Of a stretch of DNA of 64,000 bases, positions 1 to 64,000 are shown in pieces. The DNA comes from Diplonema japonicum (Eukaryota > Protista > Euglenozoa: Diplonemea): the NCBI GenBank assembly GCA_964019335.1, contig OZ025715.1, positions 310,001 to 374,000 of the forward strand, given 5' to 3'. Position numbers and translations under genes: made by a program. A model generated the notes under the pieces. That model did no database searches, was not told the DNA's origin, and worked only from the letters and a program-made list of their open reading frames with translations. Numbering within the stretch: the first letter of the stretch is position 1; the number at the start of each line of letters is the position of its first letter.

Positions 1-249
1 ACTACCCATGGCACGTTGAGCAGCTGGCTTGTGAGGGGCCCAACTTTGGTGCTGACACCCCCGGCCAGCTCACCCCCGAGAGGTGGAGGAGATAAACTCC
101 TTACACCGGGCCAGTACAAACCCCCGAAAGCAGCTTGGCGGCCTCTGCCTCGGTCAGAAGACGGCAGCAACAGGTTCAACAGAGCCCCCGGTTTCTTCCA
201 GACGGAAATACTGGACGTTGCTATTCCACCCAACCACACCCTGGCCGCC

Positions 250-1230
250 GCGACGCCGTGATAGCTGCGTATCGCCCAATACGGGATTTAGCATCCTTCG
301 GGGGCTGAAAGGTTTTTGCTTGAGTCGATAGGTAAACGGGCTTGGTGAGCCTATCCCAGCACAACAAATATGCACCTATGCAGAAGGGCTGCTGTGCGCC
401 AATCCAGCCCGAAAGACAGACCTGGTAGACTTTGGTGGGGCACTGTCCTTTTCCACTGGCTAGGCTGACAAAATTTTGCAGCAGGAAAGACAAAAGCCGC
501 AAGCCACCTCCGGAAAGCCCGGAAACGAGAAGGACAACGAGAAGGCACGCTGTTTCACCATGGAATTCAGGTCCATAATCGACACCCATAAAGTAAGGCC
601 GGAATTGGTCTGGAATACGGGGTTAAAAACCAAAACAAAAAAAAGGGGTGCTAAGGTCGTAAAAGTCCGTGGCTTGGGGGACAAAACGGGCTATAACCGA
701 ACAGCTGGCTGTTTCCTTGGCTGGATGGTTAAATACAAAGGCAAAACGGAAACGCAACCGGCAGGGATTATCCGTGCCCCGGTCAAGCACCCGCCCACCG
801 AATGGAGCCTAGCGGCATCGCCCAATCATTGGGCTAATTATGATACTCGGTATCTGGGTTACGGAGCTGTTTCTTCCTTTTTGCTATAAATCATCGATTC
901 CCATGGTTTTGCCGAACGGGCCGATTCTGCTGCTTGTCGGCGACCACAACTCTCATACGACCTATGCCTATGGGTTCGTAGAGTGGTTCGCAGGCGCAAA
1001 CGTGCACATTGCTTTTGTCCCCCTGGGCTCACCTACATGGTTCAACCGATGGATATTGGGTTGAACGCAGCTGTAAAGCATCTATTAAGAAAGGTAGTAG
1101 GCCACACGAAGGCTCGACAAGCTGATTGCCTCAGGGGCAGCAAGGGAGGACAAAGATGCAGAAAGGGAACCCTGGGGGTTTCTTCGCGCGGTTGCCGTTT
1201 GCAGCCCAGGCCAGTATATAGGTGGTAGTG
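250..1230 (+). pseudogene. Decayed pogo/Tigger-like (Tc1/mariner superfamily, DDE_1) transposase
   Basis: Frameshifted pieces read ...LSFSTG*ADKIL (CENP-B HTH-like), VRPELVWNTG (cf. IWNxDETG), PILLLVGDHNSH (cf. LLLxDxHxSH) and PPGLTYMVQPMDIGLNAAVK (cf. PPNxTxxLQPLD). A 3' piece recurs at about 2148-2187. Boundaries approximate. Confidence 0.8.
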
Positions 1231-1257
1231 GACCAGGCCCCCTGACGGCCTTACCTA

Positions 1258-1340
1258 AAAAAAATTCCCGGACGGAAAAATTCCCGGACGCCAAAAATAC
1301 TCGGACATTTTTCCGTCCGGGAGTTTTTCGTTTTACAGTA
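1258..1340. mobile_element. MITE/transposon end with CCGGACGGAAAAA sub-terminal repeats ending CGTTTTACAG|TA
   Basis: The same repeats and the same terminus recur at 40621-40745; the flanking TA fits a Tc1/mariner-type target site. Confidence 0.6.
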
Positions 1341-1414
1341 TGTCAAAAAACATATTATGTCCGCGCTGCTACGAGAATGGTGGGGTTAGAAGAAAAAGAA
1401 AATGAAAAAGTTAA

Positions 1415-1453
1415 GACCAATGATTCTAAAGCTACAGTTTCTGTACTTTATTG
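1415..1453 (+). other. Genomic copy of the 39-nt euglenozoan (diplonemid-type) spliced-leader exon
   Basis: GACCAATGATTCTAAAGCTACAGTTTCTGTACTTTATTG is 39 nt and ends in the conserved kinetoplastid/diplonemid SL 3' half CAGTTTCTGTACTTTATTG. Confidence 0.9.
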
Positions 1454-1714
1454 GTCGTTCGTGTTCTGCAGGTGCCTGCCACCACTGCCGCTGCGTCCGT
1501 CGTCGCCGGAGGAAATAATGAGGCCCTCAGTGAGTGAAAAAGAAAAAAGAGAAATCGATACCATAGCGAAGTGGGTGAAGACCTGTGAAGAGCCGCACCA
1601 GGTGAGAAGGCCTGGTCTGAGATGGTAGAGAAGTAGGAGTGTACTGAGGGAGGAGGTCAGCCCGTCTTTGGACCTATTTTAGCATAATAAAAGCAGTCCA
1701 TGTCACGAAATTCA

Positions 1715-1925
1715 TGTGGAGTCGACACATGCCCTCACAGAAGAGCCTTTTATGCACATCTTACTTGAGCAGACGCCAGACAATCCTTGAAGCACTAATG
1801 TGATCTAAACTAGCTTGCCAGAACAGTGCATCTCCTTTAAAATGGAATAGAATAGCGGAAGTATGTGGACGTTCCAAGGTAGCTGATCCGACGTTATTGG
1901 GATTTTATCTATTGTTTACAACAAA

Positions 1926-1958
<33 letters not shown>

Positions 1959-2050
1959 AGCAACATTTAGAGGGAACAACACTACTCACAAATGAAAACT
2001 AGTCTTTAATGAGTACAGCCATGTAAAAATCGTGTTAAGGAAGCAATCAG
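1715..2050. repeat. Dispersed degenerate repeat, second copy at about 4110-4370
   Basis: Shared blocks gacacatgccctcacagaa, aaaatggaatagaatagc, tatgtggacgttccaa, acgttattgggattttatctatt and acaaatgaaaactagtcttt. Confidence 0.75.
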
Positions 2051-2392
2051 GCTTTTGTACCTTTCACAAAGAGATTCTCGGGGCGTTCACCAAGTCAGTA
2101 TTTTTTTTTAATAATGAATAGTCACTGCATTACAGTTATAAAAAGTGGGCCACACGAAGGCTCGACAAGCTGATTGCCTCAGGGGCGGCGGCTGAATCAT
2201 GGGAGGTGCCCTCTACTAGCTCGATTAAAGGGCCTCACTTGAGGTATACCACGAGGCTTTTTCTTTTCCTGTTTTTTTCCTAGGTGGGTCGAAACAGCCT
2301 GGGATGCTGTCTCCGGCCAGTCGATCAGGAACAGCTGGGCTTCCTGTTTTGGTTATTACCTGGATGGAGCCCTATTTGGGAGTTTGCATATA

Positions 2393-2740
2393 GAGGGGTG
2401 ATTTTCCGCATTTTGAGGGGTGGTTTTCCGCATTTTGAGGGGTGATTTTCCGCATATAGAGGGGTGATTTTCCGCATTTTGAGGGGTGATTTTCCGCATT
2501 TTGAGGGGTGATTTTCCGCATTTTGAGGGGTGATTTTCCGCATTTTGAGGGGTGATTTTCCGCATTTTGAGGGGTGATTTTCCGCATTTTGAGGGGTGAT
2601 TTTCCGCATTTTGAGGGGTGATTTTCCGCATTTTGAGGGGTGATTTTCCGCATTTTGAGGGGTGATTTTCCGCATTTTGAGGGGTGATTTTCCGCATTTT
2701 GAGGGGTGATTTTCCGCATTTTGAGGGGTGATTTTCCGCA
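2393..2740. repeat. 22-bp minisatellite (GAGGGGTGATTTTCCGCATTTT) x about 16
   Basis: Near-perfect tandem units; the minus-strand ORFs here are translations of the repeat. Confidence 0.95.
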
Positions 2741-2952
2741 TATATAGGGCTGATCTTAGGGGTACAGGGCTCGGGGAAGCCTCCGCAGGGCCGGCAGGGC
2801 CACGCCCACCCACGGGGCTCAGGGAAGCCTCTGCAGGGTCGGCAGGGCGTGGTCATCTTCCGCATATATAGGGGTGATCTTAGGGGTTTTTCTGGGGTGT
2901 ACAGAGCCGAGAGCCCAGGAAATTCATTTTTTTTATTTTTATTTTTTTTCCG

Positions 2953-3207
2953 GACACCGGTTCATCAGGCATCATGGTACGGCCGCTTCGAGACAGTTGT
3001 CATCTTGTTGAAACTTGCGGTAGCGACGCAGGTGTCATCTAGCATCACAGGGCGCCCACGTCGAAACTCTCGGTCAAGACTGCGGTGTCAAAAGCAACGA
3101 CGGTTGGCCACCGGTTTATCGAGCATCACGGTACGGCCGCTTCAAGACAGTTAGATATCTTATTGAAAGGAGAGGTGCGGCATCACGCACTCTTTCCGTT
3201 TCATACA

Positions 3208-3253
<46 letters not shown>

Positions 3254-3352
3254 TGTTGAAACTCTTGGTTAAGACGCAGGTGTCAAAAGCAACGACGGTT
3301 GGACACCGGTTCATCTAGCAGCACAGGGCGGCCAGCTGGAGACAGTTACCTA
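2953..3352 (+). pseudogene. Decayed ankyrin-repeat array
   Basis: TPVHQASWYGRFETV, ASRYGRFKTVRYLIE and DAGVKSNDGWTPVHLAAQGGQLETVTY match the ankyrin consensus; stops and deletions present. Confidence 0.8.
3169..3251 (+). mobile_element. Short poly(A)-tailed retro-insertion (family A) in an ankyrin repeat
   Basis: GGAGAGGTGCGGCATCACGCACTCTTTCCGTTTCATACAC(A)n flanked by CTTATTGAAA (3159-3168) and CTTGTTGAAA (3252-3261). Confidence 0.85.
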
Positions 3353-4064
3353 TTCTTCCCCCAAAGAAAAAAAAAAATAGAAAGAAGAGACCATACCTCC
3401 CCCCGGGTTTAATTTATCATAGTGGGCTTGATATCATCTTTGTAAAAATTTTATGTTGAGGTTTTCTCGTATCAGCGGGCTTTGATTTTTACTTTTTATA
3501 TCAGTGGGGTGTCCCCTTCCCCTTCATTGTGTGTTTCTTTTCTGTTGGAAAAAGAACAAAACCACACCCATCGATCGACACAATCCCAACTTTCTTCTTT
3601 ATTTTGCCTCGCTTTACTTTTAGCTCAAGCTTCTTTACCACCTACTTAAAAAGGTAAACATGTCGCCCACTGTGAGAGGTACAGATCATCCCCAAAGCAA
3701 CAGTTTTAACTCATCCCGAACCCCCAACTCACTTCCTCTCAAAAATGCACGCCCCTAAAAAATCCCAATACACTCCCGCACCCACCAAAACTGCAACAAC
3801 TTCATTTACCGCATCTAGGTGATGGATGGAAGGGTCGAAGGAAAGAACAGGAGCTGCAGAAAGCTGATTGAAGTCGTGAAGCGCGCTATATTTTATATCG
3901 ATTGAAAGAAAAAGAACGCTTACGTATAAGCAGCGGTCGAAGTGATGTTAAAATCACAACAATAACACAGGCCGACACGAAAGCACGAACGTCTCAACAC
4001 ACTTCCGTTGGCTCCACACAGCCCAGCTGGGTGGGGTCGGTCTGGCTAGACCAAGAGGAGGTGG

Positions 4065-4098
<34 letters not shown>

Positions 4099-4599
4099 GT
4101 TCGTGTGCAAGTGGGGTTGACACATGCCCTCACAGAAAGAGCCCTTTATATATACAATCTTTGTTAATGTGATCCAAACTAGCTTACCAGAAAAGTGCAT
4201 TTCCTCTAAAATGGAATAGAATAGCAGGAAATATGTGGACGTTCCAAAGGGTAGCTGATCCCACGTTATTGGGATTTTATCTATTTTTTTACAAATGAAA
4301 ACTAGTCTTTTGATACAATGGTGGGCAGATGAGTACAACCTATCAATAACCGTGTTTAAAGGAAGCAATAATGCCAAAGATATTTTATAATTAATACTCG
4401 TGAACTCGACCAAAGACCTTATACGGAATTAAGGGGCACTAGTAACCAAAGGATGTTACAGAAGAAGTGTGTGGTTTTGCAGGAGAAAAGATCTTCAACT
4501 GGTCATACATCAGTGAGTACGCGAAGGGTGGTCAATCCATCTTTCGATAGGTCTTGAGGTGTTGCATTTTATCATGCCAAATCCTCGATTTTTTTTTTT

Positions 4600-5870
4600 T
4601 AGAAAGGAGCACGGTACGAGGACTCGAGGCTGGGGCTGACCCTGAAACGAATAGGCTGTGGAAGGAGGAGAGGGATCCGGTGGTAGCCTACCGTTCAGGA
4701 GGATCATAGCAGGAGCAGTCCCCTACATAAGCCCACACGCCAGTGCGGGACCGAAAACCGTACCGCTCGACCCGGCAAGTGAGGAAGAAGAACCGGACAA
4801 TGATGACTTGAAAAGAGAGGACGGGAGACCACCCGGAGAGACAATGCTTCCTCAGAATTATAGATGCGACATATGCACGGCAGTACACCAGAACACAGTG
4901 ACGCTGCTACGGCACCAGCTGTACGAATGCCCACTTGCGCAGGAAGAGCTAGCGAGGGACGGGTTGGAACCGCTACGCGACAGGTCAGGCTGGCCTCTCT
5001 GCCTGGAACTGCACGGGATCTTGCCGAGGGGGCACGGATTTGCACACCTGGAGAGGTTGCAGAGGTACCTGGCGATGATAGTAGCAAAACGTGATGAGGA
5101 ACTGATACAAGTGGAGGATTTTGGAGGAGAACTGCCGTGGGAACGGAAAGTGGTGGGAGTAAAGCACTTGACGCCAACGTTGGAGGGCGACGAGTGGGAT
5201 ACTGCGGATGTACGCGGAGTCGCTGTTGAAATGGATGTCGGAGCTAAGATGGGTTAAAGAAGACACGACGTCGGAGGTGACGCGGTGGAGTTAGCCCTAG
5301 ACTTCGAAGCGACGACACGAAGATCGCTGGGAGTGACGCAGGAGGAAAAGGCGCGAAGGATCAAGAAACTGATCCAAAAGGTGAACGACAGGTGCGCATT
5401 ACAAGGAAAGAAAAAGCCTTTCCCGGCGAAGAACAAAACGAGAGTGAAGTCCCTCATGGCAATAGGAGGGAAGGCGGCGATAGGCTTTGCAAGGAGACCG
5501 ATCTTCCCTCACGAGAAACCCAGGACAGGCTAAAAGAGCTGAAAACCAACCTGAAGAAGGACCGCATCAACCGTCTGCGAAAGACACCGGTATCCGCCAT
5601 CGGAACGAAAGCGAGGCTCCAAAAGGAAAGCATCAAGAGATAGACCCCCACCCCCCCTAAGGCTATGCTGGCATGGAAACGCGTTTCCATGCATTTTTTG
5701 AAAAAAAGGGAAACGGAAACGGAAACGTTTCCTTATGTTTCCTTAAGAAGGAAGCCGTTTCATAAGAATTTTGAAAAGTATGGAAACGGAAACGGGAACG
5801 GAAACGGAAACGTTTCCACGTTTCCTGCCAGCATAGCCCTAAGGGTGGTCCTCGAGTGGGATTTGCCCTT
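4600..5870 (+). mobile_element. 5'-truncated non-LTR retrotransposon (C-terminal zinc-knuckle region plus 3' UTR), decayed
   Basis: RCDIC...LLRHQLYEC...SGWPLCLELH and ELALDFEA are collinear with the RT-bearing copy at 62187-64000; the 3' end gatagaccc...ggtggtcct...gatttgccctt recurs at about 22407-22455. Confidence 0.85.
5661..5839. mobile_element. PIF/Harbinger-like (Tourist-type) MITE nested in the LINE 3' end
   Basis: TIR GGCTATGCTGGCA / TGCCAGCATAGCC, TAA on both flanks, internal GGAAAC repeats. Confidence 0.8.
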
Positions 5871-6405
5871 AAACATCGCCTTTTTTTTTCAAGCCATCAT
5901 CTCTTAGGGCACCGATAGGATCGCCGGAGTACACACAAGCCTTTCCGAACAAACGCTTGGTGGCGCTGTAAAACTTCGACATGCTTACTTACACTCTTCT
6001 TCGGTACAGCAGCTCATAACTGGTATTCTAGTTGAGGGTGGTCTCAGACTCGCATGTGGGGTACAGGTTCGTGTGCGGCATGCAGTTCGAGAACGGGTCG
6101 AAAGAAATGGCAGCAGACGAAATTCCCTATTTTTTCTGATAAGGGGGATTTTCAGCCTCCCATTTTGTGCCAAGATTTTTTTTTTTTCTTATAGGGGGAA
6201 ATCCAACATGCCAAATAGTGCCAAGATTTCTCATCATATCAGCCACCACCAGGTCGCTCACCGTGTACAACGTCCCCTCCCCGTCTTCAAAGATCTGCAC
6301 GCGGCTGATGTAGTCTGAGTCTAGTGCCCCGGGCGTTCTTTCTTGTTTATTCGGCATCAAGCTAAAAAATGTTAAAATATTTCTTTTTTATTTTTTCAAC
6401 CGTGT

Positions 6406-6440
<35 letters not shown>

Positions 6441-6458
6441 GGGAAAAAAAAAAAGAAA

Positions 6459-7775
6459 ATGTATAAAACAGCCATAGTAATCGCAACAAGCCTAGCAATT
6501 GCACAGGGCGTGAGCCCGAGATGCCAAGACATCCTAGACAAGTGGTGCAGCAACAACGTCGACTGTCTGAACACAATGGTGCCTCCTGTCGCACAGCTCT
6601 ACGCAAGGAACAGCACAGGGTACGAGGACAGCAGCTACTCATGGAGGTGTTATGCAAATTCTTCACTGTCACCAGACAAGTCTCACTACACAGGCGGCCA
6701 TGACTACTGTTCGAGAAGTGAAGAGCTCGCATCGCAACTTAAAGCATGCCAAGCCACCAACACAACCTTCGTTGAAGTCTTCACCCCTTATGAAGGCGGC
6801 TACCCTTGCATACGTATCCCCGCCATCGTGTCCATCCCCACTATGAATAACAGGTTACTAGCGTTTGCAGAATGCAGGAACTGGACAGGCGACGGGTGCG
6901 AACCAACAACACCGAACACCCACCCGCCTACCGTTAAAAACAACAACAGGGATCTATGCACGAAGCACTCCGATGACAACGGTGCCACGTGGTCCAACCT
7001 GGTAGTGATAGCAAGGGGTGCAATGGAACCAACTCCGGTTTGGTCTGAAAAAAGACAGGTTGTTGTTCTACAGTACAACGATTTATCCTCCGCGGTGTAC
7101 CAGATGAAATCGACGGACGGTGTGGAATGGACGAAAAATATCAGCATCAATGTACCCCGTGCAGCGGTGGGCCCTGGACCGGGACTGGAACTCAACGACG
7201 GCAGGCTTATGTTCATCGGCCACGTTGGGAACTACGCTTACGACAATGTGTGGTACTCCACAGATGCCGCAGGGGAGGTGTACAACCTGACGGAGAACTG
7301 CCCTGTGTCTTTGCAAGGGCAGAACGAAGCATCGATGACACAGCTTCCCTCAGGTGTCATTGTTGCCAACATGAGAAATAGACACGATACGGCCTGCGAC
7401 TGCCGTGGTGTTGCGTACTCCTACGATAATGGGGTTACCTTCACAAAACGTACATTCGACCCTGTTCTCGTCGACCCTGTGAACCAGGGGTCCATCATCA
7501 CCCTTCCTGACGGAACGGTCGTCTTCGCAAATGCAGCCAGCACGTCTTCCCGTACAAATGGTGTCGCGCGGGTCGGGACAGAGGAGTTCGGAAACGGTAC
7601 TATTTCTTGGAACTCTGGTGTTCTTGTCTGGCCCGGTGGTTACGGTTACTCTTGTCTTACAAAGACGAACCCTCTATCGAGTGCAGAGGTTGGGCTTCTT
7701 TGGGAGTCTGATGGTCCTCAGTGTACTGGGTCTGGTGTGTCCTGTCGAACTGTGTATTCTGCGATAAGTATTTGA
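6459..7775 (+). CDS. Secreted sialidase/neuraminidase (GH33-like BNR beta-propeller) with a Cys-rich N-terminal domain
   Basis: Signal-peptide-like MYKTAIVIATSLAIAQG; RIP motif (CIRIPAI); Asp boxes SDDNGATWS and SYDNGVTFT; candidate catalytic NEAS, MR, SR and GYS residues. Confidence 0.9.
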   Translation: MYKTAIVIATSLAIAQGVSPRCQDILDKWCSNNVDCLNTMVPPVAQLYARNSTGYEDSSYSWRCYANSSLSPDKSHYTGGHDYCSRSEELASQLKACQATNTTFVEVFTPYEGGYPCIRIPAIVSIPTMNNRLLAFAECRNWTGDGCEPTTPNTHPPTVKNNNRDLCTKHSDDNGATWSNLVVIARGAMEPTPVWSEKRQVVVLQYNDLSSAVYQMKSTDGVEWTKNISINVPRAAVGPGPGLELNDGRLMFIGHVGNYAYDNVWYSTDAAGEVYNLTENCPVSLQGQNEASMTQLPSGVIVANMRNRHDTACDCRGVAYSYDNGVTFTKRTFDPVLVDPVNQGSIITLPDGTVVFANAASTSSRTNGVARVGTEEFGNGTISWNSGVLVWPGGYGYSCLTKTNPLSSAEVGLLWESDGPQCTGSGVSCRTVYSAISI

Positions 7776-8276
7776 AAAAAAAAAAAAAAAAAAATGAGGG
7801 GGAAAAAAAAAATTGTGGGGAAAGGTCTTCGTGAAGTGGGCTTGCTATCCCCCAATGATTTCTCTCTCAGGGGTTTTTGGTTTTTTTTTTTTTTTTTTTT
7901 TACAGCTGATAAAAAAAATAAAATAAAAATATGAATAAAAAAAGAAAATATGTAGTCCTTATTCTTGTCTTGTCTTTGTTTGTTTTTTTGTGGTGTGCTT
8001 TTTTTTTAAATCTTTTTTTGCTTTTTTTCTTTTTGACCCCTTCTTATTGTTTCTCTTGGGTTTTCCTTTAGTGCATTATGCGAAAGGAAATGAAGGAGAG
8101 AGGGGGAAAAAAAAAAGAAGTTAAAAAAAAAGAGAAAAAAAAAAAAGAAAACCTCGTCCGCCTCCCTCTCATTTTTTCCTGTCTTCCGCTCTCTTTTCTT
8201 TTTCTTCTTACAACGTGGGGCTTTTCACTGCGCTCGCCCTCCTATTGCGTTTTTTTTTTTTTTTTTTTTTTTTTTT

Positions 8277-8560
8277 AGGGTGGTAACATGGAAATATAAG
8301 AAGTACATCAGATGTGTTGTTCGCTGTTGACCTCCTCGTCGGTCATCACCGGTAGCGCCCGAGTGGAAGAACGTAACGCAGATGCGATGGGTGACGAACG
8401 GCAGCAAACTGCACGAGCGCAGAATCTTGGTTACCCGGGACGCTCCGGCTGGGGTTGAGCACACCGCACGCATTAAGGACACGATGCGGAACGCAGAAGA
8501 AGCTACTGCTCGGCCGAGGAGCGCCCCTGTAATCAAGTAGGTAGTTCGTGCTTCATTGCA
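8277..8560 (+). mobile_element. Fragment of a dispersed repeat family (probable retroelement 3' end)
   Basis: ggcagcaaactgca...cattaaggacacga...cggaacgcagaagaagctac...cccctgtaatcaagtag recurs at about 36575-36760 (+) and 38460-38690 (-). Confidence 0.75.
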
Positions 8561-8796
8561 CGCTTAACGCCACCTAGTGTTGCAATCAAAGCCCCATTTT
8601 CTTTTCTTTTTTTTTTTTTTTTTTTTTTTGCGGGTCTCGAAGGCGGCCCTCCATGAGGGGGTTTGTCCTGCACTTTGAGTTTTTTTTTTTTTTTATATCT
8701 TTACGTGGTGAAATTTTCTTTATTCTCCTGATTTTGTTTTCCCCCTTTGTACACCCCTCGAAAGTGGAAGGGGGAAGAAGAAGAAGAAAAAAAAAA

Positions 8797-11700
8797 ATGG
8801 AAGGAGAAGATGACGATGTGGATGAAGTACTGGAAGCGATAGAAAAAATATTAGCAGCAGACGGCGAAGAGGGCTACGACAAGGAAGTACTGCGGGATGC
8901 AGCTAGGTGTCTGGAGCAGATATTCGGGGTGAGAGAAAACCTGATGAAAACAGTTGATATGGGTCGGAATCTAGCAAAAGAAGTCTCTGCTCTGAAGGAC
9001 GAGTGCAAGGAGAAAACCCGCGAGAACACGCTCCTCAAAATGCAAATCGACAAAGGCATAGTGCAAGACACTGAAGGCCCTGAAATGGTACGTGCGTCAG
9101 AACTACGAGAAGCCGAACGAGCCTACGCCGCACTCAACCAGAGAGTCACCGAGCTCCAACGAACCCGAAAGAACATGGAGTACCAGCTCGACGAGTCCCT
9201 AAGAGAAAAAGAACAAGCTACCTCCGAAGTAGAATCACTACAGCAACAATACAAATCTATTTTCGACGCAAAAACCCATCTCCAGGCGCAGTTTGAAGAC
9301 CTTCAAAAGACCGCCACCCACTATCAAGACACGAAACGGCAGTTGGAGATCAGTGAAGAACGCCTTTCAGATGCCACAGAGGAGCTCCAACACGCCACAG
9401 AGACCAACGAACGCATCTCAAAAGAACTCTCTGTTCTTCGGGACGACCGGGACCTCCTGTCTGCTGGTATTGAAAAAGCACAAAAGAAATCGCAGCAAGA
9501 CCAGGACCGTGTTGCCCAAGAAACCGAGAAGCGAAAGGACGAGGAGTACCTGCTGGTATCAGGTGAGTTCAAAGCGTGCATTGCGGACCTCAAGGAGCAG
9601 ATCGAGGCCAAAGACGACGAGATTGAACAAGCCCGTGTCGACGCAAAACGGAAGATACAAAAAGCAGAAAAAGCAGCAGCCGCAGATGCAGAAGACGAGC
9701 TCGATGATATGCAGCAACAGCTGACGTCGGAAGGCAACTTGCGTGCAAAGGCGGAGTCCAACCTCACCCACTCCCAGATCCTTCTCTTCATCTCTCAGGA
9801 ATCCCACGCAAGGTGTTCCCACGAGACGCTCCACGCTCAGGAGTCAAATGCCGCTCTCGTCTCCTACTTCACCACGTCCCTCCGCCACATAGGGTCTGAA
9901 CTCGAGGCCAGCCGCGAGCTTGCCTCCCTCCGCGACTCCACCACCCAAGACCTGCGCAATGTTCTGGCAACAAAAGCCACCGAACTCCAAGAGATGCAGG
10001 ACGCGAACGAAGGCGAACTCGACGAGCTGAAAAGGCAGAACGCCGACCTCACTGAGATGCTAGAGTTCAAGCTTGCCGACCACCAGGAGTTCGTGAAGAA
10101 GGCAGAAGCCGAGGCAGCAGCCCGTACCAGTGATATGTCTGAGCTGGACAGCAGTCTCGTTGCGAGCACCGCTGAGTGCGAGGAGCTGAAGAAGCAGCTG
10201 ACAGATTTGCGAGAAGAGCACGATGCGCAGAATGCAGAGACCTCGAAGATTTCCGAGGAATTGACCGCTCTCGAAGCCGAGCATGCCAGACTGAAGGAGA
10301 TGTGCGAGAACGAGCGTCAGGAAGGAACCCGTGCTTCAGCCGATCTCGAAGCTTCCACGCAACAGTTCGTGATGCTTGAAGTGAAGTACAAGGGGCTTGA
10401 GGAGGAACGTGACACGTTGCAGAGCACAGTGCGAGCCAACGGGGAGGAGCTCGATAAGGTGCGCAGCCAGTTAGACGCAGCACAGGCCGAATTCGGTACT
10501 TATAAAGAAGCAACAACCGCTTCTGCCGACGAGCAGACAAGCGCAATGACAGATTTGAAAGCAGAGATCACCGCTCTGCATGAGAAGGCGGACCAACTTA
10601 CGACGGGAAGCGACGCTAAGACTGCTGAGTTGGAGAGTGTCAATGGGGAACTGGCTGCCGTTCAGAAAGAGTACAGCGCCCACAAAGAAGAATCAGCCAA
10701 GGACAAGGAGGAAGCTGCCACGGCTGCCGAGGCGCTGCATGTCGAGATCGCAGCGGCGCAGGAGAGCCTGAAGGCCTTGGAAACGGAACACTCTCAACTG
10801 AAGGAAAAATACAACGCTGAAGGTGAGGCTGCAGCATGCACCTCGAACGACCTAGAGGGCGCCACGCATAAGCTGGTCCTACTCGAAGTGAAGCACAGGG
10901 AGCTAGAGGAGGAACGAGATGCCTTGCAAGCCGCAGTGCGTGCTAAAGAGGAGGAAATCGGCAGCCTGACTGAGAAGCTAGACTCTAAGACCACTGAACA
11001 CGAGCAGTTCGTGAAAAAGACTGAAGTTGAGGCGGAAGCTCGCGGTAGCGATGTCTCTGAGCTGGAGAGCAAGCTCGTCGCAAGTAGCTCTGAATGCGAG
11101 GAGCTGAAGAAACAGCTGACAGAACTACAGGAGAAATACGATGCTTACGAAGCAGAAGCTGGAAAGCAGCATGAAGAACTAGCTGCAAAACTCGCAACGT
11201 CAACAGAAAGCCTCACAGTACTGGAAGCAGGCCACTCTGATCTGAAAGAGGAGTACGAGAAGAAGCAAGCCAGTCTCGAGGAGGAAAAGAGCGCCTTGGA
11301 GAGCTCACTTCAAGAAAAAGAGGAACAAATCAACAAGCTGAATGAAGATCTGCAGGCCAAGACGGACGAAGTTGAAGAGCTGACGAGGAACATGGATGCG
11401 CAAGCGGCGGCACGTAACGGCGATGTCTCTGAGCTGGAGAGCAAGCTCGTCGCAAGTAGCTCTGAATGCGAGGAGCTGAAGAAACAGCTGACAGAGCTAC
11501 AGGAGAAATACGATGCTTACGAAGCAGAAGCTGGAAAGCAGCATGAAGAACTAGCTGCAAAACTCGCAACGTCAACAGAGAGCCTCACAGTACTGGAAGC
11601 AGGCCACTCTGATCTGAAAGAGGAGTACGAGAAGAAGCAAGCCAGTCTCGAGGAGGAAAAGAGCGCCTTGGAGAGCTCACTTCAAGAAAAAGAGGAACAA

Positions 11701-13297
11701 ATTAACAAGCTGAATGAAGATCTGCAGGCCAAGACGGACGAAGTTGAAGAACTGCAAACCCGAATGGATGCGCAAGCGGCGGCACGTAACGGCGATGTCT
11801 CTGAGCTGGAGAATAATCTGGTCTTGAAAACCACTGAATGCGGGGAGCTGAAGAAGCAGGTGTCAGATTTGAAGGAATCAAACGAAGATCTCGAGGGGAA
11901 GCTACAGGAGGCTGCGACGAACGAGCAATACCTGCAAAAGTGCGGGGACGACCTTGCCGCCATCGTAGAGAAGCTGGAGGGAGACGTGAGTGAGAAACAA
12001 GACGAGCTTTCAAAATCAGAACAACAAGCGGCATATCTACAAACGTGCGGGGACGACATGGCTGAGATCGTGGAGCGGTTGGAACTAGAACTCAAGGAAG
12101 CAGGCGAGGACACGACGAAGCTCAAGGACGAGCTTAAAGCAGGCTCCGAACAAATAGCATACTTGGAAAAGTGTGGGGACGACCTTGCAAAGATCATCCA
12201 AGACCTGGAGGACAAGGTGACCTTGAAGGAAAACGAGTTGCAACGCCATCAAGAGGAGGCAGAGGCCAAGTCACTGAAGCTGCAGCAAATCGGCGACGAC
12301 GAACATATGCTCGTAACGTCTCTAGAAGAAGAAATGGAAAAGTACAAGCAAGACCACGACGAAGCTGCCTCCAAGCTCGCAAGCCTCGAGGAGGAATACG
12401 AAAACTTCAAGACGGACAAAACACGAGAGATCGAGGAGCTAACAGACCGCGCAACATCCTTGCAATCCGAATTCACCGAACTTCAATCTAAGATGAAATC
12501 AAAACTCGACACAAGCCAGGAAGAAGCAAGTTACTTAGAGAAATGCGGTGACGATCTCGCGGGTATCGTAAGCGATTTAGAAACCAAAGTGGAGGAGCTC
12601 ACAGCGAGAAACGAAAAAACAAAAACGGACCTCCGGAGAAGCGAAGAAATCGTGGACAACACGGAAGAGGAGATCAAAACGGTGAGGAGAGAGGCGGCCG
12701 AGCTCAGGACAACACTGGAGGACAAGATAGAAGAACTGAGCGAAGAGGTTGAGGAGCTGACCGAAAAATGTCGAGGACTGCATGCTGCAGAACGCAGGAA
12801 ATCACTGACTCTGCTGGAGATCGAGGTACTTGGGGGGAAAAAAAAAAAAAAAAAAAAAATACCCACAGGAAGAAAAAAAACTTCACGACCAAATGGCGAA
12901 AGGGAAGCTGCGCGATATGCAGCTCCGCTCAGGCTCACTCGAAGAACAGAACGAAAGGAAGGCCGAGCTCGTGGCCGATGTCCAGGAACAGAACGCGAAG
13001 CTTCGGAAAGAAAACGCAACGCTCACCACGCAGCTCATCCAGTACAAGGCTTGGTACGCAGAGAAAATACAAGAAATGGAGGAGAAGGAGGTTGCCGCGA
13101 AAAACAACGAAGTGCGAAAAAAACGCTTTGGTTTCTTCTCCAAGAAGAAAGACGGCGGCAAGGACACCTCTGTTACGCCCGAACACGGCCCTGCCGCAGT
13201 GCCATTTACACCCTCTTTTGCTGACCTCTCTGAGCCAACAGTGACCCCCAAGATGCGCCCCGTAGCAAATCCAGGAATGCTAGAGGAGCATGTGTGA
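8797..13297 (+). CDS. Large coiled-coil (myosin-tail/kinectin-like) protein; one intron at 12826-12868
   Basis: E/K/L heptad-rich; removing the 43-nt GT-AG intron joins LLEIE|EEKKLHDQ and continues the coiled coil; 372-bp internal tandem repeat. Confidence 0.85.
11050..11812 (+). repeat. 372-bp (124-aa) near-identical intragenic tandem duplication
   Basis: gatgtctctgagctggaga starts at 11050, 11422 and 11794. Confidence 0.95.
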
Positions 13298-13305
13298 ATG
13301 GGATG

Positions 13306-13344
<39 letters not shown>

Positions 13345-13825
13345 GAAGTGTACACAAATATGGTCATGATATGTTTCATCAGATCGACTTTAAGAGGAGG
13401 AGGAGGGGGGTTGTTTGTATTTTCATTGTTGCGCCCTCCCCCTTCCCCCCTTTTTTTTTGTCCGTCATATGAGAAAGAGGAAGGGGGAAATAAAAATAAA
13501 GAAAGAGGAGAATCGGGTTTAGTAAATATTTCTTTTTGTACTTTTCTTTTTTTTTTATTATAAACCCCGGAAGTTTTCGGTGCTGTTGTGCATCAAGCAA
13601 AAAAAAAAAAAGAAAAAAAAAAAAAAGGGAAAGAAAAAAAAAAAGAAACTATAAAAACAAAAATAAAATTGACGAATAGACCCACACAACGTTCGTGTTT
13701 TCTCGCGTTGCGGGAGCTCATTCGTCATTCTGCCCTGGGGGGCCTGTGGGAAGAAAACACATAGGGGCGCTCTCGGCCTGCATTCTTGTCCATGATTGCT
13801 TTCACGAGCCAGCAAAACGTTTCAT

Positions 13826-13856
<31 letters not shown>

Positions 13857-14107
13857 TTTTCCCGTTCGCGAGTTTGTCAGTTTCGTCAATTTTTTTGTTT
13901 TACCGTATTAGGTTCCCCCCCCCCCCCTACCCCCCCTTTTTTTTCCATCTGAATCTTTAAATATTTTTTCTCTTTACCAAACTTCTCACGGGGAAAAAAA
14001 AAAAAAAACAGAGGTCGATGTGTCCTCTCGTTCTCCCTCCTTTCCCCCCCCATTATTTCATGCCAACGGAAAAAAAGGAAAAAAAAAAAAAAAAAAAAAA
14101 AGAGACG

Positions 14108-14940
14108 ATGAACTCTCGTCTTCTAACAGAAGGCTGTTTGGTGAAGCTTCATGCCTTGTCGCGAGAAGAGTTAAATGGGGAAGTTGGGGGTGTGGTGAGC
14201 TGCCAGGGCGCGGCACGGCTCATCGTCGCACTTAAAGGCGACCGGAAACTCGCATTGAAACTGGAAAACCTGGAGCCGGTAATATCCTACCAGGTCTTTA
14301 CCTTTATACTGAACTCTCTTTCACTAATAGCGAGTTTTGGGTACATCGCAGTGTCCGTGTTCAACCCATGGTCCAACCTTGGGTTTTTACTGTGGAAACT
14401 GGCTCTTTCACTGCACGTTATAAACTATGGAAGCATATGCTGGAACATAGGACTTCTCGCTTTGAAGAAGGATTCGCTTACAAGCCTAGCGGGGAACAGA
14501 GCAGGGCAGGTTTTATTATGGTGCATCGCGTTTTTGTTTCTAGGAGAAAGCTGTTACTTCCTCTTGGCTGCCTTGGGTTGCTACAGTATAGTGTCGCTGG
14601 CTAGGTCGCATGAACCGGTTATTCCAAAATTCTACCCGTTTGTATTTCTAGCGCATCTTCTTGATAAGGTGGATAAAGGGTTGGTAGCCACTGAGCATGC
14701 TATGGTGGAGTATGACAAGAGGGACTGGACGGGGGATGCTGTGAGGCCGACGCCGCCGGCCCATCCGTTGGAAATTGCGGGAGTGATATTCGAGCTGTTT
14801 GTAGGTGTGCAGCAGTTTTTCCAAATCGTCTTGTCGGCCACGCAGTCGTTCATCATGTTCGTTCTGTGCTGGAGGTACCTAGGGTATCGGTACAGGACCC
14901 CTGAAAACCGTACTGTCCGGACCGTTTTTAGTATGATTGG

Positions 14941-14980
<40 letters not shown>

Positions 14981-15098
14981 AGACAAAGCGCGTGAACAAC
15001 TTAACGGGTATTTCCAATCGTTCTTTGTCCCTACGTTTGTTTCCGAGACCTACCTGTGGGGGACCGAGAAGTTATGGGGCCCGCCTGTGGTGCCTTAA
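14108..15098 (+). CDS. TMEM33/Pom33-like membrane protein; intron at 14931-14982
   Basis: Several TM segments; splicing gives YLGYRYRT...RTVF-N-KAREQLNGYF...VP, resembling the TMEM33 C-terminus. Confidence 0.7.
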
Positions 15099-15229
15099 TG
15101 ATGGTGGCTAACAATGCACTGCCCGAATGAATATTCTGTTTTTTTTTTTTTTTTTATTTCTTGTTCATGCAAGGAAAAAAGAAAAAGAAGGGGAGGGATG
15201 CCCTCGTAGTTTATTTCTAATAGATAGTT

Positions 15230-15265
<36 letters not shown>

Positions 15266-15429
15266 TGTGGGGGGAGAACACTGGTTGGAATGAGAAACCC
15301 ATTTTTCCTTAATTTCTCTCTCTTTTTTTTATATTCATTTTATTTTTTAAGTCCGATCGCTCCGTCATGCCCTGCTAGGTTGGGTTGTAACGCGACTAGA
15401 AATATTATATTTCAAAAAAAAAAAAAAAA

Positions 15430-16294
15430 ATGAGTGAAAAAGTAACATGCAGCATACGAGATGCATTCTCACAGCTTGACGCCATGGTAAAGGACGCGAG
15501 CACAAACAAGGCCGAGGAAGATGCCAACAGGGAGCTGCTGCTCAAAGAATTCGCGGACTTTTTCGGAGTCGAAGTCAACGGGGGGAAAGGCGTGACAGGA
15601 GGGAAGGCACTTAAATGGACAAAAGAAAGCAGCACGGGATGGGTCCTCAACAACCAGGGCACTACCGTGACCATGTCTGCATGCGGTGGGTGGCGGACGC
15701 TGATCACCGACTCGCCTTTGGAAGGTGACGAGGTGTACTGCACCGTCCAGGTCCACGCACTCCGAACTCTGGCTGTTGGGATATCGCAGGGCTCTGAGCC
15801 TGCTGCGTACGTAGGTGATTCTTCAGGCTCATGGGCGTATCAGTCAACAGGCCACACCATCAATACGGGGTCAGTGCTTGAAGGCAGGAAAGTGCCGGAA
15901 TTTACTAAAGGTGACACAATTGGAATTCTGCTTGACAGAAAGTATGTTATGAGAGGGGGAAAAGAAAGGGAAAAAAAAAAAAAAAAAAAAAAAAAAACCA
16001 GGCAGCGGTACATTGCGTTCTATAAAAACGGGCAGATGGCTGGGGTGCCATTCACTGACCTGAAGGTGGACGAGCCTTTTAAGTTGGCTGTGAGGTATGA
16101 GAGAGGGGGGAAATTTATTATAAAAAATATAAAAAAAAAAAGTTGCTATATGGGTCCGTGTTCAGTGTCGGTAAACCTGTCTCCTTTGGGGAAGAAGCCG
16201 ATGCAAAATATTATGGTATGTGAGCAAAGAGGGGGGGGAAAGAAACAAAAACCGACAGAGATTCCCGATATGCATTGAAGAGGGGTGCTCTTGA
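15430..16294 (+). CDS. SPRY/B30.2-domain protein; introns at 15942-16001, 16095-16142 and probably 16216-16258
   Basis: GDSSGSWAY, FTKGDTIGILLD, IAFYKNG; two in-frame A-rich introns remove poly-K junk. The last acceptor and stop are uncertain (16278 or 16294). Confidence 0.8.
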
Positions 16295-16742
16295 TGCTTT
16301 TGTTTTCGCGGTTTTATTTTATTTTTTTTCATTTTTATCGTTAGTTCTCAACCCACATGCCCCCCCCCCCCCCCCCCCCCCCCCCCAGTTTCTTCACATT
16401 ACAGGGGGGGAAAAAAATACTGGAAAAAAAAAAAGGAAAAAAAAAAAAAAAAAAACTATAGATCAAAATCAGTTCCTGACTTTCATTCACTTTTTTTTAT
16501 TTTTTTTTCTTTCATTCTTCTTTTTTTTTTGTTGTTACTGAACTCACTTGGAGAGGGAGGGAGATCCACATGCACACACCAGACTAAAATCCATCTCGTG
16601 TGCCTTTCAAACAAAAATCCTCCCGCAGGAGCCACTAAGGACCTGGCTCTTCTTATAGTCTGCGGCTCTCGCGCGAGTTTGCATGTGACATCATCTCTCT
16701 TTTTTCTTCTTACAGTGGGGGAGGGGAGGGGCGAGCCACCCA

Positions 16743-18237
16743 ATGGTAACAGATGTAACTAGATTCTCCTTCAGGGTCGACGAAGGAGGGAAGACAATGG
16801 GCACAGTAGTCCTACCCGTAAGGGGAAGGCTGGACAACATAAAGTACACCGTTGGTGACGTTCTGACCATGCTGAGAGAAAGACTGGTGAAGAAAGGCTA
16901 CACGGGCACCGGGAGGGTCGAGTCCCTCTTACTAGAGAACGGCGACGTCCTAGACCCAGAAATGAATGATGAAGACGCCATCGACCTCTTCTGGTGCGGG
17001 CAGCAGACCCACAAGGTTGTCGCAACACTGGAAAAAAGCGCCACCCAACCCGCTTTCCTCCCCAAAATCTACAAACCGAAGAACATACCATGCCATCACG
17101 CCGACAACGAAATAAAAAGACGCTGGAGGGAGCTCACGACACCACCCACAAAACCGAAATGCCTCAACCAAGGCCATCAAGGACCCCGCTACACAGCAGG
17201 CCGTTCATCCCCAGCTGCCGCATTCGAACTGGAAAACCTAGCACCCCTTGAGATATCATCACCACCATTATCAGCAGACGAGTTGCATTGGTGTACCTAC
17301 CTTATTGACGAGCTGATTTTCAACGAAACTCGTGACCGTTCTCTTAGCACACAGGATGAAGCAAGGGATTGGGAGGCCATTGTCAAAAGACTGTCATTTT
17401 ATTCTGAAGAGGTTGTTCAGGTGTCCGACTCGGAACGCTTTGAACGCGACGCGGCAGCGAGGATGGACGAGGACCGGCAGACGGAAGCTCTTGAAAGGGA
17501 AGCCATCCTCGCCCTGTCCCTGCAGTCCTTGACAAACCTATCCGCTGTGTCATTCCTCAAAGAGTCCGAACTCGCGCAACGAAACAAAATCGCATCTGAG
17601 CACCTCTGTTCACTGTCAAAACTAAACAGGGCCTTCAACAACGTTCTCAAAAACACTCAGCTTTCCGTGATATCACTGTCTCTCTTAAGCGAGGAGACCT
17701 CCGCACGGCATGGCATCGAAAGGGAGTACTGGCGTGAGACCACACCATCACGTGAAGGGCTGACCTTGATACGCTGCAAAGCAAGGCTGCGGAGGCAGGC
17801 GATGGACGGGGTTGTTGAGGAACAAAACGGTTTCAGAAAGAAAGTCGAAGCGGCTGAAAAGGATATGAGAACAGGCATTTCAGACACCTATCAAGAAGAC
17901 GTGCTCCGGTGGAGGTTAAACATAGAGGCTGCACAGATTGCAGAGGTGTCGTGTTTCCTGTTACGTGAGGAGGAGTCACGCGGTGCACATGAGGCTCTCG
18001 AGTTTAAGAAACGGCAAATGTATTTTACGGCCTTTACCCAAGGGATGACCCGTGTCGCGCGCATCACCCCGAGGCAGGCGTGTGGGGTTCAGCAGGCGGC
18101 TTCTTCGCCTTTTGTTTCGCTGCCTGCTCCTTCACCACCGTCCTCGCCCCCTCCAGAGGTTACCGTGAGAGCCGTGTCGTTTAGGTCACCTATTTGTTCA
18201 GAGTACACAGCTTCTGATCAAGGAGGTTTGATATGAG

Positions 18238-18268
<31 letters not shown>

Positions 18269-18356
18269 TTATTATTTCCTAAGAATAATAACAGAAGCCT
18301 CAGAATCAGACTCGTGCAGCTCAGCGGTACCCTTTGCTTGCGAACCGCTTGATTGA
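16743..18356 (+). CDS. Hypothetical helical protein; probable terminal intron at 18226-18294
   Basis: 497-aa ORF. The candidate intron GTTTG...AACAG adds EASESDSCSSAVPFACEPLD*; without it the stop is at 18236. Confidence 0.7.
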
Positions 18357-18870
18357 GTAAAAGAGGGTGGGAGGAAAAAAAAAAAAAAAAAATCCACTTG
18401 CTGGTTGTCCCTCTCTAGTAGTTTTTATGTGCAAAATCTTTTTTTGCTTCTCCCCTCATTCCTCTTTTTTTGAATGATGGTTTCCACCGTCAGTAAACTC
18501 CTCTTTCTCTTTTTTTTTGGTGATAATGTAAAGAAAATAACCGAGAGGGGGGGTGGCCTAGGGAGAAAAGGTGAGGGGGGGGGGAAAGAAAAATTTCATT
18601 CCCCCCCTCCCCCCAAGAAGAATTGTTCCCCTACACCTCCTTTTTAAAATGATAAACAGAAGACCACGTGTTGTTTTTGTATTGTAAACAAGAAAAAAAA
18701 ATCCCCCCCCCTCCGCCCCAGAGAAATGAAGAATAAAGAAAGAATTGCAGCAATAGTAATTTTTATATATCAAAAATGGAATCTTCCCTTCTTTTTTTTT
18801 TTTTTTTTTAAACTCAAAATCAAGGAGAGGAGGGAGGGAGGGAAAACAAAGAAAAAAGGGGGGGAACAAA

Positions 18871-20580
18871 ATGGGAAACGAGACAGCACCAGGAGAAACA
18901 GATGAAGTGGAGCAAAGCATGATCTTACTGTTGGTGTTCATCATCCTGCTGTTGTCGTTCGTGTGCAACAGAATAGTGCAGAAGTTCGACCTGAAATGGA
19001 TGAGCCAGTCGGCAACTACGGTACTGGTGGGGCTAGCGGTGGGCAGCTTCATGAATTTCGCGGTCGGCGGTGTCTATAAAGAAGCCGTGAAATTCGATGA
19101 AGACACATTCACATATTTCATTCTACCCCCCATTATTTTTGAAGCTGGATTCTCTCTCAGACATAAGGGCGTTACAGAGAACCTATTACCAATAGTAACC
19201 CTAGCTGTTTTCGGGACAGTTTTAACCGCTCTGTTACTCGGATTCATGATTCACGGTATTGCAAAATCGCATTTCGAGCCGTTATATGACCGTTCTATCT
19301 GGGAGAGCATGTGCTTTGGTGCGGTGTTGTCAGCCATCGACCCGGTGGCGGTCCTCGCCGTACTCGGGCGAATGTTTGTCGGGAAAACACCACCGAAAAT
19401 ATTCTACGTGATATTTGGAGAGTCTGTCTTGAACGACGCTGTGGCCATTGTATTGTACAAAGTATTCTTGAAGTTTTTAAAAGAGGGGAAGGATCTCGAC
19501 GCTGGCACGTTGTTCGAATCCTTAGCGTTATTCATTGGCATCACGCTCGGGTCCATCTGCATCGGATGGATCGTGGCCGCTGGTTCCGCGTTGCTGTTGA
19601 AATACGTTGACTTCTCGCAAAGCCCAACAGCGGAACTATGTATTATAATATTTTTCGGATTCGGGTCGTTCTACGTGGCAGAAGCTTTACATTTATCCGG
19701 GATAATGGCGTTGTTTATATGCGGCCGTGCTTCCTGTCATTACAGTTGGCATAACATGGCGACGCTGTCGCAGGTCACCGCACCTCAACTGCTTCATGTT
19801 TTGGCGTTTATCGCGGAAACATATGTTTTTTCGTTTTTGGGGCTTGCGTTTTGGTCGTTCGAGCACGATTGGAAGATCGGGTTCACACTGCTCGTTCTGC
19901 TTTGTTTGTTCGCGACGAGAATGCTTACTGTGTTCCCGTTGGTTTCTCTGACCAATTTAACAGTCCCTAAGGGGAAACGGCTTGGGTTTAAAAGCCAGGT
20001 TTTCATGTCGTTAACCGGTTTACGAGGTGCGATCGCGTTTGGGTTGTCGCTTGCTGCCAACGAGTCGCCTTATATATCCGACGAAAGCGGGCGGCAGTTT
20101 GTGTCTACGACATTGATTGTCATCGTGTTGAGCGTGTTCACGTTTGGGAATTTTTCGCAGTATCTTTTCGAGTTTCTCGGTCTGCACAAAGTCGAGGAAC
20201 CGAGCCCGTCTTTGCCTGGGAAAAAAAACCCCTCTGCGATTCTCCAGCGGTGCATTCTCTTCGAAAAAACATATATTGCTCCCTACCTCCGTGTCTCTGA
20301 CCATCACACCCAACACGAGTATGTTTTGAAAAAAAAAAAAAAAAGAAATTATTATAGGAGGCGGTATACTGAGATATCCCGTGTTTTAGAAGATATTCAA
20401 GAGAAATATGATATTAGAGGGCGGCCGCAAAAGCAGCGGGGGGAGAAGAGGGAAGATGTGGAAGGGGAGGATTGTGAAAACACACCCCCCACGGATATCA
20501 CAGACATGGAGGGTGAGGAGACTGTTCAGTGCGAGGCGATGGCGGGCTGCCCGAAGGCAGAGGACCAAGAAGCTGTTTGA
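18871..20580 (+). CDS. CPA1 Na+/H+ exchanger (NHX/NHE-like); intron at 20319-20357
   Basis: FILPPIIFEAG, SAIDPVAVL, FGESVLNDAVAIVL and GLRGAIAF; 39-nt in-frame intron. Confidence 0.95.
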   Translation: MGNETAPGETDEVEQSMILLLVFIILLLSFVCNRIVQKFDLKWMSQSATTVLVGLAVGSFMNFAVGGVYKEAVKFDEDTFTYFILPPIIFEAGFSLRHKGVTENLLPIVTLAVFGTVLTALLLGFMIHGIAKSHFEPLYDRSIWESMCFGAVLSAIDPVAVLAVLGRMFVGKTPPKIFYVIFGESVLNDAVAIVLYKVFLKFLKEGKDLDAGTLFESLALFIGITLGSICIGWIVAAGSALLLKYVDFSQSPTAELCIIIFFGFGSFYVAEALHLSGIMALFICGRASCHYSWHNMATLSQVTAPQLLHVLAFIAETYVFSFLGLAFWSFEHDWKIGFTLLVLLCLFATRMLTVFPLVSLTNLTVPKGKRLGFKSQVFMSLTGLRGAIAFGLSLAANESPYISDESGRQFVSTTLIVIVLSVFTFGNFSQYLFEFLGLHKVEEPSPSLPGKKNPSAILQRCILFEKTYIAPYLRVSDHHTQHEYVLKKKKKRNYYRRRYTEISRVLEDIQEKYDIRGRPQKQRGEKREDVEGEDCENTPPTDITDMEGEETVQCEAMAGCPKAEDQEAV

Positions 20581-20939
20581 TTGTAAAAACAAAGGGGGGT
20601 GGGGAAGAGAGTAATAGATTTTTTTTTTTAGGCGATCCTGTCACATACTGCAGGTTCCCTTCCCACACCTTTTTCTTCCCACACCCTTAAAAATTTAAAA
20701 AAAAAAAAAAACAAAAAAAAATGAAAAGGAGCACCTTCTCTTTTTTTTTCTTTTTTTTTTCTCCTCTTTTTTCTCCTAGTTTATTTTTTTTTCCATGACA
20801 GTTTACCCATTATTTTCTTTTACAGGAGCTCCTTTTGCTTCTTCTTATTTCCCCTCCCCCTCCGTAAACCCTGCAACCAAAAATCTTTTTTTTAAAAAAG
20901 GGGGTGTGGAATAGTCCACAAGTGGGGGAAAAAAATAAA

Positions 20940-21626
20940 ATGGCTCTATATTGGACGAAAAGTGAAGTAAAAACCTGGCTAGAAGAAGGCGGGGTGGGTC
21001 AAGACACAGTTGACATGCTGTTCAAGAGAGGCGTGGACGGGAAGGAGGTGCTGCAAATGGAAAGGCAGAACTTGAAGACAAGGTACGGGGTGAGAAACCT
21101 CACAGCAAGAAAAAGGATGTACAAACTCCTTGAGAACCTGGGGCAGGAAGGGATGGGGCTGACGGACAGCGAACAATCCTCGCCTCGGGGTGTTTTAGTA
21201 ACTCCCCCAAGGGCACTTGTCATGGCAACTGCTCCACGGCCATCAACCACACCGTCTCATTCGAAGGCAGGATTTGATCTCCTAGGGTGCGAGGACACAA
21301 CCATGGAGTCCTCAGACCTTCAAGTTGGCTTCAGTTCGCCCATCCCTCGTGCGCCCAAAGGCCACACGATAGCCGCAATCAAAAAAGAGCTTGAGGAAGA
21401 GATATACCTGCACCGTGTAAAGATGCTTCACTACAAGCAGTGGCTCGCGCAGTCGCCTCAGCAGGAGGTCATGTCTGAAAGGCAAGCTATCGTGGATAGG
21501 ATAGCCTCTTTGAAGGAAGATGCCCACCACCGTACCGTGCAGAGGCAGATCCTTGAGCAGCGCAATCTACACGCGCTGAAACGCCAGGCCGAAGCGAACC
21601 TCAAGGCATCGCAAAATTGTCTTTGA
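20940..21626 (+). CDS. SAM-domain protein with C-terminal coiled coil
   Basis: WTKSEVKTWL...VDGKEVL...LK..YGV..L.ARKR pattern. Confidence 0.8.
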   Translation: MALYWTKSEVKTWLEEGGVGQDTVDMLFKRGVDGKEVLQMERQNLKTRYGVRNLTARKRMYKLLENLGQEGMGLTDSEQSSPRGVLVTPPRALVMATAPRPSTTPSHSKAGFDLLGCEDTTMESSDLQVGFSSPIPRAPKGHTIAAIKKELEEEIYLHRVKMLHYKQWLAQSPQQEVMSERQAIVDRIASLKEDAHHRTVQRQILEQRNLHALKRQAEANLKASQNCL

Positions 21627-21844
21627 GTTTGAGACCCTCCCCTTCCCCCCCTTTTTTTTTCTTTTTTCTTTTTTCGTTTTTCTTTTTTTTTTTTTGCTGG
21701 AACAAGTAAACAAATTATTGCAAAAAAAAAAAAAAAAAGAGTAGAGAGAGAGCTTGTCCGTTATCCCTTACTGTAGGTGAAAACGGCTTTGCACAAACAA
21801 TCAGCCGACTCTTTATTTTTCTTTTTTTTTTCTTTTTTTTTTTT

Positions 21845-22106
21845 CGCTCAAAGAATCAAAGCACTGTTCACGAAGCTGAACGCAGCATGCAGTGCACGGA
21901 AGAAGCGACGCTCCTTCCCAGCGGACAAACAAAAGAGGTGAAGTCCCTCATCGCCATAGGTGGGAAGACAGCTATGGGTTTCTCCAGGAGGCCCATCTTC
22001 GCCACCACCTCACGCACGGCAAGCTGATGGAACTGAATAGCCGCCTACAAGCGACACCGGAGTACAAATAGATAGCCAAGGGCGGGTTTTTGTCCTGCAC
22101 TTTGAG
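21845..22106 (+). mobile_element. Short 3' fragment of the LINE at 62187-64000
   Basis: High identity to about 63785-63995; flanked on both sides by poly(T); ends gtcctgcactttgag, also seen at 8665-8679. Confidence 0.85.
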
Positions 22107-22249
22107 TTTTTTTTTTTTTTTTTTTTGCTGTTGTCCCCCCCCCCCGCGCTCTTTTTCTTTGTTTATATACTCACCACTCCCCCCTGCCCCTCGATTCGGT
22201 TGCGTTTTAGTTTTTTTAGTTTTCCTCATTTTTTTTTTTCTTCCTTCGA

Positions 22250-22458
22250 GGGTTCACGGCGACGCTCACCTCTTCAACCTGATTGGTTACGGCAGCCGTA
22301 CCTGAGGAGGGGACAAACCAAGAACTAATCGGGTGAACGAGAGGTGCACGGTGCGAAGGTAAAAAAAAGGAAGCAACCCGTCGAGGAGAGTGAAACCGTA
22401 TCAAAAGATAGACCCTCCCCCTCCCCTAGGGGTGGTCCTGTAAGATTTGCCCTTTAAA
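22250..22458 (+). mobile_element. Deleted derivative of the LINE 3' end
   Basis: Ends gatagaccc...ggggtggtcct..gatttgcccttt like the copy at 5640-5870, but lacks the nested MITE. Confidence 0.6.
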
Positions 22459-22705
22459 AAAACGCATTTTCTTTATGGTAGTGAGGGGGGGGGGGGGGGG
22501 GGGGACACTTCCCCCCCCCCCTCTCTCCTCAGCTTAGTGAATTCCTCTTAGTTATTTCTTTTTTTTGGAAAAAAAAGAAAAAAAGAAAAGAATAGCTTAG
22601 TCAACAAAAGAAAAAAAAAAAAGAAAAAAAAAAAAACGAATAATAAACAAAAAGGCGTGTACACAACAAACGAAATAATAAAAACAATAAAAAAGAAAAA
22701 AAACA

Positions 22706-23524
22706 ATGTCAGAAAAAGCTAAACTCACAGCGGAAGAGTGTGTCGAAGCCGTCCCGTTGCTGAAGAAACTGTTCGGGACAGGGATATTAAAGTTAAACGA
22801 TGCTAAATATTTCCCTAAGATAAGCATGGAGGAGGCAGGGCGGGCGAGGGGCGACGGCTTCGAGGGCAACATGCCGTCCGATGCCTATAGGTTCGGACTG
22901 GCCACCCCGTTGACAAAGGGAGCGCAAGACAGCGATCTCGGGGAGAAGGTCGTGTACCACGGCACCCCATCATACGAGAAACTGGAGCAAATCCTGACAG
23001 GCAACGAAGGGTTAAAAAACGGTTCAATAGGATGGAAAGCAGGCGTCCCAAAGGTGGTGTGCACCAGCAGAAGCTTCTGGCTCTCCCTCTTTCACTACGG
23101 GGCTCACTTTGACCACAATGGGTATCTTTACGCCTGCGTTCTCGAGGTTCGTGCTAAACAGGACAAAGTGAAAATATTCCACAATCAAACTATCCCACGG
23201 GCATTTTGGAAAACCCCAGCCCTCGACGAGTATTGGGTCCGCAGAGATGCATCCCCTACAAGCGACCTAGACTGCATAGAATGGTGGCTTGACGAAAAAG
23301 ACATTCAAGTTACCGCTCTGTACGTCCGTCGTGTGAAGCCTTCCAACCCTGCGCTGGTGTGCTTGCGTGAAGATACCACTTACACTTGGAGGCACGACAG
23401 AGGGGATCCTTCTTCCACTTCACCTAAGCCGGTGGACCCCCCGTGGCGTGCTACGACGCCGGGGCACAGGATGTCCCCGTTTCTTTATAATGCTCGGAGA
23501 AGGATGTCTTCTCACAATGAATAA
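22706..23524 (+). CDS. PARP/ADP-ribosyltransferase-fold protein
   Basis: VVYHGT...IL...GL, VCTS.S.....Y and C-terminal IEW motif. Confidence 0.7.
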   Translation: MSEKAKLTAEECVEAVPLLKKLFGTGILKLNDAKYFPKISMEEAGRARGDGFEGNMPSDAYRFGLATPLTKGAQDSDLGEKVVYHGTPSYEKLEQILTGNEGLKNGSIGWKAGVPKVVCTSRSFWLSLFHYGAHFDHNGYLYACVLEVRAKQDKVKIFHNQTIPRAFWKTPALDEYWVRRDASPTSDLDCIEWWLDEKDIQVTALYVRRVKPSNPALVCLREDTTYTWRHDRGDPSSTSPKPVDPPWRATTPGHRMSPFLYNARRRMSSHNE

Positions 23525-23735
23525 GCAAGAACCATCCATGGTTTTCTTTTGGTTTTGATTTCACATGGCAGTAGGGTGCAATCTTAGATGGTCCGTCTTT
23601 CTGTGCTCCCCCCCGAGCTCGTATTGTCCAATATTTGTTATTTTTCGCCATGACAAAAAAAAAAGTTTTTTTTTTTTTTAAATTCATCCACAGTTGGATC
23701 GGGGGCAAAAGGGGGGAGAAAAAAAAAAGTAAGGA

Positions 23736-24893
23736 ATGAAAAACAGGATAAAGCTGATAGGCAGTGTGCTGGTGTGCAATGTCGCACTTGGGTGGTGGGT
23801 TGCATCAGGCGGCGTAGGGACACCAGTACCCCCACCGATATCGACGGTGGCTCACCCTCAAAGACGTGAAATGACGACAACAACCTTTGAAAAAAAATCT
23901 GATGTCGGTGGATGGGAGGCATTGCTCACAGCGGAGGGTAAACTCCATGCAGACGTTTTTCCTGAAGGAACGGAGGTGGCGGACAAGGACCAGAAGCGGA
24001 GAGGCAACAGCTTTCCCTTCCTAACAGGAGACGGCTTTCGAGAGACCGCTGACTGTTACTGCGACGAAACCGAATGCGAGCACGCCAACAGAAGCTGTCG
24101 GATAATCTTTGTAAAAACGGAGAAAATGTCGGACTTCATCCAAAAGTTCATCCCGCACATCAACAGCACCTTCAAACTCATTACACACAACAGCGATTAC
24201 ACCTCTCCCTGGGAGAAGGACAATACACGGGCGAAGCATGGTTTAAGCACAGCTTACCCATACCACACGAGGAGTGTGTTAGAAAACAAGTTTCTTGTGA
24301 AATGGTATGGCCAGAATGCTGCGGTGGTTCATGAGAAGTTTTCACCGCTGCCTATTGGGATTGAAAACAGGTACAATAAGTACGGGAAGGAGGTTCGCAC
24401 ATACTGGGACTGCTACAAGTCGGGCCGTCAAGCGGAGAAGACAAAACTTTTGCTTGCAAACTTCAACCCGAAGACGAATCCGGCTGTCCGTGGTGCAGCG
24501 TTACGTCAGGCAGCGTTGCTCAACACAACACACGCCTCCAAAATCACGATCTCTGTCCAAGGCAAGAAGAAGAAATCGCAGAAGACCGCCCCAGCCGCCA
24601 CCCTTTCCACCTTCGCAAAAGAGGTCTCCCAACACAAATTTTGCCTCGCGCCCTTTGGGCACGGCTTGGACACACACAGGCTGTGGGAAACGCTTATTTT
24701 CTCCTGCATACCCGTGGTGCTAACGTCGCCGATGGACGCCATGTTAAAAGACCTACCTGTGTGGATTGTGAAGACCTGGGAAGAGGTCACAGTCGAGAAC
24801 CTCGAAGCCGAATACGAAAAAATGCAACGGCGGAGGTTCAAATGGAACAGAATGCTGCTCCCCTGGTGGGTGAGCGAAATTAAGAAATTTTAA
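23736..24893 (+). CDS. Exostosin/GT47-like type II membrane glycosyltransferase
   Basis: N-terminal anchor; LITHNSD, PLPIGIEN, KFCLAPFGHGLDTHRLWETL...IPVV. Confidence 0.85.
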   Translation: MKNRIKLIGSVLVCNVALGWWVASGGVGTPVPPPISTVAHPQRREMTTTTFEKKSDVGGWEALLTAEGKLHADVFPEGTEVADKDQKRRGNSFPFLTGDGFRETADCYCDETECEHANRSCRIIFVKTEKMSDFIQKFIPHINSTFKLITHNSDYTSPWEKDNTRAKHGLSTAYPYHTRSVLENKFLVKWYGQNAAVVHEKFSPLPIGIENRYNKYGKEVRTYWDCYKSGRQAEKTKLLLANFNPKTNPAVRGAALRQAALLNTTHASKITISVQGKKKKSQKTAPAATLSTFAKEVSQHKFCLAPFGHGLDTHRLWETLIFSCIPVVLTSPMDAMLKDLPVWIVKTWEEVTVENLEAEYEKMQRRRFKWNRMLLPWWVSEIKKF

Positions 24894-25067
24894 AAAAAAA
24901 AAAAAAAAAAAATCTTTTTTTTTTTTTTTTTTTTGTTCTCCCCTCAAAACAAAACAAAAAAAAAAAAAAACAAGGTGCGACGGTGGAGTGGGTGGGTGGG
25001 AGGCGGGGGAGGGGAGGGGAGGGGGGGAGGAAGAAGAAAAAATTATAAAAGAAAAATATATAATAAA

Positions 25068-25820
25068 ATGTGGTGGTTATTTCGACACCTCCTCAACTGG
25101 ATGCAGCAACAATGTATATCAGCTGTGAGGTTTCTCTTCGCTATCGTCTCGATCAGCATAGGCACCCCCCCGTTCAGGGAGAGCCCCCCCGACGCCCCCC
25201 CAAACGTGGTAATGCGCATCTACAAGATGATAAAAGCAGGAGCACCCATAAACAAAAAGATCTTGGTTTTGGATTTGGACGAGACCTTGGTTCACGCATC
25301 CACTACACCTCAGGACCCAACACATTTCGATGTTCTGGTCCCTACAGGAAGGGGACAGTTCACAGTAATGTACGTTTGTGAACGGCCTTACCTTCAATAT
25401 TTTCTCGCGCACGTATCTCATTGGTTCACAGTTACCATCTTCACAGCCGCTACAAAGGAGTATGCTCTGCCTATTATTCGAGAGCTCGATCGTGAAAAGA
25501 TCATCAAGAAACGTTACTATCGAACCGACTGCAGCTACAGCAGCGGGCAGTATGTGAAGGATCTGTCGAGGCTGTCTGGCTGTCGGGAAGACTTGTTTTC
25601 TAATTATATCATTATCGACAACTTGCCTGCGAGTTACAAGCACAATCCACACAATGCTGTGCCCATTTCGGATTTCAGAGCGGCAAATCACAGCAGCGAC
25701 AAAGAGCTTTTAAAGCTTCTCCCCCTTCTTGAAGCCTTGCAGGCCGTCAAGGACGTTCGGCCGATCCTGGAATTGCGTTCCAACCCTACTAAAAGTTTTG
25801 TTAACCGGATAACACGGTGA
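25068..25820 (+). CDS. HAD-family CTD-type (NIF/FCP1, Dullard-like) phosphatase
   Basis: LVLDLDETLVH, RPYL..FL, FTA...YA, YVKDL and IIDN. Confidence 0.92.
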   Translation: MWWLFRHLLNWMQQQCISAVRFLFAIVSISIGTPPFRESPPDAPPNVVMRIYKMIKAGAPINKKILVLDLDETLVHASTTPQDPTHFDVLVPTGRGQFTVMYVCERPYLQYFLAHVSHWFTVTIFTAATKEYALPIIRELDREKIIKKRYYRTDCSYSSGQYVKDLSRLSGCREDLFSNYIIIDNLPASYKHNPHNAVPISDFRAANHSSDKELLKLLPLLEALQAVKDVRPILELRSNPTKSFVNRITR

Positions 25821-26093
25821 GAGAGAGATGGGGGAGGGGGGGGGGGGGGGGTGAGGGGGGAAAAAAAATAAAAAAATATAAAAATAAAAAAGAGCGTTTA
25901 TTTATTTTATCTTTTTTTTACCCCCCCCACCAATTTTTTTTTTAAAAAAAAGTGTTTTTTTTTTTCGCCCCGTTTTTTTAGGCGTCCTGCCACACACCGC
26001 AGGTATCCTTAAATGTCTCTTTTTTTTTTGTTCATTTTTTTTTTCTCCAAAAACCCGAAAAAAAGCAACTTCACAAAAAAAAAAAAAAAAGAA

Positions 26094-26780
26094 ATGGAGC
26101 TCAAGTGGAAGCATTTCATCGATTCGTCCAAGGGCCTGACACCGTTGGTTATTCTTGGATGCATGCACAAGTATGACAGGATGGAGAGCCCTACAGCGTG
26201 GGCATACTTCGGGATGCACGGGAGCTACGGACTGCTGTGGGTGATGAAGTCGATGGTGTTCCCTGATGCAGCGTGGGAGAGGCCCAACAAGTCCATCATG
26301 ATGAAGGACATCGTGGGGATGAACGTTATGGATATCCTGGCGTGGTTGGCAGGGAGGGGGACCGGGTTGGTTATCTTCTCCTCGTTGGCAGTGTACTGGA
26401 GCAACATTTACCTGATCTGCAAGAACAAGATAGAGGCCCCTGCTTGGGTTCTTGGTGTTGCGTCCTTCGTGTACAGCCTTGGTGTGTTCTTGCACTTCTC
26501 CTCTGACATGCAGAAGCATGTTCGTTTGATGCACAAGAGGGGTCTTATCACAGATATGTTGTTTTCCCGCACGAGGAACCCCAATTATTTGGGGGAGCTG
26601 CTGATCTACGGGTCGTTCTCTTCTATTGCTCTCCACCCCTTCCCGCCTCTTTACCTTCTCCTGAATGTTCTCTGCCTGTGGCTCCCCAACATGCTGAGCA
26701 AGGACAAGTCCATCTCCCGCCACGCTGGCTGGGAGGAGTACTCTGCCCGATCGTGGCTTCTTTTCCCCAAGTTCTTCTGA
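26094..26780 (+). CDS. DUF1295 / steroid 5-alpha-reductase-like membrane protein
   Basis: YFGMHGSYG, SDMQK, GLITD.LFSRTRNPNYLGELLIY. Confidence 0.88.
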   Translation: MELKWKHFIDSSKGLTPLVILGCMHKYDRMESPTAWAYFGMHGSYGLLWVMKSMVFPDAAWERPNKSIMMKDIVGMNVMDILAWLAGRGTGLVIFSSLAVYWSNIYLICKNKIEAPAWVLGVASFVYSLGVFLHFSSDMQKHVRLMHKRGLITDMLFSRTRNPNYLGELLIYGSFSSIALHPFPPLYLLLNVLCLWLPNMLSKDKSISRHAGWEEYSARSWLLFPKFF

Positions 26781-27353
26781 GCAGTGTGATCGGGGGAAGA
26801 AATTAAAAAAAAAAAAAAAAGCAACTGTGCTGCGTGTGGAGTGTTCTTTTGTTTCTTTTTCTTTTTAAAAAAAACCTTTTTTTTTTTTCATTTCTCTCTT
26901 TTTTTTTTTCCATCCTCACCCACTTTTTTTTTCCGATTTTCTTTCTTTTTTTTTCCCTTCATTGTTTTTTTTTTTTTGATTATGGGGGGGAGGGGGGGAA
27001 GAACATAGCCTCTCCATCAATGGTGGGAAACTTACAAGCACAACGATTTTTTTTTTTTGCACCAAGTACTGCTTAGTTTCTTGTAAGAGAAAGAAAAAGA
27101 AAAAAAAAACTGCACATGGCACCCCCGTTTTCAAAAGAAAAGGGGAAAAAAAAACAAAAACAAAAAAAAAAAAAGAGAAATTCTTTCCGGTTCCCCTCTC
27201 CGACGTGATGGAAGAGGGAAGCGCCTTTCTTCCTCGTAATCAATTATTCCCTTTTTTTTTTTCTTTTTTTTTCTTTCAATTGCCGCTTTATCCCCCCTCC
27301 AATATACAATAAAACAAGAAGAAAAAAAAAAAAAAAGAGAACAAAAAAAAACA

Positions 27354-28385
27354 ATGGAAGAAGAGTCGAATACCACAATGGGCACTTGCTCGGTATGCCT
27401 TGGAGGCTTACTAGCGGTGCGAGGCGACACTCTTGCTACAACGAAGTGTGGTCATGTGTACCACTTTAACTGCATTCTACAGAGCCTGGAGTATATGAAA
27501 AAATGCCCAAACTGTAACGCGAAGCTCTGTGAGGAGACCCTCCACAAAATCGCACCTTCGTACCTACAAAACGAGGAAAGAGAAGCCGTCAGCACCAACC
27601 CCGAGACATACAACGAAGGTGACATCGCAGAATTCAAAAGAACCATCCACACTTTGGAAGGCCATGTGAAACGACTCAAGATCGAGTTAAAAACTGCAGA
27701 CGACACCTTAAAAAATCACAAAACCGAAATCGAAAAGTACAAAGACAAACTGTTCACCGTCCACAACAAACTGGTTACCTCAACACGGGACAATGCCGGA
27801 CTATGGGACAACATAAAAAGCAGCGATCGGGAAATAGAACAGCTTCACGAGATAATCACAAGAGGAAGGTACAAAGAACGCCTTGAAGGAACAAGCGCTG
27901 AGGATATCGCAGACGAAGTCTTCACTGCCGACGACACTGTGAAGAACAACTACATCAAAGATCTTGTTTCCTTATTGAAAACTGAGAAACAAAAAGTAGA
28001 TGCCGCCACCACCGAAGCCGCGTTGCTCCAAGAGGATGTCCACCGGTATAAGTCCAAAGCTATGAAATACAAACGGGCCCAATGCAAAGACACAAAGCCC
28101 TCTTTGAAACGCTCCATCGCCGAGGCCGAGTCTCGCTTGGAGGTACGGTCGCTCGCTCCAGCGCTGCAGCTGGAGCCCCCGTCCACCCCTCTGCCGGAAG
28201 GCCTCGCGATGGAACGCCACCCGTCTTCAAAGCGGAAGAAATCGCTTATCTCAAACACCCCTGTCGAAGGGTTCGAAGCATCTGCCTTCAAACCTGGCGA
28301 ACGATACGATTTTGAACGCGAAGTGAAACAAACAAGCGCCCCAGTCCTGCGTCAGGGGAAGCTGGCAAGGTACATGGCAAAGTGA
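27354..28385 (+). CDS. RING finger plus coiled-coil protein (TRAIP-like architecture)
   Basis: CSVC...CGHVYH..C........CPNC followed by coiled coil. Confidence 0.85.
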   Translation: MEEESNTTMGTCSVCLGGLLAVRGDTLATTKCGHVYHFNCILQSLEYMKKCPNCNAKLCEETLHKIAPSYLQNEEREAVSTNPETYNEGDIAEFKRTIHTLEGHVKRLKIELKTADDTLKNHKTEIEKYKDKLFTVHNKLVTSTRDNAGLWDNIKSSDREIEQLHEIITRGRYKERLEGTSAEDIADEVFTADDTVKNNYIKDLVSLLKTEKQKVDAATTEAALLQEDVHRYKSKAMKYKRAQCKDTKPSLKRSIAEAESRLEVRSLAPALQLEPPSTPLPEGLAMERHPSSKRKKSLISNTPVEGFEASAFKPGERYDFEREVKQTSAPVLRQGKLARYMAK

Positions 28386-28491
28386 ATACTGGTAGAAATC
28401 GGGTGAGGGGTATATATATATATTTTCTCTCTTTTTTGTTTTTTTCTTCCCCCATTCTTGATAAAAAAAAAAAGAAAAAAGACCCCCCTCA

Positions 28492-29901
28492 ATGCACAAG
28501 CACACAGTTGAGGAGCAGAGGGAGTACCTCAAGACATCCGGGGCCCTCCACCTTTTGAACTACTGCGTCGAACTAACCAAGGAGTACACCCCGAGAAACC
28601 CGAGAAAACTAATATTGGGCGTTTTGAAAAGGGAAAATGGACTCGTCTTGAACAAGGAAGAACTGGTTCACTTTGTGAATGTCTCCACTAATGTGAATAG
28701 CGACTTTCTAGTGAAGACACTGTCGCTGAGTGTAGCACAGGATGCAACGTGCACGGACCCTGTGTGGCACACCATCGCGTTGAGGTCTGCCGGGCTGCTG
28801 GTGAACACATGCAATCTGAAAAGACTTCGCACTATCCTCATTGACCCATCTTTGAAAGCAGCCCCTCCTCTGGTGTCTCTTATCATACACCTGACCCTTT
28901 CCATTGCCAAAGCCAAATCGGTTACAACAGCCATCGAAGTATCTATCATCGTCCCTGTAACAACCGACACATATTCAAAATTTTTCGACACTCCAGAACA
29001 CCCCCGTGGGCAAGGGCTTGTTAGGGAGCAGTTGAAGCAGATCAAACCGATGCGAACCGCCAACTCCTTGATAAGTTTGAAGCTGCTTTACGTCGATACC
29101 TCGTGTGAAGGGACTGGTCAAGAGGCTGCGCGCCGTGCCAAGGCGATGCTGTCGGGTCAGGACCAGAAAGTGGTTGACGTCCTGCACGACCCGCAACCCG
29201 TAGCGTCTGTTATGGAGTGTTACAAATCGGGTATGAAGCATTGCTCGGATAGCAACAGACACGCTGTTCTAGCTGTTGATAACACAGCGGTGCATTTGGG
29301 TCTTCTTGGAGCTTGTCTTGAATCGCTTTCGGCTGATCACAATGTTGTGACCTACAACGTGTCGGATCCACAGTCTTACCCGCCTTACGCGGTTTCGCGT
29401 GGGGAGCTGGTGTCGTGCTTTGTATGGAAATGCGTGTACCCTGAGCTTCCGGGGCAAACAGTTTCATTAAAATCGCCGTTGTTCGGGGTCTCGAGGAGAA
29501 TGTGCGGTTTTAACGGGTATATCAGCGAGACAGAGGCAACGCTGAAGCTTGAGATCTGTTTGCATGCGGGGTTTCAATACAAGTCGGGGCCTGCGCCTGC
29601 ACACCCGATATTCCAGTTTTCCAAGGAACTGCCTTACGACATGGACCCGCCGCACCTTCTTTGTTTAAAATACTATCTATCCCTTGCGGCAGGCATCGCA
29701 CAGGTGTACCCTGATTCATGTGCTGCAAGGTCTGCGAACTGGATCGAATGGGCGTCAGGTCTCACCCCAGCCAAATGGCAACGCGTGCTCGATACAGTAG
29801 CTGCTGTCACCATCGCCTCAAAGCATCCCTCGCAATTTTTCTCGCTTGACTTCCAACCGTCACACCTCACCCCTGAAGGACCTCGCCGATTCCGATGCTG
29901 A
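28492..29901 (+). CDS. Hypothetical protein with docking-domain-like N-terminus and degenerate GT-A-like region
   Basis: 469-aa ORF; may extend to 29971 through a frameshift near 29870. Confidence 0.7.
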   Translation: MHKHTVEEQREYLKTSGALHLLNYCVELTKEYTPRNPRKLILGVLKRENGLVLNKEELVHFVNVSTNVNSDFLVKTLSLSVAQDATCTDPVWHTIALRSAGLLVNTCNLKRLRTILIDPSLKAAPPLVSLIIHLTLSIAKAKSVTTAIEVSIIVPVTTDTYSKFFDTPEHPRGQGLVREQLKQIKPMRTANSLISLKLLYVDTSCEGTGQEAARRAKAMLSGQDQKVVDVLHDPQPVASVMECYKSGMKHCSDSNRHAVLAVDNTAVHLGLLGACLESLSADHNVVTYNVSDPQSYPPYAVSRGELVSCFVWKCVYPELPGQTVSLKSPLFGVSRRMCGFNGYISETEATLKLEICLHAGFQYKSGPAPAHPIFQFSKELPYDMDPPHLLCLKYYLSLAAGIAQVYPDSCAARSANWIEWASGLTPAKWQRVLDTVAAVTIASKHPSQFFSLDFQPSHLTPEGPRRFRC

Positions 29902-30082
29902 TAAGGCGAACAGTATCATCACAGCTTACTCCGCTGCCACTTCACCTGTCCGAACGCAGCCACGGCATTAAGAAAACAAACGAGGCTTCCGCCTTTTACC
30001 TTAATTTAGGTGTCTACCCTCCACAGTCCCGATCACCACTTCAGGAAATAGTGAAAAGAAGAACGGGAAAAAAAAAAGAAAA

Positions 30083-31279
30083 ATGAGTGGTGGTGAACCC
30101 ACAGAGGAAGACGCGTTGTATGATGAAAGGTATTCATATGACATGATCTCTGTTGCGGAGGAGGAAGGGCCCATTGACGTTGCCACGGCAGCAAAGTACG
30201 AGTGGTACAGGGAGGCCGAGGAGGATCTGAAGAGGTACATGCAAACACTGCAACAGGAGGAGGAAAGCATCGATGACGAATGCGAGGAGACCGGGTCTCC
30301 TGCCTCTTCTGAAAAGGAGGTAGAAGCCGGGGACTTCTTGGAACAGAACAGATCCTGCTCATATGGAGGCTGGGAAGACGACACCCTCGACCAGTGGGCG
30401 GTAGAAAAGGTCCTGAAGAGATCCCGCAAGGGCGGTGAGACGTACTATCAAATCAAATGGCTGAACCACCCCGACACAACATGGGAAACACAGGAAGACC
30501 TCATCGAAGAAGGCCACGAGCCGTATTTAAACGAGTTCAACGCGGTTAAAACAATCAAGAAGACGGTCAAAGCGACACCGCGGTTCAAGATGCACACCTT
30601 CGACCCGGCAACCTTTTGGCCGGACTACAAGGACAGGATCCAAACCGCCTTCGACAACGTCGGCTTCACAGCGACAAAGATCTTCAACATCTGCAGGGGG
30701 GACCTTGGGGAAAAGTTCGCGAGCAAAATATCAACTGAAAACGTCCCGGTTCAACTGTTCCACGGCACGAAGGGGATGTTCATAGACAAGATCATCGAAG
30801 GGGGTTTGAAGATCCCGGGAAGGTCAGGGGTTCGAGTTGTCAATGGAAGTGCTTATGGTGTCGGGATCTATACTGGGGTCACACCTTCGATGTCGCACTA
30901 CTATGCTAGCTGTACAGGCTACATGTTTGTATGTGCTGGCATCGTCTCGGGCGAGTACCAAACAAGCGTCAAACGGCCAGGGAACATGGTCGTGTTCTTC
31001 GACGATACTCTTGTTCTTCCTTGCTTCCTTGTTGCCTACACACCCCACCGTAGCATTCCTCCTGTGAATGCTGCCGTTTTGCCAGTCTCAGAGTTGAGGG
31101 GAAGCGGCGATTTGCCGAACGCTCCGCTGGTTGCATCACTGTCGTCGGGTGAGAAGGACAAGCTTGCTGCGTTCAGCTACAAGCTTACAAAGAAGCAGCT
31201 TCGTGCTGCCCCGCGTGCTGCAAAGGAGGCTTACAAGAACGGGGAATGCCATCAGAAAAGATCATCCAAGAGAAAGTAA
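30083..31279 (+). CDS. Chromodomain plus PARP-catalytic-like protein
   Basis: WAVEKVL...YQIKW...TTWE (chromo); LFHGT...GSAYGVGIYT......Y...MFVC (PARP-like). Confidence 0.85.
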   Translation: MSGGEPTEEDALYDERYSYDMISVAEEEGPIDVATAAKYEWYREAEEDLKRYMQTLQQEEESIDDECEETGSPASSEKEVEAGDFLEQNRSCSYGGWEDDTLDQWAVEKVLKRSRKGGETYYQIKWLNHPDTTWETQEDLIEEGHEPYLNEFNAVKTIKKTVKATPRFKMHTFDPATFWPDYKDRIQTAFDNVGFTATKIFNICRGDLGEKFASKISTENVPVQLFHGTKGMFIDKIIEGGLKIPGRSGVRVVNGSAYGVGIYTGVTPSMSHYYASCTGYMFVCAGIVSGEYQTSVKRPGNMVVFFDDTLVLPCFLVAYTPHRSIPPVNAAVLPVSELRGSGDLPNAPLVASLSSGEKDKLAAFSYKLTKKQLRAAPRAAKEAYKNGECHQKRSSKRK

Positions 31280-31990
31280 CCTGTTCCCCCCACCCACCCG
31301 TCCACCAACACTTTTTCTTTCTTTGGCCCCGATATTTCCCCCCTTTTTTTTTTGTATTGCTAACCCAAATGGAATAGGGAGGAAATAAGGTAGTAAGGTA
31401 AGCCCCCCTCCCTCCCTGTGGTTTGAAGAAATCTTTTCGATTTCTTGATGGGGAACTGACAATCTTATCTTCCATCAACCGTATTTTTACGAGAAAGCCT
31501 CACCTCTGTGCAGCTGTGGCAGCGAGTCAGCGAGATGGACGACGAGAGAAGCGGTCGTTGGGGGTCTTGCTGAAGAGGTGGCTGCCTAACAGGGATGGCC
31601 TTTCGTTGAAGGTTTACTCGACCTTGACCAGACCGGCTGTGGCAAGGATCTGATTCACAGCAGGTCGTCTTTTGGAATGGAAGCTCCAATCACCGGCCGT
31701 TGATACCGTATGGTGTGTGGGATCATCAGCTGTGCAGTCTTCACGGTGCGCCCTCGTGTGTGGGGAAGCAACTGGACGTTCGTGATGGTGTGAGGGGCTC
31801 GTCTCTCGCGTGCGACGGAACGCGCTCTGTGGGAGTGTGCGCCACGAGAGCTGCCCTGAAACAGGGGATATAGCGGATGTTTCTCGCACACAAATGCCGT
31901 CCATCTCATCGCGACAAAGTACCACCGCAGGCACCAGACAGCAACCGCAGCACGGTGACCGATTAGTGTGAATTTCTAAGTGAACGTGAA

Positions 31991-32300
31991 CAGTGAGCAC
32001 CACCGCACACCGAAACTTATCAGGTTTTTAGTTTTCTCTCTTTTTAAACAACGTTTTTGTTCATTCTTTTTTTTATAAGGGAGTACCAAGACAACAGGGC
32101 AAGCTTTCTGTACCTCCAACCCACCAAGTGGGAGCGACCCAGCAAGTCGAAAAAGATTCCCCTTTCTGAGTTCCAACCCCTCAGGAAATGAACGCTTTTT
32201 CTTGGGTATAATACACCATTAATATTGTTCGTCGGTTTCCATGGAACCACCATAACCCACAGCACAACACAGCACACTTCACCACCTGCACAATAACATG
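31991..32300 (+). repeat. About 310-bp upstream leader, inverted copy at 37626-37952
   Basis: Reverse-complement match that ends exactly at ...CACAATAAC-ATG in both copies; extra match 31825-31870 with 37969-38013. Confidence 0.9.
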
Positions 32301-34526
32301 GATATGGATCCGTCGGTGAAGCTTCAAAAGTACGAGCAAGGGAAGTGCCTCGGGTCCGGTGGACAGGGGTCAGTGTACAAGACGGTGAGGAGGGTGGATG
32401 GAGGTATCTTTGCGATGAAGGTGTTGGAGGCTCCTGCAGAAAAGCACAAAAGGAACGTGATGGAAGTACAGCACATGCTGAAGCTGAGCCACAAGAACCT
32501 GATTCCCTGCCTTGACTACTTCGAGACGACAAAGCAAGTGTCAGAGGAACCCCCTGAGAAGGTGTGGCAGGTTCACATCGTGATGCCCCTGTATGCAAAA
32601 GGGGACCTCCACTCACACATCCTCAAGGAGGGACCCCTCTCTCAGGAGAGGGCGGAAAGGCTCTTGCGGGAGATGGGTGAGGTCCTTCACTACATTCACA
32701 GTGAGGGCTTCATCCACAGGGACGTGAAACCCCTGAACATCATGGTGTCGGGGAAGGTGGGGACCACACCCCTTTCTGCGTCTGGTGTTGGCGGGGAGGC
32801 AGAGTTCATCCTTGCAGACTTGGGACTGTCGAAGGAGGTGTCCTCTGATGGGGCAGCAAGTACTCTTGTGGGCACGCCAGTCTTCATGGCACCCGACATT
32901 AGGGACGACAAGTACACCAACAAAGTGGACATGTGGGCCCTCGGGGTGACTGTGTGTCACGTGGTTCTCCAAAAAGGCCTGAGGGACCTCTTTCTGAAAT
33001 ACCTGCACGAGAACCGGGAGCTTGTGATGGGAAAGCTTCGGACTCACCTCCCCCATGCCCTCGGGGCACCGCTTTGTGAGGTTGTGCTCCGCCTCCTCTC
33101 CACTGACCCTTTGGAACGCCCCAGTGCCTCTGAGATGCTGCAGACGGGACTGACTGGAATAGTTATGGTTCTTCTTGCGATTGGGAGTGTTGGCGGAGAT
33201 GAGAGGAAAAGGAAGCTCTTCGTGGCGGTTGGAGCAGGAGCTGAAGAGGTTCGGGTGGCGGCAGCAAAGGCCTTCTCTTCTGGGGGGCAGGAGCTCCTCA
33301 GGGTTCGCAGGTTGGAGGTGTTCGACAAGGACTTCGGGGAGTTCGTGGAGGAGGACGACGAAAAGATTGTGTTCGAGGACAAGGGACAGGTCCGTGTCGT
33401 GTTTGAAGAACCACTCCCAACCACCACTTCTTCAACCATCAGTGACAGCAGGGATGCACCGCCTTGCGAAAGCAGCAGTACCGTCTTGTCCATTATAGAT
33501 GACGAAGGTGAGACGCCGCTTCATAAAGCAGCAGGCAACGGACAACTCTATGGCAAGGACAAAGGCATTATTCATTGGGAAGGCGACAGGAGGGCCAACA
33601 GGCAGCAGAACCGAGCCCCCGGAGGTCCAAGGTACGAGATCGGCAGCTCTGTCCGAGCTCTCGTGAGGCTCGAGGGTGACAGCAACCAGGTGGTGAAGTT
33701 GGGTGCCATCGGGAAGGTGACCGCTCTGCCCGGAGCCAACAGCACTGTCGAGCACGGTGCTGTTGCGGAGGTTATCATCAACGGCGTGCGTTTCGACGCC
33801 CAGCCTGACATGATCGCACCCGCCGACAGGCCCGCCCCCAACACCAGGGACCAGCCCCGAAGAGACCAGGGTGGCCGTCCGGACCCCGCTGGCAAGGAGG
33901 AGCGCTGCAAGGATCCCACGGACCCCAGGGGTCCAAGGTACGAGATCGGCAGCTCTGTCCGAGCTCTCGTGAGGCTCGAGGGTGACAGCAACCAGGTGGT
34001 GAAGATGGGTGCCATCGGGAAGGTGACCGCTCTGCCCGGAGCCAGCAGCACTGTCGAGCACGGTGCTGTTGCGGAGGTTATCATCAACGGCGTGCGTTTC
34101 GACGCCCAGCCGGACATGATCGCACCCGCCGACAGGCCCGTCCCCAACACCAGGGACCAGCCCCGAAGAGACCAGGGTGGCCGTCCGGACCCCGCTGGCA
34201 AGGAAGAGCGCCGCAAGGACCCCACGGACCCCAGGGGTCCAAGGTACGAGATCGGCAGCTCTGTCCGAGCTCTCGTGAGGCTCGAGGGTGACAGCAACCA
34301 GGTGGTGAAGTTGGGTGCCATCGGGAAGGTGACCGCTCTGCCCGGAGCCAACAGCACTGTCGAGCACGGTGCTGTTGCGGAGGTTATCATCAACGGCGTG
34401 CGTTTCGACGCCCAGCCGGACATGATCGCACCCGCCGACAGGCCCGCCCCCAACACCAGGGACCAGCCCAATAACTGCGATGAGACACCACTTCAGCAGC
34501 ACGTTACGGACACCTCGCGACAGTAA
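32298..34526 (+). CDS. Ser/Thr (NEK-like) kinase fused to an ankyrin fragment and 3 tandem 102-aa repeats; possibly a pseudogene
   Basis: GSGGQG, AMK, HRDVKPLN, DLG, GTPVFMAP and DMWALG; ETPLHKAAGNGQL; ankyrin units continue out of frame after the stop. Confidence 0.8.
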   Translation: MDMDPSVKLQKYEQGKCLGSGGQGSVYKTVRRVDGGIFAMKVLEAPAEKHKRNVMEVQHMLKLSHKNLIPCLDYFETTKQVSEEPPEKVWQVHIVMPLYAKGDLHSHILKEGPLSQERAERLLREMGEVLHYIHSEGFIHRDVKPLNIMVSGKVGTTPLSASGVGGEAEFILADLGLSKEVSSDGAASTLVGTPVFMAPDIRDDKYTNKVDMWALGVTVCHVVLQKGLRDLFLKYLHENRELVMGKLRTHLPHALGAPLCEVVLRLLSTDPLERPSASEMLQTGLTGIVMVLLAIGSVGGDERKRKLFVAVGAGAEEVRVAAAKAFSSGGQELLRVRRLEVFDKDFGEFVEEDDEKIVFEDKGQVRVVFEEPLPTTTSSTISDSRDAPPCESSSTVLSIIDDEGETPLHKAAGNGQLYGKDKGIIHWEGDRRANRQQNRAPGGPRYEIGSSVRALVRLEGDSNQVVKLGAIGKVTALPGANSTVEHGAVAEVIINGVRFDAQPDMIAPADRPAPNTRDQPRRDQGGRPDPAGKEERCKDPTDPRGPRYEIGSSVRALVRLEGDSNQVVKMGAIGKVTALPGASSTVEHGAVAEVIINGVRFDAQPDMIAPADRPVPNTRDQPRRDQGGRPDPAGKEERRKDPTDPRGPRYEIGSSVRALVRLEGDSNQVVKLGAIGKVTALPGANSTVEHGAVAEVIINGVRFDAQPDMIAPADRPAPNTRDQPNNCDETPLQQHVTDTSRQ
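33624..34469 (+). repeat. 306-bp tandem repeat x about 2.8
   Basis: ggtccaaggtacgagatc at 33624, 33930 and 34236. Confidence 0.95.
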
Positions 34527-34655
34527 AATATCTCATCGAAACTCACGGGCAAGACCCTGGTGTCAAAGACGACAAGGGTGAGACACCACTTCATAAGGCA
34601 ACATATAGCAGACAACTCGAGACAGTAAAATTTCTCGTCGAAACTTGCGGGCAAA
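34470..34655 (+). pseudogene. Decayed ankyrin repeats carrying two empty target sites
   Basis: gacagtaaaatatCTCATCGAAACtcacgggc and gacagtaaaatttCTCGTCGAAACttgcgggc are uninterrupted. Confidence 0.8.
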
Positions 34656-35029
34656 AGATTGTATGAAAGACTACGGACACTGATATTTATAGTAGCTCGG
34701 AATAACACCTAGTGGGTGCGGCCTTAGCAAGTCGAAAAGGAAGTGGAATTTAATAGCTATTTATTTGCAACAAATTATGGCCATAGTTTACAAGAATCGT
34801 GGGTTTTTTGGCCGAGGGCCCGCAGGGCCATATTTTGGCGCAAAGTAAGTAGTTTTATCTGATAGTTCAAAAATTGAGTCACTCCGAGTGACCGAGAAAG
34901 TGGCCAAAATCCCAAAACCAAATTATGAGCTATCAACTGTCAATAATAGCTATCAAATTATGAAAAACGGCCTATTTTCAGCTGATTCAGGCAGAAGTGC
35001 GGTGACCCTACACATTTTTAATCCCCCAG

Positions 35030-35487
35030 ACAACCCTGTTGACCTGTGACATTGCACCTTTCCAGGAAATAGTTCTCCGTTACACGAAGACCCCCGAAGA
35101 AACCGCATACAAACAAAGCACGGTACAGCAAGAAGCAGTTCAGCGGCCCAGACCAGGTCACTCCATAGACATGAGCTCCTCGAGATCCCCCCGTTCGAAA
35201 GTGGATGCTTTCGTCTTCAGGGGCCCTTGTTCTTCAGCACGCTTGCAAAAAAGTTTGACACGGTCCCATTCCCCAACCTTCTGGTTGCACTTTTCCTTAC
35301 CTTATCTGGGAGTGGTTCAAAGAGAAGAAGGGGCAGCGCCGTTTTTTCTTCAGCTTCCTAAGATGAGCGAGAATGTCATCTTCAGTCGGTCCTTCGTCTT
35401 TTTCCCACGAAAGTCAGCCCATGTTTTCAGGTACTGTGTTTTGCTTATTTCGGGTAGAAGACTCTCTTCCTTCTTCGTTTTCGGCAT
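35030..35487 (-). pseudogene. Decayed tyrosine recombinase (Crypton-like)
   Basis: Frameshifted: LLPEISKTQYLKTWADF / PTEDDILAHLRKL / APSSL*T / KASTFERGDLEELM / LLYRALFVCGFFGGLRVTE (YR box I Arg). Confidence 0.75.
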
Positions 35488-35600
35488 TTGATGTTTTTAT
35501 TTTTGATGATCTTGAGCTCAAATGTTATAAAAAGAATTTCCTGAACAGTGAGCACCCCCATGCACACTGAAGTTTTATCGATTTCTTTTTTTTTTTTGAG

Positions 35601-36324
35601 AAAAGCAACGTCCACGGTAACCAAATAACTTTTTTCCACTCAAGTCTGTAAGCAGAATTTCCACCACTGTTTACGGTAACCCACAACTTTTTTTCCACTC
35701 TCCACGGTAACCTACAACTTTTTTTCCACTCAAATGGTTTTTTGTAAGAATTTTCCACTCTCCACGGTAACCTATTTTTATTTCCACTAAACCATGTAAG
35801 TAAGAACTTTTTTTCCACCGTCCACGGTAACCCACAACTTTTTTTTCCAACGTCCACGGTGGAGGTCTGTGTGCACTTGGGAAAAACGTGCAGGCACAAC
35901 CAGGGCTCGGAAAGACACCAAGAATTGGAAGCGAAGTGAGACAGAAGGGAAAAATAAGTGCAGAACCCTCATTACTCAACTGCGCCACAGCCACAATCAC
36001 TCTTCGAAGTGCTGTCCCAGTTGAAGTCCCAGCCTTCAGGGTAGTCACCCATTTCTCTTAAAAGGTCTTTTTCCCTTTTCTTTTGCGATGACATCATGTT
36101 TTGCCCCCCTTGCTACATTTCGTACCAAACCCCAATGAGGCATAGAAATGTCGGAGGTTACCGTGGACGGTGAAAAAAAGTTAGTGGTTGCATAAGGGAA
36201 ATTGTTGGTGGTTACAGTAAAAAGTGGAAAAAAAAGTTGTGGTTACCGTGGATGGTGGAAAAAAAGTTGGAGGTTTAAGGCGACGGTGGAAAAAAGTTAT
36301 TTGGTTACCGTGTACGTTGTTTTT
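35601..36324. mobile_element. Foldback-like non-autonomous element with tandem TCCACGGTAACC sub-terminal repeats
   Basis: 29-bp TIR AAAAGCAACGTCCACGGTAACCAAATAAC with 2 mismatches; repeat arrays are inverted between the two arms. Confidence 0.8.
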
Positions 36325-36325
36325 T

Positions 36326-36368
<43 letters not shown>

Positions 36369-36574
36369 ACCACCCCTCAGTTATCTTTTTCAGTGTCCAT
36401 GAAAGTCATGCACTCTCTTCCCTCATTTTTTTCTTGTTCTTCTTCTTTCCACCCGCAGTGCTCCACATAGAATGGGGGGATGGGGGGGAAGCAATCGACC
36501 TCGAAGCGCCTGTCGCACAAAAGAGATCCCAGCGAACGATATATAACAATCGAAAACAGAAGAACGTATACCAA

Positions 36575-36762
36575 TGACGACAGGCAGCAAACTGCATGAG
36601 CGCCGAATCTTAGTTACCCCGGCTGGGGTTGTTGAGCTGTACACCACGCATTAAGGACACGACACGGAACGCAGAAGAAGCTACAACTCGGCCGCGGTGC
36701 GCCCCCTGTAATCAAGTAGACAGTTCTTGTGCAGGGCGCCACCAACACCGGCCTCCTTTAAG
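36575..36762 (+). mobile_element. Copy of the 8277-8560 repeat family
   Basis: Direct sequence match. Confidence 0.75.
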
Positions 36763-37080
36763 AGACAAACGAGGCCAGTGTTGGTAGCGCCCTGGGGAAA
36801 TAAAACAACATTTCAATCCGACTCGCTGTCTTCATCGACGTCAAAGTATGATTGTGCTGCCTGTGTAGTGTCCAGTTCTTCGTGTTATATTTGATGGAAC
36901 AAAAAGCACATCTGGTTGCCTCTCTCAACAGACGGAGGGGAGAGAGGTGGGCTTGGCAAGCCAGCAGGATGTGTCTGATTTTAAAAAAAAAAAAAGAAAA
37001 TGCGAGTCATGTTGTGCCCTGTATGTAAACTTGCGGAGAGAAGACGGGTGGGAACGTTCAGGCCGAATCTTTTTTTCCCC

Positions 37081-37232
37081 ATGACACCAGTTCATCTTGA
37101 AGCTGGGAACGGACACCTTAAGACGGTTAAATATCTCGTCGAAACTCGCCGGCAAAAATGTTGTGTCAAAGACAACGGCGGTCGAACACCTGTGGTTCTA
37201 GCAGCTGAGAACAATCCTCGAGACTGTTACAT
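37081..37232 (+). pseudogene. Ankyrin-repeat fragment with an empty target site
   Basis: TPVHLEAGNGHLKTVKYLVET...KDNGGRTPV; aaatatCTCGTCGAAACtcg is uninterrupted. Confidence 0.8.
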
Positions 37233-38459
37233 ACATGTCGGGACAGGGCATTCGCGCTGCTTCTTAGTCCGCGAGCAGACCAAACTGACGAAAAGAATAA
37301 AGCCCCCATAACGCGATTAAAAGAAGATAAAGGATACTGCGGCGTAGCCATAAAAGAAATTCCTTGTGACTCCCCAGTTCAAAAACGTGTTTATTTCCGA
37401 CAGACCTGGTATGGTGTTGCGATGCGTCCTCCTGAGGAGCCTCGTTGGGATTCTTCACAGCTTTATGTCCGGAGGTCACTGTTATATGTGCGGGCAGAGT
37501 ATGGGTGTCCTGTGGGTATTGTGATATCCCGTATATGGGCGGAAATACGGGTGGCTGTTCAGAGCCGCTTGTGACTTGCTAGGGCCACCTTATTGCTGCC
37601 GTTGGGAGAAGTGACCCCAGTTATTCATGTTATTGTGCAGGTGGTGAACTGTGCTGTGTTGTGCTGTGGGTTATGGTGGTTCCATGGAAACCGACGAACA
37701 ATATTAATGGTGTATTATACCCAATAAAAAGCGTTCATTTCCCTGAGGGGTTGGAACTCAGAAAGGGGGGATCTTTTTCGACTTGCTTACTAGGTCGCTC
37801 CCACTTGGTGGGTTGGAGGTGTCTCGAGACACAGAAAGCTTGCCCAGTTGTCTTGGTACTCCTACTATAAAAAAAAGAATGAACAAAAACGTTGTTTAAA
37901 AAGAGAGAAAACTAAAAACCTGATAAGTTTCGGTGTGCGGTGGTGCTCACTGAGAGAGAAAAACGTGGTATCCCCTGTTTCAGGGCAGCTCTCGCTGACG
38001 CACACCCACAGAGGGGATGTGGTCACCCCTTACATCTCGTGGCAAGGTGCCTCGAGTGGTATTTTGGGAAGCCTAAGGCATTTTTCCCCTTGCGACCACG
38101 CAAGGTTCAATCCCTGGAATCTTTCCAAAATTGCCGTTGTTTTGAAAGAAGAAGAGAAAAAAAAGAGAGATGGAGTCTCTTCAACCTATCTTTTGATCGA
38201 ACGTTTCTGTGGTGTGGCCTTCGGCCCCTCGCTCATCCTCCTCGGTACCTTAGGTATAAAACCCTCAACCGAGTTGGTAAGGACACAATAGTTGTACAGT
38301 TGCCTTTCAAGGATGTGGCGGGTTGCCGGGGAGGCGAATACCGGTCTAGAGAGTAGCCCCTACGTGCGTAGGGAGTGGACAGAAAAAATAGCAATTCTTC
38401 GTGTCCTGAACCGGGTTTTAAAGATGTGAAGTGTACAAAAAAAAAAAAAAAAAAAGAGA

Positions 38460-38690
38460 CTATTTAAGGGTGCCTGCAGTATGTGGCAGGGCGCCCTGCA
38501 CAAGTATCGTCTACTTGATTACAGGGGGCGCGCCTCGGCCTAGTTGTAGCTTCTTCTGCGTTCCGCGTCGTGTCCTTAATGCGTGCGGTGTGCAACTCAA
38601 CCCCAGCCATGGTGCCCCTGGTAACCAAGATTCTGAGCCCGTGCAGTTTGCTGCCTGTTCGTCACTAAGCATCTGCGATACGTTCTTCCA
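38460..38690 (-). mobile_element. Inverted copy of the 8277-8560 repeat family
   Basis: Reverse-complement match; its terminus ggcg.cctgccaca.ac.gcagg.a.ccttaaa also occurs at 25981-26013. Confidence 0.75.
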
Positions 38691-38710
38691 GTTAAATATC
38701 TCGTCGAAAC

Positions 38711-38767
38711 AGGAGAGGTGCGGCATCACGCACTCTTTCCGTCTCATACACAAAAAAAAAAAAAAAA
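38711..38767 (+). mobile_element. Family A poly(A) retro-insertion in an ankyrin repeat
   Basis: Perfect 11-bp TSD CTCGTCGAAAC at 38700-38710 and 38768-38778. Confidence 0.92.
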
Positions 38768-38879
38768 CTCGTCGAAACTCACGGGCAAGACCCTGGTGTC
38801 AAAGATAACTACGGTCAGACGCCGCTTCATGAAGCAGCATGCACCGGACAACTCGAGACAGTTAAATATCTCATCGAAA

Positions 38880-38970
38880 AGTATGGGTTTTCTCCCCCCC
38901 CTTTTTTTTTAAAAAAAATTCCAATCAGCCAGGAGAGGTGCGGCATCACGCACTCTTTCCGTCTCATACA

Positions 38971-39002
<32 letters not shown>
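38880..39002 (+). mobile_element. Family A poly(A) retro-insertion (longer 5' end) in the next ankyrin repeat
   Basis: TSD CTCATCGAAA (38870-38879) and CTAATCGAAA (39003-39012). Confidence 0.85.
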
Positions 39003-39004
<2 letters not shown>

Positions 39005-39115
39005 AATCGAAACTCACGGGCAAGAACCTGGTGTCGTGGACGACACCGGTGAGACACCGCTTCATGAAGCAGCAAACTACGGACATCTCTAGACAGTTAA
39101 ATATCTTGTCGAAAC

Positions 39116-39276
39116 CACTAGAGAGCGAACCCTACGGGTGGCGGTGCGTGTTACGCATTCGTTACCTCGAAGGGGGTATAATGATTCTTGAGAAGAAAGC
39201 ACCTAATGGGCGGAGCTCTGGTAAAGCTTTGTAAGTGCAACCACTTCGATGGATGAATACTTCTGGAGCAAACATC

Positions 39277-39321
<45 letters not shown>
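39116..39321 (+). mobile_element. Family B poly(A) retro-insertion in a third consecutive ankyrin repeat
   Basis: Perfect 11-bp TSD CTTGTCGAAAC at 39105-39115 and 39322-39332; body unrelated to family A. Confidence 0.92.
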
Positions 39322-39323
<2 letters not shown>

Positions 39324-40420
39324 TGTCGAAACTCGCGGGCAAGACCTGATGTCAAAGACGACAGCGGTGACGCGTTTAGTCTTGGAGAATCCGAGACGTG
39401 CTCCACATAGGATGGGGATGGGGGGGAAGCAATCGACCTCGAAGCGCCTATCGCACAAAAGAGATCCCAGCGAACGATGCGACGAATGGGGTGTGTACGT
39501 CCAGGACATGTTCCAAAGACTGGAGAGCGAGAGTGCGCATATGTACGTGCTGAGGCTGACTGAAATGCATTTGGGTGAAACCGGAGCACGCATGCTGTAT
39601 CTGCATTTGCTGGAGAATCCTCTGCTCAACCCGGCAGACGTGGGAGGCCCTTCTTCGGAAGGTGCCAGTCGCTTGATCAGTGTCGTCGAATGCGCGCTAT
39701 ATTTTATAATTATGTGTCAACAAGGGTGACGAACAGGAAAATAACCCCCCCCTCGACCTTCATACTCCTCCCGAACTAACGCGATCAGTGCGTTCACGTC
39801 CGCCCCCGTGTGTGGTTCACCATCCTTGATGTCCAGGTGGAGGAGGAGGGGCTCCTCTGAGTATCCGACCAGCCCAGAAATGTTTAGCACTGGTGGCGTC
39901 TGTGCTTAACGGCAACAGGGTCTTTTCGATGCTTTGCTTCACTCTTCTCGAGCACTTGTCTCCTTCTCGAATCCGGGCCCCTTTGCCAGCAGCGTGTCTG
40001 GTGTCGGTATCTTCATGCGCGAGCTCCACCAATGGGATGCGTGTTTGCTGCTTGGTGGTTGGTGGTGCCTGCGACCAAACACGACATCGCCCACCCGTCT
40101 ATGAACTCCTGCCCCACCACGGGGCAAAGCACTGCCTGTTGAGGTCCTTCGAAGATTTTGACACTCAGGCATCTGGCTTTCCCTGTTGAAGTTTCAGCCA
40201 AAAGAAATTCTCGCGAGAGTGTGCGAGAATGCGAGTCGTTTTGCGAGAATTTCGGCTCAGACTTTTTTTGTGCGAGAATGCGAGTCGGTTCACCACTATG
40301 CCTAGGGGGTCATAAGGGGGTCGTTTTTTTGCCATTTTTCAGTTTCTTCGCCAAGGGCATTTTGGGCCCTTAAAAAAACTCTAACCACCCCAAAAGTGCC
40401 CACAAACCACCCAAACCCCC

Positions 40421-40620
40421 NNNNNNNNNNNNNNNNNNNNNNNNNNNNNNNNNNNNNNNNNNNNNNNNNNNNNNNNNNNNNNNNNNNNNNNNNNNNNNNN
40501 NNNNNNNNNNNNNNNNNNNNNNNNNNNNNNNNNNNNNNNNNNNNNNNNNNNNNNNNNNNNNNNNNNNNNNNNNNNNNNNNNNNNNNNNNNNNNNNNNNNN
40601 NNNNNNNNNNNNNNNNNNNN
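40421..40620. other. Assembly gap (200 N)
   Basis: Run of N. Confidence 1.
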
Positions 40621-40745
40621 AAACTTCTTCCCAGAAAAACTCCGGACGGAAAAATGTCCGGGTTTTTTTGGTGTCCGGGAGTTTTTCCGTCCGGGAGTTT
40701 TTCTGTCCGAGAATTTTTCCGTCCGACATTATTCGTTTTACAGTA
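40621..40745. mobile_element. Right end of the MITE family seen at 1258-1340
   Basis: TTTTTCCGTCCGG repeats ending CGTTTTACAG|TA. Confidence 0.65.
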
Positions 40746-41139
40746 TATATATATATATATATTCGGTGCTGGCCTTTTTTTTTTTTTTTTCTTCTTCCCC
40801 CCCTTTTTTTACTCTAATTGCAACTTCTAAGACACCAGGCAAGAAAGAAAAAAAAGAGAGAGAAAAAAGAAAAAAGAAAAGAAGGGAGGGGTTTCCACAC
40901 CCCTCCCCCCTCTTCTTTTCTTTTTGTTTTTTAATTTCTATTTTTCTTTTTGAGAGTCTTCAGAAATTAAAAATAAACTTTTCTTTTTTAGCCGTCGGAA
41001 AAAAAAAATGCTTTTTTTTGCACTTCATTTGAGGGGGGGGGGCGTCCGTGCCCCCTCTCCCTTTAGAAACATTATATGACGCCAAAAAAGAAAACAACCG
41101 GATGAAAAAAAAAAAAAAAAAAAACTGTATTTATTTTTA

Positions 41140-41226
41140 CTGTAAAACCCACGATAAAGCCTCTTAACCCACGATTCTATTAGGAAAAGAACCCGCTAGA
41201 GCTATGTCATCGGTTTTTTTCTGCAG
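41140..41226. mobile_element. Tiny TA-flanked MITE
   Basis: TA|CTGTAAAA ... TTTTCTGCAG|TA imperfect TIR. Confidence 0.45.
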
Positions 41227-41318
41227 TATTTTTTTTTTTTTTTTTTTTTTTCCTTGCTGCCGGTAACCTGTCATGAAGGAGGAGGGAGAAAAAAAAAAGA
41301 GAGGGGGAAAAAAAAAGA

Positions 41319-42078
41319 ATGTCAGATGGTAAGTTAAAGCAAATGATGGAGGTGAGAAGGGCCGAGAGAAAAGCCAGCACCGCCTTGTCCGAAGCCAAAC
41401 GGAAGAGAATGGAGGCTCAAATGCACAAAATCGGGGAGGGAAACCTGCTTTTCGGTGAGAAGAAAGCGAAGATAAAAGAAGAGGTGACCGTGAAAGACGA
41501 GCCCGAGAGGAAGGTTGTGATCAAAAGACGGACTCCAGCTATGCGGAGGGAAATAGCCATTCGGAAAGCACTGTCGAAAATAGGCTTCTTTGAATCCCTC
41601 ATTGAACCAGAGTCGTCGGACGAAGACGAGCTCCAAGCTGCTTATGAAGCAACTCCCTCTCTTCACAAACAGAAGCAGATTTTTGAAGGCGCGGTCAGCG
41701 ATAGCAACAACGCAGCCGGCGGGGCAAAATCGAAACGGGAGATCGACATGGAGTTCATCAGAATGCAACAGGAACTTGTTGAAATGGAAGAGAAGAACCT
41801 CGACAGAACGGAAGTCAACGAATCAGAGTGGAGGGAAGCCAACGACCGCGACGCCTGTATCGCCGCGGAAGAAAACGCTCAAAGGATTTCAAGGTATTTT
41901 CTTTTATTTTTAATTTTTGGAAGAAAAAAGAAAAAAAAATACCCACAGCATCAAGTGCCTCCGCGACAAACTAATCCAGAAGCAAAAGACACCGTCTAAA
42001 ACCCCCGCCGACTCCGATTCAAGTTCCGACGACAGCTCGGACGAGATGTTCGGGTTTGATTCTTGGAAAATGAAGGCC

Positions 42079-42084
<6 letters not shown>
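41319..42084 (+). CDS. Coiled-coil protein with ZNF830/CCDC16-like C-terminus; intron at 41894-41948
   Basis: Splicing yields QRISSIKCLRDKL...DSDSSSDDSSDEMFGFDSWKMKAK*. Confidence 0.7.
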
Positions 42085-42109
<25 letters not shown>

Positions 42110-42190
42110 TAGCTATTTACTGCCAACAAGTAATGACTTTACCGTTACCTCGAGGTCGGTAAAGCATTACTTGGCGGTAGGTAAGTGGTT

Positions 42191-42782
42191 TTATTTCACG
42201 ACACTCTGAAATTACTTCACCACGAGGGGCACAACAGGGTGACAAGGGGTACAACAAGAGAGGGGTTACAAAGGTTACAATACAAGTTGTTTTTCCTCCT
42301 TTTGTTGACTAAGAGCTGCCGCTGTCGCTGGCATTGCCACTGTCACCATCTCTAATCAGGCCTTCCCATACCTAGCGCGGCCGCTGGCTCCTTTTTTTCT
42401 GTTGCTTCGGTATTTTGAAGTCTTTTGGGGTGCTTGGGTAAGCTGACTAAGTTACCCTTACCCACAGAAGAGTTACCCACAGAAACTGGGAACAAGGCCT
42501 AGCCAAAAGTGGGCAAATTGGGAGGAAAAAGTAGTCCAACTTGGAACTGAGCCGAGGCAAAAGTTGGCCAATTGAGCTGAACCTGGGGGAAATAGCAAAC
42601 TGAGAGGTAGCCCCACTGGGAACCGAACCGAGGCAAAAATTGGCCTACCGAGGCATATTATTTAACGGAAACCCCCTATTACTTCACGGAAAACAGGCCA
42701 TTATTTCACCGTGAAGTAATGAGATTTAGCGTGAAGTAATGGGCCCCCCAGTGCGTGAAGTAATTTCTGAAGAGTGAAATAA
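42191..42782. mobile_element. Non-autonomous TIR element
   Basis: Left TTATTTCAC..CTCTGAAATTACTTCAC, right GTGAAGTAATTTCTGAAGAGTGAAATAA; GTGAAGTAAT sub-terminal repeats. Confidence 0.6.
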
Positions 42783-42826
42783 AAAAAAAAAATGGGTTTT
42801 TTTTTTTTTTTTTTTCTCATTTCCCC

Positions 42827-42858
<32 letters not shown>

Positions 42859-42873
42859 AACAAAAAAAAAAAA

Positions 42874-44241
42874 ATGTTTCCAAAAATCTTTATCCTGTTG
42901 GGTGCGCTGGTTGTTTCGGGGAGGAAACAGAGCATAAAGATAGTAGAGGACAAAAAAACGGACAACGTCTACCCGGCGTACTCGCAAACCGTCGCTGACA
43001 CGAAGCCATGCGGAGACGGCGCGCTAATGGAGGTTACGTTCAAACTTGACGAGGAAACTGACAAGATCTACGGCAACGCCGATGACTTCCCCGGCCACGT
43101 CGCTACAGAAGGAGATGTTTTCGAGTACGAAATAATGTGGACAGAGAGTTCCACCCACGCTAACGTCGATCTAGAAGCTGTTATGTCAAACTGGCGTTTG
43201 CGCGACGAAGACTCCATCAAGGACCAGAACGGTTACATCAACCACTGCGAGAAGACCACCCTGAACGGCCTCGCCAACGGCAAGTTCTACACCAGAAAGT
43301 TCGACCTTACCCCTGCGTCGGGCAAGCACATGAACACCCTCGCCTTCGCCGCAAACCCTGCAGGGAACGAGAAAGAAGTATCGATGCTTGTACGGAGCAT
43401 CCGCATCACACGGAAAAGCGGCGCCGCGCTTGAAATTTGGAACTCCAGAATGGTATTTTTTTTTTTTTTTTTTTTTTTTTTCCCCGTAAAGAAAAAAAAA
43501 TTTTTAAGGCGCCGTTGACCATCCGTTCGTACTTCCCGGGAACGATCGAGACAACGTGCAAGAGCAGTTACGTGATACAGAGCAACGCAACGTGTAACGC
43601 GGTTGAAGACCTTTCGGGTGTTATCAGAAACGGTACACAGCAAAAAAAAAAAAATAAAAAAATAAAGATAAAAAAAACCTGCAGGCAGCGCTCCGATCCC
43701 AATTGTCTTTGGCAGCAATGCTACATGCGTGGCGAACGTGACGGTCAACGCAGGCAGCTCCCCCGTCACCCCGGTACTCGCAGTGACCGCCGTGGAGGTA
43801 CTTGTGAAGCACCGTGGCATGGAACTGCCTCTGCTTGCCAACGTTTCGCTTGGCGTTTCCGACAACGATCTCATCTCCGAGGACAGCGCGCCTGTTACCG
43901 TGTCCACCTCCTCCTTCCGTGTTGGAGATGCCACGTGTTCTGAGCTCCTTCTGTCTATATACAAGGAGTCCGTTTTGGTGTTCGCTGCCATCATTCGCGA
44001 CACTGCATCAGACGCCGTTCACCGCAAGATGCTTCTTCAAGCACCCGTCCGCCTGATGTGTGGAGAATATGCTGATATCCTGGAGGAAGAGGAGGAGGAG
44101 GAGGAAGAAAGAGAAAAGGAAAAAGAGAAAACCCCTGCTGAGGAACACCAGGAAGACTTCGAGGATGCTCTCGAGGGACAGCTTGCAGCCATGGGCATTC
44201 CAGAAGACGAGTTCGAAGCGTTGCCTTACCCTGAAGAGTAA
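42874..44241 (+). CDS. Secreted/lumenal hypothetical protein; introns at 43453-43508 and 43633-43684
   Basis: Signal peptide; two GT-AG introns join three ORF-track fragments in frame; acidic tail ending YPEE. Confidence 0.8.
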
Positions 44242-44358
44242 GGGCAGGCGGGTGGGGGGAGGGTTGTTTTTTTTATTTACCGTTTCGATATCGTGCTGTT
44301 TTTCTTTTTTCTCGTTTCCTTTTTTTTTTTTGAATTTCTGGAAGGAAGGGGGTGGTAA

Positions 44359-47300
44359 ATGGGATGTTGCTGCTCAGCAGGCGAGCAGAAGGACGAGCAA
44401 AAAAAAAAGGATGAGGCGATAAAGCAGCGGGAGGCAGCCGCGGCCGAGGAGGAAAAAAAACGAAAAGAAAGGGAAAAAGAAAAGGAAGAGGAAGAAAAAA
44501 AAAAAGAAGAAGAAAAAGACGAAGAAGAGAGACCCAACGACGAGAAGAAGGAAGAAGGGGAACCAACACCAAAACCAGACGACGATGACAGCAGCAGCAG
44601 CAGCAGCGAGGATGACAAACGAGACCCCCACTCTCCAGGCACCGAGACGGAAACAATGCCTGCAAGCGCCTTCGATGCTGCGTTATCCGGCAGGGCCTCG
44701 TCACCTGGGTACACATCACCCCTTGCAGCGGTGAATCCCTTAATCGAATCGCTGCAGCAGAAGAAACGTGGGGCGATTGTCAACAACGCCAACGTTCAGC
44801 AGGACGGAGGCCACAGTGGCATACGATTCTACACCGCTACGACCCTCTGCGGCGGGCAAGGCAAACGCACCTACTCCATCACCAACACAGAACTCCCCAC
44901 TAATGGTCCCTGTGCGGGTCTTCGTGTCACCGGGGCTTCCCCTTTCTGGCACGTCCCCATCAGCTTCTCTCCAGCGACCTCTTACAAGGTCATCAACGAC
45001 ATAGGGAACTCCGTCACGGAGCGCTACCACCCACACACCTCCGACTCCTTCATGATGATCATCAAGGGGAAGCACGTCACCGTGAAGCATGGCGACAAGA
45101 CAGGCGAGGTGCAGGTCTCACCGTGCCACGACCAGGCGGAGCTCATGGCAATCGTGTCGTCAACGCTGAACCTCCCACCCGACTACTGGGGGCTCCGCAA
45201 CGCTGCAAACGGTGAGCTCTTAGAAGCCCCAAAGTACAGCGATCTAACAAACGAAGGTGTCTACCATGCAGTAGGGCTTGAAAAGACAGTCGAGGTTCAT
45301 GGAGACAGGCGTGTCATCGATTGGCCACGAGCATGCCCATTAGCATGCAAGAAATTCGTGATAAGAGTCCCGTTCTCCGCGGAAGTGGAAGAGGTGATCA
45401 ATAAATCCGCAGACCTGCTTCTCCCAGATCCTTCTGAGTACGAGGGCAGACTGTATCTCACTGACAAGGACGGAAACGAGGTGACCTCCGTGACTGACGG
45501 GGTTGTGGTGGACCTTGCGCTACGCGCGAAGTCCATCGTGGTGGCGTACGACGGGAAGGAGCAAAAGATGAACATCTTTCCAGGGTGGACAAGCACTGAT
45601 GTGCTGACGCGGATAAAGCTTGTGATCGACACGAATATGACTGATGTGCACAACATCAAGCATACCTTTAAAGGGGTGACGCCAACATGGAAGGCGTTGA
45701 AACACAACGAACGTTACGAACTAGAGGAAGCAGATCTGATGCAGGTCTTCATGGACGACCGGGACAGAGGAGTCTCAGAGATGGTGCACAGGAACAACGC
45801 TCTAGCCGAGGCATGTAAAGCGTTCAACCAAACAGCGAAAAAATGCAAACTGTATGTCCGAAAGGAGAAGTGGAGCGTCGACGAGGCCGTCGAAGTTCTG
45901 TACGATGAAGGAGACGAGACGGACGGCTTCTACAAAGCACGGGTCATGTCCTTCCACGACTACGGTTACACGGTACGATTCGAGAACAAAGAAATGTGTC
46001 CTGGTGTTCAACAAGACTCGATATACAAGGCTTACGATGGAAGCGAGAAGGAAGGGAAAGTGATCGTCTTCGTGCCGGCAAAACCCGTCACAATCTCGTG
46101 CAGAGGCAAGGCGGACGCTGACATCGCCATCCCCCCCGGCATGAACAACACAGGCCTCATGGGCGAAATATGCAAAGTGTTCAGGTTGAAAAAAAGCTGC
46201 AAGCTCTCGGACGGAAGTCTTGGTGCGTACCTCCGCTGCAGGCGGACAGGGAGCGCCATTACATGCGCCACTTCGATGTGGATGGCAACAGTTCCGCGGG
46301 GCATCTACGATGTGGTCTTTAAACCTAAAAAGATACACGTGACCATCCACGCTGAGGTGGAACGTACCATAGAAATCACCATCAACAAGTTTGACACTCA
46401 GGCAGATGTCCTCCACACCATCAAGAAGAACGGAAATTGCGGGCTGAGCCCAGCATGGGTCACCTACCTTGAAGCAGACGCTGAGAAGAAACAGGTTAAA
46501 CTGCACTGGGACTCCCTCAAAGACGGCGGGAACTACGTTATGCGGGAGGCGAACAAGAATATCACCGTTGTGCTGGACCCGCGCATCACCCCGCGGGGCA
46601 GGGGCATCAAGCAGGAGATGATCGTTCCCCCTCACATCCGCGCCTTGGAGCTTTGGAAGGTCGTCACGGTGAACCCTTCCCTCGCCATCAGCGAGGCGTG
46701 GGTGCAGATGCAACTCCCGTCCCGATCGTGGGACACTCCGTCTCACAACCCTGTTGCGGTATGGCTTTTTCACACATTTTTCTGTTTTCCTAAATGAAAA
46801 TAAAAGGATGTGAACTACGGGGGTCTCGCGATCGTGTCAGGCCCTGACATCGAAGGCCCATGCCTGGACTTGCAAGCGTTGTCATTCACCGCAGTATGGA
46901 ACAATAAACGGAACGAAAAACTTTAAAATAAAAATTAAAAAAAAAAAGGTTCGAAACCTCGGGTATTATTGTATAAAGTTCCCCGACAAACTGGTAAAGG
47001 TCATCGACGGAGACAGAGAGATGGACATATATGTGGCGCCTGGTGAAGGGCACCGTGTTGTGTGCGATAGAGTTAAGCGAGCAGTCGGTTGCTCAGAAGG
47101 CTGGGTGCTGATGGGGCCTGATGGAAGTACAGTGGTGGCATGTGATGGGGCTGGGGAGAAGGTGAAGCATGCTTGGATGGAATATGCTGCTGTGGAGGCC
47201 GGCGGTTCGTACGAGCTCTTCAGAGAGATTACCATCACGGTGACAGGGAGGACTGGTATGGAACCCATAGACATTGTGGTCCCCCCAGCACGGTCCTTCG

Positions 47301-47464
47301 ATTTGTTCTCTGCTATCCGCTCAAATTGGTCTGTTCCTCCTACCACTTCCCTTTCTTTGCGCAATGCTGTCACTACTATACCTGTGCACCGTCCTATCTA
47401 TACATTCCTGACTGATGGTGTGACCTATCATTGTACTTTAACCGGAGACGAAACGAAAGAGTAA
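44359..47464 (+). CDS. Putative N-acylated (MGCCCS) multi-module protein with a Tudor/Agenet-like domain; introns at 46759-46806 and 46894-46948
   Basis: Two introns join ORF 44359 to ORF 47021 in frame. Confidence 0.8.
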
Positions 47465-48344
47465 AGGGGGGAAGAAGAAGAGAAAAAAAAAAGGGAGATT
47501 TGTTTTTAATTGTCTAGATTTTCTCCCTAGTACTTGTATCTCCCCCCCTCCCCCCCCCCCCCCCCCTTTCTACCCCTTTTTTGTCATCACTGTTTTTGAA
47601 GTGTTCCTCCCCCCCCTTTACCCCATCCCAGGGCAATGTCCAACAAAATAAAAAAGAAAAGGGTCTCCTTCGGCTTTCCTCTTTGTATCTTTTTTTCCCC
47701 CCCGTCTTTTTCTTTTAAGGAAAGGGAAAACCTACGTTTAAAAAAAAGGAGGGGGGGGGGGGGGGGGATGGATTAATAGAAAAGAGGGGGAAAGTTGAAG
47801 GAAAACCAAGGCGGTGTTGTGCTGGGATATTGGGGGGGTGACCCTCGATCTTCTGAAAGGTCTTTTTATAAAAGGTTTAAAGAAATTATTTTCACTCTCT
47901 AAGCACTTTTTTTTTTTCCCTCCTTTCCCTCCTCCCCGCTCGCCTCTTTCTTTCAGAATTTCTTTTTTTTTTTTTTTCACCTTCTGGGGAAGGCGTCAAA
48001 AATCTTTTCAATCAGGGATTTTTTTTTCCCGCGTATTTTTGCCTCAGGCGCCTAAGATGCGAGGCGAATAGTTCAGCACTTTTTTTTTCTCCCCATCTCA
48101 AAGGCGTAACTACATTGTTCCCGAGAATTCAATTCTTCCTTAAGGAGCCTTTGCCTGCTTTTTTTTTTTAGCGAGGTCCGTGCACGCCAGGAAGTTCTTT
48201 AGATGGAATGACTTTTTGACGCCATTCCCCTCTGTTATGTATTCCTTTGCTGTTTTTTTTTCCTTCTTTTTTTTCCTGAAGTGCGGGCAACAACAACAAA
48301 AAAAAAAAAAAAAAAAAAAAAACAGGCATACAAATAAAAATAAT

Positions 48345-51300
48345 ATGCTGCCTCGACTTTGTTGCGTTGCAGCAAGAAGGGGCGCAAAACGAAGTGGGGT
48401 GACGGTGAGGCGATGGTTCTCTGATATTTCTGTTGAGCAAAAGTACAGAACTGTGACACCGCAGGAGCATGTCCTCTTGCGGCCGGACATGTACATCGGG
48501 AGCTCAAGGAAGGAAGTCGTGATCGCATGGGTGGCGGACAAGTCAGGGATGGAACAGCAGTCAAGAGAAATCGAGATCATCCCCGGTTTTGCAAAAATCT
48601 TTGACGAAATGCTTGTGAACGTAGCCGACAACTACCACCGGACTGTAGGCAAGGAGTGGGCCACCACCGTCATGAAGGTGACCATCGACTGCAAGACAAA
48701 CACGATCACGATCTACAACAACGGGCGGTGCGTCGACGTTGAATGGCACAAGGACTGCGAGGCATATTGCCCGGAGCTCGTCTTCGGACGGTTCCAAGCC
48801 GGCTCGAACTTCGACGACAGCGAGGTTCGGATCACAGGCGGGCGGAACGGGATCGGGGCCAAGGCGACGAACGCCCTCAGCGAGGAGTTCACAGTCGAAA
48901 TCGGCGACGCGAGACGGCGCAAGCTCTACCGGCAAACTTGGCGGAATTCCATGAAGGAATGTTCCGAACCCGAGATCACCGACTACCCCAAAGGAGAAGA
49001 GTACACCAAGATAAGCTTCTCACCGCTGCTCGACTACTTCGGGCTCGACTCCCTCGACGAGGACCACGTCGCCCTCTTCTCCAGACGTGTCGCTGACATC
49101 TCCGCTTGCTGCTCGGGCCTCGAGGTCTACCTCAACGACAGGCTTATCCCTGTCGGCAGCTTCGAGGAATACGTGCAGTTGAAATACGACTCCATTGTAA
49201 TGCCGCACTTCGACCTTGAGGAGGAGGACAGGTTGTCGAACGAGTTTTTTTTTATGACGACATGCGACAAGCAAAACAACCTGCTTTGGGAGATCGCTGT
49301 TGGGACGCGTGTGTGCAACCACCTCAGCTTCGTGAACTCCATCGACACCTGCAACGGTGGCACCCACGTGGATGCCATCATGCACATAGTGGTGAATGCC
49401 CTCGACAAACACATTATAGAGAACTACAACTACTACATTACAAAATCCATTCTAAAGGAGAACATCAGCATTTTTGTGAATTGTCTAGTAGGGAATCCTG
49501 AGTTCGATGGACAGACAAAGGAGCGTCTCACCTTCCCCTTCACGAAGTGGATCCTCAACAACATAATTCTTGACGATGAGTTCCTCGACAAAATCTGTCA
49601 GAGCGAAAGCATCGTGCAGCCCATCATCGAGATATGGGAGGCCAGGCTCTCACTGAAGAATGCGACCGCAGCGAAAAAAAGGGCGAAGAAGATCAGCATT
49701 CCTAAGCTGGAGGATGCGAATATGGCAGGGACTGCGCAGAGTGGGGAGTGCACATTGATGCTTACAGAAGGTGACTCGGCGAAATCTCTAGCCATGGCAG
49801 GCATCAGTGTTGTGGGCCGTGACCACTGGGGTGTCTTCCCCCTCCGTGGCAAGATTATGAATGTCAGCAAGGCTAACATAAGGAGAACAGAAACAAACAA
49901 GCTGCTTGCACAGGTGCAGACTGTCCTTGGTCTCAACAAGGAATACACATACGAGAGCTCAGAGGAGCTCTCCACACTGCGCTACGGGTCTGTGTGCCTC
50001 ATGTGCGACCAGGACGCCGACGGCTCACACATCAAGGGGCTCCTCGTCAACTGGCTTCACACCTACTGGCCAATCTTATTGGAAAAGGGCTTCATGGGCC
50101 CTGACTCTGGCACCTCATCCACTTACCTAAAGCAGATCGTGACACCCCTCGTGAAGGTCTTCAAGAAGGACCAAGAGCATTGGTTCTTCAGCTTGCAGGA
50201 CTATGAGAAATGGGAAGAGGAGACAGAAGACTCAGAAGCATGGCGGGTGAAGTACTACAAGGGTCTGGGGACGAGCACGAGCAAGGAAGGGAAGGAGTAC
50301 TTCTCAGAGCTGTTCAGCACATCACGTCCACTTCTGGTGAATTTCAAAGAGTTCGATGAAAAGGACACAAAAATGTTGAAACTGGCCTTCGACGACGACC
50401 GTGTGCAGGACAGGCGGAGGTGGCTTGAAAAGTACGAAGGCCGATCCCTCGACACGTCCGAGGGGGAGGTCGCAGTGGCGGACTTTGTGGAGACGGACCT
50501 GGCAAGCTACTTCCGCCACAGCAACGAACGAGCGATTCCATCATGCATCGACGGGCTCAAACCGAGCCACAGGAAGGTATTGCACACATGTTTCAAGCGG
50601 AAGTTAATCGGGCAGAAGGAGATGAAAGTGGCACAGCTGGGAGGCGCTGTAGCAGAGATGACGGCCTACCACCACGGGGAAGCGTCGCTTCACGACTGCA
50701 TCATCAAACTATCGCAAGACTACGTGGGGAGCGGGAACAACACACCACTGCTGGAAGGGGTGGGGCAGTTCGGGACGCGTCTCGGCGGCGGGGCGGACCA
50801 TGCCAGCGCGAGGTACATCTCGACAAGGCTCAGCCCTCTTGCAAGGAAGCTCTTCCGCGAGGAGGACGAACTCCTCTTGGACATGAAAGTCGACGAAGGA
50901 AAGGAGCTCGAGCCTGTATTCTTCATCCCCATCCTACCTGTCGTTCTCCTTAACGGGGCACTTGGCATCGGGACAGGACACGCCACTAACATACCCTCCC
51001 ACGACCCGTTGGCCATCGCTTGCTTCGTGTGGAAGCATATCGAGTTCAGTTGCGAAAGCGCGACACTGTTGATGAAACAGGCGGACTTGGACAACGCGAG
51101 AGCTGCTTTGAAGAAGGCAGAGGAAGCATACGAAGAAAAGCTGATTGAGAAGATCCGAATCCTCGCAGCGGAGAACGACACGCAGGACGAGATATCGATG
51201 AAACAGATACACCAGATGGCACGGAGAGAGATAATCGACAGCAACGAGAGCAACGCGAAGAGGGCGGCGGAAATAAACGCAACAGCGCTAAAAAAAGACG

Positions 51301-52109
51301 AGATGCTACCATGGTACCAAGGGCATAAATACCCGCTGTGCACAGGAAACATTTCGATGGGAGCACACATGGACAACAACGATGGGAGCATCGAGGTGAT
51401 CGAGCTTCCCATCGGAGAGTGGACCGACAACTTCAAAAAATTCCTGGACAAAATGACAGACGAGAGCCTGCTACATGGCTACGAATCACGTTGCACCGAT
51501 GTTGACGTGTCCTTCGTTCTCAAGGTGAACGCGAAGTACCGGCACCACGTCGATGCAGTTCTGGAAAAAAGACTGCGGAAGAAAATCGGCAGCAACATGA
51601 CAGCCTTCACAGCCGACGGTGATATAAAATGCTTCTTCAACGCAACAGAAATAATATTCGCAGAGTTCATGCCTATTAGACGCGAAGCGTACAATCAGCG
51701 AAAGAGACTTATGCTGGAAGAGCTCAACCTTGCGAAGGACAAACTAGAGACTTCTATAAACTTTGCCGAAGCATTTGTGAATAAAGAAGTTAGCATCTCT
51801 GATGATGCGGATTACATTGTGGAGTATCTGATTCAGAAAGGTGTCGCAGATGCTGAAAGCAGGCTCAAAAGAACCTCCATTATGAATGTGTCCGTGAAAA
51901 AATTACAGGAGTTCTACACGAGTTTCCGGAAGATCAGCAACCAGATTACCGAGGTTGAGGAGACCTCATCGGGGCAGTTTTGGAGGGAAGACATTCTCGA
52001 TTTCATTTCCACCTACGTCTGCGTAACTGAACCAGACGATCTCGAGGAACGCCTAAACCACTGCAACGCCCCTCCTGAGATTAGGAGGGCTGCTGGTTTT
52101 GATGTGTAG
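48345..52109 (+). CDS. TOP2: Type IIA DNA topoisomerase, probably mitochondrial (paralogue 1)
   Basis: EHVLLRPDMYIGS, GGRNGIGAK, TEGDSA, PLRGK, DQDADGSHIKG, KYYKGLG and catalytic ASARYI; Arg-rich presequence MLPRLCC...RRWFS. Confidence 0.95.
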   Translation: MLPRLCCVAARRGAKRSGVTVRRWFSDISVEQKYRTVTPQEHVLLRPDMYIGSSRKEVVIAWVADKSGMEQQSREIEIIPGFAKIFDEMLVNVADNYHRTVGKEWATTVMKVTIDCKTNTITIYNNGRCVDVEWHKDCEAYCPELVFGRFQAGSNFDDSEVRITGGRNGIGAKATNALSEEFTVEIGDARRRKLYRQTWRNSMKECSEPEITDYPKGEEYTKISFSPLLDYFGLDSLDEDHVALFSRRVADISACCSGLEVYLNDRLIPVGSFEEYVQLKYDSIVMPHFDLEEEDRLSNEFFFMTTCDKQNNLLWEIAVGTRVCNHLSFVNSIDTCNGGTHVDAIMHIVVNALDKHIIENYNYYITKSILKENISIFVNCLVGNPEFDGQTKERLTFPFTKWILNNIILDDEFLDKICQSESIVQPIIEIWEARLSLKNATAAKKRAKKISIPKLEDANMAGTAQSGECTLMLTEGDSAKSLAMAGISVVGRDHWGVFPLRGKIMNVSKANIRRTETNKLLAQVQTVLGLNKEYTYESSEELSTLRYGSVCLMCDQDADGSHIKGLLVNWLHTYWPILLEKGFMGPDSGTSSTYLKQIVTPLVKVFKKDQEHWFFSLQDYEKWEEETEDSEAWRVKYYKGLGTSTSKEGKEYFSELFSTSRPLLVNFKEFDEKDTKMLKLAFDDDRVQDRRRWLEKYEGRSLDTSEGEVAVADFVETDLASYFRHSNERAIPSCIDGLKPSHRKVLHTCFKRKLIGQKEMKVAQLGGAVAEMTAYHHGEASLHDCIIKLSQDYVGSGNNTPLLEGVGQFGTRLGGGADHASARYISTRLSPLARKLFREEDELLLDMKVDEGKELEPVFFIPILPVVLLNGALGIGTGHATNIPSHDPLAIACFVWKHIEFSCESATLLMKQADLDNARAALKKAEEAYEEKLIEKIRILAAENDTQDEISMKQIHQMARREIIDSNESNAKRAAEINATALKKDEMLPWYQGHKYPLCTGNISMGAHMDNNDGSIEVIELPIGEWTDNFKKFLDKMTDESLLHGYESRCTDVDVSFVLKVNAKYRHHVDAVLEKRLRKKIGSNMTAFTADGDIKCFFNATEIIFAEFMPIRREAYNQRKRLMLEELNLAKDKLETSINFAEAFVNKEVSISDDADYIVEYLIQKGVADAESRLKRTSIMNVSVKKLQEFYTSFRKISNQITEVEETSSGQFWREDILDFISTYVCVTEPDDLEERLNHCNAPPEIRRAAGFDV

Positions 52110-52371
52110 AAAATCTGAATTTTTTTTTTTTTAGTTCAGTGTGCAAAAAAAAAAGGGGGGGAAAGATTATATCTTGTTTTCCCCCCGACTATAGGTATTT
52201 CGTGGTAAAAGAAGTTTTTTTTTTTCTTTTAGACACCCCTTTTTTTTTTCTTTTTTTTTTCCTTCGATTGTTGATATTTTTTTTTTCTTCTTCTCACACA
52301 AGAAATTTTGCAACCTCCTCCTCCCCGTTTTTCGTTTTTTTTTTTTTTTTGTTTGAAAGAACAACTGCTTG

Positions 52372-52410
<39 letters not shown>

Positions 52411-52471
52411 TCGTAATAGCTAGAATCACCGCACGCCTGTCAGCTTTCATCAATCCAGACAGCACGATATT

Positions 52472-52504
<33 letters not shown>

Positions 52505-52817
52505 TTCGTCAAATCACAGAATGTATGTAAGCCCCCCCCTCCCCCTTTCGAGAAAGAATGGGTGAAAGTTATTTATCCTGTAGGAGGAACTTCATGAATT
52601 TTATCCGACAGAACCGACAGACTCTTCTTCCCTCCCCGGTCCGCAGGGCTGTAAAATTATTGTGTGCACAACAGTATGCGGCCGTTGATTTTTCCTCCCA
52701 CTCCCCCCCTTTTTTTTAGATTCCCTCTCCCATCCCCCCTTTCGCACCACGTTTCTTCTTTTAAGTTTTCTTCTCGTTTTTTCCACCTCCTCATTCAATT
52801 AAGGAAAGCACGAAGGC

Positions 52818-55800
52818 ATGTTTCGAAGATGTGCGGTGCTACTCCACAAGCAGCCCAAGAAGGTGATAAAGCCAACGCTTGCTATTGTTGAGAAACCTGT
52901 CGAAGAGATTTACAAGGAGTTAACACCGCAGGAGCATGTCCTCTTGCGGCCGGACATGTACATCGGGAGCACTAGGAAGGAGACGCTCTCAACGTGGACG
53001 GCTGTTGGTGTGCGTAAGAAGCAGGAGTACCGCGAGGTGACCATCGTCCCTGGGATCGCGAAGATCTTTGACGAACTCCTTGTGAACGTAGCCGACAACT
53101 ACCACCGAACACGGGGGAGGAACCGCACCACCGTCATGAAGGTGACCATCGACAGCAAGACAAACACGATCACGATCTACAACAACGGGCGGTGCGTCGA
53201 CGTTGAATGGCACAAGGACTGCGAGGCATATTGCCCGGAGCTCGTCTTCGGACGGTTCCAAGCCGGCTCGAACTTCGACGACAGCGAGGTTCGGATCACA
53301 GGCGGGCGGAACGGGATCGGGGCCAAGGCGACGAACGCCCTCAGCGAGGAGTTCACAGTCGAAATCGGCGACGCGAGACGGCGCAAGCTCTACCGGCAAA
53401 CTTGGCGGAATTCCATGAAGGAATGTTCCGAACCCGAGATCACCGACTACCCCAAAGGAGAAGAGTACACCAAGATAAGCTTCTCACCGCTGCTCGACTA
53501 CTTCGGGCTCGACTCCCTCGACGAGGACCACGTCGCCCTCTTCTCCAGACGTGTCGCTGACATCTCCGCTTGCTGCTCGGGCCTCGAGGTCTACCTCAAC
53601 GACAGGCTTATCCCTGTCGGCAGCTTCGAGGAATACGTGTTAAGGAAGTACAGAGACTCCGATATGTTTTCTTCAAGGTTTCACTACAAGGTCATCAAAG
53701 ACAAGGTCAACAGCCTCCCATGGGAGATCGCTGTCGGTGCGCGTATTGGCAACCACCTCAGCTTCGTGAACTCCATCGACACCTTCACAGGCACGCACAT
53801 TGCTGCAGTGACTGGGATCCTCACGACGGGGATACAAAAGATGCTCAAGTCGATGGACAAGGTGGACATCCCAGTGTCCTTCATAAAGGACAACATCAGT
53901 ATATTTGTGAACTGTCAGGTGGGGAACCCTGAGTTCGATGGGCAGACCAAAGGCCGGCTGGTTCATCCCTCAACTGCGGTGCTGACCGACTCGCTGTCGG
54001 TGCCGAAAAGCTTCATCGAAGAGATAGTGACAAACAAGCATTTGAAGAACGCGATCATCACGGAGTGGGAGAAGAAGAACCAGCGGCGGAGTAAAATAGA
54101 GAAAAACCAAAAGAAAAAGCGGTTTGTGCTGCCCAAGCTCGAAGACGCGTACAGCGCAGGCACGAGGCACAGCAGAGACTGCACCCTCATTCTCACGGAG
54201 GGAGATTCGGCAAAGTCGCTGGCCATGGCAGGGGTCAACATCGTAGGCCGCGATCGCTGGGGCGTCTTCCCCCTCCGTGGAAAGATCATGAACGTAGCAA
54301 AGTCAAAAAAGGCAAACCAGCTCCTGAGCGATGTCGCAAAGATCCTTGGTCTGGACAGGTCGCGGAAATACACCACCCTCGAAGAGGCCAAAACCCTCAG
54401 GTACGGCTCCGTTACTCTCATGTGCGACCAGGACGCCGACGGTTCACACATCAAGGGGCTCCTCGTCAGCTGGCTTCACACCTACTGGAGCAGCCTCCTC
54501 TCTAAAGGTGTCCCACAAGAAAACGGCACAATGCTTCCCTTTATCCGGCAGATCGTGACGCCCCTCGTGAAGACATTTAAGGATGGCAAGGAGAAGTGGT
54601 TCTTCAGCTTGCAGGACTATGAGAAATGGGAGGCAGAGGCACCCGACTCGGCAACATGGCGGGTGAAGTACTACAAGGGTCTGGGGACGAGCACGAGCAA
54701 GGAAGGGAAGGAGTACTTCTCAGAGCTGTTCAGCACATCACGTCCACTTCTGGTGAATTTCAAAGAGTTCGATGAAAAGGACACAAAAATGTTGAAACTG
54801 GCCTTCGACGACGACCGTGTGCAGGACAGGCGGAGGTGGCTTGAAAAGTACGAAGGCCGATCCCTCGACACGTCCGAGGGGGAGGTCGCAGTGGCGGACT
54901 TTGTGGAGACGGACCTGGCAAGCTACTTCCGCCACAGCAACGAACGAGCGGTTCCATCATGCATCGACGGGCTCAAACCGAGCCACAGGAAGGTATTGCA
55001 CACATGTTTCGGGCGGAAACTGAGCGGGCAGAAGGAGATGAAAGTGGCACAGCTGGGAGGCGCTGTAGCAGAGATGACGGCCTACCACCACGGGGAAGCG
55101 TCGCTTCACGACTGCATCATCAAACTATCGCAAGACTACGTGGGGAGCGGGAACAACACACCACTGCTGGAAGGGGTGGGGCAGTTCGGGACGCGTCTCG
55201 GCGGCGGGGCGGACCATGCCAGCGCGAGGTACATCTCGACAAGGCTCAGCCCTCTTGCAAGGAAGCTCTTCCGCGAGGAGGACGAACCCATCTTGGAAAT
55301 GAAAGTCGACGAAGGAAAGGAGCTCGAGCCTGTATTCTTCATCCCCATCCTACCTGTCGTTCTCCTTAACGGGGCACTTGGCATCGGGACAGGACACGCA
55401 ACATATGTCCCGTCATACGATCCACTCGCTGTGGCCAGTCACGTGTTGGATCTGATCAACCCACCAAAAGAAACAGAAGCTGCGTCGGAGCTACAGAACT
55501 TAGTACCATGGTATCACAACCACAGGACGGGATATTGCTATGGCGGGTACTCGAAGGGGGAGTACAAGATGAACCAGAATGATGTGACGATCACAGAACT
55601 GCCCGTCGGGCGGTGGACCGAGAAGTTCAAAGACGATTTGGACGAGCTGCAGAGGAATAAACAAATTATGGATTACATCAACGACAGTACCGACTGCGAG
55701 GTGAAGTTCACGGTGACAATGCCGAAGAAGAAGGTGGTGAAGGCAACAGGGGACGAGGCGGAAGGCGAGCACGAAAAAGCACAGCTGGCAGAAGAGGCAA

Positions 55801-56396
55801 AAAACAAGAAGAATTTCGAAGCGCTGTTGAAACTAATCGAGAAACGGAACATTACAGCTCACATCAAACTGTTTTCTTGGGACGGTTGCCTTCGTGAGTA
55901 CACAGGACCAGAAGAGGTTGTGCGGGAATTCGTCGACAACAGGCTGCAGTACTACGAGATGCGTAAAAAGAAAATACTTGAAAAATCTGTTGATGCATAT
56001 GAACAGAAGATGAAGATTCTCCGTGTTTGTCAGCTTGTTGAAGCCGGCAAGCTGAAACTAACTCAAACTCAAGCCGAACGCGAAGCACTGCTGGAGAAAA
56101 ATGGTTTGTTATCAGCACGTGATTGGCTGAAATCTGCTTCTTGGACGGCGTTCTCCACTGAAAGCATTGCGACCCGAAGTGTTGATGTTAAGCACCATAG
56201 GGACTCGATACACTCTTATTCTAAGGTTAACGCAAAGCGTATTTGGAAAAATGAGGTTTCTGAGTTCGTTGCTGCTTATGTGGGGCACTACGGACTGACT
56301 CGTGAACAGCTAGAACCTCGTTTTGTCCATTGCAACCCCTCTGTGAGAACAACCGCCCTACGTGCTGCTGCTGGAATAGCAAGAAGAAATAGATGA
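52818..56396 (+). CDS. TOP2: Type IIA DNA topoisomerase, probably mitochondrial (paralogue 2)
   Basis: Same motifs intact; presequence-like MFRRCAVLL. Confidence 0.95.
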   Translation: MFRRCAVLLHKQPKKVIKPTLAIVEKPVEEIYKELTPQEHVLLRPDMYIGSTRKETLSTWTAVGVRKKQEYREVTIVPGIAKIFDELLVNVADNYHRTRGRNRTTVMKVTIDSKTNTITIYNNGRCVDVEWHKDCEAYCPELVFGRFQAGSNFDDSEVRITGGRNGIGAKATNALSEEFTVEIGDARRRKLYRQTWRNSMKECSEPEITDYPKGEEYTKISFSPLLDYFGLDSLDEDHVALFSRRVADISACCSGLEVYLNDRLIPVGSFEEYVLRKYRDSDMFSSRFHYKVIKDKVNSLPWEIAVGARIGNHLSFVNSIDTFTGTHIAAVTGILTTGIQKMLKSMDKVDIPVSFIKDNISIFVNCQVGNPEFDGQTKGRLVHPSTAVLTDSLSVPKSFIEEIVTNKHLKNAIITEWEKKNQRRSKIEKNQKKKRFVLPKLEDAYSAGTRHSRDCTLILTEGDSAKSLAMAGVNIVGRDRWGVFPLRGKIMNVAKSKKANQLLSDVAKILGLDRSRKYTTLEEAKTLRYGSVTLMCDQDADGSHIKGLLVSWLHTYWSSLLSKGVPQENGTMLPFIRQIVTPLVKTFKDGKEKWFFSLQDYEKWEAEAPDSATWRVKYYKGLGTSTSKEGKEYFSELFSTSRPLLVNFKEFDEKDTKMLKLAFDDDRVQDRRRWLEKYEGRSLDTSEGEVAVADFVETDLASYFRHSNERAVPSCIDGLKPSHRKVLHTCFGRKLSGQKEMKVAQLGGAVAEMTAYHHGEASLHDCIIKLSQDYVGSGNNTPLLEGVGQFGTRLGGGADHASARYISTRLSPLARKLFREEDEPILEMKVDEGKELEPVFFIPILPVVLLNGALGIGTGHATYVPSYDPLAVASHVLDLINPPKETEAASELQNLVPWYHNHRTGYCYGGYSKGEYKMNQNDVTITELPVGRWTEKFKDDLDELQRNKQIMDYINDSTDCEVKFTVTMPKKKVVKATGDEAEGEHEKAQLAEEAKNKKNFEALLKLIEKRNITAHIKLFSWDGCLREYTGPEEVVREFVDNRLQYYEMRKKKILEKSVDAYEQKMKILRVCQLVEAGKLKLTQTQAEREALLEKNGLLSARDWLKSASWTAFSTESIATRSVDVKHHRDSIHSYSKVNAKRIWKNEVSEFVAAYVGHYGLTREQLEPRFVHCNPSVRTTALRAAAGIARRNR

Positions 56397-56803
56397 TTTT
56401 TTTGTTTTTGTTTTTTTGTTTTTTTTGTTTTAGAGTCTTGAGCGTGAAACCGATGCTGTATTTTATTTTTTTTAGTGGTTTTTATTTATTCCCTCCCTCC
56501 CTCCCCTCCCCTCCTTCAATCTGGGAAGGGTTTTAAAAGGAAAAGAAAAAGGGGGGAGGTACTTCAGTTCGAAGTACTGCACGCTGTATATGCTATTACA
56601 TTCTATTCATTCTAGATTAAAAAAAAAAAGAAATACTTTTAGTAAATACGAAAGAAAAAGTATTTGAAAGAAAGAAATTCAAACCCTCCCTCCCCCCCCC
56701 CCCCTAATGTGTGAGCAACAGTCTCTTTTGTTGCCAATTTATACTCCCTCCCCCCTTTTCTCCCTCTTCAATGATAAATAAAACCCTCTTCAAAGGATGT
56801 AAC

Positions 56804-57301
56804 ATGGGCACGAAGATAGGTGACAAAGTGGAAGTGAAGTATGCTGGAGAATGGGTGCAGGGAAAGGTTGTGGACACAGAGGGCGGGGTGTGGGTGCAAC
56901 CAAGCGGGTGGCCAGCAGCGTGCACATTTGGAGAGATTCGGGATGTTAAAAAAGTGGTCTTTGATGACTTAGAGGAGCTGGGCAGCAGGAGCAAAAGCAG
57001 GGAGAAAGAAGAAGATGTCTATTCCCTCCCGGAGGGCAGAGACATAGCACTTTACGACGACGGCACTACAGTTGAAGTTCTTTACGACAAGTGGTTCCCT
57101 GGAGAGATATTAGAGTATATGGGCAACGATCTCTACATAGTGAGCTTCCCGAGTGGGGAGATCGCACCAGATGTGCATCTGTCCTCAATGCGCAGGCCTG
57201 TCTCCCCCTGGACGCTGCACCATGACAAGGACACAGGGGAAGCGTACTACTACAATTGCAAGACGTTTGAAAGCAGTTGGGCTAAGCCACCCGGGTTTTG
57301 A
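56804..57301 (+). CDS. Small protein with two Tudor/Agenet-like domains and a WW domain
   Basis: KIGDKVEV...W..GKV; VEVLYDKWFPGEI; WTLHHDKDTGEAYYYN...SSWAKP. Confidence 0.8.
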   Translation: MGTKIGDKVEVKYAGEWVQGKVVDTEGGVWVQPSGWPAACTFGEIRDVKKVVFDDLEELGSRSKSREKEEDVYSLPEGRDIALYDDGTTVEVLYDKWFPGEILEYMGNDLYIVSFPSGEIAPDVHLSSMRRPVSPWTLHHDKDTGEAYYYNCKTFESSWAKPPGF

Positions 57302-57467
57302 GGGGGGGGGGGGGGGGGGGGGGGGAAGAGATGGTGGGAGAGAACGTTTTTTTGTTGTGTATTATTCTGTTATTTTTTTTAAATCTTTTGTTGACTGGTT
57401 ACTTTCACCCCCCCCCCCCCCCCCCCGAAAGACTAAACGAAACAAAAAGAAGAAAACCAAAAAAGAA

Positions 57468-59783
57468 ATGTCATGGCGCGGCGCCACCCCAGGCACCCCA
57501 CGGAGTGCACGAAAGGACAGCCGCTACGCATGGGCCCCAGCAGGACGGGGAATGTACGAAGGGAGCATCAATGAAGTTGTGCGTGTAGCTGTGAGGCTGC
57601 GCCCTGGTGAGCGGTCAGTCGACATGATGGGAAGGAGCGGGAAGGTGATGGGCGTGACAAGGGATGGGAGGGCGATCATGGACGGGAGCGATGTGAAGTG
57701 GGCGTGGGACGCAAGCAGCATCACAAAAAACGCAGGAGCCGAGTGCGGCATGACCTTCAACTACGCAGCAGTGCACGACCCCATGTCCACCACTGAGACG
57801 GTCTACAAGGACACCGCAAGGCACACCGTCCAGCGTGTTCTGCAAGGCTACAACGGCTGCGTCTTCGCCTATGGCCAGACCAACAGTGGCAAAACCTACA
57901 CCATCCTCGGAACCCCCAGCCAGCCAGGTATCATCCCCCTCGCATGTGTCGACATCTTCAACTACATGAAAACCTACGACGAGGCTGTCTCCCTCCTTCG
58001 GGTCTCCTTCCTTGAGGTGTATAACGAGCAGATCAAAGACCTTCTCAACCCCAAACGAGTCACCCTCACACCCGGTGAGGACCCTGACAGGGGTATTGTG
58101 GTCCTGGGCGCCACAGAACACGTCGTCGGCTGCCTTGACGATGTCCTGTCGCTCATTAAGGAAGGTGAGGCGAGGAGGGCGCAGGGGAGGAACAACATCC
58201 ACGAACATGCCAGCAGATCGCATTCTGTGTTCCAACTGGTGTTCGAGACCAGGGACCTTGCCTCGAAAGAGATCAAGTGCAGCACGCTGAGCATCGTTGA
58301 CCTTGCGGGGTCCGAAGCCAACTACCAGGTGATGGAAGTCACGCCCACCGACGTGCTTTCCAAGCTCAAAGACCAACAAACCATATCAGGCAGGCTTGCA
58401 AAGAACGAACGTGAAGAGCGTGTGGCTCAGATCAAGGAGCGTGAGGGGTCGAATATCAGGAAGTCCCTCACTGCTCTGGTGCGTGTCGTGCAGGTGCTTG
58501 CAGCAGGCAGAGGCGACCACGTGCCATACAGAGACTCCAAACTGACACGGATGCTGAGCGGTGCCTTGGGCGGCACCTCAAGCACATCCATCATCTGTAC
58601 CGTCAACCCTGTCGAAGACAAGGAAACAGTTGCAACACTTCGCTTTGCCTCAACAGCCCAGAGGGTGCATAACAGACCACGGGCCATCAAGATCGAAAAC
58701 GACAAAGCCGTGCTGAACAGGTACGAGGGGGCAATGAAGGAGATGCAACAGGACATGTTCCTGCAGGGCAGAGCCAACGAAGAAATCATCAGGGAGATGA
58801 AAAAGGAGAAGAACATAGCAGAGGATGGCTACAAGGATGAGATAAGGGCCCGCGATGAGGAAGCGGAGGAGATGAAGAGAAAGATGGCATCACTGTCGAG
58901 GTACATCTTAACAGCAAACAAGGTGAAAGAGCAGACCACGACACTGAACAAGCACTACAAAGTGAGCGCAGGGCACGGCGGGGGCCATGCAATGCAAAGT
59001 GAAGATCTTCCCGTAGACCCTGTGAGGAGGCGGCGCCATTCATTCGACTACATGCTGATAAGAGACAAGAGATCGAAGGACCTGTTCACATCTGTCGAAG
59101 GCACGGCAACCACGAAGAGCGTGAAGACCGACGACGCTGTTGAGTTGCTGAAGCTCAGCAACTCTGAAAGCATGAAAGCCACGCAGAACGAAGTGACAAA
59201 AGGCGTCATGCGACACCAAAAGGCAACGATCGAGAAACTTGAGGAGCAGTTCAAAGAGCTCTCCGCAACATTAGAAAAAACAGGCGGCGAGAAAGACCAG
59301 ATGATCAGCAAGCTGACTGATGACCTTATTGCGAGCGAATCACGGCATACAGAAGAAAAGCGTGAGCTTATGAACGAGGCTGAGGTGATGGGAGAGAGAC
59401 ACGCTGAGGAAGTGGTACAGATGGCGGAAGAGAAAGAAGCGGCAGTGAGAAGACTGGAAGACGTCATGGAGGAAAGGCTTCAGCAGCAAGAAGAGGAGTA
59501 CAAAAAGAAGCTACAACGATTAGAAGCGGACCTCGAGGAGCAGAGGCGGGAAACCAGCAAGCAACAGCAGCACTGTGCGGCCCTCCACCAGCTTGCCTTG
59601 CCTGCGGTCACTGAACGAGACGCAATGCGTCGCCTGCTTGAAGAGGAAGCTTCGAAATCATCTGGCTGCACTTCCGCTGGTCCTAGACCCGACAGGTGGC
59701 GCCGTCATGCCCCCAGCACACATGAAATGTTTAAATCATACCCCATACTGCAGAAGGAGGGTGCAGAGAGGCGCAGGATTTGA
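57468..59783 (+). CDS. Kinesin (N-terminal motor, kinesin-7/CENP-E-like) with coiled-coil tail
   Basis: VAVRLRP, AYGQTNSGKT, ASRSH, VDLAGSE and HVPYRDSKLTR. Confidence 0.95.
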   Translation: MSWRGATPGTPRSARKDSRYAWAPAGRGMYEGSINEVVRVAVRLRPGERSVDMMGRSGKVMGVTRDGRAIMDGSDVKWAWDASSITKNAGAECGMTFNYAAVHDPMSTTETVYKDTARHTVQRVLQGYNGCVFAYGQTNSGKTYTILGTPSQPGIIPLACVDIFNYMKTYDEAVSLLRVSFLEVYNEQIKDLLNPKRVTLTPGEDPDRGIVVLGATEHVVGCLDDVLSLIKEGEARRAQGRNNIHEHASRSHSVFQLVFETRDLASKEIKCSTLSIVDLAGSEANYQVMEVTPTDVLSKLKDQQTISGRLAKNEREERVAQIKEREGSNIRKSLTALVRVVQVLAAGRGDHVPYRDSKLTRMLSGALGGTSSTSIICTVNPVEDKETVATLRFASTAQRVHNRPRAIKIENDKAVLNRYEGAMKEMQQDMFLQGRANEEIIREMKKEKNIAEDGYKDEIRARDEEAEEMKRKMASLSRYILTANKVKEQTTTLNKHYKVSAGHGGGHAMQSEDLPVDPVRRRRHSFDYMLIRDKRSKDLFTSVEGTATTKSVKTDDAVELLKLSNSESMKATQNEVTKGVMRHQKATIEKLEEQFKELSATLEKTGGEKDQMISKLTDDLIASESRHTEEKRELMNEAEVMGERHAEEVVQMAEEKEAAVRRLEDVMEERLQQQEEEYKKKLQRLEADLEEQRRETSKQQQHCAALHQLALPAVTERDAMRRLLEEEASKSSGCTSAGPRPDRWRRHAPSTHEMFKSYPILQKEGAERRRI

Positions 59784-60154
59784 AGCGTATCCATAAACTC
59801 TTAGATCTTTTTTTTGTACCCCCCTCTTTTTTCTCTTATTGTCGATAAATTAAAAAAAAAAACTGTTTCCGTCCCCTCGCTTATTTCCCCCCCCCCCTCT
59901 TTTTTTTCCATACTTTCATTAATTTTCGAGAACAGCGTGGGGGCGTCTCACAACGACCTCCTTTAAACTCATATACATAATTTCTCGTTTTAACTTTCCC
60001 CCCCCCCTCCCAAAATTGTCAATGGTCCCTCCCTCCTAATAGATATCCTTAAGAAAGAAAGAAAAACATTTTTCTTTCCCCCTCCTTTTTTTTTCTTCAA
60101 AAAAAAAAAAAAAACAACACAAAAAAAAAAAGGTCGACGGGGGATTTGGTGGAG

Positions 60155-62074
60155 ATGGAGGAGACGAAAGAGAAACTAGACGGGCGAGCTGTTTCGTTGA
60201 AGCTGGCGATGTCCCTGCTGTTCGCCGTGGTGATGATAATATGTTGCGTATCATGCATATCGGCCATGATTATGTTCCTTACGGAAAGTGTAGACGCGCT
60301 GGAAGAAAGCTACCTGGACTTCCTGATGGTCAGTGCAAACGAGAGCGTGGGAAGGCACATGTACAGCACTTCCCTTAAAGCAGAGTATCTTGTCAACAAA
60401 TGGCTTCGGGATGCTGACACAGCGGGCACGGACCTCGACTACTGGCGAACAGATTTTGTGGAATCCCTCAACTACGGGGCTATACAGACGCTCAGTGTGT
60501 GCTTCTCAGAAGGGTCGTTCCTTGAATATTCAATGAAGGGCGATATGCTCTTTTCAGAATCGCAAAAAGACAATATTACCGAGTCATGCCAGTGGACTGC
60601 GACGGAGACTACCTACCTCCACCATCGTTGTTTGAACAATACAGCGACGACTGAATGCACGATGAGAGGTGGCGGTGTGCATTGGATTACATCGTCTAAC
60701 CCTCCTGGTGTGCAGATGATATCACCTTTCAAGTCGGGCGACATAAGCGGCGAGCTCGCGTTTTGGGTCAGCATGGACAACCTTTCGAAGTTTCTGTCGA
60801 GACTTGTGGAGAAAAGCGTGAACCCGTTGCGGGTTAGCATTTTGCACGATGAGGACAATGTTGTGCTTGCATCGTCGCATCCTATGGCTTCCGTACCTGT
60901 GAAGAAGGACGAGATGTTCACCCGCCAGATGAATCTCAACGATTTGGTTTTTATGATTTCTCATGAGACGAGCGATATTTTATCTGGTGTGTCAAGCTCG
61001 GTGGAGGTGTCGTTGGGTGTCTCCGCCATCATCCTTGTCGCGGGGGCCATTGTTGTGTTCTTCGTCACCAACCTTGCGCTGTTGGGGTTGGACGATGTTT
61101 CCTGCCAACTGCGCGCGATTTCGTTCTTACGCGCGAACCAGGAAACCTGCGGGAGGTACTCCATGTTTCGAGAAATATACCAACTGCAGTGGGCCTGCGA
61201 AATGCTGACTATTCACTTCAAGCTGGCCAGTATGTACCTCCCCGACACCGTCAAGACCGAGCAACACCTCGAGCAACCCGATGTGGTAAGAACAGATAAC
61301 ACACAGGTCGTACAGTTGAAACCATTGGCTTACAAAAAAGTGAGCATTGTGTGCGTTAAATCGATGAAATTGCAAAGCTTCCTAACGGACGCGAAGCCTA
61401 TCAGCCCTGATTCCTTCGAAGCGAGGCATAAACTGTGGTTCGTAGCAGTAATGGAGGAGTGCAGGGAAGCAGGCGGCGTACTACACAGAAACACGGAAAC
61501 CATGCTCATCATCAAGTTCGTGAATGAAGGACACAGAAGAAAGGCGGGTGACCTAGTCACAAGGTTGGTCAGCCGATGGAAAGACGCAAATGAAAGCGTT
61601 GTAGGAGCTGCAACAGGTTTCGCGTTTGTTGGCAATCTAGGCAGCGCAGATATCAGACATCCAGTGATCCAAGGCAAGGTAGTGGGGACCGCAGAGAAGC
61701 TAATGAATTTATGTCCGAACCTTGCCTCGCGTGCATTGGTCACAGATCGGATAGGAAAGTACTGTACCGTTGCAAGGGCGGTGGACCTTGTCTCGATAGA
61801 GGCAGGGGCACCTCCTCAGCTTGTGTACGATGTGTCCCCCCCAGCTTCACTGGAAAGTCCGTTGTGGCCTCCGTCTGTTGTGAAAGAGGCGTATGAGCGC
61901 CTGTGGGTCTCGCTCACAGAATCGTCGATCTGCACTCTCGTCGATCTTATTGCGGACGACATCGATGCTCACAACCCTGTTGCGCTGAACCTTGTGGCTC
62001 GGTTGGAGGCTTGTCCTTCTCACCATCAGTATATGACCACATTGTCGCAAGGGTTGACCGCCACCATGTTATAA
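60155..62074 (+). CDS. Two-TM receptor with a degenerate class III nucleotide-cyclase-like domain
   Basis: TM - extracellular - TM, then S.FREI..L...YLP linker and ATG.A.VGNLG...G.VV..A.KL cyclase pattern; catalytic Asp/Asn/Arg appear absent. Confidence 0.7.
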   Translation: MEETKEKLDGRAVSLKLAMSLLFAVVMIICCVSCISAMIMFLTESVDALEESYLDFLMVSANESVGRHMYSTSLKAEYLVNKWLRDADTAGTDLDYWRTDFVESLNYGAIQTLSVCFSEGSFLEYSMKGDMLFSESQKDNITESCQWTATETTYLHHRCLNNTATTECTMRGGGVHWITSSNPPGVQMISPFKSGDISGELAFWVSMDNLSKFLSRLVEKSVNPLRVSILHDEDNVVLASSHPMASVPVKKDEMFTRQMNLNDLVFMISHETSDILSGVSSSVEVSLGVSAIILVAGAIVVFFVTNLALLGLDDVSCQLRAISFLRANQETCGRYSMFREIYQLQWACEMLTIHFKLASMYLPDTVKTEQHLEQPDVVRTDNTQVVQLKPLAYKKVSIVCVKSMKLQSFLTDAKPISPDSFEARHKLWFVAVMEECREAGGVLHRNTETMLIIKFVNEGHRRKAGDLVTRLVSRWKDANESVVGAATGFAFVGNLGSADIRHPVIQGKVVGTAEKLMNLCPNLASRALVTDRIGKYCTVARAVDLVSIEAGAPPQLVYDVSPPASLESPLWPPSVVKEAYERLWVSLTESSICTLVDLIADDIDAHNPVALNLVARLEACPSHHQYMTTLSQGLTATML

Positions 62075-62186
62075 TTTTTTTTTTTTTACTTATAAGTAGA
62101 GACAAAGGGGGGCGTTCCAGAATTTGAAAAAAAAAAAAAAAAAAAAAAAAGAAACGTCCTTTTATCTCATCTCTCTCTCTTTTTTT

Positions 62187-64000
62187 TTCAACGCCCTGTT
62201 GTCCATCATGGTGCGGGCAGTCGAGCAAGTCGCGCCAGACGCCGAAGTGCTAGCCTACGCTGACGACGCATACCTGCTGGCAAAGCTGCGTGGCTCACTA
62301 CAAGCTGCGGTCAATGGGACATTGGAGTTCTGCGACCTGACGGGGATGGAAATCAACAAGGAGAAGACTGTTGGTTTCGGCACTGCTGAAGATTTCAAGT
62401 CGAAAGTCATAGGAAACCGAACGGAGATGAGGAAAGGCTTGGAGGTCGCGGTACCCTACAAGACGGTGACAGACCTCTGCGGACTGGGGGTGAAGATCAA
62501 CACACGCAGGACAGGAACGACGTGGAACAAACCGACCACGGGGGCGCTTGGCTCGCTGGACCGACTGGGGGGCACAAGGATTGCTTTCGAAACCAAAGCA
62601 CACTTGGTCAGCACGACGGTCCTGCCATCTTGCCTATACAGTGGGCCGTTCTCCCCTCCATGTGATGAGGCACTCAAGAAGCTAACGACGAAGATCACTT
62701 GTAACCTGTGGGGCCCTCATCACCGTGGACGGTCGCCCACCGCGGTAAACACAGTCCTGCTGAAGGGGCACACCAATGACCCCCTTTCCTACGTAATGTA
62801 CCACTCCCTGAAGGTAGTATCCGGAGCACTCGATGACAGTCGGCTACGGCAGAGATGCATGCAGATCGCTGCGGGGTATGACGCGGGTTCCATCCCGATG
62901 GGGCCGGTTGGCAACCTGGTCTGCCGGTGGCTTCCCCGAATAGGATGGAGTTGGGCGCAGCTACTAGGTTGCAACACATCTTGGGCCGAACGCGGACACA
63001 TCTTTAGAGAGGTGGTGAGGAAGGCCCGAAGTAGGACGCTGGCGGTCGAGAGGAGCACGATAAGCGGGATAGAGCCGGGGGCGGACCCCAAGACGAACCG
63101 ATTATGACCCGCTCATGTCCTACAGCCTGAGACGAGTGATCGCAGGAGGGGTTCCCTACCTAAACCCGCACGCAAATGCGAAGCGAAAGAGCGTCCCACT
63201 GGCGCCTGAAGGTGACGACAACGGTGACGACGAGGAGAACATGGGCCAGGCACCAACGACGGAGGTATCGCACACGCAAGGATTCAGATGCGACCTGTGC
63301 AAGTCTCCACACCCGGACACGGTGACCTTACTCCGCCATCAGCTGTATGAGTGCGCCTGTGCACAAGAGGAACTGGCACTAGACGGAATGGAGCCGTTGC
63401 GCAACAGATCAGGATGGCCCCTATGTCTGGAGCTGCACGCGATACTGCCGAGGGGGCATGTCTTCGCACACCTGGAGAAGCTGCAGCGATACATGGCTGT
63501 GGTGGTCGGGAAACGGGATGTGGAGCTCATGCAAATAGACAACGCCAGCACACAGCCGCTGCCGTGGGTACGCAATGTGGAGGGAAGGAGATGCCTCGTG
63601 CCAACGGCGGGGGAGCTCGAAGGAGTGGGAGGAATCGTCGCAGAATTCTTGAACCCGCTGCTGCAGTGGTTGTCACAGCTACGATGGGTGAAGGAGGACA
63701 CCAGCTCTGAAGTGTCAGCGGTGGAATTGGCCATCGACTTCGAATGGACGACTGGCAAGTTACTGGGGGTGCTGGAAGATAGGGCTCGCAAGATCAAAGC
63801 ACTGATAAGAAAGCTGAACGCGGCATGCAGGGCACGGAAGAAGCCACGCCCCTTCCCAGCAGATGAACAGAAGAGAGTGAAGTCCCTCATCGCAATAGGT
63901 GGGAAGACGGCTATGGGTTTCGCCAGGAGGCCCATCTTCGCCACCCACATCACTCACGACAAGCTGATGGAACTGAAAGCCGCTTACAAGCGAGACCGCA
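62187..64000 (+). mobile_element. 5'-truncated non-LTR retrotransposon: RT C-terminal half plus CCHC-like domain, frameshifted
   Basis: FNALLS...AYADDAYL...GMEINKEKT...LGV (RT motifs 5-7), then RCDLC...HQLYEC; runs off the window end. Confidence 0.9.

What the first reader, a model, noticed from the sequence alone, without database searches (positions are those of the whole stretch)
38690..39340. Ankyrin-repeat-targeted retroposition: two unrelated poly(A) elements insert at the same base of ankyrin-coding DNA
Seen: three consecutive ankyrin units here, plus one at 3159-3261, each carry a poly(A)-tailed insert at the identical position, after (GAGAC)AGTTA(A/G)ATAT, duplicating the next 10-11 bp (codons L-V/I-E-T). 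The TSDs co-vary with the local unit (CTCGTCGAAAC twice; CTC/AATCGAAA; CTTGTCGAAAC twice; CTTA/GTTGAAA). That argues for independent insertions into already diverged repeats, not copying of one event. Three inserts share the 3' end AGGAGAGGTGCGGCATCACGCACTCTTTCCGTYTCATACAC(A)n; the fourth (39116-39321) is unrelated. Uninterrupted empty sites occur at about 3004, 34533, 34634 and 37134. Known: poly(A) plus TSD marks target-primed reverse transcription, and euglenozoan site-specific retroposons target SL-RNA genes (SLACS/CZAR/CRE) or a hot spot in RHS genes (ingi/L1Tc). Inference: a site-specific endonuclease/RT uses a multicopy protein-repeat motif as its safe harbour, and may remodel or inactivate ankyrin genes.
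Basis: partly seen in the sequence, partly recalled or inferred. Interest (0 to 1): 0.92.

Follow-up and report, generated by a model that had tools for sequence, protein, structure and literature searches.

The report
LINE retrotransposon that targets ankyrin-repeat codons
A young, transcribed LINE-type jumping gene in a diplonemid protist (probably Diplonema japonicum) inserts almost only at one exact base of the DNA that encodes an ankyrin protein repeat, a kind of "safe harbour" not described before for such elements.

Summary
All four window inserts sit after AGTTA(A/G)ATAT, carry poly(A) tails of 16-43 nt and are flanked by 10-11-bp duplications of CTYRTYGAAA(C).

Three inserts are 3' ends of one LINE, "family A". 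I found its 7.4-kb full-length copy. It has an ORF1, a 2A-like peptide, an APE-fold endonuclease, a reverse transcriptase and a Cys/His-rich tail.

- **Site use.** The 21 genomic copies trace to 13 independent events, and 12 of these lie at the ankyrin site. At least 262 sites remain empty.
- **Independence.** Insert cores are 97% identical while the flanking ankyrin units are about 72% identical. The duplications co-vary with the local unit in 13 of 17 events (3.6 expected). These are separate hits, not copies of one event.
- **Fourth insert.** It is a truncated copy of a 545-bp non-autonomous element, "family B". Three of its four copies lie at the same base.
- **New here.** Seven family A events are cut at the base of a 3' hairpin. 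One insert stays in frame in eight paralogues. The full-length copy starts with spliced-leader relics.

The host genes form a protein kinase-ankyrin family. This is a new variant of site-specific LINEs. Two other first-stage notes flagged it elsewhere in this genome.

The parts
38690..38710 (+). Unit 1 target: head AGTTAAATAT (38690-38699) and 5' copy of the target-site duplication CTCGTCGAAAC (38700-38710)
38711..38767 (+). Family A mini-insert: A + GGAGAGG...CATACAC (3' hairpin 38712-38740) + A16
38768..38778 (+). 3' copy of the duplication CTCGTCGAAAC, identical to the 5' copy
38860..38879 (+). Unit 2 target head AGTTAAATAT and 5' duplication CTCATCGAAA
38880..38928 (+). 49-nt low-complexity filler at the 5' junction, not part of family A and of unknown origin (extra 5' sequence or template switch)
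38929..39002 (+). Family A 3' end (CCA + hairpin + tail region) + A31
39003..39013 (+). 3' duplication CTAATCGAAAC (one mismatch to the 5' copy)
39095..39115 (+). Unit 3 target head AGTTAAATAT and 5' duplication CTTGTCGAAAC
39116..39321 (+). Family B: last 163 nt of a 545-bp non-autonomous poly(A) element + A43
   Evidence: junction seen in independent runs
39322..39332 (+). 3' duplication CTTGTCGAAAC, identical to the 5' copy
3149..3168 (+). Target head AGTTAGATAT and 5' duplication CTTATTGAAA in a separate decayed ankyrin array
3169..3251 (+). Family A mini-insert (40 nt, starting exactly at the hairpin base) + A43
3252..3262 (+). 3' duplication CTTGTTGAAAC
34522..34543 (+). Empty (uninterrupted) target site
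34624..34645 (+). Empty target site
37125..37146 (+). Empty target site
2990..3014 (+). Degenerate empty site GAGACAGTTGTCATCTTGTTGAAAC
32298..34526 (+). Member of the host gene family: N-terminal protein kinase domain. Other members carry long arrays of 102-bp ankyrin units.

Best explanation
A low-copy, recently active, transcribed non-LTR retrotransposon ("family A", 7.4 kb) integrates by target-primed reverse transcription at one phosphodiester bond of ankyrin-coding DNA.

**Element.** It has an ORF1. Its ORF2 region runs: N-terminal 2A-like peptide, APE-fold endonuclease, reverse transcriptase, Cys/His-rich C-terminus. It ends in a poly(A) tail.

**Target.** The host is a protein kinase-ankyrin gene family of a diplonemid, probably Diplonema japonicum.

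**Steps**
1. The element's protein nicks the antisense strand opposite ...AGTTAAATAT^CTYRTYGAAAC... (codons ...V-K-Y^L-V/I-E-T...).
2. It primes cDNA synthesis on the poly(A) tail of the bound RNA.
3. It nicks the sense strand 10-11 bp downstream. This gives the CTYRTYGAAA(C) duplication and a fixed sense orientation.

**Shown:** the element and its domains, the precise junctions, the independence of the events, the near-exclusive use of the site, and transcription.

**Inferred**
- Specificity lies in the element's protein: the endonuclease and/or the Cys/His-rich tail.
- The multicopy repeat serves as an expendable safe harbour.
- The 545-bp family B element and two tiny "family C" inserts are mobilised in trans by the same machinery.
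- The frequent 39-43-nt inserts arise because reverse transcription or RNA survival ends at the base of a stable 3' hairpin that the protein probably binds.
- The template is a spliced-leader trans-spliced mRNA, so sense insertion into a transcribed gene could supply expression.
For: **Element**
- RVT_1 E = 4e-20. Exo_endo_phos scores 27.9 bits, above the 24.5 cut-off.
- The endonuclease model has pLDDT 85 and matches L1 endonuclease, ExoIII and NExo at E about 1e-13. Catalytic D, N, D and H are invariant in the alignment.
- The reverse transcriptase is closest to human L1 ORF2p (2e-18) and further from R2 (3e-8).
- The 2A motif LLLAGDVERNPGP lies just before the endonuclease.
- The full-length copy has target junctions at both ends.

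**Specificity**
- 21 copies of the 3' end, 20 of them at the site.
- All 25 forward poly(A)+target junctions lie in ankyrin units. The 2 reverse-strand matches are at control level.
- At least 262 empty sites.
- Other LINE families in my loci (37% reverse transcriptase identity or less) are not followed by the target.

**Independence**
- Insert identity 97% against flank identity 72%.
- Duplication haplotypes match in 13 of 17 events, against 3.6 expected, P < 1e-5.
- 5' truncations differ: 7.4 kb, 4.3 kb, 4.1 kb, about 190 nt, 44+49 nt, and 39-43 nt.

**Youth and expression**
- Three long copies differ at about 10 substitutions in 4.1 kb.
- Transcripts in the D. japonicum EukProt set are 99-100% identical.

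**Hairpin**
- dG -17.8 kcal/mol, z = -5.2. It starts at the recurrent truncation point.

**Family B**
- Two full-length copies with the same 5' end and one truncated copy lie at the same base, each with its own duplication.
Against: - No assembled copy has one uninterrupted endonuclease-reverse transcriptase frame. In one copy the two frames overlap by 62 nt; the others carry further 1-bp indels. The active source may therefore be unassembled, or translation may be unusual.
- Families B and C share no 3' sequence or hairpin with family A. Trans-mobilisation by family A is an inference. One family B copy and one family A copy lie outside ankyrin DNA.
- No empty/filled polymorphism and no reads across the poly(A) tails could be obtained.
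- Only one genome was examined.
- One junction (C60:40264) was not seen.
Confidence: 0.9

Rival explanations
1. One ancestral insertion per family was spread by duplication or gene conversion of ankyrin units. The shared position would then reflect common descent, not targeting.
For: This did happen for one event. The insert with the tail GCAAAAAAAGAAAA occurs eight times on contig C60 with 96% identical flanks. One long copy is also duplicated (L010 and L012).
Against: - Across the other events, inserts are 97% identical while flanks are 46-87% identical.
- The duplications differ between events but match within them.
- Insert lengths run from 40 nt to 7.4 kb and tails from 11 to about 60 nt.
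- Three unrelated sequences use the same base.
Confidence: 0.02
2. The element is not site-specific. It inserts widely, and only insertions in expendable ankyrin arrays survive selection.
For: Insertions cluster in arrays that already look dead, with adjacent units hit. One off-target family A copy exists.
Against: - Selection cannot give nucleotide-exact junctions and one orientation in 17 of 17 reconstructed on-target events.
- The genome is full of other dispensable DNA that holds other LINE families but not family A.
Confidence: 0.03
3. Families B and C are not moved by family A. A second autonomous LINE with the same target, unassembled or extinct, moves them, or several LINE lineages share this specificity.
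For: - Family B's 3' end is unrelated to family A's and lacks the hairpin.
- One family B copy sits at another recurrent site, TTCTTTAAGGGTGC.
Against: - Only one reverse transcriptase family was found at the site.
- Families A, B and C have the same nick position and the same duplication length.
- No long copy carries family B's 3' end.
Confidence: 0.3
4. The inserts are assembly or sequencing artefacts in repetitive ankyrin arrays.
For: Long homopolymers and tandem 102-bp units are hard to assemble. Public contigs break at the poly(A) tracts.
Against: - Junction-spanning contigs occur in runs from separate studies.
- The same architecture recurs at 25 places on 6 contigs (C31, C60, C68, C72, C105, C116), always with matching duplications.
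Confidence: 0.01

Closest known systems
ingi/RIME (Trypanosoma brucei) and L1Tc/NARTc (T. cruzi) with the RHS 'retrotransposon hot spot' genes
   Same: These are euglenozoan APE-type LINEs with a short non-autonomous partner. They have a hot spot inside the coding region of a multigene protein family, which yields pseudogenes split by retroelements (PMC7563717). An N-terminal 2A-like peptide is known for L1Tc (my own knowledge) and is present here.
   Different: - The target here is a motif repeated many times within each gene (an ankyrin unit), not one site per gene.
- Site use is near-exclusive (12 of 13 events), whereas ingi and L1Tc show relative specificity with many dispersed copies.
- The duplication is 10-11 bp, against 12 bp for ingi/L1Tc (my own knowledge).
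- Clade membership was not tested, and no trypanosomatid protein appeared among the hits.
R1, TRAS/SART and Tx1-clade LINEs (APE-type, sequence-specific)
   Same: These are APE endonuclease LINEs that insert at one position of a multicopy target in one orientation. TRAS and SART have poly(A) tails and target short tandem repeats. SART1 uses a 3' UTR stem-loop for template recognition (my own knowledge). The list of known targets is in PMC4640811.
   Different: Known targets are rRNA, snRNA, tRNA and 5S genes, spliced-leader exons, transposons, microsatellites and telomeric repeats. None is a protein-coding repeat motif. The host lineage here is a diplonemid. Relationship to these clades was not tested.
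SLACS / CZAR / CRE (spliced-leader gene-specific LINEs of kinetoplastids)
   Same: Euglenozoan site-specific non-LTR elements that use a multicopy gene as a harbour.
   Different: They encode a restriction-like endonuclease. This element has an APE fold and a poly(A) tail, and its target is protein-coding.
Human L1 with Alu and processed pseudogenes
   Same: A poly(A)-tailed APE LINE with frequent 5' truncation, 5' chimeras or filler, and probable trans-mobilisation of unrelated polyadenylated RNAs. Its reverse transcriptase is the closest solved one.
   Different: The L1 endonuclease recognises only a loose TTTT/AA motif. Here a conserved stretch of at least about 21 bp is used almost exclusively.

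Membership tests
Non-LTR (LINE) retrotransposon, APE type | Reverse transcriptase domain of the LINE type | tested here: met
   Pfam RVT_1 E = 4e-20. Best solved match is L1 ORF2p at 2e-18.
Non-LTR (LINE) retrotransposon, APE type | N-terminal apurinic/apyrimidinic-like (EEP fold) endonuclease with catalytic residues | tested here: met
   Exo_endo_phos 27.9 bits against a 24.5 cut-off. Model pLDDT 85; Foldseek matches L1 endonuclease, ExoIII and NExo at E about 1e-13. D160, N162, D211 and H236 are invariant.
Non-LTR (LINE) retrotransposon, APE type | Hallmarks of target-primed reverse transcription: 3' poly(A), target-site duplication, variable 5' truncation, no LTRs | tested here: met
Non-LTR (LINE) retrotransposon, APE type | Intact coding capacity (autonomy) in at least one copy | tested here: inconclusive
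   The reverse transcriptase frame is open for 1135-1154 aa in four copies. The endonuclease and reverse transcriptase are not in one uninterrupted frame in any assembled copy.
Sequence-specific (target-specific) LINE | Most independent copies at the same nucleotide of the same target, in the same orientation | tested here: met
   12 of 13 family A events, with 25 of 25 forward junctions in ankyrin units.
Sequence-specific (target-specific) LINE | Element-encoded protein cleaves the target at the observed bonds | not testable with these tools
   Needs biochemistry.
ingi clade (ingi/L1Tc) | Reverse transcriptase phylogeny places the element in the clade | not tested
   No reference set was available. 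The nearest hits are unnamed diplonemid LINEs at about 35% identity.
ingi clade (ingi/L1Tc) | 2A-like peptide at the N-terminus of the endonuclease | tested here: met
   DVERNPGP. A relative, P0012, also starts with it. The motif also occurs in other clades, so it does not decide membership.
ingi clade (ingi/L1Tc) | 12-bp target-site duplication | tested here: not met
   The duplication is 10-11 bp, with a range of 5-11.
SINE (for family B) | Head derived from tRNA, 5S or 7SL RNA with a pol III promoter | tested here: not met
   No Rfam match at E <= 1.
SINE (for family B) | 3' tail shared with the partner LINE | tested here: not met
   No similarity to family A. Family B is better called a non-autonomous poly(A) retroposon.

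The most novel reading that the evidence does not exclude
The element and its host family may have moved beyond parasite and safe harbour.

- Hairpin-sized mini-insertions (39-43 nt plus tail) are produced systematically.
- They can be kept as in-frame coding insertions. One gives a 21-aa insert, SRRGAASRTLSVSCKKRK-LVE, in eight paralogues.
- They might also be removed as short A-rich introns. D. japonicum introns have a median length of 41 nt and an unusual A-rich tract before the 3' splice site (PMC12621601).

If so, a site-specific LINE would be a generator of repeat-protein variation, and perhaps of introns. Its expression would be supplied by host polycistronic transcription plus spliced-leader trans-splicing, which would explain the strict sense orientation.
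Probability: 0.15. Interest if true: 0.9.

Novelty: new variant of a known kind. Interest (0 to 1): 0.72.

Why it matters
- **New target class.** Sequence-specific LINEs are known to use RNA genes, spliced-leader exons, other transposons, microsatellites and telomeres as harbours (PMC4640811). A protein-coding repeat motif is a new class. It shows that any sufficiently multicopy, individually expendable sequence can be colonised.
- **Natural system.** It offers a compact example of how an APE-type LINE reads a target of at least about 21 bp. This is of interest for programmable, R2-like insertion tools.
- **Diplonemid genomes.** It shows a concrete route by which retroelements truncate, extend or pseudogenise members of a large signalling-protein family, in a group that is abundant in the ocean and little studied.
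- **Retroposition mechanics.** The hairpin-bounded mini-inserts and the spliced-leader relic at the 5' end give testable handles on template recognition and on how a promoter-less element is expressed in a polycistronic, trans-splicing genome.

Tried and rejected
- **More genome sequence.** Later genome searches gave coordinates only, and no matched letters. The junction at C60:40264, the copies at C107 and the sequences that follow the dispersed spliced leaders could therefore not be read.
- **The look-up of encoding contigs.** The D. papillatum protein P0044, which fuses a reverse transcriptase to ankyrin repeats, could not be placed on DNA. Its junction lies at a different position in the repeat, so I draw nothing from it.
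- **Metagenome scan with the reverse transcriptase.** No relatives found.
- **Protein atlas.** No usable hit.
- **Protein search with an ankyrin array.** It was swamped by generic ankyrin proteins. Restricting it to the insert-encoded peptide found nothing, so there is no evidence that the in-frame insert is expressed.
- **Rfam.** No hit on family B, on the 5' UTR of family A or on the window region. No SINE head and no HDV-like ribozyme were found.
- **Pfam.** No hit on ORF1 or on the Cys/His-rich tail. There was only a sub-threshold zf-RVT match.
- **Public runs.** Only short contigs were available, and they break at the poly(A) tracts. They give no start, end, strand or allele information.
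- **Family C source.** None was found in the genome.
- **Splicing idea.** I checked by eye whether mini-inserts could be spliced out in frame (5 of 7 would be). I did not build or search any joined sequence, so this remains speculation.
Full report
**1. Observation**

Three consecutive ankyrin units at 38690-39332, and a fourth at 3149-3262, are each interrupted right after AGTTA(A/G)ATAT. Each insert ends in a pure poly(A) run of 16, 31, 43 or 43 nt. Each is flanked by a 10-11-bp direct repeat of the next target bases, CTYRTYGAAA(C).

- Three inserts share GGAGAGGTGCGGCATCACGCACTCTTTCCGTYTCATACAC (3 matches, none in 100 shuffles).
- The fourth, at 39116-39278, is unrelated.
- Uninterrupted sites lie at 34522, 34624 and 37125, with a degenerate one at 2990-3014.
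- The window has 74 A/T runs of 12 nt or more. Only the ankyrin inserts show convincing exact duplications; the rest are at control level.
- Contigs from public runs of other studies span the filled 5' junction of the third insert.

**2. Genome-wide picture**

The window is C68:310001-374000 of a 62.5-Mb, 132-contig assembly.

- A 23-mer from the shared 3' end occurs 21 times, and 20 of these are followed by poly(A) and CTYRTYGAAAC inside ankyrin units.
- A junction pattern of ten A's plus the target duplication occurs 25 times on the coding strand of ankyrin units. It occurs twice on the other strand, which is control level.
- A 22-mer spanning the intact site occurs at least 262 times with up to 2 mismatches, against 0 in controls. 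Most lie in arrays of 102-bp period on about ten contigs.
- Roughly one site in ten is therefore filled.

**3. The parent element (family A)**

Walking 5' from the long copies gave one full-length copy, L022 2169-about 9560 (7.39 kb), with the target on both sides: AACTAAATAT-CTTGTTGAAAC|...(A)n|CTTGTTGAAAC. It holds, in order:

- a 5' UTR;
- open frames without a Pfam match (ORF1 region, Cys-rich at its end);
- an ORF2 region that starts MADVKQ...LLLAGDVERNPGP, a 2A-like peptide;
- an endonuclease domain;
- a 1117-1154-aa reverse transcriptase frame;
- a Cys/His-rich C-terminus of about 110 aa without a Pfam family.

The endonuclease passes Pfam's cut-off (27.9 against 24.5 bits). Modelled with 14 relatives, it reaches pLDDT 85 and pTM 0.82. 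It matches L1 endonuclease, ExoIII and NExo at E about 1e-13, with the catalytic D, N, D and H invariant. The reverse transcriptase matches RVT_1 at 4e-20. Among solved structures it is closest to human L1 ORF2p (2e-18), well ahead of R2 (3e-8). It is thus an APE-type LINE, not a restriction-like-endonuclease one.

Only four reverse transcriptase-bearing copies exist, two of them a segmental duplicate. All other LINE families in the genome are 37% identical or less. In my loci those families are not followed by the ankyrin target.

The closest outside relatives are unnamed LINEs of Diplonema papillatum at about 35% identity. Transcripts in the EukProt set of Diplonema japonicum are 99-100% identical. 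I therefore take the organism to be D. japonicum or a very close relative, and the element to be transcribed. One transcript carries the 9-bp (MRK) variant seen in the C60 copy.

No assembled copy has the endonuclease and reverse transcriptase in one uninterrupted frame.
- In the 4.3-kb copy the two frames overlap by 62 nt.
- The full-length copy and the C60 copy carry further 1-bp indels.

I describe this only.

**4. Independent insertions, not copies of one event**

The 21 copies reduce to 13 events.
- One event (3' variant TTTCATGC, tail AAAAAAAGAAAA) was copied eight times on C60 along with its flanks, which are 96% identical. One long copy was duplicated.
- Among events, the 39-nt insert core is 97% identical on average. 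The 102-bp ankyrin unit downstream is 72% identical on average (range 46-87% between different events).
- I reconstructed 17 pre-integration sites (12 family A, 3 family B, 2 family C). The three variable positions of the duplication agree between the 5' and 3' copies in 13 of them. Shuffling gives 3.6, and 0 of 100,000 shuffles reach 13.
- Insert lengths are 7.39 kb, 4.3 kb, 4.1 kb, about 190 nt, 44 nt plus a 49-nt filler, and seven of 39-43 nt.
- The three long copies differ at about 10 substitutions in 4.1 kb, so activity is recent.

One family A event lies off-target, inside another LINE, with a 7-bp duplication GTTAAAG.

**5. Geometry of integration**

The 3' junction is invariant: (A)n then CTYRTYGAAAC. 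One event starts at the next base. The first nick is therefore on the antisense strand, opposite the T^C step of ATAT^CTYG.

The 5' junction falls after GAAA or GAAAC, less often earlier. The resulting duplications are 10-11 bp, with 8, 8 and 5 bp in three events.

All events share TTA(A/G)ATAT upstream. One of them, unit 1 of this window, has non-ankyrin DNA further upstream. That DNA is an abundant repeat cut at 38689/90. Its time of arrival relative to the insertion is unknown.

There is no complementarity between the primer end and the RNA 3' end.

**6. The recurrent mini-insert and the hairpin**

Seven of the 12 on-target family A events begin 0-3 nt upstream of GGAGAGG. That point is the 5' base of an 11-bp hairpin, GGAGAGGUGCG-GCAUCA-CGCAC-UCUUUCC. 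Its dG is -17.8 kcal/mol and z is -5.2; none of 200 shuffles folds as well.

Random 5' truncation over 7.4 kb cannot give this. I infer that the hairpin is the protein's RNA handle, and that either cDNA synthesis or the RNA itself often ends at its base. A C-rich CCCTACA-type tract lies just upstream. All copies are near-identical, so there is no covariation test.

**7. Other passengers at the same bond**

*Family B.* It is a 545-bp element with a defined 5' end (GGTGGCAGCAGG...). Two independent full-length copies exist on C116 and C72, the latter with a 50-bp internal gap. The 163-nt copy in the window is the third, and each has its own duplication at the ankyrin site. A fourth copy sits elsewhere, flanked by TTCTTTAAG. 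Family B has no Rfam match, no similarity to family A and no comparable hairpin.

*Family C.* Two tiny inserts ending in ...TCATTCCCGG(A)n occupy the same bond on C31 and C105. No source copy was found.

I infer trans-mobilisation by the family A machinery. A second, unseen LINE with the same specificity remains possible.

**8. Host genes and consequences**

The target units belong to genes with an N-terminal protein kinase domain (Pkinase E = 8e-46 for window 32298-34526). These genes carry long arrays reading ...NDGxTPxHxAAxNGHLETVKYL(V/I)ETRG....

- Most inserts end the frame. For example...KYLIETGEVRHHALFPSHTQKKKKKKTY stops there.
- Hits cluster in adjacent units of arrays that look dead.
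- The eight-copy event is different. Insert plus duplication is 63 nt (72 in one copy) and is read through without a stop...LETVKYLVE-SRRGAASRTLSVSCKKRK-LVETRGQ.... It lies inside open frames of up to 600 aa. At least one insertion has therefore been kept as coding sequence. I found no matching protein in the public collection.

**9. The 5' end and the spliced leader**

The full-length copy begins AAACTGTACTTTGTACTGTACTTTACTGTACTGTACTTTATTG|G. These are stacked partial copies of the 3' end of the spliced leader.

- The genome holds about 290 dispersed copies of ...ACGATTCTAAAGCTACAGTTTCTGTACTTTATTG. One of them is a clean stacked relic.
- The next 45 nt or so of the family A 5' UTR resemble the sequence that follows a complete leader in a 15-copy family.
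- This fits a template that was a trans-spliced, polyadenylated mRNA. It suggests that sense insertion into a transcribed gene, followed by trans-splicing, supplies expression. This is inference.
- Whether those 45 nt are a shared UTR or derive from the SL RNA itself could not be settled, because genome letters had run out.

**10. Comparison with what is known**

[quoted passage not shown] APE-type specific families are reported from the R1 and Tx1 clades (PMC4640811).

Three full-text searches that combined ankyrin with LINE or target-specificity terms found no such element. The D. papillatum genome paper does not mention one.

The nearest precedent for a protein-coding target is the RHS hot spot for ingi/RIME in trypanosomes (PMC7563717). 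This element works like those systems, but I do not file it in the ingi, R1 or Tx1 clade. Phylogeny was not tested, and the duplication length differs from that of ingi.

**11. Verdict**

The observation and the interpretation both hold. This is a new variant of a known kind: a site-specific APE LINE with a new class of target.

Added points of interest are hairpin-bounded mini-inserts, a non-autonomous passenger, an in-frame retained insert and spliced-leader relics.

Two other first-stage notes (s1-867019, s1-864468) flagged the same phenomenon on other pieces of this genome. My genome-wide counts agree with them.

Noticed in passing
window 1416-1957: A unit of about 540 bp that starts with a complete spliced leader (GACCAATGATTCTAAAGCTACAGTTTCTGTACTTTATTG) and ends in A31. 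It looks like a processed retrocopy of a trans-spliced mRNA.
   Followed up: partly
genome-wide; e.g. G000:C8:849397-849447: About 290 dispersed copies of the spliced-leader 3' half lie on nearly all contigs. One is a stacked relic (...TTTCTGTACTTTATTG-TTTCTGTACTTTATTG-G), as in the recycled mRNAs of dinoflagellates. It is not settled whether the copies are leader RNA genes or relics.
   Followed up: partly
window 38456-38689: A very abundant repeat, with contig depth up to about 1e6 against a few hundred nearby. It is antisense to the region downstream of the reverse transcriptase in another LINE locus (L037). It is cut at 38689/90, where it abuts AGTTAAATAT. Other copies continue ...TTCTTCCA-CTCGGGCGCTACCGGT.
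   Followed up: partly
window 38340-38475; L037; L058 1668-1700: A poly(A) tail is followed by GAGACTATTTAAGGGTGC (or GATTCTTTAAGGGTGC) in three places, one of which is the off-target family B copy. This may be a second recurrent insertion site.
   Followed up: partly
C31, C60, C68, C72, C105 arrays (L022, L023, L018, L060; window 38690-39332): On-target insertions are strongly clustered. Adjacent or nearby ankyrin units are hit in six arrays, while at least 262 sites stay empty. This could mean accumulation in dead arrays or local re-integration.
   Followed up: no
L005-L009, L011, L013, L021 around position 1480-1545: A family A mini-insert with a shortened tail is read through in frame as a 21-aa (24-aa in L021) insertion in eight paralogous kinase-ankyrin genes.
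   Followed up: yes
P0044 (Diplonema papillatum protein): A gene model that fuses a LINE reverse transcriptase to two ankyrin repeats. The junction is at a different place in the repeat. The DNA could not be fetched.
   Followed up: partly
window-wide: There are 74 homopolymer A/T runs of 12 nt or more in 64 kb, and most lack duplications. The D. japonicum intron paper reports a median intron of 41 nt and an A-rich tract before the 3' splice site (PMC12621601). A possible link to retroposition was not tested.
   Followed up: no
window 40400-40620 approx.: The window holds a run of 200 N (a gap or withheld stretch), seen as X in the ORF translations.
   Followed up: no
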